Below, piece by piece: positions 1 through 64,000 of a stretch of DNA of 64,000 nucleotides. The position numbers were made by a program, and so were the translations under genes. Position 1 is the stretch's first letter. Each line of letters begins with the position of its first letter. The DNA lies in assembly GCA_013239625.1 (NCBI GenBank), contig MU056898.1, positions 2,137,717 to 2,201,716 of the forward strand, read 5' to 3'. The DNA comes from Lama guanicoe (lineage: Eukaryota). Below the pieces are notes generated by a model. It saw only the letters and a list, made by a program, of their open reading frames with translations, had not been told where the DNA came from and searched no databases.

Positions 1-260
1 CCCCGGTTCCTGAGCTGGAACAGTGTTACTGACTTGTCACTTGTTTATGTCCCCTGGAGAGGCTGTGGGCCCCACGAGGGCACCGTTGCACTGCTATGTC
101 CCGGTGCTTTGCCCAGCTCCTGATGCAGAACTATCTGTTGCATGAGCAAGTGAAAATTTCCACAGGCAGCCCTCTGAACTGGCTGTTACCAGAGGAGGAA
201 GTTGAGGTTCCAAGATGCAGATGAAAGAGTTTGCTCCAGGTCACACAGCAGATGAGGCAA
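1..260. mobile_element. Degraded L2 3' end followed by a MIR fragment
   Basis: L2-like tail (1-155) and MIR-like GAGGAAGTTGAGG...AGGTCACACAGC (195-255). Confidence 0.4.
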
Positions 261-379
261 TGGGGGTGGGGGGCTGACCCCTCTGAGGCTTCCAGGGCTG
301 TGCTGTGTTCTGAGCCCCCCAACACTCACACCCATCTGGATGGCTCTGCTGAGTAGATACGAAGTCCAGGTGTCTGGAC

Positions 380-696
380 CAGCCTCGTCCAGGAGAAATG
401 TTATTTAAGCCACATATGGAATTTACAATTTCCTAATAGCCACATTAAACAAAAGTAAAAACAAATGAGTGAAATTGATTGTCATCACAGTTTATTGAGC
501 TCAATATATCAAATATTCTCATTTCAACAGATAATTAACATAAAATTACGAATGAGAAATTGCACACTCTACTTTCATACCAAGTCCTGTAGGCTGTGTG
601 TGTTTTACACGTACAGCACATCATAACTCAGACCAGCTACGTCTCAAATGCCCAATGGCCATGCGTGGCTGGTAGCTCCTATACCGGACAGTCCAG
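380..696 (-). mobile_element. MER33-like hAT-Charlie non-autonomous DNA transposon
   Basis: AT-rich ~320-bp island with GCCACATATG, TAGCCACATTAAA, TTTTACAC..ACAGCACATC and a terminal GGACAG..CAG, matching the reverse complement of the MER33 consensus as I recall it. Confidence 0.75.
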
Positions 697-1205
697 GTCT
701 GAAGCCCCCAGGTACCTCTTCACATAGGTCTTCATTCACAAAATGGTTATGGGCTTAAATGCTAGCAAACCTTCACTGCTGTCTGTGTATTTTAAAAAGA
801 AAAATATTCACTAGGGAGTTAAAGAGGACACTGAGAAGGCCCTCCCAGGCTGCAGGCAGGCTTACCCTCTTCCTGGGGGGCCTGAACTGGAAAGGCCTGC
901 TGGAGCCTGGGGCCTGGGGCCGCCTGAGATCATGACTTAATTAACGCCTGCGTGCCGGCAGCTTTGATCTTCAAGCAGTGGTGCCCACTCAGCTGAGGCT
1001 GCTCCCAGATTAATTGCCCTGAAGCAAGAAAGCCTTGCCCAGAGATAAAGGGAATGTGGTGTTTCGTCATTACAAATTGTTCTGAAATCCACTCTGGCAC
1101 CGGGCAGAGGCCTGGGTTTGGAGGCCCAGATGGCCCCCACCGGCAGGACCCAGAAGCAGGCAGCTGGGCAGCCGTGCCCTTGCCGTGGGGCACCAGGTGC
1201 TGCAG

Positions 1206-1254
1206 GTGTGTGTGTACACGTACGTGTGTGCGCGTGTGTGTGCGCATGTGTGTG
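1206..1254. repeat. Strictly alternating purine-pyrimidine tract (GT/GC/AT mix), 49 nt
   Basis: GTGTGTGTGTACACGTACGTGTGTGCGCGTGTGTGTGCGCATGTGTGTG read directly. Confidence 0.9.
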
Positions 1255-4200
1255 AGCTGCTGCCCTCCTGGGCGGGAGGCTCAGGGCCGGGGAACAGCTG
1301 TGCAGGGTAACGTTACTGGTCCCCATTTTCCAGATAAGAGAACAGACTCGGAGCAGTCTAGGGACAAACCACCCCACAAGGCCAAGGTCAAGGGCAGAGG
1401 GCAGCCAGGGCACCTCAGGCTGGGGGGTCAGGTGGGCGTGGGCTCTGGTCCAGTGCCTTACTGCCAGGGCTCCTTCATCCCTGTCCAAGACCTTCAGGAT
1501 AAAGGAGCCTGTGTGGCCGCTCTGGGGACTGATGCGCTCACACAGGGGAGCCGGTGGCAGCCGACTGCCTGGGGCTGCACTCTGGGGCTGCGGGCAGGTG
1601 CCTGGCATTCTGGTCTCTGTAAAATGGGACGTGGGACAGCTCTCTACTCCTAGGGGTCACTCAGGGCTGGAGGTGCCCAGTGCATGTGAGCCATGACTCT
1701 CCTGAAAAGATGACAGCAATAATGGAACATGGACCTGTGCAGGCCCTGGGCCTGCCCTGCAGACAGCAGACGGGATGGGGTGAGGTGGGCTTTGGGGCAA
1801 AAGGCTGGCTGCACACAAGAGCTGGGCTAGGGGACAGGTCCTTAATCAAAGCTCCCTACCCCACCCCAGCCCTCCACCTTGCTCTGAGGAGCGGCCAAGG
1901 TCTTTCAGGAGCTCCTCCCTGGATGGGTGGGTGGATGGGGGCGGCATGGGCGTTGCCAGAGGGAACCAGCGAGAGGCAGGCCCCCCGCCAGTCACCCCAG
2001 CTGCGTAGCGGCCCTTCTCCGCGCCTATTTGGAGCACCTGACTCACCTTAATTATGGGCCCTTAGGCACGTCGGGGCGTGCCGGGACGCCAGAGATAGCC
2101 CGGAAACACAGGCTCCGGGGGCGAGCGGACATCCCGGGCTGCCAGGTGCAGCTTCGCCTCCCACCAGCACCTCCCCACCCTGGAGGTCCCCGCAGCGCCC
2201 CCTTCTTCAGCCAGAGGCCCTCTGTCTGGCCTGTAAGCCCCGCAGCAGCCTCCCTGGCCTGAGGTGGGAATTGTCCGGGGGCGGCGGCGCGGGGCGGGGA
2301 GCCGGTCAGGGGTCCGCGACCTGCCTCCAGGCCTGGGCCGGGATGCCCCGCAGAATCTGGAACGCCGCGCCCACGCGCTAGGCAAGGCCGCCCACGCCTC
2401 CAACTCCAATGTATATTTAGCCTCTTTATCAAATGTTCGCCGTGAACCGTGTGAACCGCCTAATAGCGGCTGGAAGTGAAATCCGATTCCCGGGCAGAAA
2501 GAAGCATGTGACAAGGCCTGAGCGGCAAGGATCTCCGCGAGCGCGCTGGGCAGGTGCTGGGGCCCCGACGCGCCTGGCCTCGGTACTCACGGTCTCCTCT
2601 TCCTGCCTCCTCGCTCCCCCCACCCCAGCATCAGAAACCGCCTCCTCACTCAGCCCCTTCTCCAGAGAAGAGGACGCCTGGAGTCTGCAAGGGGGCGGGG
2701 TGTCGGGGAGAGGAGCCAGGGCCGGAGAGGGAGTCCTCGCGGGTGTGGGTTCCCATCCGAGTTGGTGACCTCTTAGTCACGTCAGTCCAAGGTCGTAGGA
2801 ACAGCTTCTAGGGATCTATTTCTGCCAGTTTCTTTCCAGGATGTGGAGAGGGTGGGGCGTGCTGGTTGGGGGTCCCTGTCCCACCGCAGGGCGGGCCTTG
2901 GTTCCGAAAGCACCTCTTGCCCCGAGTCTCCCCCAAAGGCGGTGTCGGGCGGCTGCACAAGTTTGTGCCACCCTCGCGCGGCCGCTGTTGTCGTGGTCGC
3001 TATGACGACGCCCCACGGTTTTATTTTTAATAGCGGCCAGCGATTAGAGGGATGCCTGCGCCCCCGCCCCCCGCAGATCCCCAGTCCCGGCTGGGGGTGC
3101 ACCCAGGCCTCCCCGCTCCTCGCCTCGCTCTGGCCTGAGACGCCCACAGAAGACGTCCCCTTCTGCACCCCCAGATCTCTTCCATCCGTCCCAGACTCCA
3201 ACTGGGAGCCCCTGAAGTGCCAAACCGGGAAGGGGCACAGAGGGGATCACTCATCGAGGTTTGCTCTGAGGTGACGGGACCCCCAGGAACCGGCTAGCCT
3301 TGTGCAGACGTTGGAGCAGGAGGGGCCCTTAACTGCAACCCCATACAAGGTGACCTTTCCCCCTTCATTCCCACATATACTATTAAACCGAGTCTTTAAA
3401 CCCCAAATAAGTGTCCTCGGGTCCCTCCACCTCTCCGCCCGAGAAGAATCCGAGGCTCAACCAGACGTGAAGCTGTCAGCTCCCGGGTCCAGTAGGCCAC
3501 GGAGGGCTCGGCAGTGCACTTTTGGCTGCCTGCCGGAAACCGTCCAGTGGTCTCCCTCCGCAAAGCAGTGGAAGGTTCCACCTGGTAGGACAAGGCTCTC
3601 AAGTGTTTTTAAACGTTCCCCAAATTTCCCTGGTTCTTTCTCATGCCTCCTTCATCCTGACCACCCGAGAGCCCGCTTGAAGACGGGTGGGTCGCTGGTG
3701 GGGCTACGGCGGGGAGGCAGGTGCCTTGAGGGGGCTGCCTGCAGGTATGTGGAGGCATGTGGAAGGGAGCTTGTAGCCCCGGCCGCTGAGAATCGCAGAG
3801 GGGCTCGCCCCTCCCCCCAGTTATTTGGGGGAAGGCAAGTGCCCCTGAAGCGCCCACTGGACTCAGCCTTTGAAATGCCAGCGTCGGCCAAGCCCAGGAT
3901 GAAAGACCGCCCGCGGGGTTGCGCCTTTACTGCCTTTGTCTGGCCGGAGTGCGGCCGCGGCGGGGGCAACGGATTATCCATAGGATGGGGACAAGCGGGT
4001 GGAGGGCTGGGTCGGGCGGAATTCTCTTTCCGCCGCCCACCCACCCACTCGGGCGCTTCCTAGCCTCCAAGGGCCTCGCTGTCTAGCTTTGGGGTCGCAC
4101 GGCCCGTCGCCCCTCTAGCACTGCTACCAGGATTCGTCGGCCCCCTCGAGGGACCTGCCGCTGGGGTCTGATCCCACCTAGTCTAGGCGAAAGGAACCTA

Positions 4201-4675
4201 ACCAGCCCGGCGCACCGCCATTTGGTGCCGGGGAAGCCGTCCAGACGCGCTCAGGCCTCAGCCTCCAGCGCGTCGCTCCCCCGCATCGCGCTCTGTGCCG
4301 CGCCGCGGCCGGAGGTGGCGCTCTGTGCGCCCAGCGGATCCGGCGCGGGAGGCTCAGACTCCCCGGTTCCTCACGAGCAGCTACTTTCCCTTTCTTCCCT
4401 TCCACCCCCTCGAGTTCCCAGCTCAGGTCGTGGCCCGGCCCTTCCACGAGGGAGTGGGGACTTGGAGGACTCGGGCTCCCAGGGCGGGGACGAGGCACGC
4501 TGCAGCCCCCCTCCTCCGACCTGGGCGCTCTCCCATCCCGGAATGTGGGTGGAGGTTCTTCATTCAGACGCCCCAGGCATTGGATTCTGGGCGGGGGCGC
4601 GTGGCAGCCGCCAGGTGAGTGCCCCAGACGCGCCCCTAAACCCGCCCAGCCTCTCACCAGAGACTCACTCCCCCT

Positions 4676-4685
4676 CCTTTTATGG
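4676..4685. promoter_or_regulatory. CArG box / serum response element CCTTTTATGG
   Basis: Exact CC(A/T)6GG about 0.5 kb upstream of the inferred TSS; an SRE is known at a similar position in the human PDGFA promoter. Confidence 0.8.
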
Positions 4686-5131
4686 AATGGGGGAGGCAGA
4701 GGCCCAGGATCCAAACCGTGGAAAGAGGCTGGAGCGCCTAGGCGAGGGGCGGGAGGCGGGGGCCGGCTTGCTTTTGCCCTTTTTGGCGTAGCAGCTCTGG
4801 GCGCTGCCCTCTGCTGCCGCTGGGGCCCGAGAGAGGCGAGCCGGCGACGGCGGCGCTTCTGCTGCGGCCTCCTCCCCTCCCCGTCCGGTGCTGCAGGATT
4901 GCAGCTGGCACTGGAGGGTGGGCAAGCTCGAGGGAGGGGCGCGCGGGGAGCCTCGGCGGGCGAGCGAAGCCCTGGTGGCTGTGCTCGGAGCCGGGCGCGG
5001 GGCCTTGATGGATTTTACTGCCTGCGTGAGCGCGTGTGTGTGCTCACTGCGGCGGCGGCGGCGGCGGCCGGGCCCTGCCCGGTCCGTGCAGCCCCCGCGC
5101 GCTCCCGGGGTCCGGGTCCCGGGCCCGGAAT

Positions 5132-5475
5132 NNNNNNNNNNNNNNNNNNNNNNNNNNNNNNNNNNNNNNNNNNNNNNNNNNNNNNNNNNNNNNNNNNNNN
5201 NNNNNNNNNNNNNNNNNNNNNNNNNNNNNNNNNNNNNNNNNNNNNNNNNNNNNNNNNNNNNNNNNNNNNNNNNNNNNNNNNNNNNNNNNNNNNNNNNNNN
5301 NNNNNNNNNNNNNNNNNNNNNNNNNNNNNNNNNNNNNNNNNNNNNNNNNNNNNNNNNNNNNNNNNNNNNNNNNNNNNNNNNNNNNNNNNNNNNNNNNNNN
5401 NNNNNNNNNNNNNNNNNNNNNNNNNNNNNNNNNNNNNNNNNNNNNNNNNNNNNNNNNNNNNNNNNNNNNNNNNNN
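5132..5475 (+). promoter_or_regulatory. PDGFA: Inferred PDGFA core promoter (G-rich Sp1/EGR1 element, TATA, TSS) hidden in an assembly gap
   Basis: The gap starts right after GGCCCGGAAT, which as I recall precedes the G-tract nuclease-hypersensitive element in human PDGFA; the sequence after the gap is 5'UTR-like. Content not visible. Confidence 0.55.
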
Positions 5476-6140
5476 GAGCCGAGGGCGCGCCGCGGAGGGG
5501 CGCACGCAGGCCGCCGGGCCGCGCCGTGCTGGGCCGCGCCGTGCCCTGTCGGGCGGCGGCGGCGGCAAAAGGAGGCCGGAGGCGAGCTCGGGGCCCGCGG
5601 TGGGCGCGCAGGGCCGCCCGCAGCCCGCAGGGAGAGCGCGAGCCCGTGCCGGGCCTGGCCGGGCGTCCAGACAGGTGATGGGGTGGTGCGGCGACAGCGT
5701 CTCAAGCCTCGCTCCGGGGTCCCTTTCGGGGCTGATGCCCGCAAATATGCAGAATTACCGGCCGGGTCGCTCCTANNNNNNNNNNNNNNNNNNNNNNNNN
5801 NNNNNNNNNNNNNNNNNNNNNNNNNNNNNNNNNNNNNNNNNNNNNNNNNNNNNNNNNNNNNNNNNNNNNNNNNNNNNNNNNNNNNNNNNNNNNNNNNNNN
5901 NNNNNNNGGCGCGGCGAGCGCGCACTCCCTGCTCCTCCTCCTCCTTGCTGGCGCTGCCTGCCTCTCCGCACTCGCTGCTCGCGCCGGGCGCGCTCCGTCG
6001 GCTCCCTGCTCTCCGCGCCACCCTTCTCCGGGNNNNNNNNNNNNNNNNNNNNNNNNNNNNNNNNNNNNNNNNNNNNNNNNNNNNNNNNNNNNNNNNNNNN
6101 NNNNNNNNNNNNNNNNNNNNNNNNNNNNNNNNNNNNNNNN
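5476..6140 (+). other. PDGFA: PDGFA exon 1 long GC-rich 5'UTR (partly gapped)
   Basis: Contains CCGCAAATATGCAGAATTACCGGCCGGGTCGCTCC and CTGGCGCTGCCTGCCTCTCCGCACTC, which match my recollection of the human PDGFA leader. Confidence 0.8.
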
Positions 6141-6203
6141 NNNNNNNNNNNNNNNNNNNNNNNNNNNNNNNNNNNNNNNNNNNNNNNNNNNNNNNNGGCC
6201 GAG
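6141..6203 (+). CDS. PDGFA: PDGFA exon 1 coding part (signal peptide); start codon inferred inside gap 6033-6196
   Basis: Visible G GCC GAG|gtgggt (6197-6203, ...AE, phase-0 donor) joins exon 2 in frame; start 6141 assumes the conserved 21-codon exon 1. Confidence 0.7.
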
Positions 6204-7104
6204 GTGGGTGCCACCCCCGCACCCGGTCCCCTCTCCAGCTCCCCCGGCGCACGCCCCCTGCAGCCGCCCACCGGCCGAGGCGCCCTGGGCTCCGGGGGTC
6301 TGCAGAGCGCATTTTGATTTCTGCTAAGGTGGTCGATTTTTAATTTTCCCAACTGGGTTCTATTTTCTGCCATGTCTAAGTGTGGCTGGTGAGTTTCCAG
6401 CGTGTTGCGTCGCTCTGCCGTGGAAGGACAGAGTGGCGGCGGGGTCGACGAGTGGGGAGAAACTTCGGGGGGCGCGAGCTCCTCTCGGAGGAGGGAAACC
6501 CCGGGCTTGGCGGACAATGCAGCATTGGGGTGCAGGGAGCGCGGAAGGGGGTGTGTATGTGAGAGCCGGCGGCTCCGGAGAAGGGAGAAGAGCCGCCGAC
6601 AAGCAGGTAGGGGTGGCTGCTGCAGGAGTCCCGGCAGGCTGGGTGGGCAGCATGGAGCCGCAGCTCCAGGTTTTCCATCCCCACGCCCGGCGGGACGGCT
6701 AGCCCGGTGCAGTCCCACCCGACCGGGGCCTGCTTACAGGTGGCTGAGCGAGGCGAGCCGGGGCCGGGCCAGGCGCCCGCGCCCTCCCACCGCCTGCGTC
6801 CCCACCCCCCCAACCTCGAATTCTGAATCCCTGGGAGCTCTGTGATGAATGACTTTCTACAGCCCCCTTCGTGGGAACTTAGTGCTTGAGACCCCCCCAG
6901 CGACCCCCGACTCCCTTTAAAAATCTGGAAGGAGTAGGGGGATACCGAGTGGTGGGGGTGGTCTGGGCAGGGACCATGAGCTGCGAGAGGCAGATATTTA
7001 TTTAACTCTCACGTTCCCTGGCAGCCCCTCCCAGCCGCGGCTGCGTTCGGGGAGTCTTAGTCGGCGCTAGGGCCGCGGCTGGGCTGGAGTCCGGGGTGGG
7101 GCGG

Positions 7105-7106
<2 letters not shown>

Positions 7107-7145
<39 letters not shown>

Positions 7146-7146
7146 C
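7107..7146. repeat. (GT)15 microsatellite followed by GC alternation, intron 1
   Basis: Read directly. Confidence 0.95.
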
Positions 7147-7556
7147 CGCGCACACCCGCGTGTTTGCAGGAGGAGAGACCCTCTCCCCCGCAGGTTCGGC
7201 CTGGGATTCCGGGTGTGAAATTTAAGCCTCAGGCTAGATTAAAGTGTTAGGGCTGCCGTGACTTTCGTCGCCGATCCGTGACGCATTTCAACTTGATCTT
7301 TCTAGATGTCGATTTCACTACTAGATCAGAAAACTCCCCGGGCCCCTTGCAGCCCCTAGACCTCCTGTAACTGACACCGGGGCGGGGGCGGAGGGGCCGG
7401 AGTGGGGGGCTTCTTTGGAAATTTAAGGGTGGGGAGGGCCTTCTTTTTGCAAAGGGCAGACACGGATAGGGACGGAGAATTTGGGGGTCTCACCCAGCCC
7501 CACCCCAGCCTCAGGCGCCAGGGCCGGGGCTGGGGGTCGGGCGGCCTTCATGCTAA

Positions 7557-7919
<363 letters not shown>

Positions 7920-8965
7920 TAAAAGCCCAGGCGGATGAGTCAGGAGTTTCTCTTCCAATCACACTTTCTCTCCCGGAGGCGGCCGAGGGCTGCTCACTCG
8001 CGCAGGGATTGTTTTTGCATTTAAGGAAAATGCCGAGTGTGTCACAGAAAGTTCAGCCGCACAGAGGCGCCGGCGCCCCGGCCAGGTGTGCAGCCCGGAG
8101 CCTGCCCTCGGGCCGGGAGGAGCCTGCTCAGGCTCTGGGCGCCGAGCCCTGGCCCAGTGCGCCCGGCGGGCAGACTCACAGGGGCAGTGGGTGCCCCCCA
8201 GCCCACTCCCAGCAGGGCCCCATTGTCATTGCTGCGAACTTGCCCGGCTCCTGCCACTGGGCTGGGCCTTTGTGGTTGTAGGAGGCCCGTGTCTTTCTGT
8301 TTTCACGAGCCAATAAAAAGGCGCGCCTTGGACACATCTGCTGTTCGGGGACTATTTTGGGGCTCACCCTCAGGCTCTGGAGCTGAGCCACTTTAGAGAA
8401 CAGTTTATTCATCAAGTAGACTTATGAAGCTCTTGCGTGTCCGTTGCAGAGGTGCACTGGGCCCAGGTGGGCAAAGATGCCAAGGGACCCAGGCTGCTGG
8501 GCTGCGAGCCGGTGGCCTTGGGTGGCAGCGCTTGGGTGTGGAGCAGAGGGAGCTCCTTCCTAGAAGGGGCGGGTTTCTGTGGTGGGAACCCCAGTGTGAG
8601 CTACCTCGGGAAATACTCACGTCACCAAACTTGCTCTTGAGTGGGTGGGAAGAGGTCCCAAGTGAACTTGTAGGTAGGGCACCTCAAGGCAGCAGGGGTT
8701 GGCTGGAAGGATTTTAAGGGAAATAAAGATTTTCCTCACAGCAAACGACTCTGAAAAAGGGGGGTGGCGGGGGAATTAAGTAAAATCACATGGTCTAGTC
8801 ATTTGGAAATTTGTACCTAATTATGGTGGTGGAGAGGCCTGAACTATTTTCATTTCATGCCAAAACCATCTTCTAGCAAGGGCGATGGTTTCTGTAGTTT
8901 CTTGACCCAGGAAACCCTTTGGCTGATCCTTATCAGGAAGGGGCAGGATTTCACTTGGAGATCAG

Positions 8966-9151
8966 AGTTGGGCTGGGGTTCGGGGGGGCGGGCGTTGATC
9001 TGGTTCCTTGATGTGTGACCCTGAGGAGGAGGGTCTGGCTTTGGTTAGCTGCGTTCAAGTTGGGCTGGGGTTCGGGGGGGGGGCGGGCGTTGATCTGGTT
9101 CCTTGATGTGTGACCCTGAGGAGGAGGGTCTGGCTTTGGTTAGCTGCGTTC
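8966..9151. repeat. Tandem duplication of ~92 bp (8966-9056 and 9058-9151)
   Basis: The two copies are identical apart from a G-run of 7 versus 10. Confidence 0.95.
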
Positions 9152-12100
9152 TGCCACTCCCTGATGGGTCTGGGAAAGTGGGGAGACTGGCTCCCAGAGA
9201 GGTTCCAGGGCTCAGGCTCTTTTTTCAGCTGGCAGGAGTAAGGCCTGGAAAAGGCTGGGCCCCCTGGCAGGACGGGCTTTCGGCTGCCCCCGGGAAATGG
9301 GCCATTTACTTTCTGCCCCGACCATTCTTATTCTGGTCTCTGCAGCCCCGCCCCCCACCCCCTCCATTAATGCTTTTAGCATTGCAGCTCTGGGATCACG
9401 CTGATAGCATTCCTGACCTGGGGGCTCTGGGTCCAGGGCCTCCTTGGGAGGGTCCAAACAGAAGCCCAAGTGCACTAGCTGGTTCTCTGGCTGGTTTCAA
9501 ATTGCCCCCTTATAAAGAGCCCCCGGGAGCTGTCTCCCTCCTGCCCCAGGGAGTGGACAGAGTCGATTGCCGGCCCTCCCCCCACACCTGTCAGATGTTT
9601 CGGAGTCTGAGGGTGGGACTCCTAGTGCCTGGAAACCTTTGGGGTGAGAGCGTCGCAGGGACCCCAGGATCTCCCTGGCTCACTAGACTTGGCCCTGGGG
9701 GACCCTGAAGTGGGTCTCCTGCATCTCGGTCAGCTCTCCTCTCACAGGCGTGGATGCTGAGAACAGGGCTCCGCCGTCTCTGGTCTGAGCTGGTTGCTTC
9801 TATGGCTTGTTTTGGGGGGGTCTTTCCCCTAACTTCGGCTTCTGCCCAGAGTGAAGAGCTGAAACAGGTCTGGCTGCTCAGAGAGGTTGTGAACAGCCGT
9901 GGGGTCGTTCCTTGGAGGATGAACTGCCCTCTGTGCCTTGAATGCCCCACTAGACCAGTCAGAGGCCAGTCTGGGATCAGTGAGGAAGGGGCCGGTGCGG
10001 AGAGACCCCCCAGGCCTGGATGTCCTCACCCCTCAATGCTGTGTGCCCAGGAGGCAGGAGAGGGGCTCCTTTAGCAGACTGGCTCCTCCCTCGAGTGGGC
10101 GGGGCATGTGGTTGGCAGGTGGGGTTCCGGACTCCTCCCAGTGGAAAGGCCTTGTTCCCATTTTACAGGTGAGGAGCGGAGCCTGGAACTCCCGCCCCGA
10201 GGCTGGCGGCCCTGAGGCGGTGGATTCCTGAGCCAGTGTCTGTGGGCTCCAATCGTGTGCCAGGATGGGCCGTGGGTTTTTCACATGTGGCTTTGGGTGG
10301 GGAGACCAGCAGTATGTGGAGCTGGGGGCCTGTTGGTCAGGTGTGCCGAGAGTCAGCCGTTCAGCAGAGCGGCGGTGGGAGCTGAGGAGGTCTGTTCTCG
10401 GAGTGGCCTGGACAGGCGCCTGTGGTCACTGAATAACCAGAACATAAATATCCCTAACCCGGCCACTGACGGCGCCTCTAGGACCGATGGCTAGAGGAGG
10501 GCTCCCCATCTTTCTGTGCCTGAAAGACAAAAGGGAAACCAGTCAATTAACTGTCCTGAGAGCAGTTTGGGGGCCTGGTCCTTGTGGGGCCTTCTCTTGG
10601 AAGTCCCCACTGCTGGCTTCTCCACCTGTGGATCAGATGGCTGCCTCCCTGTCCGCCGGGTCTGCGCTGAGTTTCCTGACCACCTGTCTCCACTGGGCAG
10701 TGGATGAGCCTGTCTGAGCTGCTTCTACTCTGTCTCTCACTGACAGCGAGTCCTGGTTCAGATTTCAGGACAGGTGATGAACTGGGAGGCTGTGTCTTCT
10801 CTGCTTTCCCGGGCCTCGTCCCTGGGCAGGAGGGCGGTCTGGTTCTGGACACAGCCCCCCGGGGTCCTTCCGCCGGTCTTGCTGGTCTTTCCACGTCTCG
10901 GGCCTCTGTTTCTTCCAGATGAAGAGGCAGTGCCGACTGCGTGCACATCGTGATGAGGTCCTGGGGGAGAGCGGCTGCCGCCTGGCTGGAGGGAGGCATG
11001 GGGTTGTCGTCCGTGATGCTGCAGTTCCGTTTTCCTGTAGACACTGAGGATGGACCAGCTCCTCCTGGGTTTGGCGGTGGCAAGATGGCCACCACTAGGA
11101 CGTGACTCATTATGTCACTTTTTCGTGAAAACGTGCTTCTTGTAACAGTTGGTTGATGGGAAATTCTTATTGCATGAGTAGTTCTGTTCTGATCTTATTT
11201 TGGGTCTCAAAAAAAATTGGTGGTAGTGGAACACTGAGTCATTTTAAGGGAAGAGCTGGGCCCCCCTGGACCTCAGCATCCAGAAGGGCCATCCCCTTCA
11301 TCCCCACTGCCTTTGCAGTGTTGAGGTTTCGTGTGCAATGAGTGCAGTTCCCAGACCTGCGGATGTGGACAGTCACCAAGGCCTTGGTGGGCTGGGCACA
11401 GAGGAGGGGGCCTCAGTCTGAGCTGGTGGCTGGGACACCACTGGAGTTTCTTGGGGAGGGAGGTGGCAAGACAAGGGATCTTTGTGCAGCTGCTGAAGCT
11501 CCTGGCTGTTGGGGCACCTTCTCGGGCCCACTGCCCCTAGTTGCCTACTGGGGAGATAGCGATGGAGGGGAGAAGTGGGAAGAGACCCCCCCCAGCTGGG
11601 GGCCAGGGTGGGGAGGCCAGGCCAGTTAGTCCAGCTGTAGGCACTGTCATGAGCTGGGTCAGGCCAGATGGCAGGTGGCAGGACTGTGTGTCCCTTCCAG
11701 CCCTTCTGGGGGGCCCTGGGGGCAGAGGGAGTGGGGATGTGTGTGTGAGGGGCTGGAGCCAGTCTGCCCGGTTCTGCGGCCCTCTGATATTTGGGTGGCA
11801 AAGCTCTTCCCCTCCTGAAGCTGCCTCCTGCACCAGGCACCAGGACTCCCGTCTCATGCTTCACGCTACACAGGAGGCTTCTCTTCTGCTCTCGGTCCTC
11901 GAAGCCTCTCCCTCGCAGGGGGCGGGGTTCAGGGACAAACGGGGCCAGGATGCTCGGGCCCGGGCCAGGGTTGGTGCAGTGAGGGAGGGCGGGGGAGGGA
12001 GACCCTGCACTGGCAGTCACAGCAGCAGGCCTTGCTGGTCCTTGGTCCAGCCTGCTGTCCTCGGGGCCCCGTTCAGCTGGGAGCCGCAGGCCCGCTGGCC

Positions 12101-12464
12101 CTGGTCTCGCGGATGGGGACGGCTGGCCTCAAGTGCTTCCTGATGTGGTCCAGGCCTCACCTGGGCTTCCCTGAGGAGGAGCCTCGGGGGAGAGTGGCTG
12201 CAGCCTTCCCCAGGGGTCAGGGGCTCCGCAGCCAGGGCTCCATGTCTGGACCTCGTGTAGGCTTCGCAGGGGCAGGTGGACGTTTTTGGCAGTTGGGCGT
12301 CTTTCATCCTTTGCACGTCTGGAACCCCCCCTTACCAGAGTGGAGGGACCCCATCTGTACTGGGGAGGGAGAGCAGGCTGGCCTGTGGGAGGTGCTGCTG
12401 TACGGGCCCCGGGGCTGTCGCAAGGTGTGGGCGGCTGGTCACCACCCCCTCTTCCCATCTGTAG

Positions 12465-12569
12465 GGGCTGAGGATCCCCTGGAGACCAGCCTGAGAGCCC
12501 ACGGGGGCCGTGGCGCCAAGCATGCACCGGAGAAGCGGCCTGTGCCCATTCGGAGGAAAAGGAGCATCG
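12465..12569 (+). CDS. PDGFA: PDGFA exon 3 ([35 protein letters not shown]; furin site RRKR)
   Basis: ctgtag|GG...ATCG|gtgagc, 105 nt, phase-compatible with exons 2 and 4. Confidence 0.98.
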
Positions 12570-13926
12570 GTGAGCCTGGTGCTGTGGGCGGGGTGGCGGG
12601 AGGGGCTGGGGGGACCCGCCCCTCTCCTCCAACCGTGGCCTCAGGGTAGCAGGCCCTTCTCTCCTCCCGAAAACAAAGGCAGAGCCTGCTGGGGGGCCCC
12701 CCGCCTCCCGCTCTCCCTGCCCTAGCTGCTCCTTGCTGCAGGCCTGGCCTGGGCCTTGAGTTTCCAGGAGAGGAGAACCATCATAAATTCCTTCAGTGCC
12801 CAGTCTTGTTGGGGCCTGCTCTGGAGGCAGCTTCCCTGGAAGACGGGTGGTGTTTAATTTCCAGTTTGAAACGTGGAGCACGATGTGTTCCTGGCCACGC
12901 TACAGAGCAGTGGGTGCAGCCGTGGGGTGCCTCGTGGGCCCTCCCCGGGGCCCCCACTCCACTCGGGCCAGGCCCACGGGGCCGCCGGCTCAGGTCTGGA
13001 GGACATTTTGGCTCTTGTCCCCTCCTGCAGAGCGTCCCCGGGTCTGCCTGGCTCCTTCAGGAGCCATAGGCTGGTGGGGTCTCCTGGGGCCTCAGGCTCA
13101 GCTCTGAGGGGAGATCTTGGCCCAGGGATGCAGTTAGGGGGTGTGACCCCCCCAGTCCCATGCCACCTGGGGGTCCCCCTGCTGATTCCCCAGGTGACCT
13201 CGGGTAAGTGACTCCCTCCGCATGAGCTTTATTCCTCTAAGAAGACGGTGTTTGTAGCCTCTACTTTTGGGCATGCGCGCGCGCGCTCGCGCGTGTGTGT
13301 AAACGATCCTTGTTAAGGCCCACAGGCCTCCCCAGGTGACGTTTTTCATGAACCTCTATTTTGCATCTCAAAGACCGGGCACTCCAGCAAGGCTTCAGGA
13401 CCCTCTACTGAGGCTCATCCTGCTCCAGACAAGGGTCCTGCTCCAGACGGGCAGTTGGGGGGGGGGCGGGGAGGTGGCCAATGTCCACGAGTAAACAAGG
13501 GCTGGACCAGAAGCCTCTTTCCCTGTCTCCACCCTCGGCCCCACCTGGCCGGGCACCCTGGGTCCTTCCTGCCTGCTGGATGCTGGGCTGGGCCCTGGGA
13601 GTGGCACCCCTTCTCCCACTGGGGCGGCCAGACCCCAAAGGGGTGGTCTTGATCTGCTGGCTCGTCCCTGGAGATCGTCCAGGCTGCGCCTACCCACCGA
13701 GTCTCCCGGCAGGAGGGAGCCCTCAGAAAGCAGGGACGGCTGAGAGGCTGATGCTCCGCCACCCCATGATCCCCCCAAACCCCAGGCACCCGGGCAAAGG
13801 CCAATGGGGGAGGCTGCAGGGCTTGTGTGAGCCCCCGGTGTGTGGGTGGCTTTCCAGCCCTCTGCGCCCACCCTTCCCTGGGGTGTCCCCTCCGGGCCCT
13901 CAAGCCCCTGCTCGTCTTTGGGCTAG

Positions 13927-14532
<606 letters not shown>

Positions 14533-17500
14533 TAGTTGGAGCTGCCTGGCGTCTCCTCCAAGCCCTGGAGAGCTCCCGAGGGCACTTGAGTGGGGGTTGT
14601 GGTGTGTGGCTGGGGTCCCCCACTGGAGACAGGAGGGGAGCACTGGTGGGGCTGGGCCGGTGGCTGGCTTCCCCTACAGCTCAGAACTCAGGCCGAGGGG
14701 CCAAGCTCGCTGCCTGCCTCGCCGGCCCTCCACCCTATCTGTAAATCTGGGAGGGTGCCCCATTCCACTGGACGTGCGTGTTGAAGGAGCTCTGGCCAGA
14801 AGGGTCCTTCTAAGGTGCTGAGGTCCTGGGGACTAGGCCCACCATCCCAGAAAGGTGTGCTCTGCTTGGAGACCCGCAGGCCCCGTGGCTTGGTTTGGAG
14901 GTCTTTGCCGCCCACCTGTGGCCCCTGGGAGCCAGCATACAGCCGGAGTTTGCCAGGAAGCCCTCTCCAAGGAGGGACCGGTCGTGACAACCTCTGAGGG
15001 CAGCACTGCGGGCATGTGTGGGGGGTCACCTCAGATGACACGTCTGGGGCTCCTCTGCTGAGTCCTCAGGTCACTGGGCAGCAGTGTGGGGGTCTGGCTT
15101 TTGGCCCCGTGGCTGGAAGCTTTTCTCGGCCTGGGTTTGTGCCCCTCAGGCCCCACTCGCCTCATCTGGGATGGGTCTGAAGCAGTGGGACTCTGTGTCT
15201 GGGGCTGAGAAACTCCCAAGGTGACAGTGGCCTTGCTGCTTGGAGGCGAGTCTCCCTGCATCTCCGAAGGGCAGGGTTGGAGGGGAGGTTTTAGGGTGTC
15301 TCCTGGCTTCTCCGAAGGTGGCCGAGCCTGGAGAGTCCTGGGGGCTCCTGGTCTAGGGGAGGGGCTGCCCTCCTAGGAAACTGGCTCTGGGTGGCCATGG
15401 TCCTGGGTGACCCTGGGCGTGTAGATTTGACTGACACCTTCCACAGGGAGCGGCCCTGCCCCTGGCCCAGCTGAGCTTCCCGTGGCAGGTGGGTTTGTTT
15501 CTCCTGGAGTGAGGACTTCGGTTCTGGGGGTGCATTGAAACTTGTTCCTTCACTAGAATTTATTTCATATCCCCTGCAAGTCTGGGGTCCGGGCCTGTTG
15601 GTGTTGGCTGCAGGCCCCCAAGCGAGGTGGGGGTTAAGGACCCTGGTGGTCGCCATGTGGGAAGCACTTTAGACCCGTGACTGGAGCTGGTTTGACCTCG
15701 GGGACTCAGTCCTCTGCATGCTTGGGCATTGAGCAAGCAAATTCCGCGGCCTGCTGCCCTGGGTTTTGAGGTGGACACTCCCCTTGGGGCTGAGCTGCCC
15801 CTGGAGTGCTGATCTGGGGCGGGGCTCCCAGCGCCGGCGCCGAGCCAGCCCTGCGCCCGGGCTGCCCCTGCTGCTGGGGGAGCCCAGCTCTTCCTCGGTT
15901 CAAGGTGGAAACAGGCCTGACTCCCCTGGAGCCCCGAGAATCTGGGAGGCTGCGGTCTGTCTGTCTTGAATGTGGAGGGGCACCCTAGCGTAGACTGTCC
16001 TGCATTGGGGCTTTGGGGGCTGTCCTTGGGGCCTCAAGACGGGACGGAGGTACAGGGGAGCTGGCATGGACTGGGACTCTGCCTGGTGGGCCCCAGCCTC
16101 TGGGGACCCTCGCTGTTCTCATTCTTGCTTCCCCGGGGTGGGAGGACAGGGAGTGTCCAGTCCTGGGGTGGGCGGTGATCCGCCTCGCCTCTGGTCCCCC
16201 CTGAGGAGGTGGGCGGGCGTCCAGAGCTCCGCAGGGGTCCTAACAGCATGCTGGTGGTCTGCCTGGGCACAGGCCCCACTGGCTCGGGGCAGGTAAGGGA
16301 GCAGGGCTGGGGGCTTCCCTCACCAGGGCTTCACCTGCCCAAGGGGTCAGTCCTGCTGTGGAAGCCGGGGCCCCGCCCCTGTCTCCCTCTTCGGGGAAGG
16401 CACCTCCTCCCGGCACGCCCATCAGAAAGTTGGCGGGAAAACATCCGGCCCCAGACACTGGGGGTTCTGGGGGAGAGGAGACAAGGTCAGTGGGAACAGG
16501 AGGCCCATTGTGGAGGCCAGCCCGGCCCCAGCCTGGCCAGCAAGCAGCTCCTGCTCCCATCTGGGGCTGAGGGCGAGCAGGGAGGGGACCCCTAGGAACC
16601 CCAGACTGGGTGCATGTGTGATGGGTGCTGGGGGCCGGCGTGAAGACGGCGTCCCTGGTCTCTCCTGGGTTTCTCATTCACCCTGCCGAGGCCCAGGATG
16701 TAAGCTGTCCAGCATGCCGTTGGCCGGAGGCGGCCCCTGGTCCTGGTGTCAGGACGTGCTGGGGTCCACGGCCCCCTCCGCAGCCCCCCACTGCTGGGCA
16801 GGCCTCCGGCCTCTCACACGTCGCAAGTTTGGGCTGCTCTTGGTTTCAGGGCAGCGTGCGGGCCAGGTCTCCAGACGCCGAGACCTAGCTCTGTGCCTGT
16901 GTCCAGGGTGGTTGGCTTCAGCTCTGCTTTGCTAGACCTCAGGCTTCTGGAAGGTGGGTGTCCACCCAGGATACCCCAGATGGGCTTCTGCCCCCGTAAT
17001 GGACGGGGAATGGTGGGGTGAGCGGTCCCGGCCATCAGCCATTGCTGTTTAGGGGTCCAGTTTGGGGGTTTGGGGGGAAAGCAGCAATTCCGGCAGCGTG
17101 AGTCTCAGGTCCAGGGCCCCCGAGTCCCTTCCCCCGTGGGCAGGGATGCCCGATGCTTGCCCGAGGGGGTCGGGGAGGCCAGCGTCTAGGGAGCAGAACC
17201 CTGCCTCAGGAGCATTGCCCGTCAGCTTCAGGCCCGGGAGCTGGGGTCTCTGTTCTCTGTGCTGCTGTGGCCTCTTGGCCAGACTGAGGAAAAGGGCTCC
17301 CCACCACCTGCCTGTGAACCAGGCCGAGGTCTGTCTGCCGAGACTCACCCTGCAGGACGGATCTCTGGCTCAGGACATCCCCTGGTTAAGGGGCGAGCTT
17401 AAAGTGGCCGCGGGCTCCCGGCCCAGGCCTCCTTCCAGCGAAAGAAGCCTTGTCTGTGCCCCGCCTGGACACGGTCGGCACTTGTGCCCTTGCAGGCGGC

Positions 17501-20021
17501 TGGGAGTGCGTGTGCCAGGCACGTGGTGTTCAGTGGACGCCAGCGTTGACCCCGGGTGGAGCTCTGGATACCCTGGAGGGGTCGCCTGCAGCCTGGGGCT
17601 CCCCCTGGCCTTCATGGGGCTCCCGCAGCATAGCAGCCCAGCTGGGGAGGCTGGTGCGCGGCCGGCACTCAAGTCCCCCATCTGGGAGGGTGAGGTTGCA
17701 TTCTGGGGTGGCGCTGCCCCAGGAGTGCGCAGATGGGCTGTTCATGACGCAGCAGACTCTGAAGCGGGGAATCTGAACGTCTGGTTTTTCAGGTGCAGCC
17801 CAGACTCCCGAGATAAATGACGGGGAAGGGTGGGGAGACTTGGGGCCCTGAGTATGGGTCTGGGGACGAGGCGACGGATCCCAAGGACGTACACGTCTTG
17901 ATCTGTGGCCTTGGCTGGTGTGGAGGATGCTTCTGAGAAGTTAATATTCATGGCATGTGCTTGGGGGAAAAATGTAGCCGTTTCCTGGCCAGACAGAGGT
18001 GGCGGATCCGCCTGGAATCCGTGCATACCCAGAAGCAGGTGCAATCATAAATCCCTGTTTGTTTTCCTTTGATAAGAAAAACAAGATTTTTCTCTGAAGA
18101 GGAAGTGGGTTCCAGACCGGAGTGGCCAGTGTTGTGTGCCCTTCACGAGGGTACAGCGGGGGCCACGCTGCTGGTGCGTCCACTTGTCCCGTGGCCTGTC
18201 TGCCGGGCTGTCTGGTGGAGAATGAGCCTGCCCCCCGCCCTGGAGCCTAGGTCCTGGTATCTGGAGAGGAAGCTGGGGAGGTGCTCACTGACCAAAGGGG
18301 CTGAGCCGTCCAGAGGGCTGGTCCGAGAACAGGACTGCTGCCCTGCTGGAGCCCAGCCCCTCGTACTGCCCGCCTGCCCTGCCTCCCTGTGTTCCCCCAT
18401 GGAGGGTCCAGGAGGCAGGGTGTGGGGATACTTGGGCACCCAGCGTGGGGAACCAGGTCTCTGTCCCCACTACCTGAGCCACAGGGGAGGGGATAAGGCT
18501 GGTGAGGCCCTGCAGAGGCAAGAGGGGATGGGTCTCCCAGTTACTGCCTGGGCAGACTAGGGGCTCCTAATGCTGGTGGGGTGACTGGGGTGAAGCCAGG
18601 GTCCTCTGCCCTCTTGGGAGACCTGCTGAGGGGCACCCCACCCAGTGCCCTGAAGGGGAGGGTCGCTCTGGGACCCGCGTTCTGCCCAGGACCGAGGGGG
18701 TCTGGGGCTGGTTTCGGCACGGACGGGCTCTGTGTGAAGGTGCCTGCAGCAGGGCTGTCTGGAAGGTGACCCGGTCCCACGTTCCAGGGCTTCTGCACAT
18801 GAGACCTTGTTTGTTCCTCACTGTGACCCCTGGGTGGGTGTGGCCCATGTCCCCATTTTACATATAGGAGGGCGGAGGCCTCTGCCCGCTCCCCGCAGAC
18901 GCCTCTCCCAGGCTCTCCTGTGGGGAGGGCAGGTGGGGGGCAGCAGACTCCCAGGCCTCCCCGAGCGGAACGGACTCCGTCCTGCAGCTCTCCTCCCAGG
19001 GCCGCTTAGGCAGCCTCCCAGGCCTGGCCCCCATTCTGGCCTGGCCCCCGTCGCCTCCGTGAGCCGTGTATACTTTCCACGGCCACCAGGCACCAGCACC
19101 TCTGCACCTTGGGGTAACAGTTCTGCGGCTGCGTGGCCACAAAAGTCTGGACAAGCCTTCGGGCCAGCTGGCCTGTGGGGCGGGCGGCCCAGTCCCCAGG
19201 GTACAGGGCTGACCGCACTGCCCTGGTGCTCCGGCTTCTGGCTTCTGGGCTCTCTGTAGAGGAGTCTGGAAGGTGGTCCCCTCCCCGCTGCCCCTCCTGA
19301 CTGTCTCCGGGCTGGGGCCCCACTCACCCCGCCTGCTCTGGACCATGAGCCGGGCTTCCCGGAGCCTCCACATGCTCGAGGTGTAACCCGGTGGGCTCTG
19401 CCCCTTCCTGCCTCAGTCTCCCCAGGCGAACGGTGGAGTGGGTGGTCCCCCAGAGGGTTGTTCCCGGGACCTTGGACCTGGGCGAGGCTGCAGGGCTGGG
19501 CCCAGCCCCAAGTCAGGTGGCTGTGGGGTCCTCATCTGGAGTCTGCATCGAGGCTCCCTGTGGGCCCTCGGGCCTTGGGCTGGTGGGCAGGAGGGAGTGT
19601 GGTGCCCTTACCACCAGTTACACACACAGCAGCCCTGTCCCTCGGCTGCTGTAGTCAAGTGCACGTTTGAGAATTTCTCCCGTTGCCCCAGATGCCCGTA
19701 AGACATGGACGCAAACCCCTTCCCTTGCCCACCCCTCCTCAGAGCTTCCACCTTGAGTGCATCCTGCAGGCTGTCTCCCGGCACACTCAGGCCCTTTGCA
19801 TTTAAGGTAAAATGGGACCAGACCACAAATGCTGGACTGAAGGTGGTGGTTATTTCCCAGTGCCCTCGCCTTTCCCACTGGGAGGAGGTCAGAGGTCAAA
19901 AGTTGAGCCTACACCTCCCTCCCGGCCCGGGTGGGACCCAGCACGTCCCCTGCTCCCAGCGACTCGTGACATGTGCAAGGCGAGGCTGCAGTATTCACAG
20001 CAGGGCTGTTGTCTCGGGCAG

Positions 20022-20148
20022 GTGGCCAAGGTGGAATACGTCAGGAAAAAGCCAAAGTTAAAAGAGGTCCAGGTGCGGCTGGAGGAGCACTTGGAGTGCA
20101 CGTGCACGACCGCCAGCCCGACCCCGGGCCACCGAGAAGAGGAGGCAG
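20022..20148 (+). CDS. PDGFA: PDGFA exon 5 (VAKVEYVRKKPKLKEVQVRLEEHLECTCTTASPTPGHREEEA)
   Basis: gggcag|GTG...GCAG|gtacgc, 127 nt; terminal CxC of the cystine knot. Confidence 0.98.
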
Positions 20149-20679
20149 GTACGCGGGGCTGTTGTCACTGTCACTGCTCATGGAAAGGGCCCAGAGCCTG
20201 CTTCTGCAGCCACGTCCCGTGGGCTTGGTGGGCCGTGGGGTGGGGGACTGCAGCGAGAGGCCTGTCGGCCGTTTGCTAACCTGCCAAGTGGATTCTGCTC
20301 CCGTGGGCATCACTGCAGTGTGAGGGGGTGTGGTTGGGCCGGCTGTGCAGGTTAAGTCTGTCTCCCCAGTTGGGCGGCTAGTGGGTTACGTAGTAGAGAT
20401 GTGGCTGAGGAAGGGCCCCGCCCTGGTGGGTGCGGGCTGCTGGCCGCAGTGTTACTACTAGTCAGGGTCCTGGCCTCCCCCTCGGGTGGACTTCGCCCAG
20501 AGCGATGTGGCGTGGTGACCGCTGTATGGGGCCAGCTCGAGGGGACCAGGAAGTATCTCCGAGCCAGCGACGTCGAGCTGTTTTATAGAAAGACAAACAC
20601 CCCAGGTATTTACTGCTTCAGTTCCCACCTGACAGCCCTCCCTTGGGCCTGCTCACCCTCCCTGCCCTTCTGTCAACAG

Positions 20680-20735
20680 GAAGGCGTAGGGAGTCAGGTA
20701 AAAAACGGAAAAGAAAAAGGTTAAAACCCACCTAA
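20680..20735 (+). CDS. PDGFA: PDGFA alternative exon 6 coding part (basic retention motif GRRRESGKKRKRKRLKPT*); exon extends to 20748
   Basis: caacag|GA...TAA(20733-20735)...CCAG|gtagga, 69-nt exon; long 211-aa isoform. Confidence 0.97.
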
Positions 20736-21049
20736 TGCGGCCAACCAGGTAGGAGCCGTCCACGGATGTGCCGCAGTCCCGGGTGGGGGCGTGATGACTG
20801 ATCACTCGGTGAATCACCCTGGAGGCGAGGATGCGCCCTGATTGGCCCTGATCGACTGCGAGCTTCCGGTGTCTAGCTGGGCTGTGGGTCTCCGCGCTCC
20901 CATCCCCGGTTCCCCCACCCGCTGCGCAGGACGCCTGACTCACGGCTCCTCCCCCTCTGGGGCCCCTGCTCTGGCTTTGGTCCTTGTTGATTGGGGAGTC
21001 AAAGGCATCACGTGAGTGGAGTGATTTGGGTTCCCTGAGCAGCAGTGGG

Positions 21050-21135
21050 GCAGCTCTGTTTGTGAGCTGGGATCACCGTGAGCAGGTTGCCCACCCCATT
21101 TGACAGATGAAAAAACTGAGGCTTCAGGGGTTACA
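21050..21135 (-). mobile_element. MIR fragment
   Basis: CCCCATTTGACAGATGAAAAAACTGAGGCT, MIR core. Confidence 0.6.
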
Positions 21136-21289
21136 GATAAGGATTGTTGGAGACTGAGGAGATACTTCAGGCTGAAAATGCTTTATAAATGTATAGGGCT
21201 ATTGGCTGCTGTATTGGAAATTATGTTTGGATTCTAGGAACACACTGGAAACAGGAGTTGAGAGAAGGTTGAGACAGGGAGACCAGAGC

Positions 21290-22200
21290 ATGCATGGCTC
21301 TGAGTCTCAAAGTATCATCAGGGACTCTCTTCTTTCCAGGACTGGTGGTATCCATCCTCAGAGTTGCCTCATGGCCCAAAGTGGTTGCCAGAGCTCCAGA
21401 AATCACATTCCCCTCCAGGCTGGAGGAAAGTGTAGGGTGGGGAGAAGGGTGGAAGGACCCAGTGACTTTTGCTTTGATCTCATTGGCCACTCCTCCACTG
21501 CAGGGAGGCCTGGGAAAGGTGGTCTTTCAGAGGGCCTTCCCAGAGGAAAGTGGATGTGGGCAACCAGCATCATGGAGGAGGTGGTTTTAAGCCTTCCTGG
21601 TCCTTTGTGTTGGCCTGTCTGGCTCCGGAGAGTCTGGTCCTTGCTTCCAAGCATGTGGGAACCCTGGCATCCAAAACCACTGGCTGTGAGAGGAATTCTC
21701 ACAGACAGGTGTCTGGAGCCGGGCTCCAGCTGGGCAGTGTGTGACAGCCAGGCTGGGAGCCTCCGAGGCCCACAGGGCAGTTGCATTCATGGATGGATCC
21801 TGAAGCAGCCTCCAGACGACTGCTCAGCCTTGGCTTTGGGTCCCGAGGGTGGGGTGCTGGGGCTGGTATTGTGCCTGCCTGTGCATCCAAGTCTGTGGCC
21901 ATTGGGCTTGGCCTCCATGGGCCAGCTGATGTTGGAGACCTCTGCTGGCACTCGGGCTCTGGGCATGTGGTGGTTCAAGTACCGGGATGAGCCACAGACA
22001 GGTGATAAAGGGTAGGGGAGAGATGCTCTTAGCTGAGCTCAGTGTAGCTCTGCCTGGTCACAGGAACCCCTGTGTCTGGCTCATGGCATCCATCCTCTCA
22101 GGGTTGCCTCATGGCCCAAAGTGGTTGCCAGAGCTCCAGAAACCACATCAAGCTCTGTAGACTGGAAGAAAGAGGGAGGTGAGGAGAAAGGCATAAGAAC
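21290..22200 (-). mobile_element. ERVL-MaLR (MLT1-type) remnants in intron 6: two LTR-like pieces 740 bp apart
   Basis: CATGGCCCAAAGTGGTTGCCAGAGCTCCAGAAATCACAT resembles the reverse complement of the MLT1 segment also seen at 36918-36957. Confidence 0.45.
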
Positions 22201-22270
22201 CTTTCTGGGACTCAGTTTTCCCCATCTGTACAATGGGAGAATGGGGGTTGCTCTGAAGCCATGTTCTGTG
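22200..22270 (+). mobile_element. MIR fragment
   Basis: CTCAGTTTTCCCATCTGTACAATGGGA, MIR core. Confidence 0.6.
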
Positions 22271-22517
22271 CGATCCCAAGAGCCTAGTCCCAGTTCTGGT
22301 CAGGATGTTACAGAAAGCGTAATGAGGGATATTTGATTTGAAAATTTTAACAAAAGCTTTAAATCCTAAGACTTGCCATGTGGTATGTGTGTGTGCATGT
22401 GTGTGAGTGTGTGTGCTTGTGGGCACACACACATCTGATTGGCTTAAATGCTCCACGTGGCGGTGCGAGCACTCATGGCCCCGCCTCTCAGCACCCGTCT
22501 CTCCCCTCTGCCTGCAG

Positions 22518-22528
22518 ATGTGAGGTGA
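22518..22528 (+). CDS. PDGFA: PDGFA exon 7 coding part (DVR*, short isoform)
   Basis: ctcccctctgcctgcag|AT GTG AGG TGA; joining exon 5 gives GAT-GTG-AGG-TGA, 196-aa isoform. Confidence 0.96.
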
Positions 22529-23700
22529 GGATACGCCAGCAGCCCTCTCCCGGGACACGGATGTACATGATGTGTTACATTCCTGAACCTGCCATGTACG
22601 GTGCTTATCGCCAGCGCGGTCTTTGTTCTCCTCCGTGAAAACTGTCTCCATGCACACCCTGGAGAACAAAGAGACAGTATACGTTGTTTATGTGACATCA
22701 AAGCAAGTATTGTAGCACTCGGTGAAACAATAAGAAGCTTCCTTGTCAAAAAAAAAAAAGAGAGAGCGAGCGAGCAAACAAAACCACGAAACGCGACAAA
22801 CAAAACTGACTCACAAAAATATCTAAACCGTTGCCGGATCGGAGGGACGCCATGGGGTGGAAGCGACAGGCGTCTCGGCAGACTGGATCTCTGTCCAGGT
22901 GGTCACAGGTGCTCTTGCCAAGGACACGGAGCCTGCTTCCCGAAGACTGCAGTCGGATGCTGACAGGCTCTGCGGGGACGCAGGAGCTGGGAGCATCTCG
23001 GGAGCCGCACCCCCTTGCTGTAGTGTTTCAGTCTATACAGAAACCTTCTGAGAGCCTTAAGTGGATTTTTTTTTACACCATAAAGTGATTATTAAGCTTT
23101 CCTTTTTACTCTTTGCCTAGCTTTTTTTTTTTAATTATCTCTTGGATGACATTTACACTGATAACACCAGGCTGCTGTTAACAGTCAGGACAGTGGAACG
23201 GTATCTTTCCTAGCAGGATGCAAACGAATGAGATGTATTAAAATAAACATGGTATACCCACCTATGCATCATTTCCTAAATGTTTCTGGCTTTCCGTGTT
23301 TCTTCCTTGCCCCATTTAATTCACTTCTTAATTTAAGCCCTTTCGAGACTGTGCGTGAGCCAATCACCATCCCCGAGTGTCCTGTCCCCAGAGTCCCCCC
23401 GCTTGCCACGGTGTGGACCTCGGGACGTGGCTTCCCAAGTGGCTGCAAGGGGGGCTCCCTGCTGCTGCCAGGGTTTGGACAGAACGTAAACTCTTTATTT
23501 TTGGTAAGATGTTACGCTTAACCTGTATTCAACAGAAACCGTGTGTGTGTGTGTTGCTTTTGTTTTTGTTTCTTTGTAAAGGTGAACTTTGTATTTTTGT
23601 CTAATATTACCAGTTTTATATACTTGAGAGACGCCGTGGGTTTTTTGTTTCTTTGTTTTTAACCAAAAGGAAAAAACCAAACCAATCCACCAACAAAATA
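22529..23700 (+). other. PDGFA: PDGFA 3'UTR (exon 7)
   Basis: AT-rich blocks matching my recollection of the human PDGFA 3'UTR (e.g. GACATCAAAGCAAGTATTGTAGCACTCGG, ATGAGATGTATTAAAATAAACATGGTATACC); 3' end uncertain. Confidence 0.8.
23242..23247 (+). terminator. PDGFA: Polyadenylation signal AATAAA (proximal)
   Basis: AATAAA with upstream TGTA (23234) and a downstream U/GU-rich tract (23281-23306). Confidence 0.75.
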
Positions 23701-26700
23701 TATACACGTGAAAAACATTTGTAGCCATGTTTCTAGTTGTGAAGCCGAGTCCGGAACCCATTTCCTGTCCCATGGCCCGCGGCGTGGTTGCTGGAGCTCC
23801 CAGTTGGTAGCTGAGAGATTACAGATTACAGCCACCTGGCCGGCCGGGGCCCTGGCCTGCACTTGGGATTCCAAAACTTCCTGGGAAGTGGCCAGAGGAG
23901 CCGTCCTGCTGGTGCATGTGGCCTCGGAAATGGAGCTGTTCACCCTTCAGAGCACCCGGGGATGATGAAGAACTGAACCCACGTGGCGGGTTGACCGCAG
24001 TGTCTGTGTGCACCTGCGTCGCCCACTGCCTGCTGTCCTAGTCCTCGTCGCCTCAGGGCTCGCGTGACCCGTCAAGATCCCCCCATTCCGTGGGGTCGTC
24101 TCCGGGGTGACAACGAGCATCCCTGTGTTCACCTGTTCATGGAAGATTTGGATAAAGGACTAACCAGCAGCATGTCTTCAGGGTGTAGTTTTGGCTGCAG
24201 GCTGATGCCTGTCAAGGGCGTGGAGCAGGCATAGTGGTGGGCGCAGGCGGTGTGTCCCCTGTCCCCTATGCCCCCCCCGAGTGGAGTGTCCCCTGTTTGG
24301 GCTCTGTGCGAGGTGCCCGCTGCCCCAGGCCACTGTGCCCGGCGTGTGAGGGCTGCGCTGTACACAATGCTGTGCTGTGGACACGTGTCTGATGTCAGAT
24401 GTATGAACGTGATAATGTACTTACGGTCCCTGAGATTCCCAGGACACTGCTGAGTTTTTCTTTCTTTGCGCAGAGCCGTCTGATAAACGGCCTGTCCATT
24501 AAAGTGATGGCACAGAGAGGCCTGGTGTGCTCTTGGCGGGGAGGAAGGGGCACCACGAGGGGCTGGGGCCCCGGTGGGGATGCAGGAGGGTGTCGGTGGC
24601 GGGGCTGAGCCTGGGCTTGCTCCTTTGGGTGCCACTGAGGGGGGGGTCCTGCACGGCTGCATGGAGCTGGTGCCGGAGTGGTGCCCGGCCGAGGGGAGCC
24701 GAGCCCAGGCAGCGGGCAGGGAGGGCTGCAGTCCTGGGGGCCGGTCTGGCTGGGTTGTCTAGGCCACAGCTGCACTGCTTTCCCGCATTCCCGCTCCTAC
24801 TGGGCCCTCCTGGCCCTACGGTAACCCTGGGTGCCCCTGGCGTGCCCCGAAGCTGGCCCTTTACAGCGGAGGCATGTACTGAGCCCATGAGCCAGGCCCA
24901 TCGGGACTCTGACGTACGTGTCTGCGAACGGGCTGAGACGCCGAGCGCAGAGGAGGCGCCGGGACCTGGGCCCTGCCTCCTGTGCAGAGGCGTGCTGCAC
25001 CGGCCCTGGCTTGTCCTCTTTCGTGTTTCTGGCCCACGCTGCAGGGGAATGAAGCCCTCGGGTGCAGGGCAAGGGTGGCACCTCCCCCATGGCCCTGCTG
25101 GAGCCTGCAGTCCCCTGGTCACACCTGTCCTGGCCCCGGCCAGTGGCCCCTCCAGGGATCATGTGGTCTGGGTCCTTGGCATCCAGGCGCCTCCACCATA
25201 GCTCCCTGTCTCATTCCAGGTGTGGCATCCCAGCCTGAGCAGCAGGCTGACCTTGCCGGAGGGCGGCTGTTCCTGGATGGCCAGCCAGGTTCCGCGTGGG
25301 CTCTGTCTCTGGCCGGCCGGCTGGAGCTGCCTTGGGACCCCAGCGGCACAGAGAGCGAGAGCTGACCGGGCTCGGACCACCCTGGCCCTGCCCCCAGTCT
25401 CGCACCTGAACTCGAGGGCGTGGCGGGGCTTTTACCCGGATTGGGGTCCTCTGACGGTTCTGGGGGTGGAGACTGCGAGCTTCCGCTTTGAAACAGGGAG
25501 CTGTGCCCTTGGCGGGCCCTGGGGCCTCTCAGGGAGACCCTGGGCTGAAGAGCGGAGGATGGGCCACCGAGCCCTTCAGGAAAGGCTGTGTGAGGCCTGG
25601 CGTGTTGAGGGGCTGGTCTGTCGCTGGGCCTGGGTCTCCCGTGGAGGGTCATCCTGCGTGGTGCTGGGGCCTAGGCCGGGCCAGGCCCGGGATGAGGGCC
25701 TCCCGTGCCTCCAGTAACCAAGTGGTCCTCTCCGGAACGCCCTCTGTGAAGTGTGGCCAGGAAGGCTGCTGCAGGGGCCCCAAGGGACAGCGAGTTGCTC
25801 AAGGTCAGAGGAGGAAGCCTCAGCCCTCCCTGCCGCCGCTGCCCACCTGCTCCTTGAAGGGGACCTGGGGTCCTGACCTCTGACCTGTCACTGTTGTGGG
25901 TGTCGCTGGGCCCTTGTGTACACCAGCTGTTCTCGCTCCTCCGTTACTGAGGGCACGGCTGACACGTGTCCCACAGAACTGAGGGTCTCAGGCCAGCTCC
26001 CCGTTCCCAGGCGATGGCAGAAGGCCTCAGAGCTCTGGCGCCTGCCTGGCGCCCATCCGAGTTCCAGGACCCCAGAGGGGCCCCCCATCAACCACGGAGG
26101 GGGTTGAGGTGGCCCCCTGGGCTGGGTGGGCTGAGCTCCCTTGTCCCATTTCTGTTGTGCGATGGAACTCCACTGGGAACTAGACAGACAGTGGGCAGGA
26201 CAGGTTCCCTAGGGATCGGCGGGCCCTGTGAAGATGTGGCTACGAAGTACGGGGCTGGGTAGTGTGAGCCCTGGGCCCCAAAGCAGAGCCTGGCGTGGGC
26301 TGGGGCAGAACGCTTCTTGGAGGGAAGTTGCTGGGCGCCCTCGCTGGGCTCCACCCGGGGAAGCTTCGAAAAGCCCCTCAGCCGACTGCCCGCCGTGCTC
26401 GTGCCGCACGGAGCCCTTCCTGTGGCGTCGTCGGCAGCGGTGGGCAGAAAGCCGGGACGCCTAGTCGGGCTGAGTGGCAGCTGGGGGTTGCCGTGGGCAC
26501 GGGGGCAGGGCCGACCCTCCATCCTGGGCCGGGCCAGGCTCCGTCACCTGCTCTTCCCAGCACGCCCACCCCCAGCCCCCTGCCCTCCAAGCACAAGTGT
26601 CATCAGTCTTTTCCCACCCCCACCTCCTGGACTGCTTGGAATCCCTCAATGAGAGTGACCTTCAAAACTGGGACAGGCCTCGGTCCCTGCCTGGCCAGAG

Positions 26701-29074
26701 AAGTGGCCCTGGCCTCTCCTCTAGTGCTCTCTGCCAGCCTCACGACCCCAGCCCGGCCTCACCAGCTTGGTCCGTTCTGTTCTGTCGGGTACAAACTGCA
26801 TGTGAGTCTCTGGGCCCAGGATGGGCAGGGCGGCCCAGGCGAAGGAGCCAGCGTTTCTGGGGCTCGATGTCACCCGTGTCCCGTGGGGCCCGCGGTCTGG
26901 AGCAGAGTGAACTCCCCAGGCCCTCCCAGGCTTGGGGGGGCTACTTGAAAAGAGGTCCGTCTGCAGACCATTCCGGGCCCCTTGCTGGGGGCAGCTGAGG
27001 GTGGGGTGTGGGCACATGGACCACCTAGCGGTGGGACGTTGGGCATCTCACCATGGGGCCTTACAGGTCACTTCCCCGTTCTTGGCTGGCCAGCTGTCCT
27101 GGTGGACGTGGTGAAGTAAGGGCTTGGCTCAGAGCAGACCCTCCAGAAGGAGTCACGGGGCCTCCAACACAGAGGAGGAACAAAGGAGGAGCTGGCCTTA
27201 GGCCAGGGAAGCAGGGGCTGAGGGCTGAAGCAAGACCCCAGGACCATCTGACTCTCAGCCCACCGTGCCACCCCACCACCCCCAGGGCTCTCCTACCGGG
27301 AAGGGGCTGACTGTGAGAACTCACACATCCATCCTCACTGCGAGGTGAGGCATGATACAGGGCTTCCCCCGGGCAGAGCCCTCATGCGCAGTGCAGGGGA
27401 AGGGGGCCCTCTCTGCCCTTCCCCGCGTCCCCAGGGCCGAGCTCCCTCCAGACTGGGGCCGCCTGCCCTCCTCACGCCTCCCTCAGGTAGCAGTGTCTTC
27501 CTGGGTCTGGGCCCTCAACAGCCGGGGACCCTGGGAGGCAGGGCTGGGGTCTCTTCTCTGGATCCCCAGAAGCCCCTAGGGGAAGGCCTGGCAGCCAAGG
27601 GGCTGTTTGCTCAGAGCCCAGCCCTCCTGCCCCCGGGGCCCTGGATCTCAGGTTGTCCTGACTGCTCTGAGAGAGAAGCCTCCTGGCCCCCCTGGAGTGG
27701 GGGCCAGAGCAGTGTGTAGGAGCTGGCCCGTCACCCCGCAGGGCCCTCCCATGGACGGCCCCACTGGAATCCACCCCTACTCCCTGCGGGGCACTGGGAT
27801 GCAAAGTGTGTGGTTTCTGCAGAATAAAACAGCGACTGTTCCAACCAGGCCCTTGAGCTGCCAAAAAATGTGGAGTGTTCACTGTCTGGCCCCCGGCCTG
27901 CTGATGAGGGGGAGGGGGTGGCCTTCCTGGGAAGACTGCCCCACTGAGCACCAGACACCATCTGAGCACCCAGCCCCAAGCCCCTGCCAGGGTCAAGCCG
28001 CCCCCACCCCGCCCCTCTGGCCCCCGGCCCTCACTGGCACCTGTCTCTGCAAGGCCAGACACCTCGGGGCTCCACCCGGTGCTGCCCTGCCCAGAGGCCC
28101 TTTGTGGCTCTGGTGTTCAGGGTGGATAGACAGACAGAAACTCTCCTCTCAGCCCCAGCCCCTGACCTGGGGATGCCTGCCCGTCTGGGGATGAGGAACC
28201 TGGAGCATACAGCGGGCAGGCCGCCAGGCCCCTGCCTGGTGGGCAGTCCTGCCCTCTTGGTGAGTCTAGGCTGGGGCAGCCGTGCCCTCTGCAGAATGTG
28301 GCGGCCCATCGTGGGGCCTGGTGGGGAGGTCGGCCCAGAGCCCATTCTGGCTCCTTCTGCTGCACCTCCAAGTGCAGCAGACACACGTGCTTGGCGGGTG
28401 TCGCCCTGCTGCTCGGGAGCCATGCTGCCTTTCCTGGGTGCCTGGAGGGGTGGGCCTCTGTTGGGGCTGGCTTGGGGACAGGCCCTGGGGACCCCAGCCT
28501 TGCTGTCTAGCTGCCCCCGCGGTCCTTCCCCGCCTGTCCTCAGCCCTGCTGGCCCTCGGGGGTCGGCAGTTATCGCCTGCTGCAGCCCCACCCCCGCCAG
28601 GCCCCAGGTATCCTCGGACCCTCAGCTGCATTTCTGGAGAGAAAGAGGCTGCTGCAGACTTGCCAGGACCTGTGCTCCTGGAGAGGCGGCTGCCACCTAG
28701 AGCGGGAGGCCTGTGCCTTGTCAAGGCGGAACCTCAGCTCAGCCCCACAGGCACCCACGACCTTTGCTTGACCCCAGAGCCATGCCCCCTTCCTCGGCTG
28801 GTCCAGGGCCCCTGATCGGTCCCCGGCACAGCAGAGTGCCCGCTGGGCAGGGCAGCTCCCTGAGGCCGCCTGGTGTCAGGGAGTGGGGTCGGTGACCTCA
28901 CTCAGGGCCGCACTCTGGGCCTCAGTTTCCTCATCCGTGAGGTGGCAACACTGCTGTTAGACCGTAGCAGACCAGATGCCCCCAGATTCTGCGCACAAGA
29001 TGATTTTAAGTGGTGCACTGATAAAAATTTATGACCATGTTTTCTTCGAAGACGTTGTAAAACATTAAAACATT

Positions 29075-31165
29075 GTAGTTTTAGCTCTTACATGTAGGTC
29101 TTTGGTCCATTTCGAGTGATTTTGGCGCATGGTGTGAGGTAGGGGCCAACTGTCATTCCTTTCCATGTGGACGTCCAGCTGTCCATCTGTCCAAAGACTC
29201 TTTCTCCCACTGAATTGTCTCCACACCTTGTTGAAAATCTTTGACCACAGAAGTGAGGGTGTACTTCTGGACCCTCAGCTCTGTCCCGCTGACCTGTCTG
29301 TCTTTCTGTCCAGACCACCGTGCCATCACTGCCGCAGTTTGCAGGAAGCCTGAGGTCGGGAAGGGTGAGTCCTCCAACACTGCTCTTTTTTGTCAGCGCT
29401 GCTCTGGCGATTTAGAGTCCGTCATCTTCCCATTTGAATTTTAGGGTCAGCTCATCAAGTTCTGCAGGAAAAGCAGCGAGGGTTTTGGTGGGGATTGGGT
29501 TGAATCTGTAGGTCAGTGTGGACATGTGCCACCTTATCGTGTCTTCCAGTCGTGAGCACAGGGTGTCTTTCCTTGTATCTAAAGTCTTCGATTTCTTCCA
29601 GTCACACTTGTGTCACCTCCAGTGCACAACCTTGCATTCTTGTCTGAAATTTGTTCCCTAGTGTTTCACTCTGTCTGGCTCTGTTGTCAGTGGGGTTGCT
29701 TTCTTCCCTCAATGTCTGGACTGTTGGTGGCGGGTGCGCGCAGTTCCGCTTGCACTGGTGTTTACGTGTTCACCCCTCGTCCAGCAGCCTCGCTGCCTCG
29801 TTTGTAGCTCCAGGGTGTCTGTGTGCGTTTGGATTCCTTGGCGTTTTCTACGCGCAAGATCACGTCATCTTCAGACAGGAGTCGTTGACTACTTTCCTCT
29901 TAATCTGGGTGTGTTTGTTTCTTTTTCTTGTCTCAGCGCCCTGACAAGATCCTCCAAGACCACGCCGAACGCACGTGAGAGAGAGGCCATCGCTGTCTTC
30001 CTCCTGGTCTTGAGGGGAGGCTCCCGTTGTTCGGCATCACCTGCGTGCCGGCCCCGTCCATCCAGGGGCGGAGGTTGCTTCTCTTTCTAGTTTGCTGAGG
30101 GTTTTTATCAGGAAGGGGTGTTGCACTTTTCTGGGTGATGCTTTTTCTGTGTCACTGGAGATGATCACACGTTTCTTCCTTATCCTGTTAATGCAGTGTC
30201 TGTATGACACACAGTAATGGAGTTACATGTGCATATTTACATGCATCTTATTGGCTGATTTTGTGTATGTTGAACCAAACTTGTATTCCTGGAAGAAGTC
30301 ACGCGTATGGTCATTATTTTCATGTGTTGCTGGATTTCATTTGCTGATATTTTGCTGAAGATTTTTGCATCTATATATAGTGGTCTGTGTTTTCTTCTTG
30401 TGCCATCTTCGGTTTTGGTATCAACACACAAAAATAAAGAGTCTGTGGGAACGGGTCCCCTCCTCTTGTATTTTTTAGAAAACTTTGGAAGCATTGGTGT
30501 TAATTCTTTTTAACATATTTGGTAGATTTCACCAGTGAGTCCATCTGGGCCTGGCCTTTTCTTTGTAGGAAGGTTTTTGATCACAGATTCAACCTCTTTT
30601 AATAATAACCCTTCATTTCTCTTGGAGTCAGTTCTTTCTGATTCAGTTTCAGTAGCTCGTGTGTTTCTGGGAATTTTTCCATTTCATCTAGGTTATCTTG
30701 TTTCTTGGCATACAACTGTTGAGAGTGTTCCCTTACGATTCTTTTTATTGCTGTAAGGTTCCCTTTTTTCATTTCTGGTTTTAGTCATTTGAGTTTTCTC
30801 TCTCGTTCTCTTGGTCAGCGTAGCTGAAGGCTCATTCATTTTGTTGATCTTTTCAAAGAAGCAACATTCAGCTCTGTTAATATTCTTCGTTGCTTCTCTG
30901 ATCTCCGTTTCCCTTCTAATCTTGATTATTTCCTTCCTCTGCTTGTTTTGGGTCGAGTTTGGTCTTATTCCAGTTTCTTAAAATGGAAGATTGAATTTTT
31001 GATTTGAGACCTTTCTTTTTTCCACAGCACCGGGGGCTGCAGTTATCAATTGCCCTCTACGCACTGCACTAGCTGCATTTCCAGACTTTTGGTGTGTGTG
31101 TTTTCCTTTCCATTCGCCTCAGAGTATTTTCCAGTTTCCTTTGAATGCGCCTTGTATGTGCCTCT
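29075..31165 (-). mobile_element. Degraded LINE-1 ORF2 fragment (ancient L1M)
   Basis: Minus-strand fragments IDAKIFSKISANEIQQHMK, QKDRQ, GPEVHPHFCGQ, GPYLTPCAKIT resemble L1 ORF2p (IDAKILNKILANRIQQHIK, SPEINPHIYGQ, DPYLTPYTKIN); many stops and frameshifts. Confidence 0.9.
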
Positions 31166-31878
31166 GTTTTCTTTCTGCTCATGAGAAAGGCACCTCCCCA
31201 GGTCACTAAATAGTCTTCTGCTGGCTTCCTGGAGCCTGCCTGGCTGAGACCACCGTCCCCCCTGCTCCCTGCAGCTTCTGGCTGAGCTCCCAGGCACACA
31301 GTCTTTCTAGAAGCAGAAGCACACATTAAGTGTCCCTGTCACATTCTATCGCCCCACCCCCAGCCGTGCACGCGCGGCCAAGGCCCTCTTAGAGGGGCCA
31401 TGGGGGCTGCTCAGGCATGGAGAGGTGGGCCCTCCTGCAGAGGCAGGAGGTGCCAATGGTGCATCCAGTGTTGGCGAGACATTCCGGAATGGCCCCTGCA
31501 CCGGGGTGGCCCACCTGGCCGCCCTGACGGTGGCGGTGTGTGTCCCAGCAGCCTGGCCTTCTTTCCTGGTTCTGCCTTCATCGAAGGGTAGGAATGAACA
31601 GGGTCACGATCCATCAGGCCACAGAGAGCCCTGAGCTGAGAGCAGGTCTGGGGAGGCTGGACGGGAGTGGCCCAGGCCTGGCAGTGGTGTCCCGGACAAG
31701 GCCTCCCCTCCTGGGCCTCAGCTCGGCCTTCAGGGATTGTCCCTGTGTTTGCAGGATATTTGCCGGTTAAGGAGGGCTTCCTCAGGACCTCCCACCAGAC
31801 ATCTGAAGGGCCTCCCCAGCCGGGTTTTCTCGCGGAGGGAGACCCTCCTGGATGGGGAAGAGGGAACAGGGACCGCAT

Positions 31879-31946
31879 GCTAGGGTCCACACTGCAAAGA
31901 CGCCACCCACTAGCTGGGGTCCACACTGCAAAGACGCCACCCGCTA
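31879..31946. repeat. 34-bp tandem duplication (2 copies, 2 mismatches)
   Basis: GCTAGGGTCCACACTGCAAAGACGCCACCCACTA / GCTGGGGTCCACACTGCAAAGACGCCACCCGCTA. Confidence 0.9.
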
Positions 31947-33314
31947 GAGCAGCTCTCCCCCTTATTTCTGGGGAGCCTGTCAGTGCCCGGGGCTGAGCCA
32001 CGTTCCTCGGGAGGGCAGCTGCCTGGGGAGACCCAGGACCCAGAGCTGCTGCCTCCCAGGCCTCAGCTCCGGCATCACGGGGCTGGTGCTGGGGCCCCGG
32101 GGACAGAGGGCTGTTTACCCAACACCGGTGTGGCGGGGGTGGGGGTGGGGGTTGGCAAACAGCCCTCGGCTGGCTCCGGGCCTGCCAGTGGGCCTGGGTG
32201 GCGTCCAGGGGCCCCTCAGCCTGCATACCTTCCTCCCCACCTCCTCAGCCACTGACCTGCGGTGACCCTGAACAAAGGAAATCCCTAAAGCTAACTTCCA
32301 CGGCTGCGTGTGGCGACGGGTCAGGGGCGTCTCGGAAGCCACACCCTCTCCCTGCTCCGGGCCCCCCAGGAGAGGCGTGAGGCCGGTAAGCCAGCTGGGT
32401 CTAGGCCCAGAGAGGGAACCCACAGGTCTGAGGACACACAGCAGGGCCACAGGCTCTTCCTGTGGCCGGGGGGCCTCTGGGAGCCAGCCATCTCCGGGGG
32501 CCCCAGACCTCCCCAGACAACACCTGTCACTCGGGTTCCAGCCCCAACAGGGGGCAGTGGGGAGGTGGGCCCGCTTTCCGAGGCGGCTGGGCTCCTGTCC
32601 AAATTCATAACAGCCTGAGAAACACCCTCTGGAAAAAAGCAGCCCGAATCATCATCTTGTGTGTTTAAAAAATTCTGGCATTTTCCCCTCAAAATCTGTC
32701 CTAGTTATGCTTGAGCTCTCCTGACCCGAGAATACTTTTATTTATGACAGAAAACTCATCTCCATGGTAACGCCTTAGGAAGCTGCAGCCTCGAGATGAT
32801 AGCTTCCCAAGCAATGAAGGCAATAAATGGATTTTTTCACAAAACAGCGACTCTGTCATGAACTGGCCACTGGGCTGTCTAGGTGGGGGCTGGGTGGTGA
32901 GGGACCCCCCCCACCCTGAGCAAACAAGCCCAGGGCTGGCCAGGGGCCCGGATCCGGCTGGCGGGGCCTTCCCCACACCAGGCGCTGGACTCTCCCGGCC
33001 GCCTGCAAGGTAACGTCTCTGCCTCACCTTCCTTGCCTGAGAAGTGGGCACAGGGAGTGGGAGAGCCCTGGTCATCCCCGGGGAGACTCAGGGTGCTTCC
33101 TCTACAGCCTCTCTGCCCTGACCTGGGCTCCCAGGTCAGCCTGAAGTCCAAAGCGAGGGGGGGGAGTGCCGATCAGTTCCAGTGGGGAGACAGTTCCTCT
33201 GGTCCAGCCCGGCCTGGGAGTCCCTTGTGGGAACCTCAGGTGGACATCCAAGTGGAGCTGCTCCTCTGGTTCCATGGGTCTCTCATCCTCTGATTAATCC
33301 GTCCTTCCCCTTTC

Positions 33315-33545
33315 ACCCATGCATTTATTTTTCCATCCACCGCCTACCCACATGCCCATCCATCCACCATCTTCCCACCCGTCCATCCACCCGCCCATCC
33401 ATCCACCATCTTCCCACCCGTCCATCCATCCAAGAAATACTTCTTCAGCACCTACCAGGGCCTGTCACTGTGCTGGACACTGCTGACTCTTTGCCTCCGT
33501 GGAGCTAACCACTGGGGGAAAATCAGGCGTTAATCACACAAACTT
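33315..33545 (-). mobile_element. L2 3' end with expanded degenerate (CCAT/CCAC) simple-repeat tail
   Basis: CCATCCATCCACC repeats followed by AAATACTT..AGCACCTAC..TGTGCTGG..TGGAGCT. Confidence 0.55.
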
Positions 33546-36500
33546 ACGCACAGCGGTAGACGGAAGTGAGGGCTGAGGGAACGTGGCTCGTGCTGGATGG
33601 GTCCTGAGGCTCTGTTTTAATTCTCATGACCCCCCGTGGGCTTGGTGCCACCAGCAGCCTCTGTTTTCCAGGAGGGGCAAGGGAGGCTCAGCTTCAGTGT
33701 GGGACTTGCCTCAAGTCCTGTAAGTGAAGGAGTCAGAATTTGAACTTGAGCCAGATTGGGTTTTATCCCTCCGGGTCTCCACCCTCTCTGGGGCTCGGGG
33801 AGGCCTGGTGAGGGAGACCCCAGGTTGAGCAGAAGAAGGGGGTCCAGGCGGATGGACCAGCGTGGGCAGCCCCTTCCCAGCCCAGGGACTGGCCAGGCCA
33901 AGTAGGGGGTGAGGAGGAGGTGAGAGGGCTGCCCACCCTCCCTCAGCCCCTCCTCTTCCCCCCACCCCGCAGACCACCTGTTGTCAAGCTCTGCTAACGA
34001 GCTGGCTTCAGGGGAGAAGGTGGAGAGACTGGGTGAGGTCAGCCTTCGGCTTCCAAACATTAAAACAAAAGTTAGACGAAGCTGTTCTTCAGAGGAGGCG
34101 CCGCTATCTGGGGGCCAGACGCGCCCAGCCTGGGCCGCTTCTCAGAGCCGTTTGAAGCAATTAATTAGCAGGATCAGGAGCTGGCTTCCTGCCCGCCAGG
34201 CTGGCCCCACCTGGGCCTTCCTGCCTCCATGGGAGGCCGGGCCTCTGTCGGGTGTGAGTGGCCTCCTGGGCAGGGGGTGAGCCCTCGGCCTGGAAGCGGC
34301 CCAGCTCCTGCAGCCCCGGGGACCTGTCCCCAGCTGGCTCTGGGACACGGGGCGCGACTGGCTCTCTGGGAGCTGTGGCTGCCTCCGGGGGCCTCCGGGG
34401 CTGAGGGCAGAAGGAAGGTACTTTCTTCCCAGGCTGTTTCTGTTCCTGGGCCCCCTCCAGGGAAGACAGTGGGGGAGGGGCTGGGTGCCTGGCACCCCCT
34501 ACCCTCTGAGCTCACTCGGCAGCGTCCGGGACTGGCCTGCAGCCAGGGGTCTGAGCAGAGAAGGCCTGGCCTGGGTTGGGGTGGGTTTCCCTGGAAGCTC
34601 GGAAGAACTTGTCTCCATGGGCAGATGTGCGAGGAAGGTACGGCTGGAGGGTCAGGAGCCCCACAGGCTCCAGTCGGGAGGCCTGGACCCCCACCGCTGC
34701 CCCACCCCCTTCTGGGCCTGGGTTCCTCGTAGTCCTGGCTCCCAGGGCTCCAGGTCTGTCCCAACCCCACCGGGGTCCTCTGTCAGCGCCCCCTAGCCAT
34801 CTGGTGCCTCTCCCAGGCTATTCTTTGGATCATCTGGCCAAGAGCTCCCCCGAATCATTGCTTCCTGGGAACCTGGCCGGATTATCTGCACCCCTGCGTC
34901 CATCCACGTCCAGGGCTGGGGCCTGTTGGAATCACAGAGGCCACATCCCGGGGCCCCTGCTTTGAACATGGCCTCTGCTGCCCCCAGCCCTCGGCAGCCC
35001 TCTCACCTGGGCACCTGAAGGTGCTCCAGGATCAGTGGTGGTGGAAGATTCTGGGAGGAGGGGGCTCCTCCCACCCAGCCTGGACCTCCCGCGTCCCTGT
35101 GTGGTCGCCTGGCCCCTGGACAGTGACCCCCCTCCTGGAAAGTCTTTCAGAGCCAGGTCCAGACACACGGGAGCCGATCAAACAGCACCGGACGCCTCAC
35201 CAAGGAAGATGGATGGGAAGCAAACGAGCAGAGAAATACGCTTAACTCCATTAGTCACCAGAATGGCAGATAAAAACAGTGACTGGACCAAATGCCTCCC
35301 TTCACCCCACAACCTTGTAAAGCTCTCGGACGCCGGTCCTTCCCGCAGCCCTGAGGGTGATGCTCAGCTGGGAGGACCTGCGTGATCCGAAGGCCAGCCA
35401 CGGCCTGGTGCCTCGGGAGAGAGGGCCAGACCCTGACCTCAGGTGAGCAAGAGGAGAACCGCCAGGCCCGTCTGGGTCAGAGTCAGTGCTGACCCGGGCT
35501 CAGCAAACTCACTCACAGACGAGGAGAGCGCGGAGCGGGGCAGACGGAGGCCACCGAGCAGGGCGTCTCCTTGGGCCTTCTCCCTGGTCCTCTGCCCTGC
35601 TGCCACCGCCTCTCTCTGTCCCGGACGAGACACCCGGGGTGTCACTTCCTGCAGCCTTCACGCCTGACTCGGGGCTGCCTGCGCGGCTGCACCTCCTGAT
35701 GTCTTGACCGCCATCGGGGAGTCTGTGGTCTCTGCCTATAAATCCTCACATCTCAGACCCACAGCCCCTCAGGTGAAACAGCCCCATTTTAGGAGGAAAA
35801 CCCAATTTACTTCTGCACATGTTTGGGAGAACGGATTCCAAAGATATGAATAATTCATCTCCCCACTTGCTCGGCAGCTCCGACATTTCGAGGTCAGGAG
35901 CAACGGCTGAATTAATTAATTTTGTGTTTTCCTGTGATAAAAACAACAGTGCTTCAGTCGTCCCCCTCCATCGTTAAGCCAAACGTGTAACCTAAGAGGA
36001 TGGTTTGCTCAGCCCCAGGGAGGCTCAGCGCTCAGGCTAGCGGGGCGGGTGGGCGCCCCCGGCACGACCAGCTCCCCCAAGGGCCAGCAGCGAGCCCCGT
36101 GGGCTGGACCAGACTCCACGGATGCAGGTCCCCTGCGTCCTCCTTCGTGCAGACCCCCAGCGGGTTGGCGTTTCTCTCCCGGAAGAACCACTGCAAGCCT
36201 CAAAGTGCTCCTTGCCGCCCTCTGAGGCTTTGGGTGGAGCCCTGAGCGCTCCTGCTGCTGTCCGTTCGTCGGGCCCGGGGAAAGAACCTCTGTGCGTGGT
36301 GGTCTGTCGCCGAGCTGTGTGGGGTCACGGGTGCGTTAGGAGCAGCCGAGCTCCTGCAGCGGACCAAGTGGCTGCCCCCAGTGCCGGCCCCGGGCTGGGC
36401 CACGGTGGCTGAGAAGGAGGGCGATGGTGTCGGGGCACCCGGCCCTCCCCTCCCCGTCCGCCGGCTGAGCGGAGGGGCCTCTGGGGGACTGAGGGAGGCA

Positions 36501-36819
36501 CGGCCCCAGCCACTTGGAGCCTGGGTCCCTGAATGAGCACCGACAGGACATTGGGCTGGGCCTCACGAGAGTGAGAGGCCCCCAGGTCAGGCTGCCCTGT
36601 GCACGGCTCTGGAGAGGACCACTCGCCTGCAGCTCCCCAGCAGACCCTGGGACTGCCCTGGAAGGACCGAGCCCATGGCTTGAAGTCCAGATCCTGTGCT
36701 CTACTGAAAAGAGGATTTCTTTAGAAAACTAGGTCCCCCCCCCCACTTATTACAGAAAGAGTAAATGGTCACTTTAGCATAAAGACAAAAGACAAAATTC
36801 CTATAATAATCTTGGCTAT

Positions 36820-37135
36820 GGGACTTCAGAGAAGACTGCTGAGGATTTCTGAGAACATCTCCCTGGCTCTTATAAAAGGGCACAAGTTGGTGTGTCTTTA
36901 GAGGTTGGTGGATAAGGATGTGATGTCTGGAACTATGGCAGTCATCTTGCAACCATGGAAGCCAGTTCAGAGGACTGAAGCCACGGGAGGATGGCACAGC
37001 AGAGAGAAGGAGGGACCCCAAATCCTGTGACATCACATAATCTCGACGCACCAACCTGAACTTCCTGTCATGTGACACAATGTGTTTTAAAGCCATTTCC
37101 ATTTGGCCTTTCTGTACTTGCAGCCAAAGCATCCT
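36820..37135 (+). mobile_element. MLT1J/K/L-like LTR (ERVL-MaLR)
   Basis: GATGTGATGTCTGGAACTATGGCAGTCATCTTGCAACCATG ... TTCTGTACTTGCAGCCAAAGCATCCT. Confidence 0.7.
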
Positions 37136-38127
37136 TGCTGTGTGTGCTTGTGTATTAACCTTTCCTTTCTTAGCATTAAAATGGGGCCAAGGAATTGCTC
37201 CTTGGGCAGAGGTGGGTCTGGGAAAAGGCAGTTTTAGGGGAGGAAGAGACAGATCGAGGGGCCAGCTCTGAACCCCCAGGCCTGCTGGTGACCTTCAGAT
37301 GGTGCCCCTCCTTGTCACCAAGGGACAGGGCAGGGTGGGCTCATGGCCGCCCTCCAGCTGCAGGCCCTGCTGCCCGAACTCCTCCCAGGCCCCCTCCCTG
37401 AGCTGTGCGAGCCCCGTCAGCCTGAGGCCCACGGGGTCAGCTCTCTAGCCGCCGGACTCTTTCCCACAGAGCTCTGAGAAAGGACTGAGTAAGCAGAGCT
37501 ATTTTTATGTCTTCAGTCATCGGAGTTGCTATCTTAATTTGTAAGACATAGTTTACGCTCCTTAGAAACCCAAGCCTGTCCAGGAGCCCCGGGGAGCTGC
37601 TGGTACAGTTTGCCACTGGCCTCTGCCTCTTCCTGCCGGCTGAGGCCGCCATGTGAGGAGGCCTAGCACCCGATCCAGGCGGCCGCCTTCTGGAAGCTTC
37701 CGGGGCAGCCAGCCGCCGCCTGCTTCAGCTGCTTCCTATCCCAGCGCCAGCGGCAGGAGCAGCCTGGGCCCCAGACTTGGGCGTGGTGTTGTGTCTCCCG
37801 CCCGCTGTGCTGGCGGAAGGCTCCAAGGAAGGGGCTCCCGGGTCTGCTGGATGTGCCCCCCGTGGGCTGTTGGCAAAGACAGCCCTCCTCTGATAGCCAG
37901 CCCTTGCCCAGTGCTGTCTTCGAGATGCTGCCCCTCACCTCATCCGGCCCCCCGGTCACCCTGGGAAAGAGCCTCCCCTCCACCATTGTACAGAAGGGAA
38001 AACGGGGTTGACCTGATCAGGGCCGTGGGCCTGGCTCATCTCCCTGCACCTGCACCTTTCCTGCAGGGGGTGGACTTGGTGGCCTAGGCCCTCTGGAGAT
38101 CTGGACTCAGACCCATGGGGCCCCTGT

Positions 38128-38290
38128 ATCATTCATTCATTCATTCATTTGTTCAGCAAGTGTCAGCCAAGCGCCTGCCACTGGCCAGGCTCTGGGTGTA
38201 CAGGAGTGACAGGTCAGGTACTGACCCCGGCTTACGACTTGGAGGAGGAGACAGGCAGTCAGCAGATGGACACTATCAAACAGCACAGAT
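38128..38290 (-). mobile_element. L2 3' end
   Basis: (ATTC)n tail followed by CAGCAAG..AGCGCCTG..CCAGGCTCTGG. Confidence 0.55.
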
Positions 38291-38334
38291 GGGTACAGGG
38301 CAGAGGGATCTGCTGGGCGGTGGGGTGGGGGGCA

Positions 38335-38645
38335 TGCTGGGTTGAGAAAGGTCCCCCCGCCCCGATTCACATCCACTTGTGATCTGTGACTGTGAACTTA
38401 TCTGGAAACGAAGACTCTGCAGATGTTGTTAGTGAAGTCGAGGCCAAATTGGAGTTGGGTGGCCCTGGAAGCAGTGGCTACTGTCCACCTAAGAAGAGGG
38501 AAACTTGGACACACAGCCTGGGGGTGGGGCCACGGGATGGTGGTGGTGGCTGTGTGCACAGCTGTAAGACGAGGAACGTGGCATGTGCTGGTGCCCCAGC
38601 GGCTGCAGAGAGGCCTGGACCAGAGCCACCAGGAGGAGCAAGTCT
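38335..38645 (+). mobile_element. MLT1B/C-like LTR fragment
   Basis: TGCTGGGTTGA...TGTGAACTTATCTGGAAA...TGCAGATGT..TTAGT...TGGAGT.GGGTGGCCCT...AAGAAGAGG. Confidence 0.7.
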
Positions 38646-38664
38646 GGACCCTCTGCTCTGGGCC

Positions 38665-38870
38665 CATCACTGCCCACAAGACCCTTCCACCACAACGGAC
38701 ATGCTCCCTCCCACGGATGGAGTCCAATGTGGCAGCCACTGGCCACGTGTCCACTGCCACTTGGAATGTGGCCTGTGTGACCAAGGGCCTGAAGGTCTGA
38801 AGTGTCACTTTCAGTCACATTTAAATGTGAGTAGCCCCAGTGACCAGAGCTGTCATGTTGGGAGCAGCGA
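38665..38870. mobile_element. MER3-like hAT-Charlie element
   Basis: GTCCAATGTGGCAGCCACTGGCCACGTGT...CACTTGGAATGTGGCC.GTGTGACC, typical of MER3. Confidence 0.65.
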
Positions 38871-39679
38871 GTGAGGCCGCTCCATCCTGGGGAGAGTCCC
38901 TCAGGGAGACAGGCCTGTGGACGCCTTGCCTGTGCCCTGGGCTTTGCCATGGTCCATGTAGGGCTGGGGCACGTGGGCAGGGGCATCCTCCCACCTTCCC
39001 TTCTCCAGCCAGAGCTCCCAGGGCCGGCCTTCCTGATCGTGTCTCTCCCCAGAGCCAGGGAACGTCCAGCATGGGGGTGCCCCTGGGAGCTCTGCTGAAG
39101 CACCCTGCCTTTCCTGACTCCCAGTTTTCCTTTCTTCAGTTTGTAAGACCCCAGGGCTTTGCCAAAATCACCATCTCTGCTTTGCGAGCTGCCCCAGATC
39201 CCAACGTGCGGTCACTTCCCAGGATTAACGGAATTGCTTTAAATATAGACTCTACCAGCAGTCCTGATTGGGCAATAAAATGTTTTATTGGTGGTAGTCA
39301 TTCTTCGGCCGGCTTCCAGCCAGGGTTACGCAAGCGAGAGTCCGGGGCTCTGGGAATGCGCGGTGCCGGCTCCAAGGGACCCTGGGTCATTACCTTAAAG
39401 GCAACACCTTTGGGTTCAGTGGGAAGAATGCGGAGCATCCAGATACGTGCGGATCATGCAGGGCTTTGACAACAGGATCTCAGAGTGGTTTTCAGCTGGG
39501 CTTTCAGTGGACACAGCTCAGCACTGGGGATGGAGCCTTGGCTGGGGTTGGTGGGGCTGCTGGGACAGGAGCAGAGAGGCAGGAGCTCCAAAGACTCACA
39601 TCAGAGTGCCTGGGGACCCGGATACCAGGACATTCACCCACATCTTAGTAATAAAGCAAATAGGCTCAGAGTGGGGTAT

Positions 39680-40160
39680 TAATGGTGATGATGGTGTGGA
39701 AGTGGTGATGAAGGTGATGGAGAAGTTGGAGGTAGTGATGGAAGTGATGATGGAGGTGGAGGAATTGGTGACAGAGNNNNNNNNNNNNNNNNNNNNNNNN
39801 NNNNNNNNNNNNNNNNNNNNNNNNNNNNNNNNNNNNNNNNNNNNNNNNNNNNNNNNNNNNNNNNNNNNNNNNNNNNNNNNNNNNNNNNNNNNNNNNNNNN
39901 NNNNNNNNNNNNNNNNNNNNNNNNNNNNNNNNNNNNNNNNNNNNNNNNNNNNNNNNNNNNNNNNNNNNNNNNNNNNNNNNNNNNNNNNNNNNNNNNNNNN
40001 NNNNNNNNNNNNNNNNNNNNNNNNNNNNNNNNNNNNNNNNNNNNNNNNNNNNNNNNNNNNNNNNNNNNNNNNNNNNNNNNNNNNNNGTGGAGGTGGTGTT
40101 GGCAGCAGTGGTGGGACTGGTGGAAGTGCAGTAGTGATGGGGATGGAGAGGTGGTGGTCC
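39680..40160. repeat. (GGT/GAT)n low-complexity simple repeat interrupted by a 310-nt gap (39777-40086)
   Basis: GATGGTG/GGTGATG units on both sides of the N run. Confidence 0.85.
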
Positions 40161-40519
40161 AGAGGAAATAGAATAAGCTCTTTTGGGGTTGTTCCAGACT
40201 TCCTTTGTTTTTTTTTCAGTGTCAGTGAGATCCTGGGGGAACCTAACTGGTCTGGTGGGCTTAAAATCTTATTTCTCCAACATTACAAGGCTGGAAAGAT
40301 CTGGGTTCAGATCTTGGTGTGTCTCCATATTTAGAGCCACCGTTAGGTCCCACTCCCACTTGGGCTGCAGAGACGGCCGCCTAGCTCTATAGGGAGGAGA
40401 GAAAACATATTCCTCCCAGACCTGCCTCTGCCTTCTGTCTCTATAAAAGGTTTACAGTCAACCAAAGGAAGGATCAGGGTGTGGGGGCTGACATCCCTCA
40501 AGTGTTAACCTGTCCTGCT

Positions 40520-40945
40520 ACAGCACTTTGTTGAAATACAATCCACACACAGAGAAATCTATGAGTTGTGGGTACAGCTCTGACTTACATGCACATCCCC
40601 CTGGGCACCCACCGCCCATGTCGGGCTACACGTGTGCTCCCCAGGACCCAGAGCTAATTCCCACCCAAGGGGAAGCCTGCTCTGTCTCCTGTTACCATAG
40701 ATTGCAATCCTCCCTGAACGTCACCGCGATGTGGGCTAGAATCCTACAAGGAGCTCCTGGTTTGGGAGTCCATCACCACGTGCCCTTGAGGTCTGTCCAG
40801 TCCTGCCCTGTGCCGCGTGTGGTTCTGTTGTGCACCCAGTCTGCATGTCCATCACATCGACGCACATTTGGGTTTGTCCAGGCTTTGGACCGTCAGACGT
40901 GGAACCGGCATGAGTGTCCTTGCCTAAGTCTTCTGTTCACAGGCA
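40520..40945 (-). mobile_element. Degraded ancient L1 (L1ME-like) 3' UTR fragment
   Basis: TTTGTTGAAATACAAT..ACACACAGA.AA....GTACAGCTC and ACATTTGGGTTTGTCCAG motifs. Confidence 0.5.
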
Positions 40946-43900
40946 TTGTCCCCCCTCCTCCAATTCTGTGGCCGTGCAGGCTTCTGTGGGCCAGGTGGTG
41001 TGAGGATCACGGTCTCTGGCCGGCACACAGCGGGCACTCAGCATTGGTCTGCCGGTCTGATTTCTGTGTGCGCGCTTTCCATGGCCTCCAAAGCTCCCCT
41101 CTTGACGGCCCAGAGCATTTCCACAGTCAGAAAATGGCCAAGAATCCAGAATTCCGGGAGCAGAGCAGGCGCGCTGAGAGACGGGCGAGGAAACACGTGT
41201 TCACAGCCAGCAGCGCACAGCTGCTTCCTCTTGCGGCTTCCCCAGCCTCAGATGATTTGTTTTATTAGAGGCAAGTCGTATTTGCTACCGACCCACAGCC
41301 CTGGCGGCCCTGGGGAGGCAGACGCCGGACTGTGGACTGTGGTCCCCTGGTCCTGCTGCACTTGTGTTGGATGTGGGCCCTGGGCCCGTGATGTGATGTG
41401 ATGTGGTCAGTGGGCTCAGGGCTTTGGAAAGGGCAGACCTGCCTCGTCTTAACCCCCAGGGGCCCTTGTGTGGCCAGTGCCCAGACAGTCCTTGGAGGAG
41501 CCATGTCTGCCGCCCTCTGCACAACTGGGCCTCAGGGTGGTCTACTGACCCACTCTCAACCCGGGGCCAGTGACTCTGGGAGTAGCCGGATCAGGCAGGG
41601 CCAGACCCCCATCCTAGAGCCGGGTTCGGAGTGCTCTCGCCGCTGCCTGGGGTTCTTGGCACATCCCCGGCTCCCGTGCCCTCAGGACCAGCTGCTGCTG
41701 CACTCAGGGTGAGTGTGAGGTTGGGTGGCCTGGGTGTGACCAGCCTGCCCCCTTGTCTACGTTCCATATGCACTTGGGTCCTTTCAGCCTCGAGTCAAAC
41801 CAGCTGCTAGTCACAGCAGCGAGCAGAGGGGAGGGGGCCCATCACAGAGACCAAGGTGGGTGGCCGGCCCCTGCCTGCCAGGGCCTGGGCAGTCACTCGG
41901 GATGCCCTCCCCAAGGACCCAGACCCTGGAAGGGCTCAGCTGGCGGGGCTGCAGGTGTGCATGATGTTTTCGGAGGAAGGACGTCTCCCCCACCCCCAGC
42001 ACACCAGCAACCTCACATTGAGGTTTTGAAGCCTCTGGGCACTTCCCAGGGCAGATGGGCGGCCAGGTGGGCTGTCTGGGTCGCGGGGGTGGGGGGGTCC
42101 CTTAAGTTAGTGTGATTTGCTCTGATCTTGGGGTCGAAATTTGGCCTAAGAACCTTATTTGAATATTTAAGAAAGAAGTGGGTTTTTTAAGTTTGCCTGA
42201 AGCGTCTGCATCCTGGTGGGAGTGGATGCTGGTCAGGAGGCTGGATTCTGATGCTCTGTTTCGGTTTCGCCTCCGCCCTGGGGCTGACCTCCTTCCCAGA
42301 GCTGAGGTCCCAGACCCTGCTCGGGGAAGTGGAACCACCTGCCTGCTGGCGGCCATGCCCTTGAGAGCCTCCTTCCCACCGCGCGGCTGCTCTGCGCCTG
42401 GCTGTGTGGGAAACTGTGGAAAGAGGTTTTCTCAGGATCCTGGGTTTGGGGGGTGGGGAAGAGCCCCCATGACACATTAAACCCCCAAGTGGAAGGACTC
42501 ATTGCACAGATACTGCATGGTGCTCCGCCGTTGAATCACATGCTAGAACGCACCGTGGGGGCCGGCCTGTCTCCGTGCTGCCCTGGCTGAGCCTCTCAAC
42601 GTTTTAGTAACGGCAGGCTGGCTGGGCCCTGGGCCCCAACATGGAAAGTCTTCCGGCTAGTCTGGGTGCACAGCCTGTGCTGGAGGGCACCCAGTCCCGC
42701 TGGCCAGTGAACATACCCTTTATGTGCCCTGGGCCCCACGTGGCCCCCTGGGTTCCCCTGGCTCCCCGTAGCAGGGCCACATGTGGGCTGAGTCCGCCCT
42801 GGGCCCGGGGCCAGGGCCGCAGGGCACTCTCTGTCCCTCCTGAAGACCCGCCCCTTGCAGGCCAGCTGCGTGATCTGGGCTCTCCCACCCTCTCTAGCAT
42901 CTTAGCGCATCTTTCTCACACCGTCGGGACAATGCTCCGTTTGGGTCAGGCTACGGGACAAGGCCACTGTGTGGTGGCCAGGGGAATCAAATCAAATTCC
43001 ACAGATGCCCCACAAAGGGCAAAAGCACCCCTGTGTTAAAGACGTGGCCGTGGCTTTTCTGGGCCCAGCATGCAGACTCCAAGGAGGCCGACCCAGGAGA
43101 CACGCGGGTCCTCTGTGTGGCCTGGACAGGGTGTGGTCCCTGTGTAGGGGAGGCACAGGGGAGCTTTCCTAGGTTCCTGGGAGAGCGCACTTAGGACGCT
43201 GCAGTTGAGAGGTGGAGTTCTGGCCCAGGACAGGGGTCTGATTGGGGGGAGGACCCCCCCCTCGCTGGGGTTTCTCATGGGCACCAAGCTCCCCAGACTC
43301 TGGGGAGCTCCCAGGCCCTGTGGTGCTGAGGGTGTGGGAAGCAGGGGCTCAGCTGGGCACCTGCTTCCGGGGACAAAGAGACATCAGTCTATCAGGGAAG
43401 GGTCCTTCCTGGCTGACCCAGGCCCTGGGAGGGGGCTGGGAGCTGGGGGCTGAGTGGGAGGGGTTTCTGGGGTGGGTGGAAACCACATGCAGTCGGCACC
43501 GTGGACAGAGTGGCCGTGGCCCCAGAGCTGTCCAGTGTCACTTATTAAGGGTAGCCCCAGACCCCAAACAAACCTAACACCCTCGGGATGCTGCAGGCTG
43601 CAGGGCTGTGGTTCACATAGCCAGGGACGTCAGGAGAGGGGCACTGGGGACCTGCTTCCCCGGGAGCCTCACGCAGCGCCCCAGCAAAGCCCAAATCACG
43701 GACTGAACCCTCAGTGCAAGGGAGACTGGGAAGCCCTTGCTTTGTCTCGGGGGTGCCTGCAAAGAAACAATTGTCCACTCTGCTGAGTTTCCAGAAGGAC
43801 CCTGGCCAGCCTCTCCTGGGGTCTGCTCAGGTCTGTCTGCTGAGGGAGGGGGCTCTGGGTGTCAAGCGCCAGACCCTGGGACAGGGGGACGCCTCAGGTC

Positions 43901-46900
43901 TGGGCTCTGTCCTGGAATATCTTTCCTACCTGCAGCCTGGGGGCCCCTCTCCACTGAGCCCACCTGCACAGAGTGGTTAGCAGGTAGGAGCTCACCCTTG
44001 GCACATAGCCCACGTCCTCCCTGCCTTAGTGGGACTGCACCACCAGGAAGCACACAGTGGGCACTAGGTCTGTGCCACTGAGGTCAGGGGCCTGCCTGGG
44101 GGACGCACAGTGTGGGTGGACCTCAGTCTCCCCACCAGGCTGACTCGGCGCCCCTCCAAGCATTCAGGGGCCCGTTGGCAGGATGCGTGATTGAGGGCCA
44201 GGCCAGTTCCAAACTTGGAGCTGGCAGGACAAGGACTGTCCTGTCCCCCGCCAGGGTCAGCACAGGGCCAGGCAGCGGCAGAGGCCGGAGGTGGCTCAAG
44301 AAGGAAATGGTTGAAATTTGCAGCCAGGGCAGGAAATGGACAAATTGTCGAGGAGGAGTTGGAATGCCAGCTGGAATGCCGCCCCCTCAGTGCCCGCCCC
44401 TCCCCGGAGATCTGAGCCCGGAGTCAGGAAGTGCCTGGTGTCTTGGCCGGAGGAGCTCTTGCCCCCTGGGGGTGGGCGCCTGCCCCACACCACCTCCGGT
44501 TCCCAGCTACAGGCTTCCCCGGGGGAGAGGGGAGGCGCAGGATGGGGGAGGAGCTGGAGCTGGAACCGGGTCCTGCCTCTGCACCCCCGGGTGCTCCCTC
44601 TCAGCTTCCTTGTCTGGTGTGTCCGCCCCGCGACCTCCTCAGCTCCAGCGTGCTCTGGCACATGCCACACTTTCGCACGGTCTCCTTCACCTGGAATGCT
44701 CCTCGCCAGCGGAAAACTTCTATCCTGTCCTCAAAACCCAGCTTTGGCAGCCGTCCCTGGTTCGAGCTGTCCCTGAAGCACCCACCCAGCAGGTGCTGCG
44801 CCCCGCCCCTGCTCTCCTGCAGCTCTGCAGCCCAGACCCCTGCACTGGGGGCTGCCCACGCTCTCCTCTGCCCCTCCATGGGACAGAGCTCCAGCCCGCC
44901 ACGGCACGGAGTGCAACACACAGTAGGCACCCAGTGATTGCTGGGCTCCGAGACGCTGCACTTGTGGCTTCAGATGCCTGAGAGACGGCCTTGGAATCAA
45001 GAGCGGGTCTTCCCCTCCTCGGGATGCGGGGGTCTGTGTGGACTCAGCCGTCAGCCGACGTGGCCACTGATCTTGACGTCACCCTCCTCTCTGCAGCGCG
45101 GCGAGGTCAGACACTCAGCCTTGAAGTCGGCAGGCGTGTGTTTGCTCGGCTGCCCACAGCCTCTGTGTTCCAGCTCCTGGAGTCTTGATCTTCCCCTCTA
45201 TTAAGTGGGCAGAGCGCACGCCCACCAGGGAGGGGTGTGGGGGGCCTAGGATGGAAGGCTGTCCGCCGAGCCTGGCACCCAGCAGGCACTCAGTCACCCG
45301 GACAAACCCAGGCACTCTTGACAGAGGAAGGAGGGGGCCTGAGCGGGGCCCAGCAACTGTGATTTCCAGGCCTGGGATGGCCACCCTGGCCGGATTCCTT
45401 TGCTCCCGCGGGGGAGGTAATTAGCATTCCAGCCCTGAGAGTGGCACCCCGCCCAGCAACCTCTCTGCGCCAGCTCCTCACCTCCTGGGGGAGCTGCTGA
45501 GTCGCGGGCGCGGGGGGGGGTTGCACGTGGCGGGTGTTTGGGGCAGGGATGTGGGGGTCCCTGGGCCCCCCCTCCATTTCCGGACTGGAGCTGGCCTCGC
45601 CCCTGGGGGGGTCTTCGGCTTAGGCTCCTGGTCCCCGAGGACCCCCCAGCCCCTATCAAGCTCTGACCTGATGCCCCCACCCTTTCCTCCCAGGGTGGCC
45701 CCGAGGGCTCTCAGTTGGCTTCAGAGAAGGATTTCTCACCAGGAGGGTTGGGGATGGACCTAGAGAGGCAGATTTCTTAAAAGGCTTTCACCACAGAGGC
45801 TGGGGCTAGGCTTCTGGTGGCTTTGTGGGGCATCCAGGCCCGTCTCCCAGGTCCCAGCTGCTCCTGGGCCCCCACCCTGCCCTTCTGCCATCTGCCTTCC
45901 AGGGGCACCTGCCAGGCCTGGAACGAGAGGCCTGAATCCCAGAGGAACAGGGTGCTGGCGAGGGGGCTACATTTTGTGTCCCCCAATATGAAAATCCTTC
46001 CTGGTCAGAGCCCCTGGCTCACAGCAAGGAGGCTGGGGCATCTGTGGAAAGAGCTGTGACTTGTGAAGTTCAGGGGAGTCCCCTTGGCCACCGCGCGTCC
46101 CTTCTGGAGCCTGTCCTGCGGGGCCTCCAGAGCCGTCTGCAAGGTGCCGCGGCAGCCCCGCTGTGGGGCGGCTGCAGGGGCTGCGCCCGGGCAGGTGGGG
46201 CTCGCAGACCCACCGGGGGCCGCACGGCCACGCCTTGTGGGGCGGCCACGCCTCTTCGGCTCGTGGCCACTGTCTGGGGGCCTCTCCTGCCAGGCCGCTG
46301 CCCTGGTGCCGGGTGGGGAGGCTGACCTCAGAGTCCGGACCTGTGCTCAAGCTTCCCGAAATTCACCACCGGAGATCAGATGCAAGTTAAGGAAACATTT
46401 ATTTTAAATGTAAGCTGATAGTGGTGGCAGCCCTGGACAGCCCTGCTGGCTGCTGGCTGCGGCCTGAGGGCGGTGGGCCGACACTATAAATAGGGCACAG
46501 TTGTTGCAGCTCTTAACCCAGAGGGGCCAAGCCAACGGCTGCGAGTGGGGAGGTCAGGTAGAGCCAGCCTACGGCCTGGATGGCCCCCACCCTGGGGGCC
46601 CCTTCAGTCATGCCCTCTGCCACCTTCGTTGTGCCAACGGGAGGAAGACTCCTGCAGCCCCTCCAGCGTGCAGAGGCCGGGGGACATGCGCCACGTGCCC
46701 CCGAGGGCCGGTGTCGTCCAGCTCCCCCCAGCACCCAAGTCCTCGACCCCAGTCTGCTCCAGGCATGTGCCTGCGTGTGTAACCACTGTCCTGCCAGCTT
46801 GTGCCTCTCCAGGGTGAACCACACCTGCCTTGGTACCTTCCTGGGCGTGGGGCACCAGCCCAGCCCCTCCTAACCCTCAGCTCTGCCTCCCCTGCTGCTT

Positions 46901-49900
46901 GGAGCCCTGAGGTCCCGCCGTGGGCTTCCTAGCTACTCCGTGCCCGCCCCTGCCAGCTACCCAGTCATCGGAAATAAAGGCGGGGAGTGCTGAGGGGCCC
47001 CTGGGACGTGCGCAGCGTCTGGCCGGGCTCCAGGAGCCACCCACAGGCATGCTGGGGAGCTGGCAGCCGGCCAGGCGTGTCCCGCCAGGGGCCCGGTGGG
47101 GGGGGGGGTGGGAAGCCCACGGGGCGGGTCCCTTCCTGGGAGCCGCGAGGAAGGTTAGCCCCCAGCCCCCAGCCCCACCCCTGCATCAGGAAGCCAGTCC
47201 TGTCTGTCCACCTGTTCGCCCCTCCGTGGGGACCAGGGGTCGGAGTCTGGGCTGAGGAGCGCCAGAAGGGTCTCGATACTTTCTAACGCAAACCCCTGGG
47301 GTGGGGAAACTGAGGCCCAGAAAGAGGCTGACTCCACCTCCGTCCCCGCCCGGCGATTCCAGGAGGGAGCGGCTGAGGGCTGCTACATGAAAGCACTTTT
47401 GATGGAGGTTTGCGGCAGCGTTCTCAGGCTTCACGTGAGTATTATTCCTGCTTTGCTGGTGTGGAACCTGGCATCAGAGGTGTCTGGCCACGGGCAGCGG
47501 CAGATCAGGCTCAGGACCACTCTGGGCAGGGCTAACATCACCCTGGGGGCCCCACCTCTCAATTCCCATTTTAGGGGTGCTGAGGCCCAGAGCTGAGTCT
47601 GACTGACAGAGCCACTGGCCAGGAGCTCCGGGCGGAGTGGACGCCCCGTGTCCTCCTCCTGTGGCCCAGCTGGCCGGATGCTGGGTGGCTTGAGGCCCCC
47701 TGGCCTGGAAGCTGCAGTGAGAGGCCGGCCGTGACTTTGGGTGAAATGAAGCTGCAGCGGCTCCTGGTCTGACCTGCCAGGGCCTAGGGATTCCTTCCGT
47801 ATCCTTGGGTGTCTGTGTGGCCCAGGGGCTCATTCAGACCTGGGGGATCTGTAGCTGAGTTGGAGACAGGCTCCCCCACCTGCCTCAGAGCCCCGCTTGC
47901 CAGTCGGTGGAGGGGCCGCTGGGAATTTAAGCTACCACCGGGGCTCAGGAGATGGGGCAGCAGGCGAGGTCAGTGCCAGTGTCCCGACGGTGGACAAGGG
48001 TGGGCCTTCCAGTGCTGGGGTCTGGGGAGTGGACGAGGGGAGGGGGCACCTTGTCCTTCTCCCCCAGCCCCTGTCTTCTTCTTCACACAGGAGGACAGTT
48101 TGCCTCTGGGGCCCGACATGCAGGACAAGCATTGTCTTACCACAGGGAACCATAACGCTGGCCAGGCTGTGCAGAAGCGCCTGCCAAGGTGGCGGAAACC
48201 AAGACACCACCGGGAGACCCACGTAGGCCTGCCCCTCCCGCTGGGTCTCAGCCTCCAAAGCCAGCTCATGAGAGAAACAACACTGACCCTGAAATAAAAG
48301 TGCGACGGACACGTGGGCCTGACATGCTGACTGAGCCAGGTCCCGGCCTTCCTCACCAGCCGCCTGAGCCTGGGAACAGCGCCTACCTCTCTGTGCTCGG
48401 CCTCTGTGACTGCAGAATGGCGACCCCACCTCCAGGGCCTGAGGAGATGTAACAGGGTACAGTATACAGCAAGTGCTCAATAAACAGACGGCATCTTTGG
48501 ATGCGAAACACACGCAGGTCTGCTGAGACAAACGCAGTCCTTCCACTTCCTGGGCGCTTTCCACGTGTTTCTGTGGCCTTCCTTCCTCCACGGCTTTGGC
48601 TGGACGCCGATGAATAGATGCAGGACACAGGCTGCATGCTGGCTGCGGCCTCCGAGCAGCAGAGGACAGAACATCCCTGCCCCTCCCTGCCTCCTGGAGG
48701 GCATGGCTCCCACCCAGATGCCCACAGCCCCTGGGGTGTGAAGACTGTCCAGGGCTTGGCCCCAACTGTGCACCTGGATGGACTTGGTGGGACCAGCCTC
48801 CTGGGCCCAGGGGCACCTCCTCTGGGGGACAGGCCAGCGCAGGCCCTCAGGGCCCTCCCTTCAGCCCCTGCATGCCCACCAACCCAGCCCTCCTTCTGGG
48901 GCCTTGGGCATCCCAGGGATGGGCTGCATGGTGACCTTCCAGGGTTGCCGGGACCACGCCCCCAGACCACAGCACCCCAACGTAGCCTCCCCAGGGACAG
49001 TGTGCTGGGCCCGCTCCCCTGTCTCTGGAGTGCTCTGGAGCCACAGCCACAGCCCACTTGGAAAGGAAGTGAGTGGCGGCTACAGGCCCAGAGAGACCTG
49101 GTGCGCCATCCGAGGTCCCCCTGTCCTATCTACGCCCCGGGGACCAGGCAGCTCCTGCCCCCACCTCCCGAAGGACAGAGAGGAGGCTGGCCTTGGCTGC
49201 CCTAGCGTGTCTCCCCCGGCTCAGCACGGGGCTCTGTCCACATCCCTGGAAAGAGCAGGGAGAGGATGGGGTGGCAGGTGGGGCCTGGCAGCTGTGACCG
49301 TGATCTCATGACCTTGGGAGACAACCTACCGTGGGTCGGCGTGCTGGTCTGGCCTCTGCGGGTCTGCCCTCCATGGGTGACCTCATCCAACCCCCGCAGC
49401 CCATCAGCGCAGGGCCTCAGGATCAGCTCCATCACACACATGCAGCAGCCAACGCACAGGGATGTGAGCTGGGCCCGCCCTCCCCTCCCTGCCACGGCGG
49501 TGTGACCGTGGCCGTGTCCTTGAGGTCTGCACTCCTGTCCCTCTCCGGTGCGTCCCACGCTTGGCCAGCGCCCGGCACGCAGCCACCGTGATGACCGGCC
49601 AGTGTCCTGGGGCTGCCCTGGAAGGGCCGGATTCGCCCCCTCCGGTTCCGGAGGCCCAGGGGAGTCTGCTCCCTCTCCCTTCAGCCTCGTTAGTTCCTTC
49701 CTTCTCTCGGACGTTTCTCCCGTGGCTTCCGTGGACCAGGCCCTGGAGGAGCCGTGACCCCACTGCCCTCCTGGAAGCTTCTTCAAGTCCCCTTGCGCTT
49801 CAAAGGCCTGGGAGCCGGGCGACCTCTGTGCCCCCCTGGGCGTGGTTTCCGGGTGTTCCTGGGGTGGCAGGCGGCTCTTTGGGGCTATTTTGGGATCGCC

Positions 49901-52900
49901 ACAAACTTCTCTCTCCTCCTGTGAACGGGGACTTTTCATCAAACTCTGCTAAGACGGGGGTGATGTCACTCCCAAATTACAGGGGCTCTGCTGGGTGGGG
50001 CGGCGGGCAGGGAGGTGTGACCCCCGCACCCAGCTGGGTGGCCCCAGGCCTGTCACTGGCAGGCAGGCTCGGAGGTCCCCTCCTGAGAGGCCGCACAACC
50101 ACGGGGGCACAGCGTGCCTCTGGGAAAATCACGACGCTGGGCTAAACGTCTGCTTGTTTATTTAGGACGGGCAGCTGGACATGACCGTCCCGGGGAAGTG
50201 ACTAAATTGTCCTGGTCTTTCCCGGGGACGCCCGGCAGGCGGAGCCTGGAAGGGAGGGGGTTCAGCAGGGTCCCTCCCATGTCAGCAGGTCCCAGCCCAG
50301 CCCAGAACCTGGGTAACCCAAGCTCTCGGCCTGGACCCATTTGGAGGGGCCTCGCCCCCGCCGAGTGAGGCTGTCTGGCATTGCCCACTGGCCCCTGAGA
50401 CCCCAGCCACCTCCCCAGGGGCAGAACAAGCCGCAGGCCGGCTCGAGGGGCCTTCCTGGGAGTGGAGAAGGGTCAGCGTGCCCTCTTGCTTCCTTCCCAA
50501 ATCAGGGTGTTGGGGGGCAGACTGAGGCCGACGAGGACAAGACAGGGAAGGAGGCAGAGACTCTCTCAGGGAAGCTGAGCCCCCAGCCTCTGGAGATGTG
50601 GCCCCGTGCTCAGGACCCTCTTGGACTGGGAGGGGGACCCCAGCATCAGGAGGCCCCCAGACTCGGCGCAGGCAGGAGGCCCCACAGGCCTGGTGCACCC
50701 CTCGCTCATTTATTCATTCACTCAGTGAGCGTCTGGAGCTGCTCTGGGAAGGGGACTAGGCGGGGCCTCTCTCCAGCTCACTTTGAAATTCCATTCGATC
50801 CTTTGGGGTCGTGGCACAGAAAACTCCTATTAACGTGCAGCTTGCCCGCCCGTGGTGGGGTGGGAGGAAATCCCGGGCACCTCTGGGCTCCTGCTCCCGC
50901 TGGGCTGGCTGGGGGACACGGGGCAGGTGCAGGGGGTGCGCGGAGCAGGGGCTCAGCGCAGGGAGGTGCTGGGCCCCGGGGAGGGGACCACGCGGGAACT
51001 GCGGTGTCTGATGGCAGAAAGGGCGGGGCTGGAACCAAGGCGTCAGCCTCCCTGACCCTGGGAGCCGTGCCTCTCCACCCACCGGTAACAGGACCAGGAC
51101 GGCGTCAGCCTGACCCGGTTCCCAAACTGAGCCATTGTGCGGCACCGTCTGAACTCCCCTCGTCAGTCGCCACGGCACTGCTGTGTGCTCGATGTTCTTC
51201 AAAGCGACTCATGTTTTAAGACAGAATTTTAATTGTGTTTTCCCCTCTGAGCCTATGACCAGCTCAGTCCTTGTGAACTTCAGCAATTAGAAAGAGATGC
51301 AGTATTTCCGATTGAAAAAATCAGTCACTTGCCCATACTGAGGTTGACCCAAATGACAGACACAGAGCGGAGTGGAGAGTGGGTTCTAGCCGGGGGCGCG
51401 TGTGAAGCCGTGTCCTGCGCGTGCAGCCTGCTCCCTCGGCTCTGGGCGTCCGAGGCCGACTGAGACCCAGCGGAGACTTCCTCCTTGAGCAGGAGCTGGA
51501 ATTACAGAGGGGGTGGGTTTCGCACTCCTGCTCTGTCCTGGGACCTCCCAAGTCACCTCTCGCCCCGCATCGCCCCCCCAGTTGTGAGAATTGCCAGGGA
51601 ACAGAGGGTTCTTTTCGCTGCAGGTGCCAAAACCTGACCGTCTGACCCAAAGTAAAGAAGTTTGTAAGAAAGGAAAGAGGAACCCGAGATGGGGGGCCGG
51701 GGGGTGCCCAGCAGATGGACGTCTCATCCAAGACCAGGAGTCCCTCTGCTCGGCCACCCTTGCGGGGGTGGCCCTTGTCCTCCGTGGGCACGCGCGGCGC
51801 AGGGCAGTCGGGAAGCGCAGGGCACAGCTGAGTGCGGCAGGAGAGCGAGAGGAGGGCCCACTCCTCAGGCCTGAGAGCGTCTCCTCCTCCGGCCGACTGG
51901 GCTGAGACCCGCAGGTGACGGGCTGGGGATTGGGGCCGGATCACACGATGTTATCGTTTCGTGAGTAATCTGTAAGCACTCTGCTAATGAGCTACTTTCA
52001 TCTTCCTTTTTTTGTGCAGACTGTGAAATCTGGTGCGTATTTCACATTTGCAGTACATCCCAATCCGCGCACGGCCTTCTCACTGGAAATGCGTCACCTG
52101 CGTTTAGGTTTCATAGACCTCACAGCTGAAAAGCAGACTCACCCAGATGGTTGCCTGGGCCGTACTTGAGAGTCCTCTGATCGCCTCAAACACCCCCAGA
52201 TGCACCTTTCCTGAACAGCAACTCTTCCGCTGGCAGGACTGCTCCAGGTTGAAGCTTCCCTCCTGCTTCCGCGCGCACTTCCAGCGCATTTTCACGTGCC
52301 GTCCTGCTCTGTCACGCCAGCCTTTCTCTAGCCGCTTGTTCTGTCGTGTGCACCTTCTCCGTAGCTGTGAAAGCTGCTTAAGTGACAGAGCTGGTAGCCC
52401 TTTGCTGCGATACGGTTTGGAGATGTTTTCCCAGGTTGTCACTGATCTAATTTCTAACTTTTTTGCGAAGCAGAAGGTTTTAAACATAGAAATCACAGGA
52501 GAGCCCACCCGTGTTTCCGTCCAGGGTGTCTATCTCTGCACTTCGAATACTTCAAATTTTGAAACATGGACGGAGCCGAGCAAGTGGCAAAGGTACTACA
52601 CAGGGTCCCCTCGCCCGTCTCCTCTCTCTGATGGTTGAGCTTCGCACAAATGTGGTCAAAACGGGAAGCTGGCTCTGGAGTGGGGCGGTGTCGGGCCGGC
52701 AGTGCCTCACCATGCGGGGGGTTTGTGGGTGCAGCGGCACGGCAGGACAGAGCCGAGCCGTCACCAGAGAGCTCCCTCGTTCCAGTTTCATTTTGTTGAT
52801 GTTGCATCCGTGTTTTTATTTTACTTCTGGCATGAAGTATAAAGAAAGAATCCAATTCAGTCTTCTTTCATATGAATATCCTACAATCCTGATACCACAA

Positions 52901-52909
52901 CATTCCTTT

Positions 52910-53575
52910 CTTTAAACAGTTTTATTGAGGTAACATCGACCTTACACGAGCTACACATATTTAAAGTGTATATCCGACAAGTTCAGTTACACAGATACAC
53001 CTGTGAACTGTCATCAAAATCAAGATACTGGATATACTGTTAGCCCAAAGCTTCCTCGAGCCCTGGGTGACCCTCCCGGCACTGTCCCCCGCACCCCACT
53101 CCACTCCCTGTGGCTTCAGGGCCGCTGGCATGTCTTCTGGTTTTGTGTAAATGAAGTCATGATGTGGTAACCTTTGGCTTCTTTAACTCAGACCATCATC
53201 AGTTTCTCCCTTTTTATATTTGCGTAGCATTCATGGTATGAGGGCTGGATCTGTGGGACAGATGGACCCGTAGGGAGGATGGACCCGTGGGGAGGATGGA
53301 CCCATGGGGGGGATGGACCCGTGGGGGGGATGGACCCGTGGGGGGGATGGACCCTTGGGGGGAATGGACCCGTGGGGGGGATGGACTTGTAGGGAGGATG
53401 GACTCATAGGGGGGATGGACCTGTGGGAGGATGGACCCGTGGGAAGGTGCACATGTTGTGCATCCCACCACCCACTGAGGGGCATTTGTGTTGCCCTAGT
53501 TTGTGGCTCTTACAAACAGAGCTTCAGTGAGCATCACGTCCAGGCCTCAGACGTCCATGCACAGCTTGTTCACTG
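52910..53575 (-). mobile_element. L1M (L1MB/MC-like) 3' end fragment
   Basis: TTAAACAGTTTTATTGAGGTA...CATATTTAAAGTGTA...ATACACCTGTGAA...AAATCAAGATA, typical of an antisense L1M 3' end. Confidence 0.7.
53244..53446. repeat. 17-bp G-rich minisatellite, about 12 units (GATGGACCCGTGGGGRG)
   Basis: Units counted directly at 53261, 53278, 53295, 53312, 53329, 53346, 53363, 53380, 53397, 53414 and 53430, plus a degenerate first unit. Confidence 0.95.
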
Positions 53576-55299
53576 ACATTCATGGTGCCTATGTTTTACA
53601 CCTAGGTTGATGGTAACAAAAATGAAATAAAATTTAAAATCTGATTTCTCATTTGCTCTAAGCACATTTCACGTGCTCAGGAACTGGTTTGATGGTTTCT
53701 CAATCTTGTCCAAAACTTCATAAACCATCCGGCCTGAAGGGCTGGGCAGCACGGCCGATGGTGGCAGTACGTCCACGAACGGCCGGGGTGCGTCAGACAG
53801 GGGGACAGCAGGCCAGGGAGCAACCGCGGGGGCGAGTTCAGGGCGTTGGGAGCCTTCCTGCGGGTCACCCGAGGGGAGGCCTGGAGGACAAGTTGGGTGG
53901 GGAGCCCGGTCTGTGACGAGCGGGCAGTGGGGAAGGGGAGGGAGGTGGTTTCGGGACGAGGAGGGGCTGGGCCTATCCGAGGACAAGGGAGTGAACACAG
54001 GTTCACGCTGTAGAGCACAGGGAACCGTGGTCAAGACCTCTCAGTAACTGAGGGTGAAAAGGGTATGCAAATGAGCACACGTGTGTTCACGCGTGAAGGA
54101 AGCACTGTGCCGCACACCGGAAATGGACACACTGTTAACGGAGTGCACGTCGATAGAGACATGCACCGCAGGACAGGGGGCTCCTGTGGGTCTGAGGCTC
54201 ACCCGTGTGCGGGGGGCCCTGGAGCGGCTCCTGGGGCCTTTGCCCTTGGCGGGGCCTTGTCCTTCCTTCAGCGTCCGTGCCTGTCCCTGCCCGTCACCCC
54301 ACGTGTGTTTGGGAGGGAGGAAGGGACTCTCTACTCCCTCAGAAGCTCCCTGTTGCTGGGGTCCCAGGCCAGCTGTCCTCCCCACGCCGTCTCCCCACAC
54401 TCCCTGGACCAGTGGCTGCTGCCTGGGAGGCCCTGGGCCTTGCTTCCCTGCTCCCTGGGGCTGTGCAGGGTGGGGGTCCCTGGCCGGGTCTTGGGGGGCC
54501 AAGACACAGAATCTGAGCTCACGGGGGCGGGGTCTGTTCCCGGTGACTCAGAAAAGGCTGCTGACATGCAGGCCGCGCCTCATTTTGGGTAAAGAAAAGG
54601 AGGGAACTTGGAAGTCCTCAGCGTCGTTAATCCTGGGGCGGGTTCCTGAAAGCAGAGCTGCACTGGGCCCAGAAGGCCTCCTGGGTCAGGACGGGCTCAG
54701 GGGGCCCGGTCCCAGGGAGGCTTCGAGCTGGCCCAGTCCCTCCCTCTCCCTCCCCTGTCAGACCTGAGCTCCGGCAGGTGGGTGAGGGGAGGGGGAGAGG
54801 TGGCCCTGGGAGACTGAGAAGGGTGTCAAGACCCTGTTTCAAAGCCCGGGGAGCCTAGGAGCTGCCTCAGGGCCGCCGCAGCCCTACGCCAGAGGCTGAG
54901 GAGGTGGGGGTGCTGTGCAGGGCGTTGACTGCTCCTGCCCTGCTGTGCGGAGGCAGCGAGGCGGCGATGCGGGACCTCGGCTGTCACCTGTGAGCTGGGG
55001 CAAGAGTCACCAGCAGAGCCCCTCAGGGAGCGGTCCTGGGAGGGACCTGACGTGGGGAGGGGTGGAGCCACTGGGAGGGTGCACTGAGGGTGCACAGGGC
55101 CTTTCTCCTTCTAGGGGATCAGCTCAAGTTAGAAACTGGAGGAGGGAAGCCTCAGGGAACTGACCTTCCTGACTGAAGAGAGGGCCTGGGATGCAGGAGG
55201 GAAACTGAGGCAGAGTCCTTTCTAGCTGTTCAGCTGCAGGGCTGGCAGCCTGAGTGCCCAAAGCCCACTGAGGCTGTGCCAGCCGGTTCACTTCCCTAC

Positions 55300-55470
55300 C
55301 TCCATCCACGTGTCCATCCGCTCACCCTGCACCTGTCCATCCATCCATGCATCCATCCCTCCGGCCGTCCAATACCTTTCATAACCTCCTCAGCGTTGGG
55401 TGTGGCTCTAGGTGAGGGAGGCACTACGAGACACAGTCTTGTCCTCATGGAGCCGACACTCCAGTGCTCT
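55300..55470 (-). mobile_element. L2 3' end with (CCAT)n tail
   Basis: CCATCCATCC repeats followed by GACACAGTCTTGTCCTCATGGAGC. Confidence 0.5.
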
Positions 55471-56649
55471 AATCACTGGGGAACAGAGGTCAGAAGTGCC
55501 AGGGCTCCACAAACTCCTTTGCCCCAGGGGCTCCCTCTGGGATGTGGCGGAGGGACCCCCAGGGATCACAGCCAGAGACCAAGGGCTGTCACTGGCCCCC
55601 CGCCTTGTGCTCACTAGGGGTTTCCAGGGGCACAAGGGGAGTAAGGGTCCCCACCCTACTTGCCTTTGCTCTGCGGGATCCGTCCAGCTGGGGCCGGAGA
55701 AGTGTCCTTGGGGATCTCGGAGTTCCTGACGGTATTTCTAACGGAGACCCCTGTGAGCTTTTGGCAGGCACTGGGCTGGGAGCCACACTTACTAAGCGCC
55801 TGCTGTGTGCGCCTCACACAGTGATAAACTCACTTACACCCTGAAAGAGAGATTCCATTTTGCAGACGGGACGGGCCCTGAGGGATGGGCAAGGGCGTCG
55901 CTGTGGGTCGGAACCCAGGTGGTCTGTCTCTCTGGGTGTTTCTCAATAAGAACCTGCCCTTGGGGGAGGGGAGCTGTCGGTGGCTGAGTGCCCGGCCGGG
56001 GCACCCGGAGTCTCTCCAAGTCTGACCTCATTCAGAAGCTGGCTGGGGACAACAGGCAGCCGGGCGGCCATCCCAGGTGACCTTTCATCTCACGGCCTCC
56101 TGGCCACAGCCCGAGGTGAGCCTCGGCTTCTTTCTGGCCTCTGCTGAGGTTACTCAGTGCATAAAGGGTAACTCAGTCCCGGCTCAAGTGTCAGCCTGGG
56201 AAGAGCCAGAGTGCGTGGCCAGGGGCCTCTGCCTGCCGGCTGGATCCGGAAAGACTGTCCCTCCCCCTCTCTGCAGGCGGCTGGGCAGAGATAGCCCTGG
56301 ACCCGGAATCAGGGGGTCCCAGGTGCAAGTCAGACCCCAGGCCGAGTGTGTCAGTGAATTCGGGCAAACTGGGGCCTGTTCAGTGCCTCTCCCTGCCCCA
56401 GGGACGGGCAGACACGGCCCCGGCGCAGAGGCTGGCAGGGTGGGTGGGGCTGGGGCGGGCGCAGAGGCCTGGGTGCTGGCATTGTCTCCCTCCTGTGGCC
56501 ACGCAGAGGCCTCCTGGGGGCAGCGTGCCGCTAACTCCAGCAGCAAGTGGACCTCTGTCCTGATGCTCAACCTGGCCACGCGCCGGTGCTGGACCTCCTG
56601 GGTCCTCCGTGGACTGGTTGCACCCCAGCACCTGCCTTCTGCTGTGCAG

Positions 56650-56988
56650 AATGTGCTACCAGATTGTGCCGCCAGATTCGAAGGCTGAAGCCCTAACCCC
56701 GTGGTGTGACTCTGTTTGGAGACCAGGACTCTAGGCAGTACTTAGGTTAAGTGGTGTCATGGGGGGGGGGCCTGACCCAGTAGGAGTGGTGTCCCTGCAG
56801 GAGGAGGAAGAGACACCAGGGCTCTCTCTCCCCGTGAGCGCACGAGAAGGTGGAGTCTGCAAGCCAGAGGCAGACCTCACCAGAAGTCTGGTGGCACCTC
56901 GATCTTGGACGTCTGGCCTCCAGAACTGTGAGAGATAAATTTCTGTTTCTCATGTCACCCCGTCTGTGGCGACAGTCCTGCAGACCAA
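56650..56988 (+). mobile_element. MLT1A-like solo LTR (ERVL-MaLR)
   Basis: TGAAGCCCTAACCCC..GTGAC...TTTGGAGA...GGCACCTCGATCTTGGAC...GCCTCCAGAACTGTGAGAGATAAATTTCTGTT. Confidence 0.8.
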
Positions 56989-59900
56989 GCCCCGGCCCCC
57001 AGCTAACTTTCCTCCCTTGAAGTAGCAAATGAAAAAGGGGAGCAGGGACGGGGCATCCCGGGCCTGCCTGGACGCCTGGTAGCAATGTGGCCTCCAACAA
57101 GCCCCTTTCGCTTTGTGGGCCTCAGTTTCCCACCAGAAATGAGGACGCTGCTCTGAATGACCGGCTCCTCCACGGGCTTCTCCAGGCCAAGGCCACTGTG
57201 CCAGGTGGGGAGGGCTTGTCCTTGGTGAGGATCGCCGGGCACTCTCAGGGCACAGAACTGGGGAGAAATGGACAACTGGCCCTTGCAATGTGATCCTGGA
57301 AGATGGGCTCGGCGGGGCCCCACCCTGACGGCTGACGGCAGACCAGGCCACAGGAAGGGGCGACAGGCAGGACCCAGGACGGGACAACAGTCCCACGTGG
57401 GAACCCCTGGGCAGGGACCTCCTGTACCCGGCAGCCCATAGTCCTGGAAGCAGGCACCCACCCCACGGCCCCTGGTCAGTCCTGGCCCTTCGTGGGTGCT
57501 TGGGAGGTGGGCTGCCAGCTGGACACCTTCACAGAAACCTGTGGCCAGCTCTGCCCAGAGGCCTGGCCCTGGGCGCCTGTCACCTCGGGGCTCCCTTCCA
57601 GCTGGAGCTGTGCAGAGAGAAGAACCTCTTTCTCAGCAAGCCCGGGGCAGCCAGGCGACCCCCAGCAGGAGGCTGGGCTCCCAGCCGGAGCGGGCCGGTC
57701 CGGCCAGGTCCCCCGTGCCAGCGCCAGCCCCCCTCAGACCCTTGTGCTTCCCTGGGGTGGCGGAAGTGGCCGCGGCCTTTAGAACAGAGCTGGTCACTGT
57801 CGATCTGACAGTGATGGATAGGCCAGGGCTCGGGGCTGCTCCGGGGGCTGAGTCCACTCCCCTCAGGGTGGACACGGCCCCTGGGCCTGGGGAAGGGCGC
57901 TCCGGGGGCGCGTCTGGGCGGGTGGGCTCTCTGCTGAAACCAGCATTTCTGCGGCTGTTTCTGCAGGTGGCCCAGTGCCTCCGACCGCGGCAGGGTCCTG
58001 CTCGGAGAGAAGCTCTCTGGGCGCTGCAGAGCATGCTGGGGCCCGTCTGCCTCACGGGGCCGCCAGCCCGAGATGGGGCTCAGCCCTCCTGGCTTAGTGC
58101 GGCCTCTCGGCCTGTCTGCTGCTCAGATGAAAAATCCGGATGAGAGGGGGGTCACCCCTACGCTGGGGTACTTGCGGCTGGCCCCCTAGGACGCCTGAGT
58201 GTGGGTCTCCCCAGGGGGCTGACTCCCTCCCTCCCTCATTCACCCACTCACTCAGCACCTGGGGACTTTCTCTTTTGGTCTTCGTGTCCTGACACTAAAT
58301 GGACACAGGGCAATTCTTCTAGGTCGGAGCTGCCCGGTAGCCACAGAATTAGAGCTTCGTGTGTCATTCCAAATTTGCCAGTGTCTGCATCTAAAGGAGT
58401 GAAAACCAGCAGGTAAAATTTAATTTAGACTGTGTGTTTATCCAGACAAACCAAAGCATTGTTATTTCTGCATGCAACCTGCATAAAACTCCCTGGAGAG
58501 AAATTTCACTTTGCTGGCACCGAGCCTTTGCAATCCGCCTATGTTTTATGTTGTGCTCACCTGCACTGGGACCCACCCAGAGCAGCGATCTGCCCCCACG
58601 AGAATCCTCACACCCTGATGGGTCTGCTTCGGGTCTTGAGGTGTGAGGGGAGGGCCTGGCCAGAGAGCAGAGACCGCCGGGCAGGCGCTGAGGTGCGCGG
58701 CAGGCCTTGGGGCAGGCAGAGGTGGACGCTCACCCGGGACGCCCTCTGTCCAGGCAGCGGCTCCAAGGCCTGGAGGCCAGGTGGGTCTGGCCTCTCTCCT
58801 GTCCCGTCCACTGGGGCCATGTCCGGGCCCAGCTGGGGCAGTCGCCCTGGTGGCACCAGAGGGCATCTAGCCCTGGACTCATGCAGAGAGAGCCCCCTTG
58901 CTGGGGGACTCCTGGCTTGTGAATGAGGTGGGTTACATCACCCAAATACAGGGAGGTTAAGTGAGGGCGTTGGGACCCACACACGTCCAGTCCACCTGCC
59001 AGCTGCAGGGGCAGCGGTCACTACACAGCTGTGCTCAGGGGCCTCCTGGGCCCACTCTCAGGGTAGGACCAGCCACAGCTGCCCGGGGCCTTGGCCCTTC
59101 CGAGGCCGGGAGCAGCTGTGCCGGGGGCAGGTGGAGGTGGGCGGTCTCCCCATTCTGGGCCCGGCCCTGGCCCCCTGCTGAGATCTGAGTTGGGGCACCT
59201 CACAGGGCCGGGGGGCCTGTGAATGCACCCAGGATAACTACCTCTGTCCACCTTCGCCTTTGAGCGCCTTTCATCTGATCCGTGAAGCGTTTTACAAACT
59301 GGCTCATTAACCTCCCACGGCCTGGAGGTAACTCGGTCCACTTTGTGGGAGGGAAACTGAACCACCCCTTGTTCAAGATTTACAGCTGGGCCACCCACCG
59401 AGACACCCCGTCCTGGTTTCCCCCCCAATTCCAGATGCAGGATGTGCTGGCAGGAGCAGGGCCCCCTCACAGGGAGTGAGAACCGAGGGGCTGGTCGCGG
59501 GGGCTGAGTGAGGGCCTCTGTGCAGCGGTCTCTGAGCCCGGCGCCCACGTGCTGTTCCGCAGAGGGCTGTGTCTACCAGACGCTGGCTGAATTCTCTCAA
59601 GGATTCACATGCGTCCTGCAAGTCGGTTTGACGCCCCCTCCACAGGTAAGAAAGCAGAGCTTCAGAGAAGTCAGCTCTCTATGCAAAGCCATCAGAGTGC
59701 AGCCCCCTCAGAGCAGTCCAGCCCCCGAGGCCACACGGTCCGTCTGCGCGCGGCCACCTTGAAGGGGCGCCCTGTTCAGGAGCTCACAGTTGAGGTCAGG
59801 GTGTGCGCTCCAGGACAGGGCAGGTGCAACGGAGTGAAAGCCACGTTCTGCGAGGAGGGCGAGTGTGTCTCAGCCAAACTGGAAGCAGACATGGGGAGTG

Positions 59901-61734
59901 TTTGCAGAGAAGGGCCCTGGCGCCAGCACGTGCCTGTAGCCCCGGAGATACGGGAGGAATGAGCGGGCTCTCTGGACAAGCCTGCGCTCGCCGGCCCACC
60001 TGCGCCTGCTTTGCTGACCTGGACGGCACCCGGCTCATTGTCCTCGCCTGTCAGTCAGGCTCCCTTTACTGGCCTCTCCTGCTACTTCAGAGGCCGTCAG
60101 CTGTGACTTACAGTGAAAACCGTCTTCTGTTTGACAGGGAGGGGGCGGAAATCACTGTGAACAGAGAAGGGCAGGCTACACAAGTGACTTGTCACCGGAG
60201 ACCAGGGGCTGAGCCCTGAATCAATTCCCTTGGTAGCCTGGAGCTCGGGGTCCCGCCCTCCGCGGCTCCTGCTCCTCCGAGGCCCAGCTACACCTCTTCT
60301 GGGGCTGCTGTCTCACCCAGGGGGTGAGCTCGCCCCTCTCTCCTCAGCGCATCCCTGCCCCGGAGCGCAGGCCTGGCCGTGGTGCCCCCGGATCCACAGC
60401 ACAGCCCGGGGCTGCTCCCTCCCCGACCAGTGCCGGTCGCAGGGGCCACGGAAGGGCCCGGCCTGGCCGGAGTCCCAGGCGAGTCTTACAGAGTCAGGCC
60501 CCGGGCCAATTGTTTTACGAGACTTACCGCATTTAATTCTCACAACCCCCAGAAGTAGGTGCCCCAGTGCCCACATAGAGCAGCTTGCCTCGGGGTACCT
60601 CTGGCCAGTGATGGGGACTTGAGTGTTCTGGGCCACAAAGCCAGGTCCCTTCAGCTCTATGCCAGGTGCCCCCCAGCAAACCCAGACATCCGATTTTCTA
60701 CTCAGAAAACCCTCCCCTTGTCCGTGCAGTCAGAGTGTGTGTTTGGGGAGGAGAGGGTGGGACAGAGGCTTGGAAATCTGCTTAAACGAAGAGACACTGG
60801 GGTGGGGTGGAGGCGGGGAATTGGGGCTTCTGAGGTATGGAGCCCTGTCTGGGGTCTCTGAGGATGTGACAGCATCCCTTCTGTTCCAGAACGGGGCCTT
60901 GAGTTGGGGGCTGGCCGAGGGGCTCTGCCTGGGCAGGTGGAGGGTCCCGGCCACTGAGCTGGGGGTCCCCAAGGGGCTGAGCCTCACCCGGCCCTGCAGG
61001 TGGGACACACGGTCCTGTTCCACAGATGGAGTGGGTAGCGTCAGCCTGGGTGACTCCTCTGTCTGTGCTTCCGTCTGTCCATCCCTCCCCGCTGCAGACC
61101 CGCCTGGTGCAGCGCCTCCAGGAAGATTTGTGGGATGAATCTGCTGCGTCTCCATACTCCCTTGCTGGCGTGGAGCGTGGAGGGCAGGCCTGGGTGGTCC
61201 CGGGCACCTGGGGGCCTCCCCAGGCCCCGAGCAGAGCCCAGCGGCTCTGTCTGGCCTGTGCTGGTCTGTGCCACAGCCACTGTCCTTTGGAAAGCACGTG
61301 GCGCTCAACCCCCCCACCCCTGCGCAGTCATCTGGCAGGATGGCTCCCAGGAAGGGGGCTGAACCTCTGGCCTGGGGAGGGGCTGGCTCTGCAAGCCTGC
61401 CTGGCCTGCCTCACGGCTGAGGGCCAGGGCCGGGTCCAGGGAACTGGAGCTGCCCCTGTGGGCGCGGCGCGTCCCCAGGGAGGGTGCTGGCCGAGCCCAC
61501 CATGTGCCCTAGGTCCCTCCAGGCCCTGCCAGGCCTTCCTTCCTTCCTGCCCCTCATCCCTGGGCCAAGCAGTCAGAGCCGGGCTTGGGGGTCAGGGGTC
61601 AAGGGTCAGGGGGTGTGACTTTTCTTAGCAGTTCTGTAGAGTCACCCCCAGGACAGGCTGACCTGCAGCGCTGCCCTCAGAGCTGGGCCCGGCAGAGTGA
61701 GCAGGAAGGGGATCCGCAGGGCTGGCTGCACATG

Positions 61735-61810
61735 TTCCCGTGACCCTCAACTTTCTTCTGAGGGTCAGAGAGGTGAGGTGACTTGCCCGAGGTCACACAG
61801 CAGCGCGGGG
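61735..61810 (-). mobile_element. MIR fragment
   Basis: CTGAGGGTCAGAGAGGTGAGGTGACTTGCCCGAGGTCACACAGC. Confidence 0.6.
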
Positions 61811-64000
61811 GGTGAGCTTTGGCCCACCTAGCTCAGGTCAGGTTGGGCTGGGGTGGGGCTCGTTTACCTTTGCAGCCCCTGACGGCCTCGGCCGAGTGAG
61901 CTCCCTGCTCTCTCATTCAGGCTCAGCTCCTGCCCCGCACACACCGCCTGAGGGTGGCTGCACTGTCCAGCCTTCATGAACGGCCCCACTGCCCCCCAGG
62001 ACCTGGACCGTGGATCCCAGACCTTGGAGCCCCAGCCACTAGCTCCCCAGTAGGTAGTCCCTGGCGTGGCTCTCAGGCCCACTGACTGCTGGGCCCTGGC
62101 CCCAGCCTCCACCCCACCGCTGGCTCCAGCTCCCTTCCCCGGCCCTACCCCCAGCGGCTCACCGGAGCCTCCGTCCCTTTCCAGCTCTGCAGCTCTCTGC
62201 TGTCCCTGGCCCAAGTCTTTCTTCCCAAGGACCACGGGACCTGGGGAGGCTGCCCAGTCTAGGGGCACGGGCGCCGGCCTCCCTTGGAGGCCACACAGTA
62301 CTCAGATGTGGGGCCAGAGACGTGTCTGGGCCCGTCGGGAGAGGGCCAAGGCTGTCCAGGCTGCTGGTCCCTTTGTTTGAGTCCCCCCCTACCCCTGACT
62401 GTGTGGCCGACCCATCGGAGGCAGGAAGCTTCCGTGTGGCCACTCGCGTTATTGGGAGGTCCAGCTGCTTCCCTCCGGCCGGTGTCTGCTGGCCGTGGCC
62501 TTCTGTCAGAGGTGAGAGGGCCTGGAGGCAGAACGAGAGGAGTCCAGCCTTTGCCTCCATGTCAGCCATCTTTGCAAAGTTCCTGAGAGCTGGGCTGGCC
62601 TTGGAAAGACAGCTCCCTTTCTGGAGACGCAGCCCCTGGCGAGGCCCTGCTGTACATCAGTGGCAGAGAGTGGGCAGGCGGTGCCTGGGCCTGCAACTGC
62701 GAGACCTCCCTGCTCAGCCTGCAGGCTGCTCGGCTGCTCCCTGGAGCCTCCGGGCCTGACCTCGTCCCCCAGCGCTGGCTGGTGCAGCGACACCTGCTCA
62801 GGTGAGCCTTGGAGGAGTCGGCCTCTGCTAACCTGCACAGGCGGCGTCCCTTGTTGGAATGGCTGCCCTGATGGGGTCTCTGCGGACCTCGCTCCAGGCC
62901 CGGGGTGGGGGGGTGTCTGCCGACTTACACACAGTCAGCGCCACCCCCTGTGGCCCCAGCGTGCAGGGAAGACCACAGTGGGGCCCCCACGGCACCGACC
63001 CTGCAGATGAGACGCGAGAAGGGCGCCCAGCTCTGACCCCAGCGCGGCCTCACCAGGAACTGGGAGGTGGGTTTTGAGTGTTGATGACGTCCGTTTCTAA
63101 GAAGCTGTCCATTTGTATGTTCGCGTAATTTACTGTTTAGTGACGATCCTGTTTAGCCCCCAGCTCACTCCACGCCGGCCACCGCTTGTGCCCCAGCTGA
63201 GAGTGTGGGCCTGGTCAGGGCAGCCACGCTCAGCCCGGGGCGGAGGGCCCCTGCTCTCCCAGGGCCCAGCCCTCCCCTCAGGACTAGGGGTCCCACCTGG
63301 AGCCCACGCCACCTGCTCTGGCCCACATCCTGGGTGCCAAGACCCTGGCACCCACACCCAAGTGGCTGAGTGACTTGCCTCCTCGCCGCCCCCTCTTGAG
63401 GGGCCAGGCCACTGGGCTGTTCAGCCCCAGACGTGAGGGGTGACTGACCAAGGGGCAACTCTGTGGGGGTGCAGCCGGGCACGGTCACTGGGAGCTGGGC
63501 ATCTGGGGGCCCGCACATCCACTTGCGACAAGGGACCCAGCTGGAGGGGCGTCTCGAGGGGGAGCAGCATGAGGCCACATTTCGTCAGGGACCCCAGAGT
63601 TGGAATCTGACCTCCAGGCCACAACTGGGTCTTCTGTAGTGGGGACAGAACCACATTGTGCTTCACAGTTACCACCGAGGAGCCCCAGCCTGGGCATCTG
63701 CTTGGAGTCCAGGCTTGTGGGGAGCACAGAGGACCGCGCTGGGGCTCGGATTCCACCACCGAGGGCCGAGGGGCTCAGTTGCCGCCACACAGCCTGTCTG
63801 TCTGCAGGGGGCAGAGGGCAGGGCCTTCCTCTCTGCACGAATGTGGCCCTGGTCCCAGCCTTCTGACGGCCAGCGGTGTCCTCTGAGTGTGCCCGGCAAT
63901 GTGCTAGTGCTGGCTGAAACACTCCGAAGCCCTGTGGCTGCTGCGTCAGGGTTGGGCCCGAGAGGGCGATGGATGCTCAGAGAACCGTTTACCTCGCATG

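What the first reader, a model, noticed from the sequence alone, without database searches (positions are those of the whole stretch)
4543..4620. Candidate upstream alternative first exon giving a signal-peptide-less, potentially nuclear PDGF-A
Seen: an ATG at 4543 (G at -3) opens 24 stop-free codons, MWVEVLHSDAPGIGFWAGARGSRQ, ending exactly at a perfect donor CAG|GTGAGT (4614/4615) in phase 0. That is the phase of exon 2 (7677), so splicing gives ...[12 protein letters not shown]... in frame (199 aa short, 214 aa long). The peptide has no long hydrophobic core. The site lies ~0.6 kb upstream of the canonical promoter and would bypass the uORF-laden leader. Established: the exon-6 basic tail can act as a nuclear-targeting signal when PDGF-A is not secreted. 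Inference: promoter choice combined with exon-6 choice could switch PDGF-A between secreted, matrix-bound, cytosolic and nuclear (intracrine) forms. Human annotation may already include an upstream-exon transcript; I cannot confirm this.
Basis: partly seen in the sequence, partly recalled or inferred. Interest (0 to 1): 0.75.

Follow-up and report, generated by a model that had tools for sequence, protein, structure and literature searches.

The report
Upstream alternative first exon of PDGFA
A short exon upstream of the growth-factor gene PDGFA, which would replace its secretion signal, is really in the sequence and is already modelled in monkeys and apes, but nothing shows that it makes a working protein.

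Summary
An ATG at 4543 opens 24 stop-free codons that end at 4614 on a full-consensus donor, in phase 0 like PDGFA exon 2 at 7677.

It is not new. A public predicted protein, PDGFA isoform X7 of Macaca fascicularis (P0003), starts with the orthologous 24 residues and runs straight into exon 2. Chimpanzee X5 uses the same leader with another acceptor. A marmoset model reads the same exon in another frame. A squirrel model contains the ATG inside a longer upstream frame.

The exon and donor are therefore conserved from a camelid-like genome to primates. The open frame itself is weak evidence: 25% of positions in this GC-rich stretch give such a frame. A second reading frame is about equally conserved. 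Also, 19 of 83 stored PDGFA clusters carry unrelated non-signal leaders before exon 2.

I found no paper on a signal-less PDGF-A.

Verdict: a real, already-annotated minor first exon. A functional nuclear PDGF-A remains speculation.

The parts
4309..4542 (+). Likely 5' untranslated part of the upstream exon. The start is not defined. The stretch is ATG-free and lies in a CpG-rich region.
   Evidence: Local tblastn: the vole model P0108 covers 4309-4497 (47% over 64 aa, E 2e-7) and the marmoset model P0112 covers 4509-4574 (77% over 22 aa, E 8e-7). No ATG between 3985 and 4543. GC is 0.70.
4543..4614 (+). 24-codon open frame of the candidate upstream first exon. ATG at 4543-4545 with G at -3.
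   Evidence: I count 20 of 24 identical by eye.
4615..4620 (+). 5' splice site (donor) with a full consensus match. It is the only such 9-mer on the + strand of the window.
   Evidence: Expected 0.26 per strand per window.
5008..5103 (+). Upstream ATG and open frame (MDFTACVS...) in or just before the long leader of exon 1. It starts other predicted signal-less isoforms in pangolin, bats, sheep and gelada.
   Evidence: P0107 residues 1-28 align to 5008-5103 at 69%, E 2e-8. P0114, P0109 and P0071 are shown.
6197..6203 (+). Last seven bases of canonical exon 1 that are not masked, followed by the donor gtgggt. The signal-peptide coding part lies inside the N run 6033-6196 and was not read.
7677..7773 (+). 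PDGFA exon 2 (97 bases), entered in phase 0 after the acceptor ...ctctgcttgcag.
   Evidence: Pfam PF04692 PDGF_N at 1.3e-16. tblastn.
12465..12569 (+). PDGFA exon 3.
14099..14289 (+). PDGFA exon 4, the core of the PDGF/VEGF domain.
   Evidence: Pfam PF00341 at 1.2e-15. 511 PDGFA hits.
20022..20148 (+). PDGFA exon 5.
20680..20748 (+). PDGFA exon 6 (69 bases), encoding the basic tail (...KKRKRKRLKPT) and a stop.
   Evidence: The 69-bp length agrees with the abstract of PMC2289277.

Best explanation
The stretch is the orthologue of a minor upstream first exon of PDGFA. It is transcribed from dispersed start sites in the CpG island several hundred bases 5' of the main promoter.

Its very strong donor at 4614/4615 can be joined to exon 2, which skips exon 1 together with the long leader and the signal peptide. 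In other transcripts it is joined to an acceptor inside exon 1.

Exon 2 is entered in phase 0 and the GC-rich upstream DNA has few stops. The first AUG therefore happens to open a frame into PDGF-A, and annotation pipelines report it as a signal-less isoform.

What is shown: the sequence features, and the existence of the same exon and the same junction in primate gene models.

What is inferred: that the junction is used in this genome; that it is a low-level by-product or a regulatory non-secreted transcript; and that any product would stay in the cytosol as unprocessed pro-PDGF-A. Such a product would lack the ER-dependent disulfide knot, dimerisation and furin cleavage, so it would not be a receptor ligand.
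For: The sequence features are.

The donor is rarer than chance. Expected 0.006 per 2 kb of local composition, observed at this spot.

Orthologous models among 147 stored PDGFA proteins from named public sources:
- P0003 (macaque X7, 4 members): the same 24-residue leader joined to exon 2.
- P0111 (chimpanzee X5, 3 members): the same leader joined inside exon 1.
- P0095 (ground squirrel X1, 16 members): the same ATG and first residues inside a longer upstream frame.
- P0112 (marmoset X6): the same exon joined to exon 2 but read in another frame.

The window is camelid-like: 152 of 154 residues are identical to alpaca isoform X2 over 12113-12574. Donor, ATG and frame length are therefore kept across two mammalian superorders.

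4543 is the first ATG for any start site within 3988-4543.

Five rows on record as RNA, from 3 studies, hold 0.35-0.65 of the sampled words of 4300-5131.

Signs that it is incidental rather than a selected protein:
- 24.6% of neighbouring positions give such a frame.
- The marmoset model in another frame is about as similar to the window (77% over 22 aa) as the macaque leader is in the finding's frame (83% over 12 aa), and the similarity continues upstream of the ATG.
- 19 of the 83 stored proteins with enough sequence before a recognisable exon 2 carry a non-canonical leader. These leaders are mutually unrelated, and only 1 of the 19 is this one.
- The macaque model ends in a non-canonical tail.
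Against: The contigs could come from the long leader of exon 1, from the opposite strand or from DNA.

Gene models labelled X are predictions, and I could not see what reads support them.

No camelid model with this leader was among the 147 proteins I could see. However, one search listed only 120 of its 511 hits, and admits only proteins up to about 211 aa.

Keeping an ATG, a 24-codon length and a phase-0 donor between camelid and catarrhine primates is more than neutral DNA would usually do. Selection on the reading frame is therefore not excluded.
Confidence: 0.6

Rival explanations
1. Chance. The ATG, the open frame and the donor are ordinary features of conserved CpG-island promoter DNA and are never spliced in this species. 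The primate models would rest on rare or aberrant transcripts.
For: The open frame is expected at a quarter of positions. One full-consensus 9-mer per 64 kb strand is not unusual (expected 0.26). The macaque model has an odd C-terminus and the marmoset model needs a frame change inside exon 2. There are no reads for this genome.
Against: The donor sits within about 1.6 kb of the exon 1 donor on the sense strand (expected 0.006 per 2 kb). The same exon end is used in three primate models. RNA-labelled runs hold part of 4300-5131.
Confidence: 0.2
2. The exon is mainly a non-coding alternative leader. Its donor is mostly joined to an acceptor inside exon 1, so the canonical AUG and signal peptide are kept and only the 5' UTR changes, shortening the uORF-rich leader. 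The exon 2 junction is a rare side product. This rival overlaps with the best explanation.
For: P0111 (chimpanzee) joins the same leader inside exon 1. P0095 (squirrel, 16 members), P0091 (gibbon X4, 20 members), P0106 and P0108 join upstream exons to the leader in frame with the canonical MRTWAC... start.
Against: In P0111 the frame through exon 1 is not the canonical one and exon 2 is skipped. The acceptor region in this window is masked (N runs 5132-5475, 5776-5907 and 6033-6196) and could not be examined. P0003 and P0112 do join exon 2.
Confidence: 0.3
3. Promoter choice yields a translated, signal-less PDGF-A that acts inside the cell, and with exon 6 it is carried to the nucleus.
For: 4543 is the first AUG, with G at -3. 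The frame into exon 2 is intact, and its length and most residues are kept in macaque and chimpanzee. The exon 6 basic tail is present. The title of Maher et al. 1989, seen in a reference list, says that exon 6 encodes a nuclear targeting signal.
Against: No protein, ribosome or localisation data exist. No paper turned up in five searches. Conservation is not frame-specific. The leaders of signal-less models differ between lineages. By general knowledge of the family, a cystine-knot protein made in the cytosol cannot form its disulfides or its dimer. The only model with this exact junction has a non-canonical C-terminus without the exon 6 tail.
Confidence: 0.06

Closest known systems
Predicted PDGFA isoform X7 of Macaca fascicularis (stored as P0003; nr)
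   Same: It starts with a 24-residue leader, 20 of 24 identical to the window's by eye. The leader is joined directly to exon 2 with no signal peptide.
   Different: It is a prediction in another order of mammals. It is 242 aa and ends in a tail that is neither the exon 6 nor the exon 7 ending. I could not see what supports it.
Predicted PDGFA isoform X5 of Pan troglodytes (P0111) and X6 of Callithrix jacchus (P0112)
   Same: They use the same upstream exon. P0111 has the same 24 residues. P0112 covers 4509-4574 and joins exon 2.
   Different: P0111 joins an acceptor inside exon 1 in a shifted frame and skips exon 2. P0112 starts at an ATG further upstream, reads the exon in another frame and changes frame inside exon 2.
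Other predicted signal-less PDGFA isoforms (for example cat X2 P0131, donkey X4 P0143, sheep P0114, rat P0004)
   Same: An alternative first exon or a read-through is joined in phase 0 to exon 2 and replaces the signal peptide. This applies to 19 of 83 stored proteins.
   Different: Their leaders are unrelated to this one and to each other. They come from the exon 1 leader or from intron 1.
Secreted factors with an intracellular isoform made from an alternative first exon: intracellular IL-1 receptor antagonist, and the PDGF-B transcript from an intron 1 promoter (both recalled; Dirks et al. 1995 is not held)
   Same: Promoter or first-exon choice removes the signal peptide while keeping the rest of the frame.
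   Different: As I recall, expression of those transcripts was shown experimentally. Here nothing beyond gene models is available. Both names come from memory and from no call.
Nuclear targeting of non-secreted v-sis/PDGF constructs (Lee et al. 1987; Maher et al. 1989; titles seen in the reference list of PMC2289277)
   Same: The basic exon 6 sequence that those titles call a nuclear targeting signal is present in this gene at 20680-20748.
   Different: As I recall, those were engineered proteins and not a natural isoform. Neither paper is held, so I saw only the titles.

Membership tests
PDGFA gene locus | Exons encode the PDGF N-terminal region and the PDGF/VEGF cystine-knot domain. | tested here: met
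   Pfam PF04692 at 1.3e-16 for 7677-7772 and PF00341 at 1.2e-15 for 14101-14292.
PDGFA gene locus | Orthology to PDGF subunit A proteins, including the alternative 69-base exon 6 with its basic tail. | tested here: met
   511 hits named PDGF subunit A, at 95-100% identity over exon 4. Exons 2-6 were mapped.
Alternative first exon of a spliced gene | A consensus 5' splice site at the exon end, on the sense strand, upstream of a shared acceptor. | tested here: met
   It is the only full-consensus 9-mer on the + strand.
Alternative first exon of a spliced gene | The same exon and junction are present in gene models of other species. | tested here: met
   P0003, P0111, P0112 and partly P0095. This leader occurs in 3 of 147 stored proteins, plus 1 that reads the exon in another frame.
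Alternative first exon of a spliced gene | Junction-spanning reads in this species. | not testable with these tools
The run search had already been used.
Alternative first exon of a spliced gene | A transcription start site upstream of the exon (cap-selected reads). | not testable with these tools
   No such data were on hand. The only indirect signs are models that cover 4309-4497 and RNA-labelled contigs that hold part of 4300-5131.
Natural intracellular (intracrine) isoform of a secreted growth factor | The N-terminus has no signal peptide. | tested here: inconclusive
   By eye only: acidic residues near the start and no Leu/Val-rich core. No signal-peptide predictor was available, and the joined protein was not built.
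Natural intracellular (intracrine) isoform of a secreted growth factor | The new coding leader is under selection as protein. | tested here: inconclusive
   Another frame (marmoset model, 77% over 22 aa) is as similar as the finding's frame (83% over 12 aa), and the similarity runs on upstream of the ATG. No DNA from other mammals was available for a codon test.
Natural intracellular (intracrine) isoform of a secreted growth factor | The protein is detected and localised inside cells. | not tested
   This needs experiments. No paper was found.

The most novel reading that the evidence does not exclude
The 24-codon leader is a selected coding exon kept from camelids to apes. An upstream promoter makes a non-secreted pro-PDGF-A, and with exon 6 this product enters the nucleus and acts without a receptor. 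PDGFA would then have a fourth, intracrine output, set by promoter choice combined with exon 6 choice.
Probability: 0.06. Interest if true: 0.7.

Novelty: already known. Interest (0 to 1): 0.3.

Why it matters
PDGF-A is a major mitogen in development, fibrosis and glioma, and the field treats it as a purely secreted ligand with two tails. A natural isoform that never enters the secretory pathway would add a new mode of action, and the constructs and antibodies to test it are easy to make.

As things stand, the value of this check is more modest. The exon is real and conserved, and it is already present in public primate gene models. PDGFA annotation across vertebrates is full of unrelated signal-less first-exon models (19 of 83 here). 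That is a warning against reading function into any one of them without protein data.

Tried and rejected
Junction reads. I asked read laying for 2500-5131 with runs X1, X6, X10 and X22.

Earlier notes of the scan. By place I got one unrelated note; by the word PDGF I got nothing.

Papers.
- Searches for a PDGFA alternative promoter or first exon, nuclear targeting and exon 6, intracrine PDGF-A and signal-less or upstream-exon PDGFA found no report of this isoform.
- The search on four Ensembl transcript ids that I recalled matched none of them. Three papers only name PDGFA-DT, seen as a listing.
- The searches for named analogues found nothing usable, and the passages I read in PMC8733307 do not describe the intracellular IL-1Ra form.
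- Maher 1989, Lee 1987, Kaetzel 1994 and Dirks 1995 are not held.
- Of PMC2190695 I read passages. They place the human promoter elements at -120 to -33, -1418 to -1338 and +1605 to +1630.
- Of PMC2289277 only the abstract and the reference list are held.
- I did not consult supplementary files. Isoform tables there could name this transcript.

Camelid model. A second protein search centred on exon 2 (47 proteins, 27 of them new) gave no camelid model and no further protein with this leader.

Canonical start site. I considered placing it in the window, but it probably lies in the N run 5132-5475. This rests on a recalled leader length of about 0.85 kb, so the distance of roughly 0.7 kb is an estimate only.

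Joined model. The model was handled exon by exon.

Full report
WHAT IS IN THE SEQUENCE

The window carries PDGFA on the + strand.
- Exon 2 is 7677-7773. It follows the acceptor ...cttgcag, reads EAEIPREV..., and matches Pfam PDGF_N at 1.3e-16.
- Exon 3 is 12465-12569 and exon 4 is 14099-14289 (PDGF/VEGF domain, 1.2e-15).
- Exon 5 is 20022-20148. The 69-base exon 6, with the basic tail and a stop, is 20680-20748.
- Canonical exon 1 ends at 6203 with GAG|gtgggt. Its coding part and much of its long leader lie in the N runs 5132-5475, 5776-5907 and 6033-6196, which I left alone.

The finding's features are exact.
- The ATG is at 4543, with G at -3 and T at +4.
- It opens 24 stop-free codons that end at 4614.
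- A donor matching the whole 9-base consensus follows, in phase 0, which is the phase of exon 2.

IS IT MORE THAN CHANCE?

The donor is. The full-consensus 9-mer occurs once on the + strand of the 64 kb and not at all on the - strand. From base composition I expect 0.26 per strand per window, but only 0.006 in 2 kb of the local composition. This is a post hoc test.

The open frame is not. The frame stays open for 152 codons upstream of the ATG. When I take each of 4014 neighbouring positions as a last exon base, 987 (24.6%) close an ATG-opened phase-0 frame, and 810 of those frames have ten codons or more.

One point does favour translation. No other ATG lies on the + strand between 3985 and 4543, so 4543 would be the first AUG of any transcript that starts in that half kilobase.

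READS

The run search on 4300-5131 listed 24 rows, of which 18 hold part of the stretch. Five of those are on record as RNA, from 3 studies, with 0.35-0.65 of the sampled words. All of these are contigs. They could come from the upstream exon, from the leader of exon 1, from the other strand or from DNA.

I then asked read laying for 2500-5131, a stretch without N runs. The test named in the finding, junction reads from 4614 to 7677, could therefore not be made. From then on I worked beside those places.

GENE MODELS IN OTHER MAMMALS

I searched public named proteins with the natural open frame that holds exon 4, scoring only the exon. This gave 511 PDGFA hits, of which 120 were listed. A second search centred on exon 2 added 27 proteins.

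Four of the 147 stored proteins touch the candidate exon.
- P0003, PDGFA isoform X7 of Macaca fascicularis (242 aa, 4 members), begins with a 24-residue leader and continues directly with exon 2. By eye, 20 of its 24 leader residues equal the window's. The masked local tblastn gives 10 of 12 over 4543-4578.
- P0111, isoform X5 of Pan troglodytes (225 aa), has the same leader. It is then joined inside exon 1 in a non-canonical frame and skips exon 2, which restores the frame at exon 3.
- P0112, isoform X6 of Callithrix jacchus, covers 4509-4574 in another frame (77% over 22 aa, E 8e-7), starts at an ATG further upstream, and joins exon 2 with a frame change.
- P0095, isoform X1 of Ictidomys tridecemlineatus (16 members), holds the same ATG and first residues at position 18 of a longer upstream frame. 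It uses another donor and keeps the canonical start codon downstream.

A vole model (P0108) covers 4309-4497 (E 2e-7), so the exon probably extends well upstream of the ATG.

The window itself is camelid-like: 152 of 154 residues over 12113-12574 equal the N-terminus of alpaca isoform X2 (P0072). The ATG, the 24-codon length and the donor are therefore shared between a camelid-like genome and catarrhine primates.

WHY I DO NOT READ THIS AS A PROTEIN ISOFORM WITH A FUNCTION

First, the conservation is not specific to the finding's frame. The marmoset model in another frame is about as similar to the window, and the similarity continues upstream of the ATG. Conserved promoter or exon DNA would look like this.

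Second, signal-less leaders in front of exon 2 are common and unrelated to each other. Of 147 stored proteins, 86 show a recognisable start of exon 2, and 3 of those are cut off there. Of the remaining 83, 64 have a canonical-like signal peptide and 19 have some other leader. Only one of the 19 is this leader. The others map to the exon 1 leader or to intron 1. This suggests that exon 2's acceptor captures many stray first exons, and that pipelines then report whatever frame happens to be open.

Third, the macaque model ends in a tail that matches neither canonical ending.

Fourth, from general knowledge of the family, PDGF-A needs the ER for its disulfide knot, its dimer and its furin cleavage.

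Fifth, five paper searches found no report of a signal-less or intracrine PDGF-A. The claim that exon 6 can act as a nuclear targeting signal I could confirm only as the title of Maher et al. 1989 in a reference list, because that paper is not held.

PLACE RELATIVE TO THE PROMOTER

Passages of PMC2190695 put the human GC-rich core element at -120 to -33, an upstream S1-sensitive silencer at -1418 to -1338 and an intronic one at +1605 to +1630. The canonical start site in this window is probably inside the N run 5132-5475. That inference rests on a recalled leader length of about 0.85 kb. The candidate exon would then sit roughly 0.7 kb upstream, between the silencer and the core promoter. I could not test this.

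VERDICT

- I put about 0.6 on the reading that it is a real but minor first exon whose open frame is incidental.
- I put about 0.2 on the reading that it is not used at all in this species.
- I put about 0.06 on a functional intracrine or nuclear PDGF-A.

The joined protein was never built or searched, and every step was done exon by exon. What would settle the question is junction and cap-selected reads from camelid tissues, a codon-aware alignment score, and ribosome or peptide evidence.

Noticed in passing
window 12113-12574: An ATG-opened frame in intron 2 runs into exon 3. It is 152 of 154 residues identical to the N-terminus of predicted alpaca PDGFA isoform X2 (P0072). This is another signal-less first-exon model, and it shows that the window is from a camelid or a very close relative.
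   Followed up: partly
window 5008-5103: An upstream ATG (MDFTACVS...) lies in or before the exon 1 leader. It is the start of predicted isoforms in pangolin, bats, gelada and sheep. These either read exon 1 in a shifted frame and skip exon 2, or (in sheep) splice to exon 2.
   Followed up: partly
window 11156-11278: This stretch of intron 2 matches the first 41 residues of whale PDGFA isoforms P0079 and P0084 at 88%. It is yet another alternative first exon, conserved between whales and this genome.
   Followed up: no
stored proteins P0001-P0147: 19 of the 83 PDGFA protein clusters with enough sequence before exon 2 have a non-canonical, mutually unrelated leader. Several others (gibbon, squirrel, vole, bats) extend the frame upstream of the canonical start, which would bury the signal peptide.
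   Followed up: partly
window 7110-7140: A (GT)n microsatellite in intron 1.
   Followed up: no
window 6393-6529: A weak match (48-53% over about 30 aa) to the intron 1-derived leader of a rat PDGFA model, P0004.
   Followed up: no
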